Source: Pseudomonadota bacterium (GTDB lineage: Archaea; Thermoplasmatota; SW-10-69-26; JACQPN01; JAJPHT01). Taken from it: DNA of 23,716 nucleotides. Of the stretch, positions 1 to 23,716 are shown in pieces (within the stretch, counting starts at the first letter, position 1; every line of letters starts with the position of its first letter). The notes below the pieces were generated by a model. That model was not told where the DNA came from, made no database searches, and worked only from the letters and a program-made list of their open reading frames with translations. The stretch spans positions 1-23,716 of the forward strand of contig JAJPHT010000002.1 in assembly GCA_021325135.1 (NCBI GenBank), read 5' to 3'. The translations under genes and the position numbers were made by a program.

Positions 1-465
1 GAGACCATGACGTACTCCAAGCCCCTCTTCGCCCCCGTGACCAACGACCGCGAGTCCGCCGGCTGCTGCTTCTACTACAACAACGCCGGCCAGGGCTTCT
101 ACTACTACGGCACCCCGCCCCAGGGCGTCAACCCCCAGGACATCAGCCTCAACGGCATCCTGAACGCCCTCCAGGGCAACAGCGTCGTGAGCGTGGGCAA
201 CAACGGCGCCGGCGTGACGCCCCTGTGCAACAGCGGCCTGCCCGCGACGCAGCCCCAGACCTTCGGCCTGCCCGTCGGCGTGACCGGCGTCCAGGGGACG
301 GTCACGGGCCGCGGCTGCGCGTTCGTCTCCGCGGATGGCGACCTGGGCGCCTCCGTCGCGGGGCAGCAGGTGGCCCTCCCCGCCAGCACGACGATCCAGT
401 CGGTCGCGGTGTGCCTCGCGCGCCCCGTGCCGGTGTGCATCGCCGGCGCGGTGTGCACGGGCTGA
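1..465 (+). CDS. Hypothetical Cys/Gly/Val-rich protein, probably extracellular; likely 5'-truncated by the window edge
   Basis: Frame open from base 1 (GAG ACC ATG...), strong GC3 bias, ends TGA at 463-465. Almost no charged residues and several Cys (GCCFYY, CLARPVPVCIAGAVC). Confidence 0.75.
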   Translation, partial: ETMTYSKPLFAPVTNDRESAGCCFYYNNAGQGFYYYGTPPQGVNPQDISLNGILNALQGNSVVSVGNNGAGVTPLCNSGLPATQPQTFGLPVGVTGVQGTVTGRGCAFVSADGDLGASVAGQQVALPASTTIQSVAVCLARPVPVCIAGAVCTG

Positions 466-471
466 TCGGGC

Positions 472-1227
472 CTACTTGCCGCGCCCGAAGCCGAACCTCT
501 TCTTCGCCGGCTTCTCGTCGGCGGGCTCGGCGGCCGTCTCCTTCTTGCCGAAGGGCAGGCGCCTCTTCGGGGCCTCCTCCTTGGGGGCCTCGGCGGGAGC
601 GGCCGGCGCCGCCGGCTCCTCCTTCTTCTTGCCGAAGGAGAAGCGCCCCTTCTTCGCGGGCTCCGCGGGGGCGGCCGGCGCGGCGGCGACGGTCGCGGGC
701 GCCGCGGGCTCCGGGGGAAGCTCGGGCGCGGGCAGGTCGTCCACGCGGCTCTCGATGTCGTCGGCGGGGCGCGCGACGCCCTCCTGGATGACGTAGAGGC
801 GACGCGCGCGGACGCCCCCGGACTCGGTGACGGCCTCCACCACGTCGCCGCGGCCCGCGCGGTACACCACGTCCACCGAGACCAGCGTCCCCTCGACCAC
901 GGGCTCCAGCGCGGCGCGGTGGTCGTCCCGGACGTGGGGCCCGGGCTCCGGCGCGGGCTCCGGGGGAGGAAGGGGGGCCTCCGGCGGGAGGCGGCGCTTG
1001 ACCTCCAGCGCGTCCACCGCGTCGCGGACCTCCTCGATGCCCATGGCGTGGCGCGGCTGGAAGTGGCGCTCGGCGAAGCGGACCTCGTGGCCTTCGCCCA
1101 TGGGCTCGGACTCCTGGGCGAGCTTGCGCTCGCGGGTGAGGCGGTCCTGGTCGAGGAGGGTCAGCGTCTCGTGGGTCTCCTCGACGATCTGCGTGCGCGG
1201 CTTCTCGGGGGCGGGCTCGGGGCTCAG
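472..1227 (-). CDS. Hypothetical protein with Pro/Ala/Glu-rich linker and C-terminal basic/FG repeats; probable CTG start
   Basis: The listed ORF 472..1101 stays open upstream with coding-like codons (SPEPAPEKPRTQIVEETHETLTLLDQDRLTRERKLAQESEP) to CTG at 1227. A GGAGG lies 7 nt upstream and the CTG overlaps the previous stop as CTGA. Confidence 0.75.
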   Translation of the reverse strand: MSPEPAPEKPRTQIVEETHETLTLLDQDRLTRERKLAQESEPMGEGHEVRFAERHFQPRHAMGIEEVRDAVDALEVKRRLPPEAPLPPPEPAPEPGPHVRDDHRAALEPVVEGTLVSVDVVYRAGRGDVVEAVTESGGVRARRLYVIQEGVARPADDIESRVDDLPAPELPPEPAAPATVAAAPAAPAEPAKKGRFSFGKKKEEPAAPAAPAEAPKEEAPKRRLPFGKKETAAEPADEKPAKKRFGFGRGK

Positions 1228-1913
1228 GAGGATTCCTCCGGGAACTCGATGGAGAGGGGCAGCGCGGCGCGCTGGATCGTCCCTCCCGACGCCCGCGCGA
1301 CCTGGGCGAGGACCTCGTCCTCCTTGGGCGCGAAGACGACGACGTGGACGGGGATGCCCAGGCGGCCCGCGCGCTGCGCGGCGGCGACGAGGCGGTCAGG
1401 CTCGGAGGGGCCGTCGGTGAGGAGCATCACCGCGTGCGCGCGCAGCGTGGGCTCTGCGGCGAGGCGGCCCAGGAGCGCCTGGAGCGCCGTCGCGGCGCGG
1501 GCCTTCCCCTTGGGGGCGGGCAGGTCGGAGGGGGGCGCGGCCTCGGCCAGCGACGCGCCGAAGGGATGCACGTGGATGGAGGCGACGCGCGCGGGCTTGG
1601 CCGCGAGGAAGGCCTCCAGCGCGGCGCGGGCGGCCTGGGCCCGCGTGTGCTCGGCGCTCCAGCGCTCGGCCATGCTGGCGCCGCAGTCCACCAGCACGCT
1701 CAGGTCGACGCGCGCGCCAGGCGGGGGCGGGTTCCGCGGGACGACCTCGATGGAGGGCGCCGGCGAGGGCTCGACGCGCACCACCAGAAGCTCGCCCACG
1801 ACGTCGCCCACCTCGACGGCGGGGAGCGCGTCGGGGAGCGCCCGCGCGGCGTCAAGGAGCCGCTCGTCGGTCCACGACGAGGGCGGAGCGAGGACGACGC
1901 GCTCGGGGGCCAC
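1224..1913 (-). CDS. von Willebrand factor A (vWA) domain protein with a small N-terminal domain
   Basis: VLVDCGASM (degenerate MIDAS DxSxS), VMLLTDG, GIPVHVVVF and LAQVARASGG are typical vWA blocks. Start taken as GTG 1913, about 25 nt below TTTAAG; TTG 1922 is the alternative. Confidence 0.8.
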   Translation of the reverse strand: MAPERVVLAPPSSWTDERLLDAARALPDALPAVEVGDVVGELLVVRVEPSPAPSIEVVPRNPPPPGARVDLSVLVDCGASMAERWSAEHTRAQAARAALEAFLAAKPARVASIHVHPFGASLAEAAPPSDLPAPKGKARAATALQALLGRLAAEPTLRAHAVMLLTDGPSEPDRLVAAAQRAGRLGIPVHVVVFAPKEDEVLAQVARASGGTIQRAALPLSIEFPEESS

Positions 1914-1937
1914 GGGCCGCAAGCCGGGGGGGCCCCC

Positions 1938-2468
1938 TTAAAGCTCACGGGAGCGGACGAGGCGCCAGACGGCGATCTCCTCGAAGAAGAAGCGGGCGGA
2001 GGCGACCTTCTCGTGGCGCAGCCCCGCGGAGGCCACCGCGCGGGCGAGGCGGTCGAGGTCCGCGCGGCTGGAGACGACGAGGTACGCGCGCCCTCCTGGC
2101 GCCAGCACCCGGGGAAGGTCCGCCACGAAGCGCTCGCTCACCTCGACGCCCCCCTCGCCGCCGTGGAAGGCGCGGTCGAGCCAGCCCTCGACGCGCTCCT
2201 CCTCGCTGCTGGGCAGGTAGGGCGCGTTGAAGGCCACCACCTCGAAGGGCCCGCGCAGCGCGCCCAGGAGATCGCCGCGCACGTCCATCGCCGCGCGCGG
2301 ATTGATATCGATGGCCACGACGCGCGCGCCCGCCCTGCGCATGGCGTCCGCCACCGCGCCGCCGCCCGCGCCGACGTCGGCCCACCACGTGCCGGAGGGG
2401 CGCTCCGCGGCGAGCGCGCCGATGAGGAGGTGCGTGTCCTCCGCGGGCTCGTAGACGTCGTCCCTCAT
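1938..2468 (-). CDS. HemK2/PrmC-like (release factor glutamine) SAM-dependent methyltransferase
   Basis: VYEPAEDTHLL N-terminus, DVGAGGG motif I, IDINP, FNAPYLP (NPPY variant), GGEGG and FFFEEI. Usual position downstream of rsmA. Confidence 0.9.
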   Translation of the reverse strand: MRDDVYEPAEDTHLLIGALAAERPSGTWWADVGAGGGAVADAMRRAGARVVAIDINPRAAMDVRGDLLGALRGPFEVVAFNAPYLPSSEEERVEGWLDRAFHGGEGGVEVSERFVADLPRVLAPGGRAYLVVSSRADLDRLARAVASAGLRHEKVASARFFFEEIAVWRLVRSREL

Positions 2469-2565
2469 GCGCGGCGCGCGAAGCGGCCCTCGGCTCATAG
2501 CGCCTTGCCTGCGCGCGGAGAACGCTTATGGGCGCGCGGCCCGTGGTCCGCGCGGAGGCAAATCC

Positions 2566-2820
2566 ATGAACCGATCCCCCTTCGTCGCGCTGGCGCTCCT
2601 GGCCGCCGCGCTCATTGGCCCTGCGCCCTCGGCCGACGCCACCTGCGTCACCGCCACCATCCAGGAGGGCCCCATCCACCTCGCGGACGCGCAGGCCGGC
2701 GACGGCTGCCAGCCGTGGGTCGTCGTCTACTTCTGCCAGGTCCGCTACTTCGGCGGCTCGCCGCCCCTGGAATGGACGTGCGCGCCGCTCCTGGAAGGCC
2801 CCGTCACGGGCCTGCCCTGA
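2566..2820 (+). CDS. Small secreted protein (84 aa, 4 Cys)
   Basis: GGAGG at 2554-2558 before ATG 2566. Signal peptide MNRSPFVALALLAAALIGPAPSADA with an A-D-A cleavage site. Promoter-like AGAACGCTTATG near 2519-2530. Confidence 0.75.
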   Translation: MNRSPFVALALLAAALIGPAPSADATCVTATIQEGPIHLADAQAGDGCQPWVVVYFCQVRYFGGSPPLEWTCAPLLEGPVTGLP

Positions 2821-3517
2821 GGTGCTCCGCGACGCGGGCGAAGTCCTCGGGGGAGAGCTCCCCCGCGCGCTTCTCCGCGAAGGGCACGCCCTTGGCGCCC
2901 AGCGCGTTGGCGATCTTCTTGCGCCGCTGGGCGAAGGCGCGCTCCACCACGGCGTCGTAGTTGGGCGGCACCTCGAAGGCCGGAGGCCGCGGCGTCACCT
3001 TGACCAGCGCGCTCTCCACCTGGGGCGGCGGGTCGAAGGCGCCGGGGGGCACGCGGGCGACGATCTCCACGTCCGCGCGGCGCTGCGCGTTCACGCTGAG
3101 GCGCCCGTAGTCCGCGGTGTCCACCTTCGCCACGAGCCGGTCGGCGAACTCCTTCTGCACGAGGAGGACCGCGACGCGGAACTCCGTCGCGAGCAGCCGG
3201 AAGAGGAACGGGCTGCTGATCTGGTAGGGGAGGTTGCTCACGCACGCGTCGAAGCGCGGCCACTCCACCTGCACCGCGTCGCCGCGCAGCAGGTCCACCT
3301 GCGGCAGGTCGCGGGCGATGCCGTCCGCCAGCGCGGGATCGATCTCGACGGCGACCACCCTCGCGCAGCGAGGGACGAGCCGGCGGGTGAGCACGCCCTT
3401 GCCAGGGCCCACCTCCAGGACGACGTCATCTGGCTTGAGCCCGGCCGCGTCGACGGCGCGCTGCGCGTAGCGCTCGTCGCGCAGGAAGTGCTGGCCCAGG
3501 GGTGGGCGGCGGGGCAC
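2804..3517 (-). CDS. rsmA: 16S rRNA adenine dimethyltransferase (KsgA/Dim1)
   Basis: LGQHFL, VLEVGPGKG, VEID, SNLPYQISS, VQKEFADRL, FDPPPQVES and AFAQRRK motifs. Confidence 0.97.
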   Translation of the reverse strand: MPRRPPLGQHFLRDERYAQRAVDAAGLKPDDVVLEVGPGKGVLTRRLVPRCARVVAVEIDPALADGIARDLPQVDLLRGDAVQVEWPRFDACVSNLPYQISSPFLFRLLATEFRVAVLLVQKEFADRLVAKVDTADYGRLSVNAQRRADVEIVARVPPGAFDPPPQVESALVKVTPRPPAFEVPPNYDAVVERAFAQRRKKIANALGAKGVPFAEKRAGELSPEDFARVAEHLRAGP

Positions 3518-3560
3518 GCGGCCCTATCCTGGGGGCGCCACAAGAGGATTGGCCTTTGCG

Positions 3561-3794
3561 TCAAGGCGCGCGGCGCCTGCGCATCCACCCGACGTACACG
3601 CCTGAGCCCATGCAGACGAGGATCGAGATCGTTCCGCCAAGGGCCGTGCCGTAGCGCGAGAACCCTGGCGCGGCCCCGCTGTAGCCGTAGTACGCGAAGA
3701 ACGTGAAGCCGCCAAGGCCCGCGATGCAGAGGAGCGTCGGGATCAGAGGCCACGGGCCGCGGGCGCCCCCGCTCCCCTCGCGGAGCATCGACAT
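3561..3794 (-). CDS. Small 2-TM membrane protein (77 aa)
   Basis: GGTGA SD (3802-3806) upstream of ATG 3794. Two hydrophobic segments and a basic RRRR tail; fills the DUF655-rsmA gap. Confidence 0.65.
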   Translation of the reverse strand: MSMLREGSGGARGPWPLIPTLLCIAGLGGFTFFAYYGYSGAAPGFSRYGTALGGTISILVCMGSGVYVGWMRRRRAP

Positions 3795-3801
3795 GGCGCG
3801 C

Positions 3802-4407
3802 TCACCGCATGCCGCCGCGCGGGGGCCCGCGCCGTCCGCCGAAGTCGTCCCCTTCGGGCGCCGGAGGCAGCACGAAGAGGTGGTACTTCTCGCCCGGGTT
3901 CTGGATCTCCGAGACGATGCGGTTGGCGATGAGCTTCTCGGGCTGGTGGAGCGCCTTGACGCGGCCGTCGATGTCGCGGAACGACTTGAAGGGGCCGTTG
4001 CGCTTCTTGTCGTCCAGGATGGCCAGCATGAGCTTCTTGCCCAGGCCGGGGAGGAGCTCAAGCTGGTGCATGCGCAGGGAGACGGGGCCCGCGTTGTTGT
4101 AGAACGTGACGAAGCGCTCCTCCTGCGCCTTCACCATCTGCTCGATGACGAAGGGGAGCTCGGACTGCGCCGCGTGGGTCATCGCCTCGTAGGGGACGCG
4201 GCCGCGCACGTGGTCGATGGGGCTCGCCGGGTCCTCCTTGAGTACGCCGACGCGGTCGCCCACGAGGAGCGTGACGTTGGGCTTGGGCGCAAGCTCCAGC
4301 GTGACGAAGTTGCGCTCGCCCACGCCGTATGCGACGGGGTCCTTGCGGCGCGCGTCGTCGGGCCTGCCCTTGGGCAGGTAGTCCAGGATGTAGACGTGGT
4401 CCTCCAT
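3802..4407 (-). CDS. DUF655 family RNA-binding (HhH) protein
   Basis: YILDYLPKG, GERNFVTLEL, FYNNAGPVSLRMHQLELLPGLGKK and GPFKSFRDI; conserved position after rpoF. Confidence 0.95.
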   Translation of the reverse strand: MEDHVYILDYLPKGRPDDARRKDPVAYGVGERNFVTLELAPKPNVTLLVGDRVGVLKEDPASPIDHVRGRVPYEAMTHAAQSELPFVIEQMVKAQEERFVTFYNNAGPVSLRMHQLELLPGLGKKLMLAILDDKKRNGPFKSFRDIDGRVKALHQPEKLIANRIVSEIQNPGEKYHLFVLPPAPEGDDFGGRRGPPRGGMR

Positions 4408-4426
4408 CGGTTCCCCTCCGTGGAGA

Positions 4427-4783
4427 CTAGGTGGACTCCCGGACGGTGTCGAGGATCTTCGCGATCTCGGCGTCGTCGGGCACGCTGCGGTCGCGCGCGA
4501 AGATGGCCTTCACGTCGTCCGCGTGGGTGGGCATGATGTCCGCGATGCGGTACGCGAAGTACTCCGTCATGCGGCCGCCCAGCTTGAGGAGGCGCTGCGC
4601 CAGCTCCTCCGAGCGCTTGGCGTCCATCTTGGTGAAGAGCTTCGCGTGCTCGAGGGCGAGGTTCTGCTCGTAGGACAGCTCGGTCCGCGAGGTCTGCTCG
4701 CGCTCCAGGAGGTCGCGGACCTCGCTGATGGTCACGAGGCGCGCGGGCTGCGCTGCGGCTTCCTGCGGCTTCTCGACGGCCAT
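4427..4783 (-). CDS. rpoF: DNA-directed RNA polymerase subunit F (Rpo4)
   Basis: VTISEVRDLL...ELSYEQNLALEHAKLF...IADIMP...DVKAIFA; synteny rpl21e-rpoF-DUF655. Confidence 0.95.
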   Translation of the reverse strand: MAVEKPQEAAAQPARLVTISEVRDLLEREQTSRTELSYEQNLALEHAKLFTKMDAKRSEELAQRLLKLGGRMTEYFAYRIADIMPTHADDVKAIFARDRSVPDDAEIAKILDTVREST

Positions 4784-4790
4784 GGTCGCT

Positions 4791-5102
4791 TCACTCCTGC
4801 GTGGGGGCGGGCGTGATGAGGCGGAGATGCTCGGGGCGGGAGATGATCTGCTTCGTCTTGTTCCCGGCCTTGACCTCGATGATGAACGCGGCGCCGCGGC
4901 GCTCGACGACGTTGCCCGTGAGCCCCTGGAAGCGGGGGTGGGGCATGCCGTTCTGGACGGACGGGTTCACCGTGATGGCCACCTTCGAGCCCGGGGGGTA
5001 GTCGCGCAGCGAGTGGCTGGGCGGGGGGTTGCCGCGGGTGCGAGGGTGCTTGGCGAGCTTGTGGCGGGTCTTCGAGCGGAAGCCCTTGGAGCGGACGACC
5101 AT
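4791..5102 (-). CDS. rpl21e: 50S ribosomal protein L21e
   Basis: SKGFRSKTRHKL, PSVQNGMPHPRFQGLTG and KQIISRPEHL motifs; GGAGG SD at 5111-5115. Confidence 0.97.
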   Translation of the reverse strand: MVVRSKGFRSKTRHKLAKHPRTRGNPPPSHSLRDYPPGSKVAITVNPSVQNGMPHPRFQGLTGNVVERRGAAFIIEVKAGNKTKQIISRPEHLRLITPAPTQE

Positions 5103-5172
5103 GTCTGTTTCCTCCGTTTGTCGCTACAGTGGGGGAGCGTGGACTCGCCTGAGCAGGTCCAGCGTGCGAGGC

Positions 5173-5202
5173 ACGCCAGTCCCCATATAAATAGGCTGGC
5201 GT
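5173..5202 (-). promoter_or_regulatory. TATA box of the rpl21e operon flanked by a 7-bp inverted repeat
   Basis: TATTTATA on the minus strand (5186-5193) lies between ACGCCAG (5173-5179) and CTGGCGT (5196-5202). Confidence 0.7.
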
Positions 5203-5251
5203 CGAAACGCTTTTGGCGCGGGGAGTGCGCTGTGGCGAGCGGAGGCTTCGC

Positions 5252-5500
5252 ATGCGTGCATCAGCGTTCTTCTTGATCGGCTTCCTCGTCGCAGCCTGGG
5301 CCGTGGTCGCCACCCCCGCAGGCAGCGCCGAGGTGATCCCCTCCTGCGTCCACGAGGACCCGGGCATCCTTTTCGTCGTCCACCAGTGCCAGGCCCTCGT
5401 GTGCGACACCGGCTGGCCCTGCGAGGACGGGCAATGGTACCTCTGCACCGTGGAGAACCTCTGCGTCTATTGCCCCAACGAGGTCTGCGGCATCTCCTGA
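5252..5500 (+). CDS. Small secreted 8-Cys protein (82 aa)
   Basis: GGAGG at 5241-5245, ATG 5252. Hydrophobic signal peptide ending AGSA, followed by a ~56-aa mature part with 8 Cys. Promoter-like CGAAACGCTTTT at 5203-5214. Confidence 0.75.
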   Translation: MRASAFFLIGFLVAAWAVVATPAGSAEVIPSCVHEDPGILFVVHQCQALVCDTGWPCEDGQWYLCTVENLCVYCPNEVCGIS

Positions 5501-5576
5501 GCCGGGCGCCCCGAGAGCCTGCCCGCCGACACCCATTTCCCCCACGGGACGCCAGGGAGGAAGGAAGGACCAGACC

Positions 5577-6935
5577 TTGGGGGATCGCCGCTTCGATGTC
5601 CTGTACTCCCGCATCCGGGATGCCCCCGACCGGACGGCGGAGCTGGAGCGCCTCTCGGACGAAGAGGTGATCGCCGCCCTGGCGGCGGCCTCGCGGGCGG
5701 CCGATCCCCTGCTGGCCAACGTCCTGGCCACCGAGGCCCAGAACCGCACGTTCCGGGCGACCGCCATCACGAGCAACCTCGGGGAGGGCGTCGCGGTGCT
5801 CGACCGGGCCTGGCGGGTCCTGCTTCTCAACCCCGCCGCGGAGAAGATGCTGGGCCTCACGGCCCCCGTCGCCCTGGGGCGGGAGTGGCACGACCTCGTG
5901 CATCCCTTCTGCACGATGCTGGCGTGCCCCATGCGCAGGCTGCCGGGGCTGGGGGAGTTCCACCAGGACGACGACGCGCTGCTCATGCGCAGGGAGGGGC
6001 GCACGATCCCCGTGGCCATCACCGTAACACCCCTGGTGCGCAACGGCGCCGTGGAGGGGGGCGTCATCGTCATCCGCGACATCCGCGAGCGCAAGCAGCT
6101 GGAGGACGAGTCCCGCGAGAAGGAGGAGCGCCTGGAGCGCATCCTGGGCACGGTCGCGGAGGGAATCCTCATCATGGACCTCCAGGGGCGCATCACCTAC
6201 GCGAACGCCGCCGCCGAGCGCATCCTCGGACGCGGGCCGCGGGACCTCATGCAGCGCACCTACTACGATCCGGTGTGGAACTTCACGACGGCCGAAGGCA
6301 GCCCGCTGCCCGTGACGGACCTCCCCTTCCGCCGGTCGCTCCTCTCGGGCCAGCCCCACGCCGACCAGGAGATCGGTGTGGAGCGCCAGGACGGGGTGCG
6401 CATCGTCATCAACGTGAACACCGTGCCGCTCCTGACGCCCACCCGGAGCGTGAGCGGGCTCATCGTCTCCTTCGCCGACATCACCGACAAGAAGGGGTTC
6501 ATCCGCCAGCGCGAGGCGGCCGAGGCCAAGTTCCGCGCGCTCCTGGAGTCCGCGCCCGACGCCATGGTGATCGTGAACAGCCGCGGCGAGATCGTCCTCG
6601 TCAACAAGCGCACCGAGGAGCTTTTCGGGCACGCGCGCGAGGACATCCTGGGCAAGTCCGTGGAGGTGCTCATCCCGCATCGCTACGCAGAGCGCCACGC
6701 GGAGCACCGCACGGACTTCTTCACCTTGCCCAAGGCGCGCCCCATGGGCGTGGGCCTGGACCTCCACGGCCTCCGGAAGGACGGCACCGAGTTCCCAGTG
6801 GAGATCAGCCTCAGCCCCATCCAGACGCCGGAGGGGACGCTGGTCGCGAGCGCCATCCGCGACGTCTCGGGGCGGGAGACGGCGAGGCCCGCGCCGCGGG
6901 CCATCCTCGTGGACGATCCGCGCCGGTCGGCCTAG
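5577..6935 (+). CDS. Multi-PAS domain protein without an output domain
   Basis: Three PAS/PAC repeats (GEGVAVLD..LNPAAEKMLG; AEGILIMD..YANAAAERILG; APDAMVIVN..VNKRTEELFG...RKDGTEFPVEISLSP..IRDVS). TTG start after a GGAGG; stop about 20 aa after the last PAC. Confidence 0.92.
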   Translation: MGDRRFDVLYSRIRDAPDRTAELERLSDEEVIAALAAASRAADPLLANVLATEAQNRTFRATAITSNLGEGVAVLDRAWRVLLLNPAAEKMLGLTAPVALGREWHDLVHPFCTMLACPMRRLPGLGEFHQDDDALLMRREGRTIPVAITVTPLVRNGAVEGGVIVIRDIRERKQLEDESREKEERLERILGTVAEGILIMDLQGRITYANAAAERILGRGPRDLMQRTYYDPVWNFTTAEGSPLPVTDLPFRRSLLSGQPHADQEIGVERQDGVRIVINVNTVPLLTPTRSVSGLIVSFADITDKKGFIRQREAAEAKFRALLESAPDAMVIVNSRGEIVLVNKRTEELFGHAREDILGKSVEVLIPHRYAERHAEHRTDFFTLPKARPMGVGLDLHGLRKDGTEFPVEISLSPIQTPEGTLVASAIRDVSGRETARPAPRAILVDDPRRSA

Positions 6936-8191
6936 GACGCGGGGGCCGTCTCGGCGGGGGGCTCGTACTCGACCTCGACGATGTCAAGCTCCGCGACCTT
7001 CGCGCCAACGCCCAGCAGGCCCGAGAGCGAGGGCTCCGTGCGCCCCTCGTCGCCGCTCACCAGCTCCTTGATGTAGAGCCCGGCGTCGCCGCGGATGAGA
7101 AGCGTGGCGCGCTCGCCCTCGTGCTCCTCCACCTGCACGTCGAGCACGCGGCGCTCGCGCACGAGGTCCGCGCGGCGGTGCTCCACGCGCTGGGGAGTCC
7201 GCTGCTGGACCGCCTGCCCGCGGAGCGCGTCGGCCGCCCCGCGCAGCGCCGCGGCAGGGACGGCCGCCTCGAAGCGGACGAGGGCGCGGTACGTCTTGCC
7301 GCCGCGGTGCTCCTTGATGGCGGCGATCTCGGCCTTGGGCGCGAGGCGCAGCTCCGCGACCTCCACGCGCCCGCCGCTCCCCTCCTTCACGAGGGCAGGG
7401 AAGACGGAGAGGTCCAGCGTCCGCACGCGCGGGTCCTTCAGCTCCAGGATGAACGGGCGGCCGGTGCCCAGCGTGCGGGCGTCGATGTCCTCGCGCCCGG
7501 CTCCATGGAACGACTCCTCCGTGGCGCCCGACGCGGCGAGGAAGGGCGCGGCGACGAGCTCCTCGACGCTGGTGGCGTACTGCTTCCCCGTCTCGTGGCA
7601 CTCGACGCACCCTTTTCCCTGGCAGCGGCGGCAGGGCCACCTCGTCTGCGGGATGGTGCGGTCGAGCTTTCGATATCGCCCGAAGACGCAGAGCCCGCCG
7701 TGCTGAAGCTCCGCGTCCAGGAAGCGCGTGTCCACCACGGCGGCGAGGTCGGGCGCCTTGAAGTCCACGGCCTTCCCCGTGCGCGCGGCGACCTTCTTGC
7801 CCGTCTCGCGGTTCAGCTCCGCCTGGATGCGCTCCGCCGTCGCGGCCGTGCCCAGCGCGGCGTTCACCTCCGCGTCGCGCGCCTCGATGGCCGGGTCCAC
7901 CCGCGTCCCCACGAGGAAGTGCCGGTGCTCGTAGGGCGAGAGCGCGTCGATGGCGGCCTGCGCCAGGAGGTCCGTCTCGGCTGCAAGCCCCTGGCACACG
8001 AAGCACGAGGGCGGGCTCACCTGCGGAGCGCCCGCGGCCTCGCGCAGGAGCGCCCCGCGCTGCTCGTTGGTCAGGCCCGTGTCGACCTTGCCGAAGCGGC
8101 GCCCCAGGCACGCGTCGCAGAGCCCGAACTCGGCCTGCGCGCGGCGCGCAGTCTCCACGTTCGCGGCGGCCAGAAGGGGGCGCTCGGTCAT
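6932..8191 (-). CDS. pus10: tRNA pseudouridine(54/55) synthase Pus10
   Basis: LCDACLGR, GRYRKLDRTIPQTRW, FHGAGREDIDARTLGTGRPF, QRTPQRVEHRRAD and GLYIKELVSGDEGRTEPS. Confidence 0.97.
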   Translation of the reverse strand: MTERPLLAAANVETARRAQAEFGLCDACLGRRFGKVDTGLTNEQRGALLREAAGAPQVSPPSCFVCQGLAAETDLLAQAAIDALSPYEHRHFLVGTRVDPAIEARDAEVNAALGTAATAERIQAELNRETGKKVAARTGKAVDFKAPDLAAVVDTRFLDAELQHGGLCVFGRYRKLDRTIPQTRWPCRRCQGKGCVECHETGKQYATSVEELVAAPFLAASGATEESFHGAGREDIDARTLGTGRPFILELKDPRVRTLDLSVFPALVKEGSGGRVEVAELRLAPKAEIAAIKEHRGGKTYRALVRFEAAVPAAALRGAADALRGQAVQQRTPQRVEHRRADLVRERRVLDVQVEEHEGERATLLIRGDAGLYIKELVSGDEGRTEPSLSGLLGVGAKVAELDIVEVEYEPPAETAPAS

Positions 8192-8236
8192 GCTCGGGGG
8201 CGGCGAGGCGGCGCCCCAGCGTAAAGGTTGGCAGGC

Positions 8237-8383
8237 CTACGCGCGCAGCAGGGCGCTGAGGGCGCGGCGCAGCCGCCCGCGCGGCCGGGGCTCGGGCGCG
8301 AGGACCACGCCCTCGGCGCGGAGGAACCAGGCGGTCTCGCGGTCAAGGGGCTCGTCGCGGAGGAACGGGGCGGCAGGAAGCAT
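8237..8383 (-). CDS. Possible small protein (48 aa)
   Basis: ATG 8383, GC3-rich codons (MLPAAPFLRDEPLDRETAWFLRAEGVVL...); fills the gap and is divergent from the HTH-10 gene. Confidence 0.45.
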   Translation of the reverse strand: MLPAAPFLRDEPLDRETAWFLRAEGVVLAPEPRPRGRLRRALSALLRA

Positions 8384-8484
8384 GGGTCCCTGTTGGCGCG
8401 CCGGGGTGCTCCGGCTTGCGCCGCCGCTCAGGGCCGGCGCACGCCGGGCCAAGGTACATCCACGCCGCCGGCCGATGAAGCGGC

Positions 8485-9210
8485 ATGCCCGCCGAGTCGG
8501 TCCACTTCCGCGTGCGGCCCCAGACGCCCCTCTCCGCGTTCACCGCCAGCCGGCCGGGCCTCTCGCTGACCGTGTGGTGCAACTGGGAGTTCGACGTCTA
8601 CGAGCTCTCCGGCGGCACGGCCGAGGACGCGGCGGCCCTCGTCGCCGCGATGCAGATGCCGCCCGGCTCCACCGAGGTGCACGCCTTCGACGAGAACGTC
8701 CACGTCGTCGTGGGCGTCTGCGCGGACGTGCAGCACGGCTGCGCCGTCGAGAGCATCGACGAGGCCAAGTGCCTCCACGTCCCGCCCGCGCGCTTCCACG
8801 AGGGGTGGGAGGAGTTCCGCATGGTGAGCTTCAGCGAGGAGCGCACGCGCGCCGTCTTCGCGAGCCTGCGCAAGGCCGGCGCCGAGGTCCACCTCGTGGC
8901 GAAGCGTCCCCTGAATCGGCAGGCGCTCCTCTGCCACGACAGCCCCGCGGTCAACACGCTCTTCCAGGGGCTCACCGACAAGCAGGCCGAGGCCGTCGTG
9001 CTCGCGCACCGGCACGGCCTCTACGCCTCGCCGCGGCGCACCACCGCCGCCAGCATCGCCGACGCCGTCGGGCTCTCCCGCAGCACGTTCGAGGAGCACC
9101 TCCGCAAGGCGGAGAACTCGCTCCTCGGAGGGCTCGCGCCCTACCTGGAGCTTGACGCCCGCACGAGGGCGAAGCGCAAGGCCGAGGCGGCGGTGGCTCC
9201 GACGAAGTAA
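8485..9210 (+). CDS. Bacterio-opsin activator-like HTH-10 transcriptional regulator
   Basis: C-terminal LTDKQAEAVVLAHRHGLYASPRRTTAASIADAVGLSRSTFEEHLRKAE is a typical HTH_10; N-terminal ligand-binding region. Confidence 0.92.
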   Translation: MPAESVHFRVRPQTPLSAFTASRPGLSLTVWCNWEFDVYELSGGTAEDAAALVAAMQMPPGSTEVHAFDENVHVVVGVCADVQHGCAVESIDEAKCLHVPPARFHEGWEEFRMVSFSEERTRAVFASLRKAGAEVHLVAKRPLNRQALLCHDSPAVNTLFQGLTDKQAEAVVLAHRHGLYASPRRTTAASIADAVGLSRSTFEEHLRKAENSLLGGLAPYLELDARTRAKRKAEAAVAPTK

Positions 9211-9218
9211 GGACGGCT

Positions 9219-9788
9219 TCACTCGTCGGACTGCGCTGCCGACGCGTCCTTGAGGGCCCTTTCGAGAAGCTCCTCCACCCGATAGACTCCGGCGTGCGCG
9301 CGCAGGTAGCCCAAGTCCATCCGCGTGCCCTGACGCGCGAGGACGCCGACCGCGTCGTCGTAGTCGATCCCGCGCCGGAGCCTGACGTTCACCAGCTTCC
9401 GCAGGACGAGGTCCTCGGGGCTCAGGACGGGAATGTCTTCCCCCCGCAGTTGGACCGTGACGCGCCGGGAATACTCCCGATCATGGACGGGGTTGGGCGG
9501 AGTGAAGAAGACCTCCAGGGTCAGGCCTGATGGAAGGTCCGCCGCGAGCCGCTTCCCCCACTGGGGGTCCGTGCGCTCGTGGATGCCCGCGAGGCTCTCC
9601 TGCTCCAGGAGCTTCCTGACGCGTCCGCGCTCCTCGAAGGCGAGGTGAACGACGAGGTCGATGTCTCCGGACGCGCGGGGGAATCCGTGGGCGGCGACGG
9701 CGTACGCTCCAACCAGCATGAATGGAAGGCCGGCCTCGCGGAACCGGCGGGCCCAGCTTACGACTTGGTCCAGGGTGTCGGCCGCCAA
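9219..9788 (-). CDS. Nucleotidyltransferase (DUF6036/AbiEii/MenT-like), putative toxin
   Basis: FMLVGAYAVAAHGFPRASGDIDLVV (G..DxD), SPEDLVLRKL and RGIDYDD. TTG 9788 with GGAGG 8 nt upstream. Confidence 0.85.
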   Translation of the reverse strand: MAADTLDQVVSWARRFREAGLPFMLVGAYAVAAHGFPRASGDIDLVVHLAFEERGRVRKLLEQESLAGIHERTDPQWGKRLAADLPSGLTLEVFFTPPNPVHDREYSRRVTVQLRGEDIPVLSPEDLVLRKLVNVRLRRGIDYDDAVGVLARQGTRMDLGYLRAHAGVYRVEELLERALKDASAAQSDE

Positions 9789-9940
9789 AACCGAGGCCTC
9801 CGGGAGCCGCCGGCGATCGCAAGCTCGCGCGCGAGGTCCGTGAGGCCCGCGGCCAGCGCGATCCCTTCCGCAGCCGACATCGCCCGCATCTTGCGGATGA
9901 CGTGCGCGTCGATCTGCGTGTGGCGGATGGGCTCGTCCAC
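9758..9940 (-). CDS. Small helical protein upstream of the NTase, putative antitoxin
   Basis: 60 aa with RAMSAAEGIALAAGLTDLARELA. Overlaps the NTase start by 31 nt; promoter-like CGAAGGCCTTTT about 25 nt upstream (9965-9976). Confidence 0.65.
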   Translation of the reverse strand: MDEPIRHTQIDAHVIRKMRAMSAAEGIALAAGLTDLARELAIAGGSRRPRFWRPTPWTKS

Positions 9941-9991
9941 GACTGGGGGAGACCGCGTGGCGTGAAAAGGCCTTCGATGCCGGCTCGATCG

Positions 9992-10918
9992 TCAACTCCG
10001 GTAGAGGTCCCCCACGAGGTACTTCAGGCCGGTGTCCACCGCGAGGGTCACGACGGCGGCCTCGGGCGGGAGCGTCCCGGCCAGGCGGAGCGCCGCGGCG
10101 ACGTTGAGCCCCGTGCTGGTGCCCGCGAAGACGCCCTCCTCGCGGGCGAGGCGGCGGGCCGTGGCGCGGCCCTCGTGCTCGTCGATGGCCACCACGTCGT
10201 CGTAGAGCGCGGGGTCGAGAAGGGGCGGCCGCGGGACGCCCGCGGTGCCCTCCACGCCGTGCGTGCCGCCGCGCCCCTCCGAGAGCCACGGCGAGGAGGC
10301 GGGCTCGACCAGCCTCACGCGCACGCCGGGCTTCTCCTTGCGGAGCACGCGCGCGACGCCCATGGAGGAGCCCGCCGTGCCCACGATCTGCACGAAGTGG
10401 GTGACCTCGGGGCAGGCGCGCAGCACCTCGGCGGCCAGCGGCGCGTAGCCGTCAAGCTGGTGGCGGTTGTTGAACTGGTCCGTCCAGAAGGCGCCCGTCT
10501 CCTTGACGATCTCCTCGACGCGGGCGCGCATCTGCGGCACGAGGCCCGGGTGCACCTTGCCTTCGGGCGTGGCGATCACCTCCACCACCGCGCCCAGCGC
10601 GCGCGTCATGTCGATCTTCTCCCGCGCGACGGCGTCGTTGGTGACAATGGTCAGCGGGTGCCCGAGGGCGGCGCAGGCCAGGGCGAGGCTCGCGCCGGTG
10701 CTGCCGCCGGTCAGCTCCACCACCTGGCCGCCCGGCTTGAGGCGCCCCTCGCGGCGCGCGCCCTCGACCATGGCGAGGGCCATGCGGTCCTTCATGCTGC
10801 CCGTGGGGTTCGCGCCTTCGAGCTTGACGAGGACGCGGGCGCCGCCCTGGGGGCGGAGCCTGGCAAGCTCCACGAGGGGCGTGGAGCCGATGGCGGAGAG
10901 GATGCTGGAGGCGCGCAC
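9992..10918 (-). CDS. PLP-dependent cysteine synthase family protein
   Basis: IGSTPLV, KLEGANPTGSMKDRMA (PLP Lys), DQFNN, GTAGS, EEGVFAGTSTG and DTGLKYL. Confidence 0.93.
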   Translation of the reverse strand: MRASSILSAIGSTPLVELARLRPQGGARVLVKLEGANPTGSMKDRMALAMVEGARREGRLKPGGQVVELTGGSTGASLALACAALGHPLTIVTNDAVAREKIDMTRALGAVVEVIATPEGKVHPGLVPQMRARVEEIVKETGAFWTDQFNNRHQLDGYAPLAAEVLRACPEVTHFVQIVGTAGSSMGVARVLRKEKPGVRVRLVEPASSPWLSEGRGGTHGVEGTAGVPRPPLLDPALYDDVVAIDEHEGRATARRLAREEGVFAGTSTGLNVAAALRLAGTLPPEAAVVTLAVDTGLKYLVGDLYRS

Positions 10919-10979
10919 GTCCCGGGGGACGCGCTCCAGGAGAAAGAGCCTTCGGGCCGCGGCGGCGACGGAGGTCCGC

Positions 10980-12089
10980 TCACGGCAGGAGCGCGGGGCC
11001 GCTCACCGCGCCGCAGAGCGTCCCGCCGTCGTAGGGGCGGCAGCCGCTGGCGTTGCCCGTGGCGCTCACGCCGTCCGCGCTGGCGACCGCGTCGCCCGTG
11101 CCGCTCACCGCGATCGTCGAGCGGCCCTGGTCGTCCGCGCTCGCCTGCGTGGAGGGCCAGCAGTGCTCGACGCCGTTGGCGAGGAGCGCGCACGTCTTGG
11201 CGTCGGAGGTCGTGACGGCGATCGCGTCGCCTCCGAGGTAGTCCGCGGCGGAGCCGTCGCTCTTGTCGCCCCAGCATCGCACGTCGCCGGAGGCCAGCGT
11301 CGCGCAGGTGTGCCGGGCCGCCGTGCTCACGCGCGTGGCGCCCACGCCGAGGTGATCCGCGGCCTGGCCCGCTGCGTTATCACCGAGGCAGCGGACGTCG
11401 CCGCCCGAGGTGACGACGCAGAGGAACGCCGCGGCGAAGCTGGAGCTGGCGCCCACGGAGAGATCGACCGCGTCGTGCCCCGAGTAGCCCAGCGTCGGGT
11501 CCGCGCCCCAGCACGCCACGTCGCGGCTCGCCAGGAGGGCGCACGCCTCGAACGTGCCGACGCTCACGCGCGTCGCGTCGCCGCCGGAGTACCCCTCCGA
11601 CTCGCCCCAGCTGTCGTCGCCCCAGCAGCGGACGTTCCCGGAGCGCAGCGTCGCGCACGCGCCGTAGCGGCCGGCGCTGGCCTGGACCGCGTCGCCGCCC
11701 AGGTAGTCGGCCGCGTCGCCCGCGTTGCCATAGTTGTACGAGCCCCAGCAGTGCAGGTTCCCGCTGGCGAGGACGACGCAGGCGTGCCCGTTGCGCTGCG
11801 CGACGCCCACGGCGTCGCCGCCCAGGTAGGTGTCGTCGGGAGAGTAGCCGGAGGGGCCGCCGCAGTGCGCGGTGCCGTTGGGGAAGAGCGCGCAGGCGCC
11901 GTCGATCTGCGTGGCGCCCCACCAGCGGCCCGTGGCGTGCCCGGTCGCGCTCACGGCGACGCCGGAGCACTCGGCGTTCGAGGTCGCCTCGACGCAGAAG
12001 AGGTCGTTCCCCGTGGGATCGTCGACGCCCGCGGAGAGGGGGACGAGCGTGAGGGCGAGGAGGATCGTGAGGGGGACGAGCGGTCGCAT
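10980..12089 (-). CDS. Secreted RCC1/BLIP-II-like 7-bladed beta-propeller protein
   Basis: Signal peptide MRPLVPLTILLALTLVPLSAG; seven repeats of Y-x-GGDA...C-x-x-L-x-SG-x-V-x-CWG. Confidence 0.85.
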   Translation of the reverse strand: MRPLVPLTILLALTLVPLSAGVDDPTGNDLFCVEATSNAECSGVAVSATGHATGRWWGATQIDGACALFPNGTAHCGGPSGYSPDDTYLGGDAVGVAQRNGHACVVLASGNLHCWGSYNYGNAGDAADYLGGDAVQASAGRYGACATLRSGNVRCWGDDSWGESEGYSGGDATRVSVGTFEACALLASRDVACWGADPTLGYSGHDAVDLSVGASSSFAAAFLCVVTSGGDVRCLGDNAAGQAADHLGVGATRVSTAARHTCATLASGDVRCWGDKSDGSAADYLGGDAIAVTTSDAKTCALLANGVEHCWPSTQASADDQGRSTIAVSGTGDAVASADGVSATGNASGCRPYDGGTLCGAVSGPALLP

Positions 12090-12158
12090 GGGCCAGCCTC
12101 GCGTGCGGGAGACGGCCTCCTCGTCAAAAGGGATGCCATGAAGGCCTATGCGATCGGC

Positions 12159-12335
12159 TCAGGCGTGGAGGAAGCTCAGCAGGGCGTACACCAGGAACGC
12201 GGGCCACACGAGGGCCTTGAGGAACCCCACGACGCCCCACCAGAACCCGCTGGCCGCCTGGATGTAGTAGACCGCGGCGCCCAGGAACCCCAGGAAGTAC
12301 GCCGCGCCGCCGCCGGCTGCGCCTCTTGCGCCCAT
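12159..12335 (-). CDS. Small membrane protein (58 aa)
   Basis: MGARG...YFLGFLGAAVYYIQAASGFWWGVVGFLKALVWPAFLVY; TTCAAG TATA-like element about 26 nt upstream. Confidence 0.75.
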   Translation of the reverse strand: MGARGAAGGGAAYFLGFLGAAVYYIQAASGFWWGVVGFLKALVWPAFLVYALLSFLHA

Positions 12336-12382
12336 CGCAGAGGGGACGCCTTCCCCGTGCTTGAAGGGGGAGGGGCCGCCTC

Positions 12383-12865
12383 CTAGGCGTCCGGGATCTC
12401 GGGCTCGACGAGGGCCATGAGCTGGTCGAGGGACTCCTGCCAGCCCATGGTGGCGAACTCCGTGGGGATCTGCGCGGGCACGCCCTCCTGCACGATGGTG
12501 ACCTCGGTGCCGGCGAGCACCTTGCGCAGGTCGATGGTCGTCGTCATCTCGCCTGGCATGCCGGGGCTGTCGAAGCGGTTGGTGTAGCGGATGCGCGTGT
12601 GGGGCGTCAGCTCCAGGTAGCGGCCGCCGAAGGAGCTCGACGACCCCGTGCCGAAGTTCGTGAACGCCATCTTGTAGCCGCCCCCGACGCGCGCGTCCAA
12701 GGAGGTCACCTTGCCGGTGAACCCCTTGGGCGGAAGCCACTTGGCCATCGCCTCGGGGTCGAGGAACGCCTTGTAGACGCGCTCGGGCGGCGCGCGGATG
12801 ATGCGGTGCAGGCGCACCGTTCCGGTCTTCGGCGGGGCTTCCGGGGTCTGGGGCTTCGTCGTCAT
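12383..12865 (-). CDS. SRPBCC/AHSA1 (START-like) family protein
   Basis: VRLHRIIRAPPERVYKAFLDP..AKWLPP, LDARVGG, GRYLEL and GWQESLDQL. Confidence 0.93.
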   Translation of the reverse strand: MTTKPQTPEAPPKTGTVRLHRIIRAPPERVYKAFLDPEAMAKWLPPKGFTGKVTSLDARVGGGYKMAFTNFGTGSSSSFGGRYLELTPHTRIRYTNRFDSPGMPGEMTTTIDLRKVLAGTEVTIVQEGVPAQIPTEFATMGWQESLDQLMALVEPEIPDA

Positions 12866-12869
12866 CGGA

Positions 12870-13241
12870 TCACTTCCTCTTGCGATGCTTCGGGAGCGGC
12901 GCCGTGGCGCGCGCCTCCACGTCGTCCAGGACGTCCTCCCAGAAGACGCGGTAGCGCACGAGCCACGAGAACGCCGCCGAGAGCGGCCGCGCGTCGAGCG
13001 CGCACCTGCGCACGCGCCCCTCGGGCGTCTGCACGAGGAGGCCCGCGTCCTCCAGCACGCGAAGGTGCTGCGAGATCGCGGGCAGGCTCACGTCGTGCGG
13101 CTCCGCCAGCTCGCCCACCGTGCACTCGCCCGCCGCCAGCCGCTCGACGATGGCGAGGCGGATGGGGTGCGCGAGCGCGCCGAAGACCGAGGGGAGGTCG
13201 GCCGGTGGACGCTTAAGCATCTGGCTAAGAATCGCCCCCAT
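12870..13241 (-). CDS. ArsR/SmtB family transcriptional regulator
   Basis: VFGALAHPIRLAIVERL...TVGELAEPHDVSLPAISQHLRVLEDAGL...GRVRRC. Start may be ATG 13220. Confidence 0.93.
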   Translation of the reverse strand: MGAILSQMLKRPPADLPSVFGALAHPIRLAIVERLAAGECTVGELAEPHDVSLPAISQHLRVLEDAGLLVQTPEGRVRRCALDARPLSAAFSWLVRYRVFWEDVLDDVEARATAPLPKHRKRK

Positions 13242-13262
13242 GATGCTTAAGGATTTGCTTAA
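13213..13262. promoter_or_regulatory. Two imperfect palindromes TTAAGC-N4-GCTTAA, probable ArsR operators
   Basis: TTAAGCATCTGGCTAA (13213-13228) and TTAAGGATTTGCTTAA (13247-13262), AT-rich, between the divergent arsR and methyltransferase genes. Confidence 0.7.
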
Positions 13263-13306
13263 CCATGGCCTCAGAAGCTAAGCTCCGCCCCGGCGCTGGG
13301 GCGGCC

Positions 13307-14128
13307 ATGACGAAGACGGCCCCCGACCTGAGGCCCGAAGGGTGGGACTCCGCGTCCGCTTCCTACGAGCGCGTGATCGCCCCCAACACCGCGCGCTACG
13401 CGGAGGACCTGCTGCGCGCGGCGGGCGTGCGCGCCGGGGAGCGCGTGCTCGACGTCGCGACCGGCACGGGCGCCTTCGCCCTCCTCGCCGCGCGCCGGGG
13501 CGCCAAGGTCCTCGCGACGGACTTCGCGCCGGAGATGGTCCGCCGCCTGGAGGCGCGCGCGGCGCGCGACGGGATCGCGGGCATCGAGACGCGCGTCATG
13601 GACGGCCAGCGCCTAGACCTCCCCGACGCGTCGTTCGACGCGGCCGCCTCGGTCTTCGGGCTGATCTTCTTCCCCGACCGCGGCGCGGGCCTGCGCGAGA
13701 TGCGCCGCGTCCTGGCGCCCGGCGGGCGCGCGGGGATCGTCGCGTGGAGCGCGCCGGCCCGCGTGCGCGTCGTGAGCGCCGTGAGCGACGCGGTGCGCGC
13801 GGCGCTGCCCGAGCTTCCTTCGCCCGCCTCCACGCCGCCGGTGTTCAGCATGGCGGACGCCAAGCGCGCCGAGGCCGAGATGCTGGAGGCGGGGTTCCGG
13901 GACGTGCGCTCGACCACGCTGGACCACGCGTGGGAGTTCCCCACGGCGGAGAGCGTGTGGACCGACCTCGCGCCCGCCTCGCCCGTCTTCGCGGCGATGC
14001 TCGCGACCCTGCCGGAGGAGAAGCTCGGCCGCGTCCACCGCGCGCTCGTGGAGAGCCTCCGCGCCGAGTTCGGCGCGGGGCCCGTGAGGCTCTCCGGCGA
14101 GGCGCACGTCGTCGTGGGGACGCGATAG
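13307..14128 (+). CDS. Class I SAM-dependent methyltransferase (UbiE-like)
   Basis: VLDVATGTG, TDFAPEMV, MDGQRLDLPDASFDA and EMRRVLAPGG. Start ATG 13307 (alternative 13265). Confidence 0.92.
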   Translation: MTKTAPDLRPEGWDSASASYERVIAPNTARYAEDLLRAAGVRAGERVLDVATGTGAFALLAARRGAKVLATDFAPEMVRRLEARAARDGIAGIETRVMDGQRLDLPDASFDAAASVFGLIFFPDRGAGLREMRRVLAPGGRAGIVAWSAPARVRVVSAVSDAVRAALPELPSPASTPPVFSMADAKRAEAEMLEAGFRDVRSTTLDHAWEFPTAESVWTDLAPASPVFAAMLATLPEEKLGRVHRALVESLRAEFGAGPVRLSGEAHVVVGTR

Positions 14129-14131
14129 CCT

Positions 14132-14986
14132 TCACTCCACGCCCAGCGCGGCGGCGATGGCGCCCGACTCCTCGGGGAGCAGCGGCGTCCGGCTCGCGGC
14201 GAGGTCCTCCCCCATGTGGGCACGGGACGCGGTGCCCGTGAGGACGACGACGCCCTGCTCGCGCCAGAAGCGGAGGACCACCGACGCGGGCGGGACGCCC
14301 AGGCGCGACGCGGCGGCGCGCACGGCCGGGTGCGCGAGCAGCCCGGGCGCGGCCGTGAGGAGCGAGAACCCCTGGTAGGCGAGGCCGCGCTCGCGGCAGA
14401 AGCGCCGCGTCTGCGCGTCCGCCTGCGGGTGGACGAGCGTGCGGTTCTGCACCACGGCGGGCTTGACCCTCGCGCCCTCGTGGAGCGCGCGCAGCTGCTC
14501 GGACGTGACGTTGGAGACGCCCAGGAGCCGCGCGCGGCCCGCCCGCTGCAGGTCCTCCATGGCGCGCCACGCCTCCCAGTCCGCCTCCGCGAGCCCGCGC
14601 GCGACGGAGGGGCCGTGGAGGACGAACGAGTCCAGCGCGTCGACGCCCAGGTGCTCCAGCGACGAGGCGAAGGACTGCTCGACCTGCCTCGCGACGGGCG
14701 CCTCCGGGTCGTAGGGGAGCCGGTGGTCCTGCCCGCGCAGGAACGTGAACTTGGTCTGGACGAAGACCTCGTCGCGACGCAGCGCGCCGCCGGCTAGCGC
14801 GGAGCGCAGCGCGGCGCCGACACCCGCCTCGTGGTAGTGCCGCCGCTGGTTCGCCGTGTCGAGGCCGCGGAACCCGGCCGCAAGCGCCTCGCGCACCAGC
14901 GCCTCGGTGCGCTCCTCCTTCCACGCCGTGCCGTAGATCATGCCGGGCACGCGGACGCCCTGGACCGAGACGCCGTCCGTCTCCAC
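14132..14986 (-). CDS. Aldo/keto reductase
   Basis: IYGTAWKE, GFRGLDTANQRRHY, VFVQTKF, SLEHLG..DSFVLHGP and LLGVSNV. GTG 14986 about 25 nt below CTCTTTG. Confidence 0.92.
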   Translation of the reverse strand: METDGVSVQGVRVPGMIYGTAWKEERTEALVREALAAGFRGLDTANQRRHYHEAGVGAALRSALAGGALRRDEVFVQTKFTFLRGQDHRLPYDPEAPVARQVEQSFASSLEHLGVDALDSFVLHGPSVARGLAEADWEAWRAMEDLQRAGRARLLGVSNVTSEQLRALHEGARVKPAVVQNRTLVHPQADAQTRRFCRERGLAYQGFSLLTAAPGLLAHPAVRAAASRLGVPPASVVLRFWREQGVVVLTGTASRAHMGEDLAASRTPLLPEESGAIAAALGVE

Positions 14987-15032
14987 GGAGCCGGGAGGCG
15001 GGGCGCGATGCAAAGAGCGATCGGCGCGGGGC

Positions 15033-15452
15033 TCAGGAGCCGGCGGCCTCGAACTCGCGCTCCTCCCACATGTCGTAGGCCATCCCAATGGCGGCGGCCT
15101 CCGCGAGCACGCCCACGGCGAAGAAGACGTGGGCCACCAGGAGAGTGCCCCACACCGTGACGCCCGCGACGAGGACGCGGCCGGCGCCCACGTCGAAGAA
15201 GAGGAGCAGCCCCAGCGCGGCCGCGGCGGCTGCAAGCTGGATCGTCGATCGAGCGGTGCGCTTCACGCGGCCGGGCGCGCTGGTCGCCGCGATCTGGCGG
15301 CTGTTCGCGACGGCGAGCCCGACGAGGACGACGCCCAGCGCGAGGTGGAGGAGGCGCAGCCACATGGGCGCCCCGCGGAACGCGCCCAGGAGGAACTCGG
15401 CCACGACGAGCCACGTCATCCAGTAGAGCATCTTCCAGGGGGAGGAGGGCAC
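15033..15452 (-). CDS. 4-TM membrane protein
   Basis: Four hydrophobic segments, two with His (LLHLALG, VAHVFF), ending AYDMWEEREF. Start GTG 15452 or ATG 15479. Confidence 0.8.
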   Translation of the reverse strand: MPSSPWKMLYWMTWLVVAEFLLGAFRGAPMWLRLLHLALGVVLVGLAVANSRQIAATSAPGRVKRTARSTIQLAAAAAALGLLLFFDVGAGRVLVAGVTVWGTLLVAHVFFAVGVLAEAAAIGMAYDMWEEREFEAAGS

Positions 15453-15825
15453 GGCGACCCGACCCGCGCTGGCGTGCATGAACGCGTCGCTCGGCGCGCG
15501 CCACCCCTCACAGAGGCACGTGCGCCCAGTCTTGGGCGTAGACCGCGTCGCCCACCAGTTGCGGGCAGGGGCCATCGACCTCGCCCACGACGCCTCACCG
15601 AGGATCGACCCTGCGAGGGCATCGAACCCGTCGGTGGGGGCCTCGGTTCCTGTTCTAACGCGAGCCTTACGGATTGCACCGCCCTCATCCGCTCGTGCGG
15701 GCCCCCCCTCTCGTGTGATCAGACGACGGGTATTCCTCAGGAGGAACGAAATTCACAACACATCTCAACTCCTCCGACAGAAACTCTGAATCGTTTGCCG
15801 GTGTTCGCTGGCCGGGATCTAAGAA

Positions 15826-18153
15826 ATGAACCGACCGGGGGCCATCTTCATCGGAACCACCAGCCTCGAATTGGCCGACTTGGTCGTCGCGCTCGCGCGT
15901 GGTTTGCGTGTGGGCCGCGAGGAGGTAATCCTTGGCTTTGAGCACGAAGGCGCCAGCATAGAGGATCTGCGTCGGGTCATGCGCGGCGCGCGCCTCTTCC
16001 TTTTCCTTGAGGACGAATCTCCCAACCCTCGCGCGCGGGTCGAAATGGAGATTGCACGAGAACTTCCTGGCACACACATCCGCTTCATACCCCCTTCGCC
16101 AATCACTTACTGGTCTGCTCCGCGGGACGTGGCGGTCTGGGGCTCGCCACGCGGGCTCGCCCAGACGCTCTTGAACGTCCTCTCTGAGCACGATTTCATG
16201 CACGAGCCCGTCCACGAGCTGCTGGATCGGGTCATGGAGCGGAACCATTTTCCCCCGTTTCCCATGGCTGAGGCGCCGCCCCCACGGGCGGAGGGTCCCA
16301 CGGAGGAGGAGGCGATGGCAGGCTTGGGCGCGTTCATGGATGAGCCGGGCGCCGCCGCAGCGCCTCCGCCCGGAGCGGAGCGGTTTGTCAACGTCGCGTT
16401 CGCCGCGCCAGGCGCCTCCCAGTCGTTCGCCGCGTCGCGGTCCCTTGCGCACGACGGCGACTACGTGCTCCGCGTCGCCATCGGCACGCAGCCGCGCGAG
16501 ACCATCGTGCGGGACGCCCCCGCGCACGGCTTCGACGCGGGCCTCCTCCCGGCCGGAGGCGCGTGGCTCGACGTCGTCGTCGCGAGCGAGGATCTCTCCA
16601 TCCCCCACCGCAAGCACGCCATGTTCCTTCCTGACGAGGGGGACGCGTGGGCGTGCTCCTGCCGCCCCGGGAGCGCGCCGCACACGTGCGACCCGGGCTC
16701 GCGCGCGCACGCCATCGACATTCCCGTGCGCACGCCGCGCGAGGGGAACGAGGCGCGGCTCCGCCTCGTTGTCTATTGCATGAACAATGTCGTGCAGTCG
16801 CAGCGCGTGCGCGCGCGCCTCGCCCCCGAGGAGCGCGACGAGGAGGACGCCCTCGAGTCAGTCGTGGACTACACGCTGACGCGCTCGCTGCGGGACGCGC
16901 CACGCCTCGCGCCCGCCGCCGCGGGCATCATGACGAACGACGAGGGAGGCGTCCACCGCATCGTCCTCAACGCGGGGGGCGACGAGGACGCCCTCGTGTG
17001 GCACTTCGGAGACAACTACGTCGACGGCCAGCTCAAGGACGCGCGCTACCAGCTCGCGGTCGTCGCGGCAAAGAACCCACGCGACGACCCCGAGAAGTGG
17101 GACTCGCGCGGGGACATGGCGGGCGGAAGGCCCCTCTCTGAGTTCGCGGCGGACGTGCGCAACCTCGCGCGCTTCGGCGCGAAGGCATGGCAGGCGCTCG
17201 CGAGCACGGAAGCGTCCCAGCGCGTCCAAGCGCTCGCGCGCCTGCGCCGCGAGGGCGGCACGCCCCTGCACATCGCGCGCGCGGAGGACACGGGGCCTGC
17301 CTTCCCGTGGGCGCTCGTGTACGACATCCCCCTCTACGCGGACGAGTCGCGCTGGCGCGACTGCGACATCATGCAAGACGCCACGAGACTCGCGGACGCC
17401 TCTCGCGCGACGTGTCCGCTGGGGCCGCACAAAGAGGACGTCATCTGCCCGTACGGCTTCTGGGGCGTGCGGTTCGACCTCGCGAACCCCGCCTCGTCCA
17501 AGGACCGGGATGCGGAGCCGCTCGTGCGCGCCCCGGCCTCGGGTGCGCTCCTCCTTACGGCCCTCAACGCGACCATCGCCACCGCGGGGCTCCACGGGCA
17601 GGCCCTCGCGCGCATCAACCCCACCCGGTTCGTCGTGAGCGACCGCCCCACGCGGGAGGGCATCCGCGCGGCTCTCGCGGACGCGAACCTTGCCATCCTC
17701 TACTTCTTCTGCCACGGACGGAATGTGCTCAACTCGTCCGCGAAGCCCACGCTCACGCTCGTGCTCGGCGCGAAGGACACGCTCGACCCGGGGGACGTCA
17801 TCAACTGGTTCGCGGACGAGGACGCGGCCGCCGCGGTGGCGAACTGGCGCGAGCGCCGCCCGCTCGTCTTCATCAACGGGTGCAGCACCGTGCGCGTCAC
17901 GCCCGACTCGAAGCCGAACTTCGTGGACGTCTTCTCGCAGGTCTCGGCCAGCGGCATCGTTGGGACGGAGATCCCGGTCATGCCGGGCTTCGCCGAGGAG
18001 TCGGGGCGCGTCTTCCTCGAGGCGTTCGAGAGCAGCCAGACCGTCGGCACGGCCTTGCGACGTGTGCGCCACGCGGCCTTCGCGCGCGGGAACGTCCTGG
18101 GGCTCGCGTACACCGCCTATGCGCCCGCGGGCCTTCGGCTAGAGGAGGAGTGA
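15826..18153 (+). CDS. TIR/DUF4062-like + beta-sandwich + CHAT (caspase-fold) protease
   Basis: C-terminal ILYFFCHG (His630) and LVFINGCS (Cys686), plus FPWALVYD, CPYGFWG, GIVGTE and LGLAYTAY. N-terminal IFIGTT...LFLFL...VEMEIARE Rossmann-like pattern. The CHAT call is confident; the TIR call is tentative. Confidence 0.85.
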   Translation: MNRPGAIFIGTTSLELADLVVALARGLRVGREEVILGFEHEGASIEDLRRVMRGARLFLFLEDESPNPRARVEMEIARELPGTHIRFIPPSPITYWSAPRDVAVWGSPRGLAQTLLNVLSEHDFMHEPVHELLDRVMERNHFPPFPMAEAPPPRAEGPTEEEAMAGLGAFMDEPGAAAAPPPGAERFVNVAFAAPGASQSFAASRSLAHDGDYVLRVAIGTQPRETIVRDAPAHGFDAGLLPAGGAWLDVVVASEDLSIPHRKHAMFLPDEGDAWACSCRPGSAPHTCDPGSRAHAIDIPVRTPREGNEARLRLVVYCMNNVVQSQRVRARLAPEERDEEDALESVVDYTLTRSLRDAPRLAPAAAGIMTNDEGGVHRIVLNAGGDEDALVWHFGDNYVDGQLKDARYQLAVVAAKNPRDDPEKWDSRGDMAGGRPLSEFAADVRNLARFGAKAWQALASTEASQRVQALARLRREGGTPLHIARAEDTGPAFPWALVYDIPLYADESRWRDCDIMQDATRLADASRATCPLGPHKEDVICPYGFWGVRFDLANPASSKDRDAEPLVRAPASGALLLTALNATIATAGLHGQALARINPTRFVVSDRPTREGIRAALADANLAILYFFCHGRNVLNSSAKPTLTLVLGAKDTLDPGDVINWFADEDAAAAVANWRERRPLVFINGCSTVRVTPDSKPNFVDVFSQVSASGIVGTEIPVMPGFAEESGRVFLEAFESSQTVGTALRRVRHAAFARGNVLGLAYTAYAPAGLRLEEE

Positions 18154-18157
18154 GATC

Positions 18158-18574
18158 ATGGCCGACGCGACGCCACTTGGCACCGTCCTCGCCCTCGGGA
18201 ACGACGCGCTCGCGATCGCCGGCGCGCTCTCGTTCGGCGTCCTCCTTGGTTGGGTGACGCACCGGACGGTGCGCCGGCAGAAGGCCGCGCCCACTCTCGC
18301 GGACGTGGGGACCGTCGCGACGACGCTCCTGGGCGCCGCCATCACGGCCGTCTTCCAATCGCCTGGGCTCTTTGGCGCCTACGGCATCGGGCTGGCCATC
18401 GGCTTCTTCTGGTACCTCCGCCACGCGGAGAAGCGCGAGACCGCGTGGAAGAAGGCAGCGCAGGCGGCCATCGACGCGGGAAAGCCATTGCCCGTCGACG
18501 CGCCCGAAAGTATCAACGTCGACCTTTGGATGAACCAGGCGCCCACGCAGCGTGGGCCGACGCCGCCCCCGTGA
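18158..18574 (+). CDS. Small ~3-TM membrane protein coupled to the CHAT protease gene
   Basis: ATG 4 nt after the CHAT stop with a GAGGAGTGA SD. Hydrophobic segments ALAIAGALSFGVLLGWV, VGTVATTLLGAAITAVF and LFGAYGIGLAIGFFWYL, then a ~50-aa soluble tail. Confidence 0.85.
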   Translation: MADATPLGTVLALGNDALAIAGALSFGVLLGWVTHRTVRRQKAAPTLADVGTVATTLLGAAITAVFQSPGLFGAYGIGLAIGFFWYLRHAEKRETAWKKAAQAAIDAGKPLPVDAPESINVDLWMNQAPTQRGPTPPP

Positions 18575-18824
18575 CCTCACGGACTCTCCCGCCGAGTTCC
18601 ACTCGATCATCGGTCGTCGCATCGTGGAGCGGCTCGCGCCCGAAGGACCATCGCTTCCGAATCTACCACGCCGCCCTTGGCTACGCCATGCGCGATGACG
18701 CTTCGTTGGCGCGGGCGAAAGTGGGGTGTGATATGACAAAAGGGCCCGCGCGACGCGCCGGCCATCGTCACGGACCCCGAGGTCGTGCGCCGCACGCTTG
18801 AGGCGAGCGAGCGCCTGACCCGCC

Positions 18825-19772
18825 TCACAGGATGATGTCGATGTCCAGCTTCTCCGCCAGCTCCTTGTAGCGGTTGCGGATGGTGACCTCGGTCACGCCG
18901 GCGACGTCGGCCACCTCGCGCTGCGTCCTGCGCTCGCCGCAGAGGATGCTGCTGATGTAGAGCGCCGCCGCGGCGACGCCCGTCGGGCCGCGCCCGCTCG
19001 TGAGCTCCTTGTCCGCGGCCTGCTTGAGGATCTCCACGGCCTTGGCCTGGATCTCGCCGCTGAGCTTCAGCTCGGAGCAGAAGCGGGGGATGTAGTCGAT
19101 GGGGCTCGTGGGCATGAGCTTCAGCTTCAGCTCACGCGCGATGAAGCGGTACGTGCGGCCGATCTCCTTGCGGCTGACGCGGGAGGCGTCGGCGATCTCG
19201 TCGAGCGTGCGGGGCACGTTGCACTGGCGGCAGGCGGCGTACAGGCTCGCGGCCGCGACGCCTTCGATGCTGCGGCCGCGGATGAGGTTCTTCTGCACGG
19301 CGCGGCGGTAGACCATGGCGGCCGTCTCACGCACGTTGCGGGGAAGACCCATCCTGGACGCCATGCGGTCCAGCTCGCTGAGGGCGAAGGCGAGGTTGCG
19401 CTCCGTGGCGTTGCTGACGCGGATGCGGCGCTGCCACTTGCGGAGGCGATACAGCTGGGCGCGGGACTTGGTGGGGATGTTCTTGCCGTAGGAGTCCTTG
19501 TTGCGCCACCCGATCTCCGTGGAGAGACCCTTGTCGTGGATCGTGTAGGTCATGGGGGCGCCGACGCGGGCGCGCTTCTCGCGCTGCTCGTGGTCGAAGG
19601 CGCGCCACTCGGGGCCCTGGTCGATGAAGTGCTCGTCGAGGACGAGGCCGCAGGATTGGCACACCAGCTCGCCGCGTTCGTAGTCGCGGGCGATCTGCTT
19701 CGACCCGCACTCGGGGCACTGGGTGATCTCTTCGACCTGCTCGTCGGCGTTCTTCTTGTCTTGGGGCGGCAT
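18825..19772 (-). CDS. tfb: Transcription initiation factor IIB
   Basis: Zn ribbon CPECG...[36 protein letters not shown] and [13 protein letters not shown]. Confidence 0.98.
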
Positions 19773-19808
19773 CGGGAGTCGCTCTCCGGTTGGGCGCCTT
19801 GCGGCGCC

Positions 19809-20036
19809 CTACGGCGTGAACACCTCGCGGTTGAGGAGCCGCAGGGGGTTCGCGCCCTTTCCGGGCTTCACGACCAGGAAGGGAGCCTTCACCGGGCCGA
19901 TCACGTCCGAGACGCGACCGACGGGCTGGTTCCGCACGTCCACGAGCGTCGTGCCGATGGGCAGCATCCGGGGGGCCTTCACGAGAAGACCGGCCTGGGT
20001 GGTGTTCACGACGACGCCAGCGGAGTCACGGGCCAT
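19809..20036 (-). CDS. gar1: H/ACA RNP component Gar1/Naf1-like protein
   Basis: 75 aa with PIGTTLVD...VGRVSDVIGPVKAPFLVVK; conserved gar1-tfb adjacency in archaea. Confidence 0.88.
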   Translation of the reverse strand: MARDSAGVVVNTTQAGLLVKAPRMLPIGTTLVDVRNQPVGRVSDVIGPVKAPFLVVKPGKGANPLRLLNREVFTP

Positions 20037-20131
20037 GGTGGGGGGCTTCCTCCCGGCCGAGGTCCGGGTCTGAACCCACTTACTCGTGGTCGTGTATATG
20101 AATGTATCGGGGACGTATTTGTACTGCCGAG

Positions 20132-20234
20132 GAGCCCCGACCAAGAATGCTTCGAAGTCGGCCTCCCGCCGCAGGTTCGGGTGCGTCCCCTGCAACCCAG
20201 ACCTGCGGCAAGCCGATCGAACCCGTCGGGGCTC
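20132..20234. ncRNA. Candidate structured RNA, long interrupted hairpin
   Basis: Nested stems: GAGCCCCGAC/GTCGGGGCTC (10 bp), TTCGA/TCGAA, TCGGC/GCCGA, GCCGCAGGT/ACCTGCGGC (9 bp) and GGGT/ACCC. Intergenic apart from the KGG gene's stop codon. Confidence 0.6.
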
Positions 20235-20508
20235 AACCTTGCTCGTCCTCGACGTCCGCCTCGTCGGCGTCGTGCTCCTTCTTTCGGGCCCCGCCCTCGG
20301 GGGTGGCCCTGCGGGCCTCGCCGCCCTTGCGCCCGATCTCGGCGTAGAACGACGGCCCGTGCTCCTTGGCGACGCGGCGGCCGCCCTTGCGCCCGATCTC
20401 GGCGTAGAACTCCAGGCCGCGCTCCTTCTTGACCTTCTCGCCCCCCTTGCGGCCCGCCTCCGCCAGGGTCATGGGCCGCTTTCGCTCGTCTCGGGGCTCC
20501 TCGGTCAC
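20233..20508 (-). CDS. KGG-repeat stress protein (GsiB/Em-like hydrophilin)
   Basis: 20-aa repeats EAGRKGGE...FYAEIGRKGG; GTGA overlap with the upstream paralogue. Confidence 0.88.
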   Translation of the reverse strand: MTEEPRDERKRPMTLAEAGRKGGEKVKKERGLEFYAEIGRKGGRRVAKEHGPSFYAEIGRKGGEARRATPEGGARKKEHDADEADVEDEQG

Positions 20509-20852
20509 GATTCGACCTCAGGGCTGGGCGTGTCGGTCTCGACGGCCCGGCTCTGCGCGACGCGCGCCTTGCCGCCCTTGCGGCCGATCTCGCGCATGTG
20601 CTCGCGGCCGCGCTTCTCGAAGACGGCCTTGCCGCCCATGCGGCCCAGCTGCGCGTAGCCCTCGGAGCCCAGCTCCTTCTTGCGGGCCTCGCCGCCCTTC
20701 TCGGCGCCGCGCTCGGCGCCCAGGCGTCCGATGGTCTGGAAGAAGGGAGTTCCGTAGCGCTCCTTGACGGTCTCGCCGCCACGGCGGCCGGCTTCGACGA
20801 AAGCACCTTCGGGGCGGTCGATCGGGGAAAGAGTGTCCTTCAGGAATACCAC
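20505..20852 (-). CDS. KGG-repeat stress protein (GsiB/Em-like), second paralogue
   Basis: EAGRRGGETVKERYG..FFQTIGR, YAQLGRMGG and MREIGRKGG. Start uncertain (GTG 20852 or CTG 20843), below promoter-like GAGAACGGCTTTT near 20882-20894. Confidence 0.85.
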   Translation of the reverse strand: MVFLKDTLSPIDRPEGAFVEAGRRGGETVKERYGTPFFQTIGRLGAERGAEKGGEARKKELGSEGYAQLGRMGGKAVFEKRGREHMREIGRKGGKARVAQSRAVETDTPSPEVES

Positions 20853-21272
20853 CTTCGGTGCGGGCGGTGGCCGCCTCGACGAAAAGCCGTTCTCGAACAC
20901 TAACGGGAATGGATTGGAGGTGCATCTGACCGGATGCATGCTGGAGATATCGGTCAAGCGGAGACGACAGGCGCGGAGCGCGCAGAGACGCGGCCTGCCG
21001 CCGACGCGACGACGCGCTTCTCGGGGCCCGGGCCAGCCGGGCAGGTCTCGCGCCTCGCCGGTGACGCCACAAGCAGCGCCATCGCGTCGGGCGTGGCGGA
21101 CACGAACGCGCCCGCGACGTCCATGCGATGCCCAGAGAATGACGCGCTGCGCCGAGGGGCGTCGCGCCTTGGCCCAGCGCGGTCCTCGTCAAAGCCGCGG
21201 CAGAGGCGCAGCCGAGAAGCGCGGGACCCCGCGGCCGAAGCGGCCGAGGAGTGGATAGCAATCTGGCGGCGC

Positions 21273-21722
21273 TCAGCGCACGAAGCTGTACCGGTCGATG
21301 AGGCGGCCAAGCTGGATGGCCTGCTCGTGCGTGACGTCGCCGTCCTTGACCTTCTCCTCGAGGAAGACCTGCGCGGCGTCGGTGCTCGTGCGCGCGCCGC
21401 GGGCGAAGAGCCCTTCGAGGAAGGCGCGGTTGTCCTTCAGCTCCATGCCGCCCGGGATCCCCGCAAGCACGGCCTTGGCGTCGAAGATGAAGTGCGTCTT
21501 GCGACCCTGCGCCATCATGCGCTTGCGGGCGCCGGGCACGGGGGCGCGCGGGGGCGGCGCGGCGTTGGGGTCCCGCGGCGTGGGCGCGCTCTTGGCGAAG
21601 CACTCGCGGCAGTAGACGGGGCGGCCCGGCGTGGGCGTGAAGGGCACGGTCGCGGCCTTGTGGCAGCGCGAGCAGGTGACGGTCGTGCGCGTGGGGTTGT
21701 GGGTGAAGGCGGGGGTGGTCAT
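21273..21722 (-). CDS. CxxC-x17-CxxC zinc-ribbon domain protein
   Basis: VTCSRCHKAATVPFTPTPGRPVYCRECF, plus a helical C-terminal domain. Confidence 0.9.
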   Translation of the reverse strand: MTTPAFTHNPTRTTVTCSRCHKAATVPFTPTPGRPVYCRECFAKSAPTPRDPNAAPPPRAPVPGARKRMMAQGRKTHFIFDAKAVLAGIPGGMELKDNRAFLEGLFARGARTSTDAAQVFLEEKVKDGDVTHEQAIQLGRLIDRYSFVR

Positions 21723-21841
21723 GGGAGATCAGCGTGGGGAGTGGATGGGCGTTCGCGCGCAGGCGGTGTCCGGGATCGGCGCGCGCGGCCGTGGGGAGGC
21801 GTCGCGCTCGCTCGTCCGTGGGGCCCCGAAGGGCCGGCCCA

Positions 21842-21916
21842 TCAGGCACGCGTGGCGCGGCCTGCCGCCGCGCGGGGGAGCTCATCGGAGAAGCAGGTCG
21901 CAGAAGTCGTGGCCAT
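21842..21916 (-). CDS. Candidate 24-aa leader peptide/small ORF
   Basis: CTTATA box near 21959-21964, then a GGTGA SD 5 nt before ATG; encodes MATTSATCFSDELPRAAAGRATRA. Confidence 0.4.
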   Translation of the reverse strand: MATTSATCFSDELPRAAAGRATRA

Positions 21917-22017
21917 CCGATTCACCCACCTAGAGCGGCCCCTGGGACGCCCATCCGGTATAAGGCCGCTGGCTGGGGTGTCACGGTGAAGGTCCAGAAA
22001 CGATCTCTGAGGGCGAT

Positions 22018-23280
22018 TTACGTCCCTTCCTGCCAGCCCGCCATGTAGTCCTTCTGGACCTTGGAGAGCTGGTCGATCTTCACGCCCATGGCGGCGAGCT
22101 TCAGCGACGCGACGCGCTCGTCCTGCTCCTTGGGGACGACGTAGACCTCCTTCTTGAGGCTCTTCGCGTGCTTGAGGAGCCACTCGGACGCCAGCGCCTG
22201 GTTGGCGAAGCTCATGTCCATGACCTCGGGCGGGTGGCCCTCGGCGGCGGCGAGGTTCACGAGGCGGCCCTCGCCCAGGACGTAGGCCTTGCGGCCGTCC
22301 TTGAGGTCGTACTCCTGCACGTTGGGGCGGACCTCCCGGACGCCCTTGCTGAGGGCCTTGAGCGCGACGAGGTTGATCTCGTTGTCGAAGTGGCCGGAGT
22401 TGGCGAGGATGACGCCGTCCTTGGCGGCCTTCAGCTCCGCCTCGTCGAGGATCCACTTGTTGCCGGTGACCGTGACCACGATGTCCGCCTCCGCGATCGC
22501 CTGCCTCATGGGGGCGACCTCGTAGCCGTCCATGACGGCCTCCAGCGCGCGCACGGGGTCGACCTCGGTGACGATCACGCGGGCGCCCATGCCGCGGGCG
22601 CGGGAGGCGAGCCCCTTGCCGACCCAGCCGTAGCCGCCCACGACGAAGACCTTGCCCGCGATGAGCACCGAAGTGGCGCGCAGCACGCCGTCGAGCGTCG
22701 ACTGGCCCGTGCCGTAGCGGTTGTCGAAGAAGTGCTTCGTCATGGCGTCGTTGACGGCTACGAGCGGGTAGGGCAGGACGCCCTCGGCCGCCATGCTGCG
22801 GAAGCGGTGGACGCCCGTCGTGGTCTCCTCGGTGCCCGCGAGCACGTGAGGGATGAGGTCCTTGTGCACGGTGACGAGGCGCGTCACGAGGTCGCCGCCG
22901 TCGTCCATGGTGATGGTGGGCTTGTTGGCGAGCACCGCGTCGACGTGCTCGTAGTACTCCTGGTTGTTGACGCCGCGCCACGCGTAGACGTGGATGCCGC
23001 TCTCGGCCAGCGCCGCGGCGACGTCGTCCTGCGTGGAGAGCGGGTTGCTGCCGCAGACCGCGACCTTGGCGCCGCCGGCCTTGAGCGTCTCCATGAGCAC
23101 CGCCGTCTCCTTGGTGACGTGCAGGCACGCGCCGATGGTGATCCCCTTGAGCGGCTTCGTCTGCTCGAACTCCTTGCGGATGAGCGCGAGCACGGGCATG
23201 TGCGCCGCGGCCCAGTCGATGCGCTGGCGGCCCTGCTTCGCGAGATCGGGCGACTTGATGCTGAAGGGGGGGACGGTCAT
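22018..23280 (-). CDS. ahcY: Adenosylhomocysteinase (SAH hydrolase)
   Basis: CLHVTKETA, GSNPLSTQD, DDGGDL, GTEETTTG, KHFFDNRYGTGQS, GYGWVGKG and GHPPEVMDMSFANQ. Confidence 0.98.
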   Translation of the reverse strand: MTVPPFSIKSPDLAKQGRQRIDWAAAHMPVLALIRKEFEQTKPLKGITIGACLHVTKETAVLMETLKAGGAKVAVCGSNPLSTQDDVAAALAESGIHVYAWRGVNNQEYYEHVDAVLANKPTITMDDGGDLVTRLVTVHKDLIPHVLAGTEETTTGVHRFRSMAAEGVLPYPLVAVNDAMTKHFFDNRYGTGQSTLDGVLRATSVLIAGKVFVVGGYGWVGKGLASRARGMGARVIVTEVDPVRALEAVMDGYEVAPMRQAIAEADIVVTVTGNKWILDEAELKAAKDGVILANSGHFDNEINLVALKALSKGVREVRPNVQEYDLKDGRKAYVLGEGRLVNLAAAEGHPPEVMDMSFANQALASEWLLKHAKSLKKEVYVVPKEQDERVASLKLAAMGVKIDQLSKVQKDYMAGWQEGT

Positions 23281-23354
23281 CGGGCCGCCATCCGGCCTCT
23301 GCGCTATGTAGATGACCCCATCCCGGGATGGGCCAAAAAGAAGCTTCATGCATG

Positions 23355-23370
23355 CGTGTATGCATACACG
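23355..23370. promoter_or_regulatory. Perfect 16-bp palindrome, probable VapB(C) operator
   Basis: CGTGTATGCATACACG lies between a TATA-like TTCATG and the vapB ATG. Confidence 0.75.
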
Positions 23371-23376
23371 AACCCC

Positions 23377-23601
23377 ATGACGAAGACCGTCTCCATGGCG
23401 GACGACGCCTACGACGCGCTCCTGGGCGTCAAGCGCCCCGGCGAGAGCTTCAGCGACGTGGCGCGCCGGCTCGCGAGGCTCGCCGCGCTGGACGACGTGT
23501 TCGACCCGTCGTTCCGCCTCGAAGGCGACGGCCGCGCGTGGAAGGACGAGGTGCGGCGGGCCCGCGACAGGGACGCGCGCCCGCGGGCGGACCTCGGATG
23601 A
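23377..23601 (+). CDS. vapB: Antitoxin VapB family (DUF217-like)
   Basis: MTKTVSMADDAYDALLGVKRPGESFSDVARRL is the typical archaeal DUF217 N-terminus; the stop overlaps the next ATG (ATGA). Confidence 0.88.
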   Translation: MTKTVSMADDAYDALLGVKRPGESFSDVARRLARLAALDDVFDPSFRLEGDGRAWKDEVRRARDRDARPRADLG

Positions 23602-23663
23602 CCGTCGTCCTCGACACGGCCGGGCAAGCCCGGCCTATCGAGCACCGTGGAGGAGCAGCATGA
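23598..23663 (+). pseudogene. Truncated VapC (PIN) start interrupted by a repeat
   Basis: MTVVLDT matches a PIN first strand with the conserved Asp, but the frame runs into a hairpin repeat and stops after 21 aa. Confidence 0.55.
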
Positions 23664-23716
23664 CCACGCTGCTCGACACGGCCGGGCAAGCCCGGCCTAT
23701 CGAGCACCGTGGAGGA
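23610..23716. repeat. Direct repeat, two identical 45-bp copies (period 62), each with an internal palindrome
   Basis: CTCGACACGGCCGGGCAAGCCCGGCCTATCGAGCACCGTGGAGGA at 23610-23654 and 23672-23716; the second copy runs to the window end. Confidence 0.9.

Follow-up and report, generated by a model that had tools for sequence, protein, structure and literature searches.

Two adjacent genes at positions 15826–18574 of the window (the whole stretch of 23,716 nucleotides that was analysed) encode a cysteine protease and a small membrane protein, and the second of these is a true, conserved partner of the first, linked to it in both directions across phyla. By analogy with known protease–effector pairs, we propose, with a probability of about 0.4, that the two genes are a self-contained and horizontally spread module of the conflict type (cell death or defence), in which a protease is combined with a constant membrane component. 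The original prediction spoke of a candidate archaeal system, whereas the architecture is shared well beyond this archaeon, as part of a widespread, mainly bacterial module. The window's copy is a divergent member of the two-gene form of this module (type B below), in which the protease has gained an N-terminal domain and the membrane protein a longer tail.

The first gene (15826–18153 including the stop codon, plus strand) encodes the 775-aa multidomain CHAT-like protease P0001; ORF analysis and translation confirmed this frame, as well as the 138-aa frame behind it, at the positions given in the original prediction. The N-terminal alpha/beta domain (residues 1–124, 15826–16197) is followed by a Pro/Ala/Glu-rich linker of low pLDDT and without regular structure (residues 125–185, 16198–16380), a beta-rich domain with an all-beta AF2 model at pLDDT >90 (residues 186–395, 16381–17010), the helical and pseudo-protease part of a separase/CHAT-type core (residues 396–562, 17011–17511) and the active caspase-like domain (residues 563–775, 17512–18150). 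Within the beta-rich domain, C277, C279, H286 and C288 (16654–16689) form a Cys/His cluster with the family consensus CxC...HxC, of which C279 is nearly invariant in an alignment of 93 sequences. The pseudo-protease part, which can be aligned with the parts of separase SPD and Csx29 that lie N-terminal of the active domain, carries C513, C530, H535 and C541 together with a CPxGFWG motif (17362–17466); the three cysteines are invariant and the histidine nearly so in the same 93 sequences. His630 (17713–17715), in YFFCHG at residues 626–631, and Cys686 (17881–17883), in FINGCS at 682–687, are invariant among 93 homologues and line up with the HG and NxC motifs in SAVED-CHAT 8tl0, so that the caspase-type dyad noted earlier stands intact.

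The assignment of P0001 to a fold comes from its AF2 model (pTM 0.76; core pLDDT mostly >90), whose best structural match is separase. In the model, a pseudo-protease domain leads into the caspase-hemoglobinase fold, as it does in separase and Csx29, and the catalytic His precedes the Cys after conserved strands, as in CHAT and clan CD proteases. The Pfam CHAT model (PF12770) stays below its gathering score on P0001 (18.8 bits versus 24, E 1.2e-3; 20.5 bits in the genome scan). P0001 is a divergent branch that this model captures poorly, and the caspase fold, which agrees with the original prediction, is shown by structure and not by Pfam. We conclude that P0001 is a predicted cytoplasmic cysteine protease of the separase/CHAT type with an intact and invariant dyad. 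All of its homologues (2472 cluster representatives at E<=1e-3) match via residues ~180–775, and the constant part of the protease is a core of ~590 residues comprising the beta-rich, pseudo-protease and active caspase-like domains with the two Cys/His clusters, to which a lineage-variable N-terminal domain is joined. The gene is single-copy in the genome, and codon-position GC is consistent with coding in both genes (GC3 0.93 in the protease core and 0.89 in the membrane protein gene).

The N-terminal domain needed separate support because one database gene call for this protein (P0003, 651 aa) begins at Met125. Were translation to start there, the first 124 residues would lie outside the protein and the genome would hold no TIR-like–caspase fusion; GC3 of 15826–16197 is indeed lower than in the core (0.72 vs 0.93), and a 124-codon open frame has, by our own estimate, a chance expectation of ~4% at the local GC. 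However, GC2 over the same interval remains at a low, coding-like 0.47, an in-frame TAA lies one codon upstream of the ATG at 15826, and the ESM Atlas holds the 775-aa form with a coherent alpha/beta fold. Moreover, a homologous N-terminus occurs at the same position in P0069, the closest homologue of P0001, with a local alignment score of 61 against 27.7 +/- 4.8 for shuffled sequences (none of 2000 shuffles reaches 61), conserved E73, M74, A77 and R78, and normal coding periodicity in the P0069 DNA. A start at Met125 is accordingly quite improbable, and residues 1–124 are a real domain conserved in one other locus.

The TIR likeness that had been proposed for this domain is only a lead. It comes from ESM Atlas matches, in which the neighbours of residues 1–124 are TIR_2, DUF4062 and ThsB_TIR clusters (feature score 0.90–0.92) and the structure neighbours, from TIR_2 and DUF4062 clusters, reach a TM by query of 0.66–0.74. 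Pfam matched no family at E<=10 to residues 1–135 of P0001 or P0069, and hhalign gave an insignificant probability of 0.4% between the two-copy profile and the TIR_2 N-terminus of family member P0183. A search with the two-sequence profile of P0001 and P0069 returned no homologues, none of 66 metagenome N-terminal extensions resembled the P0001 N-terminus, and a poor single-sequence AF2 model of residues 1–140 (pLDDT 55) led Foldseek only to weak, unrelated alpha/beta folds. Glu73 (16042–16044) is common to the only two known copies, and its match to the TIR glutamate belongs to an insignificant alignment.

The second gene (18158–18574, plus strand) encodes the membrane partner P0002, whose three helices, as originally described, are defined by hydropathy and an alignment of 64 homologues. 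Two clear hydrophobic segments (about residues 10–35 and 47–68) are separated by a basic loop (36–46) and followed by a Gly/aromatic-rich, Gly-zipper segment (70–88) that aligns with TM3 of the family; residues 89–138 form the tail. The first two helices themselves are assigned to residues ~15–35 (TM1) and ~47–67 (TM2). The loop and tail should lie on the cytoplasmic face. The family alignment contains invariant G/F/W/R/K/D positions and an LFGAYGIGLA.GFF segment, and the TM helices have a mean column identity of 56% across phyla, which is far above what an anchor requires. Pfam recognised no family in the 64 homologues and, at E<=1, gave only chance transporter matches and no gasdermin for P0002, whose ESM Atlas neighbours are all unnamed clusters. 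At the gene junction, TGA (18151–18153), GATC and the ATG at 18158 leave the 4-nt gap reported earlier, and the partner has its own Shine–Dalgarno-like element, GGAGG, read from the sequence in the 3′ end of the protease gene (18144–18148), 9 nt before its ATG.

Reciprocal searches bear out the expectation that the pairing is conserved. Among 80 species loci found with the membrane protein, the protease core adjoins the TM gene in 62, of which 53 have the TM gene followed by the protease on the same strand, 4 the reverse order and 5 a convergent arrangement. Starting from the protease, 66 of 80 metagenome loci contain the TM gene (45 directly downstream on the same strand), and in only 5 is it absent despite adequate flanks. 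Two deeply separated forms can be distinguished: type A, a three-gene bacterial form (small TM protein, TM protein, protease), and type B, a two-gene form (protease, then TM protein) that includes the window's pair. The protease tree separates the three-gene and two-gene clades with a support of 100, and gene order follows protease phylogeny. The third type A component, an 85–100-aa small TM protein, was absent from the 66 type-B loci, and its only weak match in the window was P0002 itself. Sister to the window's copy is the closest homologue locus (L103), which shares with it the N-terminal domain and the 4-nt gap (6 nt or an overlap in L016) and encodes a partner that is 42% identical including the tail.

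Relatives of the TM family occur in 124 species genomes of at least ten phyla, methanogens and Thermoplasmatota included, and the module as a whole is found mainly in bacteria and soil metagenomes, with some archaea. Carriers include Chloroflexota, Methanothrix, Methanosarcina, Saprospiraceae and Actinomycetota, and many are filamentous or aggregating; Paractinoplanes bogorensis, Actinocrispum wychmicini, Rubrivirga sp. IMCC45206 and Methanosarcina sp. Z-7115 are examples of culturable carriers. Methanothrix copies are nested among bacterial ones in the tree, and the module has been transferred between domains. It is accessory and patchily distributed, being present in 2 of 401 sampled genomes of the archaeon's phylum, after the removal of RND-transporter false matches, and in none of 40 close relatives. 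The eight TM-family matches rejected as false positives came from one family of the phylum, each within a single open frame of ~1100 codons. L100, the example examined, encodes a long protein with multiple membrane passes, interpreted as an exporter of the RND/MMPL type; the protease core was near neither L100 nor L102. A scan of viral contigs for the TM family found no copy. The N-termini of 67 family proteases include fusions to LRR (7), HEAT (3), TIR_2 (2), TPR (2) and S8 (2) domains, with single cases of caspase C14, EAD8 and HSP70, and such domain shuffling is typical of conflict systems.

Both flanking genes lie on the minus strand and the pair on the plus strand, as the original prediction stated; its placement of the pair downstream of tfb does not hold, the pair being convergent (tail-to-tail) with tfb (18825–19772; TFIIB, E 1e-52). 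Divergent from the protease gene and upstream of it is a gene for a 180-aa hypothetical membrane protein (15033–15575), which we place outside the module because no related locus has a counterpart. The remaining neighbours in the window encode an aldo-keto reductase, a methyltransferase and ArsR. Besides the TM genes, no neighbour was conserved in the 80 loci surveyed. Enrichment in defence islands, which the original prediction had suggested as a check, was not seen: at 37 loci, housekeeping genes make up most of the 127 neighbours, among whose products PADLOC and Pfam gave scattered generic matches (ABC-type ATPases, WYL, subtilase) without a defence neighbour that recurs. No Cas7-11, Csx30, SAVED or CRISPR gene is near the pair. 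The earlier impression that the architecture lies outside named systems is borne out by PADLOC, NCBIfam and Pfam, none of which has a family spanning the pair; PADLOC-DB v2.0.0 (2023 library) has no model for P0001 or P0002 at E<=1, and neither the TM family nor the pair was described in the literature that we searched.

The closest known system is the EACC1–caspase pair, described as a two-gene system (PMC7159879). In both, a small, strongly conserved membrane gene with a Gly-rich helix adjoins a caspase-superfamily protease with highly variable fusions, and both are patchily distributed, with a bias towards bacteria of multicellular type; the HSP70 fusion of one protease of the present family recalls the reported EACC1–DnaK fusions. 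EACC1, with its single TM helix, is processed into two fragments, an inhibitory one of 5.7 kDa and a toxic one of 7.1 kDa, and EACC1 and Pepco pores are activated by cleavage (PMC12642450, a 2025 preprint). In contrast, the P0002 family has three TM helices, lacks the alpha+beta extensions and thus the EACC1 domain, type A has a second small TM protein, and the protease core is C-terminal with a variable N-terminus, whereas System 4 has its caspase at the N-terminus and the variable part at the C-terminus. Separase, Csx29/TPR-CHAT of Craspase and SAVED-CHAT share about 10–15% identity with P0001, whose core is set apart by a beta-rich domain of its own and by two Cys/His clusters, and the pair lacks the association with Cas7-11 (gRAMP) and Csx30/Csx31/RpoE that marks Craspase. 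In bacterial gasdermin operons, too, a protease gene adjoins the gene of a partner that acts on membranes, and damage to the membrane is gated by the protease; P0002, however, is an integral three-helix protein of 138 aa without a match to a gasdermin family. Type IV Thoeris unites the TIR protein ThsB and the caspase-like ThsE (Rousset et al., 2025, preprint; 10.1101/2024.10.24.620036), and so resembles the pair in having a TIR-type domain and a caspase-type protease within one system. There, however, they are separate proteins linked by N7-cADPR without a membrane partner, whereas here the TIR likeness is a lead, in a domain fused in cis and known from two family members only. DdvA (PMC11506125; PDB 8rot), in which a CHAT domain belongs to a transmembrane anti-sigma factor, differs in being a single membrane-spanning protein that is paired with an ECF sigma factor, whereas the present pair has no linked sigma factor.

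By precedent of the EACC1, Pepco and gasdermin modules, a trigger may be received or generated by the variable N-terminal domain (TIR/DUF4062-like here; LRR, HEAT, TPR or EAD8 elsewhere), and the activated protease would then act on the cytoplasmic face of the membrane partner, recognised via its conserved loop and the W-M/L-G tail motif. Through cleavage, or through release of a docked state, the partner could be converted into an assembly that conducts ions or damages the membrane and so arrests the cell. One of the alternatives in the original prediction, that the ~50-aa tail of P0002 is clipped off to free a membrane-damaging effector, is not general for the family. This tail, conserved with P0218, is lineage-specific; the median length among type-B partners is 98 aa, and their tails comprise about 10–25 residues, and the family as a whole shares only the short post-TM3 motif, often at the extreme C-terminus, represented in P0002 by Trp124-Met125 (18527–18532). 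The motif is WMG in 15 and WLG in 12 of 60 type-B partners, and [WFY]F[LI]DGR in 70 of 81 type A partners. Of 40 sequences in which an aromatic-hydrophobic-Gly match follows TM3, 24 reach their C-terminus 0–4 residues beyond that match, and removal of an inhibitory tail is therefore unlikely in many type-B partners.

A terminal motif fits docking better than cleavage, and the membrane protein might be a sensor or dock rather than a target, tethering the protease via its loop and C-terminal peptide, possibly as a pseudosubstrate, until a membrane disturbance frees or activates it; the killer would then be the protease and/or its N-terminal domain (a TIR-like NADase here). Separase, the best structural match, is held by securin and regulated by a pseudosubstrate, and some N-terminal fusions (TIR_2, caspase C14, subtilase) are enzymes and not sensors. 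A comparable sensor role was proposed for EACC1 by Kaur et al. (PMC7159879), although for EACC1 a substrate/pore mechanism has superseded this idea (PMC12642450). Since most N-terminal fusions are of the repeat type and sensor-like (LRR, HEAT, TPR), the membrane proteins are the only constant candidate effector, and we regard a sensor or dock as somewhat unlikely. The pair could also serve regulated proteolysis outside conflict, in development, envelope stress signalling or protein quality control of filamentous or aggregating microbes; HetF, a CHAT protease of cyanobacteria, offers a comparison. The housekeeping neighbourhoods without a defence-island signal, the very high conservation of the TM proteins and the lifestyle of many carriers agree with such a role. 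The extreme patchiness, the inter-domain transfer and the N-terminal shuffling, EAD8 and TIR_2 included, are instead signatures of accessory conflict systems and not of core physiology, and make it distinctly unlikely.

The conflict reading is favoured by the fold and dyad, the reciprocal linkage, the patchy distribution, the N-terminal shuffling and the TM conservation. Against it stand the lack of a PADLOC match, the housekeeping neighbours and the lack of copies in the viral contigs scanned, and the strong purifying selection on the TM protein would fit a non-immune role as well. Known protease-effector modules, moreover, have pro-toxins that are soluble or carry a single helix, unlike the integral multi-pass partner here. 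A more specific version of this reading, which we hold to be doubtful, is a candidate inter-domain immune or cell-death system in which a separase-like CHAT protease would be coupled to a dedicated Gly-zipper three-helix protein (with a paralogous second one in type A), the latter being a protease-gated channel or membrane-integrity sensor with a mechanism distinct from EACC1, Pepco and gasdermin; the window would then hold the first archaeal case of a caspase-type protease joined in cis to a TIR-type domain that consumes NAD or signals.

Gasdermins, EACC1 and Pepco are protease-gated membrane killers that connect prokaryotic immunity to animal cell death, and the module, if it acts as proposed, would add a fourth, sequence-unrelated type of partner, an integral multi-pass membrane protein. 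It would also offer a tractable test of separase-like protease control at a membrane. Defining P0001 and P0002 would name two large "hypothetical" families that are without annotation in the libraries searched. Because several carriers are cultured (Paractinoplanes, Actinocrispum, Rubrivirga, Agrococcus and Methanosarcina), the question is directly testable.

The pairing of a CHAT-like protease with a small membrane (TM) protein, proposed from the window's sequence, is conserved in both directions in which it was surveyed. The TM-centred survey drew 80 species-representative loci from the 124 species with a TM relative and looked for the protease core in the flanking sequence retrieved; the core was present at 62/80, arranged as TM then protease on the same strand (53 loci), as protease then TM in the window's order (4, including Thermoplasmatota locus L016 with a 6-nt gap) or convergently (5), while 10 loci with full flanks were without it. 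Among the 80 metagenome loci closest to the window's protease, P0001, the TM gene was present at 66/80, lying directly downstream on the same strand at 45, downstream and convergent at 12 and upstream at nine; five loci with adequate flanks on both sides were without it. The locus of the closest homologue, L103, reproduces the window's layout exactly, down to the N-terminal domain and the 4-nt gap, and its partner is 42% identical.

In the window, the protease gene (15826-18153, +; 775 aa) is followed by the gene of its partner P0002 (18158-18574, +; 138 aa), which starts four bases after the TGA of the former and has GGAGG 9 nt 5' of its ATG. Codon-position GC favours coding in each gene, and both flanking genes do lie on the opposite, minus strand. 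The pair had been placed downstream of tfb; instead, tfb (18825-19772, −; TFIIB, E 1e-52) converges on it. Divergent from the protease gene is an ORF (15033-15575, −) for a hypothetical membrane protein of at most 180 aa, hydrophobic over its C-terminal two-thirds, with no Pfam family and no counterpart at related loci; its long N-terminal part resembles non-coding sequence, and the real start may lie further in. The carrying MAG is archaeal (3.77 Mb, 94% complete, 70–77% GC), the window being an entire 23.7-kb contig, and holds one copy of the module; its closeness to the Thermoplasmatota loci L010 and L016 puts it in that phylum.

To judge from the structure model, its matches and the invariant residues, P0001 is a protease of the separase/CHAT type whose dyad is intact. 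Pfam gives a sub-threshold CHAT match (18.8 bits vs a cut-off of 24), searches of NCBIfam and PADLOC gave no match, and no membrane segment is predicted. An exhaustive phmmer search returned 2472 cluster representatives at E<=1e-3, 443 of them at E<=1e-30, all aligning over residues ~180–775 (the core), ahead of which stand extensions of 0–892 aa. The AlphaFold2 core model, built on a 93-sequence alignment, has pLDDT mostly >90 and pTM 0.76, and the claimed caspase-type dyad, His630 and Cys686, is invariant across those 93 sequences, as are C513, C530 and C541, with H535 nearly so. Two Cys/His clusters, C277, C279, H286 and C288 (CxC...HxC; 16654-16689, +) in a beta-rich domain and C513, C530, H535 and C541 (17362-17448, +) ahead of a CPxGFWG motif, are probably structural zinc sites, of a kind that to our knowledge is unreported for CHAT or separase domains.

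When flanking ORFs were clustered de novo, one additional conserved gene emerged; it lies immediately upstream of the partner and encodes a small TM protein of 85–100 aa that bears the motif G.GLVWGWLLG and is distantly paralogous to the partner. It occurs at 36/80 genomic loci by BLAST clustering and at no more than 64/80 by HMM (an upper bound, overlap with the TM gene itself being unchecked), and is missing from the window and from 66/66 two-gene metagenome loci. In a FastTree phylogeny of 118 cores, three-gene (type A) and two-gene (type B) modules form distinct clades, divided at support 100; L103 and the window are sisters there, grouped with L016 (genome G312) and the Rubrivirga locus L011. 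Because Methanothrix copies (L019, L022, L026; Methanothrix/Methanotrichaceae) nest among bacterial type-A copies in the protease tree, transfer of the module between domains is indicated. Methanogen three-gene copies are also seen at L052 and L061 (Methanosarcinales/Methanosarcina), the latter with both TM genes and no protease within 7 kb.

Ahead of the core, the 67 N-terminal extensions include LRR (7), HEAT (3), TIR_2, TPR, subtilase/kumamolisin and ABC_tran (2 each), and caspase C14, EAD8, HSP70 and receiver domains (1 each). Single members (P0075, P0183 and others in the family set A4) join the constant core to a second caspase (Peptidase_C14), HSP70, EAD8 or a response-regulator receiver. 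The window's own N-terminal domain is real and probably translated. Among the best 150 homologues, none covers residues 1–100 save the closest, P0069, which is 41% identical in the core and 27% in the N-terminus and keeps E73, M74, A77 and R78; the N-terminal local alignment scores 61 vs 27.7 ± 4.8 for shuffles, with 0/2000 reaching 61. GC3 at 15826-16197 is 0.72 vs 0.93 in the core, and also below that of neighbouring genes. That the domain goes untranslated, a question independent of mechanism, is quite unlikely in our judgement; ESM Atlas contains the 775-aa form. Since the dip is absent from the homologous domain of L103, it suggests a later, relatively recent graft in the window lineage, or codon adaptation may have relaxed in this genome. 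The domain had been called TIR-like, and this likeness stands as a lead: ESM Atlas places residues 1–124 near TIR_2, ThsB_TIR and DUF4062 clusters by features (0.90–0.92) and structure (TM by query 0.66–0.74), whereas Pfam returns nothing at E<=10, hhalign against the true TIR N-terminus of P0183 is insignificant and the AF2 single-sequence model is poor. Two other members of the family do carry true TIR_2 fusions.

Among known systems, the nearest is the two-gene, membrane-associated EACC1-caspase pair, which likewise combines a small constant membrane component with a caspase protein bearing variable fusions; the HSP70 fusion parallels its EACC1-DnaK fusions (Evans et al.). The window pair nevertheless falls outside that system on its defining features: the partner has three helices where an EACC1 domain has one, and in the protease the constant and variable parts come in the opposite order. 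Gasdermin, Craspase and Thoeris IV identities were each ruled out, and neither the TM family nor the pair turned up in searches of the literature.

The 64 homologues of P0002 detected (~130 aa) include none with a Pfam family or name, and its ESM Atlas neighbours are solely unnamed clusters. Their alignment has three helices, invariant G22, A23, F26, G27, G31, W32, R39, K42 and D49, an almost invariant third helix (LFGAYGIGLA.GFF) and 56% mean column identity across phyla. Basic residues in the loop that follows TM1 and at the start of the tail predict, by the positive-inside rule, an N-out, C-in topology, so loop and tail would be expected to face a cytoplasmic protease. The original model required a cleavable ~50-aa tail, but tail length varies across the family. 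Type-B partners (median 98 aa) have a short tail with an aromatic-Met/Leu-Gly motif (WMG 15/60, WLG 12/60), and 24 of 40 motif-bearing sequences end 0–4 residues past it, some matches possibly lying inside TM3; among type-A partners 70/81 have [WFY]F[LI]DGR, with 34 variable residues (median) after it. In P0002, 13 residues follow W124-M125, and its longer tail is common only to the homologous partner P0218. The shared short motif and conserved loop are likely recognition elements, by cutting or by binding alone. The fold, dyad, linkage, subtypes and patchy distribution are established. We tentatively read the pair as a protease-gated membrane effector (probability about 0.42), every signalling and killing step being proposed by analogy with EACC1, Pepco and gasdermin modules (PMC7159879, section 33; PMC12642450). 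Somewhat doubtful by comparison is a membrane protein serving as sensor or pseudosubstrate dock, with the protease and its N-terminal domain as effectors.

Regulated proteolysis unrelated to conflict is the more improbable alternative to a gated effector. Defence-island enrichment had been suggested as a check, and the 127 genes flanking 37 loci show no such signature, being mostly metabolic or housekeeping with scattered, generic PADLOC matches; no module copy was found on viral contigs. The protease was not found in any of 40 relatives, four of the same genus included, and the true module occurs in 2/401 sampled genomes of the phylum. Given this patchy distribution, the varied N-terminal fusions and the housekeeping neighbours, the module resembles a mobile cassette that stands in isolation and shows the domain shuffling of conflict systems.

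Eight further TM-family matches in the phylum were treated as false positives, inside single ~1100-codon open frames whose helices cross-match the profile (E 1e-7 to 1e-9) in the L100 genome and seven sisters, all small Thermoplasmatota genomes. The one inspected (L100:3037-6339, genome G184) reads as an RND/MMPL-type exporter with no protease core nearby; counts of the family by HMM alone call for caution. In a betaproteobacterial MAG (L012:6959-7780), a TM-family protein with no protease core within 7 kb carries ~130 extra, helical-looking C-terminal residues and may be a stand-alone or rewired membrane component.

Follow-up and report, generated by a model that had tools for sequence, protein, structure and literature searches.

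The open reading frame at 15826-18153 on the plus strand of the window (the whole stretch of 23,716 nucleotides that was analysed) encodes a predicted archaeal caspase-like (CHAT) protease of 775 amino acids with an extra N-terminal head, and the N-terminal ~125-145 residues of this protein are a late-added, compositionally foreign module without detectable sequence relatives. Our preferred reading, held tentatively and with somewhat less than even confidence, is that a lineage-specific leader bearing a TIR/DUF4062-like regulatory head was a late addition to a CHAT protease obtained by horizontal transfer.

Base composition of the N-terminal leader

The window DNA has a GC content of 72% and contains many open frames. 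The initial annotation had described the N-terminus as a module of lower GC content, swapped onto a conserved protease chassis, and its hand counts were reproduced: the 60-nt lines starting at 15901 and 16021 are 60% GC, against 80% for the line at 16501 and 77% for the one at 16681. A sliding window gave GC values of 0.61-0.64 over 15800-16250 and of 0.73-0.77 beyond 16250. By codon position, GC1/2/3 amounts to 0.69/0.47/0.72 in residues 1-124 and to 0.72/0.51/0.93 in residues 184-775, the third positions differing at p 4.5e-10 (Fisher's test). The genome averages a GC3 of 0.95, and values as low as that of the head occur in 1.9% of 125-codon windows from 1075 long reference ORFs of the same genome. 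Residues 125-183 resemble residues 1-124 (GC3 0.80, p 0.0014 vs the chassis). When GC3 was followed along the ORF, the break was confirmed, and codon 187 immediately preceded the best single change point (log-likelihood gain 21.6, with support across 180-210); therefore, the unit of odd composition is the entire leader, residues 1-183, rather than residues 1-145 alone. The leader-minus-chassis difference in GC3 is -0.21 here versus -0.054 +/- 0.053 in high-GC homologues (n=44), which makes this protein exceptional within the chassis family, the drop lying four standard deviations beyond that of the 44 homologues.

The sequence motifs of the initial annotation lie in the translation where it had placed them (IFIGTT at residues 7-12, ARLFLFL at 55-61, ARVEMEIARE at 70-79 with E73...A77), as does the Pro/Ala/Glu-rich linker, which spans residues 146-183 (16261-16374, GC3 0.79) and is predicted to be disordered (pLDDT <50).

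The CHAT chassis, its membrane partner and its variable leaders

The conserved chassis, residues 184-775 (16375-18153), consists of a beta-rich region, which contains two Cys/His clusters, and behind it a predicted CHAT caspase-fold protease, and was modelled by AlphaFold at pLDDT >90. Foldseek matched this model to separase SPD-CD, Csx29 TPR-CHAT and SAVED-CHAT structures (E 1e-8 to 2e-5, probability 1.0), among them the SAVED-CHAT filament 8tl0, and caspase-9 and gingipain were also found among the matches with probability 1.0. His630 (FFCHG, 17713-17715) and Cys686 (INGCS, 17881-17883) are invariant in the 69 aligned family members. The Pfam CHAT profile (PF12770) scored below its threshold over residues 589-751, reaching 18.8 bits (E 1.2e-3) where the cut-off is 24 bits. 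Judged by its modelled structure, the chassis is a separase/Csx29-like CHAT protease with a caspase-hemoglobinase fold, and the view of the chassis as a conserved protease was thus borne out.

Four nucleotides downstream of the protease gene starts a gene for a small Gly-rich protein with three transmembrane (TM) helices (18158-18574, plus strand). This is the conserved partner of the chassis family, since in at least 66 of 80 related loci tblastn (E 1e-20 to 1e-5) located it no more than ~700 nt from the chassis gene; it belongs to no Pfam, NCBIfam or PADLOC family.

Relatives of the chassis were detected in genome contigs 182 times and are almost all bacterial. No homologue of the gene was present in 60 relatives of the archaeon, four of the same genus included, and synteny breaks at the 3' end of tfb. 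One further sequence, P0007, is a 98%-identical fragment. Homology to the chassis relatives begins at residue ~184 ('PPRFVNV') and coincides with the GC3 change point; homologues can be aligned from there on only. Upstream of the junction, the family carries mutually unrelated leaders: LRR, HEAT, a Zn ribbon with a cyclase-like domain, exported repeats with a TM helix, or short helices. Among the leaders of 80 relatives we counted seven LRR, one HEAT and one Zn ribbon, whereas most have no known domain; the P0010 leader contains a weak nucleotide-cyclase-like domain, the L060 leader comprises ~900 aa of exported repeats and a TM helix, and a TIR or DUF4062 leader was present in none of the 80. 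Since the GC3 break coincides with the start of homology and the relatives carry unrelated leaders, the proposal of a swapped-in module on a conserved chassis is supported.

At the junction, a search for repeats or mobile-element scars returned only short chance repeats, and no Rfam family was detected within the window. P0008, P0009 and P0011 have short helical leaders, and homology of residues ~107-140 to these, by which the start codon would lie upstream of Met125, was considered and rejected, as pairwise BLAST was not significant. A leader HMM reached 14.9 bits vs at most 10.2 for 300 shuffles; this score was set aside because it is the Pro-rich linker, together with the fixed RFV anchor, that drives the alignment.

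Start codon of the 775-aa protein

The likeliest start is the ATG at 15826-15828 (Met1), the first ATG past an AT-richer intergenic stretch (15650-15825, GC 0.53-0.56) that lies between divergent genes and presumably holds the promoter region. Codon periodicity was present in no frame of 15688-15825 (0.59/0.52/0.57, p 0.81) and sets in exactly at ATG 15826 (residues 1-124, p 5.7e-5); by segment, it is strong in codons 1-60 (p 3e-4) and 106-145 (p 6.5e-6) and indistinct in codons 61-105 (p 0.43). Only 3.3% of shuffles kept the 124 codons open. The starts of 742 genes in this genome are preceded by AT enrichment at positions -45 to -25, and the stretch 15650-15825 fits this pattern for ATG 15826. 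The 775-aa form is held by NCBI, JGI/IMG, ENA, Logan and the ESM Atlas. An alternative start, Met125 (16198-16200, plus strand), was chosen in the GEM gene call P0002, a 651-aa form that is 100% identical and covers 84% of the query. Upstream of Met125, both an SD-like motif and an AT-rich patch are absent; the metagenome-assembled genome contains no 16S rRNA gene, so that its anti-SD sequence is not readable. A start at Met125 would imply a 5' UTR of 370 nt, which is unusual in archaea. As the head is without any relative by sequence, conservation cannot confirm it as coding. We regard translation from ATG 15826 as likely.

Predicted fold of the head and searches for relatives

The N-terminal alpha/beta module (residues ~5-124, 15838-16197) was predicted twice by AlphaFold in a beta-alpha-beta-alpha-beta-alpha...alpha order, at low confidence: strand 7-11, helix 14-26, strand 34-38, helix 45-52, strand 56-59, helix 66-79 and helix 108-121, with an additional helix at residues 129-139 (16210-16260), where the folded part of the leader would end. 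The TIR domain has a flavodoxin-like fold in which five parallel strands alternate with five helices (bA-aA ... bE-aE). The modelled head has three strands and five helices in the order seen in TIR, with pLDDT <50 in the region where strands D and E would be expected (80-107), and residues 81-110 are predicted to be disordered.

All ten named ESM Atlas neighbours of residues 1-124 are TIR_2 or DUF4062 domains (feature score 0.92, TM 0.62-0.70 over 115-131 residues), the feature overlap of 141/256 being within the range that the tool gives for chance matches or distant relatives. Foldseek on the head model placed the SpbK TIR domain (9phb) at rank 2 (probability 0.77, E 0.024); otherwise, Foldseek and VIA-align returned generic beta/alpha folds only. 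CheY-type chains occurred solely among these generic matches (E 0.04-0.07). A CheY-like receiver is marked by an acidic pair after strand 1 and a phospho-acceptor Asp after strand 3. This assignment was rejected, as strand 1 of the head ends in GTTS where the acidic pair is expected and no Response_reg match was obtained.

In searches by sequence the head behaved as an orphan. Pfam hmmscan with residues 1-145 and with the whole protein gave no TIR_2, TIR, ThsB_TIR or DUF4062 match at E up to 1. Run over the genome, PF13676 (TIR_2) had no match at the window at E up to 10, and PF13271 (DUF4062) matched C8:40958-41224 (29.8 bits) but not the window. A profile comparison (hhalign) with 11 archaeal DUF4062 domains yielded a local P of 0.013 (probability 3%) and a global probability of 0.5%; the S.TE.E..A helix motif was not reproduced, and E73 was not aligned to the conserved Glu. 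Neither the S.TE.E nor the W...E signature was found in the head. Residues 1-145 had zero matches in Pfam, PADLOC, NCBIfam and PHROGs; when 1.84 billion cluster representatives were searched exhaustively with phmmer, a single, spurious repeat match was returned; the best hit by sequence in the PDB was a T3SS ATPase (E 0.21); and tblastn against 80 family loci and the archaeon's own genome gave nothing. A long tblastn match in L053 (E 0.2) was rejected as a junk frame antisense to real genes. When 401 genomes of the phylum were searched in six frames, the matches stayed at chance level (per-genome E 8e-4 or weaker), and pattern scans of JGI metagenomes and IMG/VR for the head found nothing.

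Taken as a fold, the head probably resembles a TIR/DUF4062 domain, as suggested by the Atlas neighbours and the AlphaFold beta/alpha pattern. The TIR/DUF4062 identity put forward in the initial annotation stays weakly supported, since neither HMM nor profile-profile comparison nor PDB fold search singles out TIR. Within the predicted helix 66-79, Glu73-Met74-Glu75 (16042-16050, plus strand) offers candidate TIR-like acidic residues. In TIR enzymes helix C starts with the catalytic Glu, and the BB loop closes the pocket around it. We take this to be the third-helix position, and a catalytic role for Glu73 or Glu75 is conceivable because both residues lie in the predicted third helix of the head, although neither residue was put on the catalytic position by an alignment or a confident model.

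Discussion

DUF4062 (NIR; PF13271), known from Swarozyc and TEP1, and TIR are the nearest look-alikes of the folded head. DUF4062 domains are likewise ~120 residues long and N-terminal in multidomain proteins; their start, 'VFI(S/G)S..DL', resembles IFIGTTSLELADL of the head, an acidic helix comes after a hydrophobic third strand, and DUF4062 clusters are among the nearest Atlas neighbours. However, the active-site signature S.TE.E..A reads RARVEMEIA here and no profile match was obtained, and the domain is joined there to STAND, TPR or an auxiliary stalk, but here to a CHAT protease. In type IV Thoeris, a TIR protein activates the caspase-like protease ThsE in trans (Rousset et al., 10.1101/2024.10.24.620036). 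Like that system, the gene described here would link a TIR-type module to a caspase-fold cysteine protease whose His/Cys dyad is intact, and it is accessory and patchily distributed. Unlike it, a single chain replaces two proteins and diffusible N7-cADPR, and the protease belongs to a separate separase/Csx29-like CHAT family with its own 3-TM partner; no TIR_2/ThsB profile matched, nor did any PADLOC model match the protein or its N-terminus.

The Csx29 TPR-CHAT protease of Craspase, SAVED-CHAT, the DdvA anti-sigma factor and separase share with this protein a C-terminal catalytic domain behind a variable N-terminal input, which in those proteins is TPR, SAVED, TM or HEAT-like and here is a small orphan alpha/beta domain. 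The actinobacteria-enriched two-gene caspase system EACC1 ('System 4') is membrane-associated and also sets a small Gly-rich-TM membrane protein beside a caspase-superfamily protein whose additional region varies greatly (Kaur et al. 2020, PMC7159879). In EACC1, however, the membrane protein has one TM helix and is encoded 5', whereas the partner here has ~3 TM helices and is usually encoded 3' or convergently; the caspase there is N-terminal with a variable C-terminus, and the protease here is C-terminal with a variable N-terminus.

Whether the head is made at all has to be weighed. The protein might start at Met125 (or Met137/Met147), with 15826-16197 as a 5' leader that retains an in-frame remnant of an older coding sequence. 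We regard this as unlikely, though deserving of some weight: the 651-aa GEM call has this form, a short helix, Pro/Ala linker and chassis as in the short-leader homologue P0008; the GC3 of the head is far from the genome average; it has no relatives anywhere and a low AlphaFold confidence; and open frames are common at 72% GC, with 3.3% of shuffles keeping this one open. Yet residues 125-183, which are necessarily translated, are equally low in GC3 and the break falls at codon ~187, not at 125. Moreover, the onset of periodicity at ATG 15826, the bare upstream region of Met125 with the unusually long 5' UTR, the longer form called by the other sources and the coherent TIR-like neighbours of the sense frame, with none for the antisense frame, all argue for translation from Met1. 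A minus-strand gene (ORF 15685-16710, or only the 191 aa encoded by 15688-16260 within it) is scarcely credible as the source of the periodic signal. Its frame is likewise open, with mirrored periodicity (0.72/0.47/0.69), but periodicity is absent in the 46 codons that it needs beyond 15826, the chassis, which is well supported, lies antisense to its 5' half, its codon log-odds are poorer than those of the sense frame, its sole Pfam match has E 0.087, and in the Atlas it looks junk-like (score 0.83, recognition 1100, no family).

If translated, the head might be a young 5' extension derived from non-coding or scrambled DNA, devoid of a stable fold or specific function, its TIR-like matches reflecting an alpha/beta-prone composition. 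The complete lack of relatives, a composition between intergenic (0.55) and genic, the predicted disorder of residues 81-110 and the non-significant periodicity of codons 61-105 alone are in line with this; we nevertheless find it doubtful, given the strong periodicity in codons 1-60 and 106-145, regular, amphipathic and reproducible secondary-structure elements, and Atlas neighbours that all come from one fold class. At the other end, the head may be an active NADase or signal synthase of TIR/DUF4062 type, acting in cis with the caspase-like effector as a one-polypeptide analogue of type IV Thoeris with Glu73 or Glu75 as the catalytic residue. Its TIR_2/DUF4062 neighbours and the acidic residues in the predicted third helix, past a hydrophobic strand and a ~10-residue loop, favour such an enzyme. 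So do the essential-Glu NADase activity of DUF4062 domains, which are TIR-like (10.64898/2026.05.01.722283), the TIR-to-caspase activation in trans noted above, and the weak cyclase-like domain that occupies the same slot in one homologue. We consider it improbable, if less doubtful than a foldless extension, since profile matches are lacking even at E 1-10, hhalign neither supports DUF4062 nor places E73 on the conserved Glu, PADLOC detects no Thoeris, the slot is mostly filled by sensor-type repeats, and the chassis has no recognisable signal-binding domain.

CHAT relatives are switched by assembly. For this reason, and because the head has no TIR/DUF4062 profile match and no S.TE.E or W...E signature, it would most likely be regulatory rather than a canonical NADase. 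In the preferred reading, a late-joined leader on a horizontally acquired protease, residues 1-183 would occupy the slot that the family uses for variable input modules, and the folded part (~5-124 plus the helix to ~140), translated from ATG 15826, would form a small three-layer alpha/beta domain. This flavodoxin/TIR-like head may self-associate or bind a nucleotide-type ligand and thereby gather or release the CHAT domains, upon which the His630/Cys686 protease would act jointly with its 3-TM partner.

The most far-reaching possibility, to which we assign a rather low probability, is that the archaeon captured a bacterial two-gene cassette of CHAT protease and 3-TM protein and fused a fast-evolving TIR/DUF4062-type NAD-processing head to the protease. 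A single-chain 'TIR-caspase' immune switch would result, in which one polypeptide unites the executioner protease with the signal maker or sensor. To our knowledge, type IV Thoeris-like and DUF4062 immunity are both unstudied in archaea. If the stretch is untranslated, the finding shrinks to an annotation caveat. Read modestly, it provides a clean case in which the junction of a domain fusion is marked exactly by a seam in composition, and shows that gene callers disagree on orphan N-termini of this kind. Should the head be a working TIR-like module, the protein would be a cis-fused counterpart of the recently discovered bacterial TIR-to-caspase signalling, located in an archaeon and on a CHAT family with a conserved membrane partner that is nameless in all libraries searched, and immune-type modules would have been shuffled onto a protease chassis across domains of life.

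Results

GC content at the three codon positions of P0001, the 775-residue product of the ORF at 15826-18153 (+), was 0.69/0.47/0.72 over residues 1-124 and 0.72/0.51/0.93 over residues 184-775, the protease chassis (p 4.5e-10 for the GC3 difference), and only 1.9% of 125-codon windows from 1075 long ORFs of the same genome had a GC3 as low as residues 1-124. Since residues 125-183 are also low in GC3 (0.80; p 0.0014 compared with the chassis), the compositionally odd unit is the entire leader, residues 1-183. Maximum likelihood placed the GC3 change point after codon 187 (range 180-210). Leader GC3 falls short of chassis GC3 by only 0.054 +/- 0.053 in 44 high-GC homologues, compared with 0.21 in P0001. 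The hand counts of GC in the initial annotation were exact (60% at lines 15901 and 16021; 80% and 77% at 16501 and 16681), and its description of the motifs and the Pro/Ala/Glu linker holds.

The first protein search returned the 651-residue call of P0001 itself, starting at Met125, and two distant relatives whose alignment starts only at residue 184 or 303; a profile search brought in the homologs P0008-P0012. When one genome per species was scanned, 182 relatives emerged, with matches beginning at P0001 residue ~172-186, and 80 of them were retrieved. They are almost all bacterial (Streptomyces, Actinoplanes, Kribbella, Acidobacteriota, Chloroflexota), and one comes from a Thermoplasmata MAG. 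Residues 184-775 were modelled by AlphaFold from a 69-row alignment with pLDDT above 90, and the model matched separase SPD-CD, Csx29 TPR-CHAT, DdvA, SAVED-CHAT, caspase-9 and gingipain in Foldseek (E 1e-8 to 1e-4). Together with the invariance of His630 and Cys686 among 69 family members, this makes the conserved protease chassis a sound assignment, although the Pfam CHAT match to P0001 is below the cut-off. C513, C530 and C541 are likewise invariant, and at least 90% of the aligned members keep C277, C279, C288 and H535. Two Cys/His clusters of the chassis, C277-x-C279-x6-H286-x-C288 (16654-16689, nearly invariant) and C513/C530/C541 with the nearly invariant H535 (17362-17448), probably form two metal sites. 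In a Micromonosporaceae MAG, a second, 968-residue WD40-like and CHAT-like protein (L053:1586-4492, -) is encoded ~0.5 kb upstream of the chassis homolog.

At the 80 loci, all open sequence ahead of the chassis was translated and scanned with Pfam, which revealed LRR in seven leaders, HEAT in one and a zinc ribbon in one, and TIR or DUF4062 in none. The leaders show no similarity to one another or to that of P0001. Those of P0008 and P0009 consist of short helices only. A zinc ribbon (23.9 bits, against a cut-off of 25) lies in the leader of P0010 (Actinomycetota MAG JACQTL010000155.1), as does a region weakly similar to class III nucleotide cyclases (E 0.0056), possibly a signal-making domain. 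In the sole other archaeal homolog found (L060:2292-6884, Thermoplasmata MAG JAXDQP010000038.1), an apparently exported leader of ~900 residues of repeats (recurring 'GDLRLT', two Ig-like copies) is followed by a TM helix and the chassis, a layout reminiscent of DdvA and other transmembrane CHAT anti-sigma factors.

Three-base periodicity is significant from the ATG at 15826 (p 5.7e-5) and missing in the 138 nt before it, which places the start of the signal at this ATG. The frame runs unbroken into the chassis and stays open in only 3.3% of shuffles, the AT-rich upstream spacer resembles the -45 to -25 zone of genes in this genome, the mirror antisense ORF scores as a non-gene, and the 775-residue form is present in NCBI, IMG, ENA, Logan and ESM Atlas. 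Met125 (16198-16200) has neither an AT-rich patch nor an SD-like motif upstream. Against Met1, one gene-calling pipeline picked Met125, codons 61-105 on their own are non-periodic, and no relative of the leader was found, hence no conservation to show coding. On balance, this sequence evidence makes it probable that translation starts at Met1.

No library or exhaustive sequence search found a relative of the head. The TIR_2 and DUF4062 profiles did not match it, though DUF4062 matches another gene of the genome, and hhalign gave a probability of 3% against 11 archaeal DUF4062 domains. That other gene (C8:40907-42541) encodes a bona fide DUF4062 protein of 544 residues (29.8 bits) with a TPR-like helical region, without detectable sequence similarity to the head. 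AlphaFold without an alignment modelled the head alone at pLDDT 56 in the order b-a-b-a-b-a ... a-a; when the full-length protein was modelled, pLDDT reached 77 for residues 11-30 but stayed below 50 for residues 81-110. PDB searches with the stand-alone model gave generic beta/alpha folds only, with the TIR protein SpbK at rank 2 (E 0.024). By language-model features, the nearest ESM Atlas clusters were TIR_2, an unnamed viral family and DUF4062 (0.90-0.92), with 141 shared features, a count that the tool ties to chance hits or distant relatives; by structure model, all named neighbours were TIR_2 or DUF4062 (TM 0.62-0.70 over 115-131 residues).

The window, contig C47, comes from an archaeal MAG of 3.77 Mb and 72% GC, probably a member of the Thermoplasmatota, judging by the taxa among its sampled relatives. 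On its 5' side the CHAT gene has an AT-richer spacer of 250 nt, shared with the divergent gene of a 180-residue multi-TM protein without Pfam family (15033-15575, -). The gene of a Gly-rich 3-TM protein of 138 residues (18158-18574, +) begins 4 nt 3' of the CHAT gene. The CHAT gene is absent from all 60 relatives of the archaeon examined, including four same-genus genomes. Synteny with all four stops exactly at the 3' end of the archaeal tfb gene (18825-19772, -), at 18824/18825, beyond which each has different genes; the site is thus a variable spot. From the tfb 3' end back to ~14130, this hot spot spans ~4.7 kb in the window and holds an AKR, the membrane protein and the CHAT pair; in one same-genus genome a mere ~0.9 kb separates tfb from the methyltransferase gene (13265-14128 in the window).

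Discussion

The hypervariable leaders, the exceptional GC3 drop and the change point together support the proposal of the initial annotation that the leader of P0001 is a swapped-in module. The assignment of the head to TIR/DUF4062 stood in part: the ESM Atlas neighbours are the only positive evidence for it, and no profile, hhalign or PDB search points specifically to that family. The head is likely a parallel alpha/beta domain, for which TIR/DUF4062-like is the best single guess, with the chances about evenly divided.

An essential Glu is a feature of DUF4062 domains, which are TIR-like NADases (10.64898/2026.05.01.722283), and in type IV Thoeris N7-cADPR made by a TIR protein turns on a caspase-like protease (10.1101/2024.10.24.620036). 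With these precedents, a fusion in cis of a TIR-type head and a caspase-like protease is thinkable. We infer two possible roles for the head. It could be an active NADase, and Glu73 and Glu75 do fall within its predicted third helix; however, the leader slot of the family mostly holds sensor-type modules, no catalytic signature is recognisable in the head and assembly activates CHAT relatives, which makes this role unlikely and favours a regulatory head that might self-associate or bind a ligand, a reading that we put forward tentatively.

The chassis family has a conserved partner in the 3-TM protein, which is encoded beside the protease gene in at least 66 of the 80 loci (tblastn), on the same strand downstream or upstream, or convergently, with the motif CFG.V.GW.TYRTL.R...SD.A.V.GA.GG. 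It has no name in Pfam, NCBIfam or PADLOC; its one other hit is a weak match to a PHROG of unknown function (E 2.9e-4), and holin PHROGs were non-significant (E 0.12 and 0.51). Protease and 3-TM gene look like an unnamed two-gene cassette. Three features are particular to this locus: the head is an orphan of foreign base composition, the protease comes from a CHAT family that is unnamed and has a conserved 3-TM partner, and the host is an archaeon.
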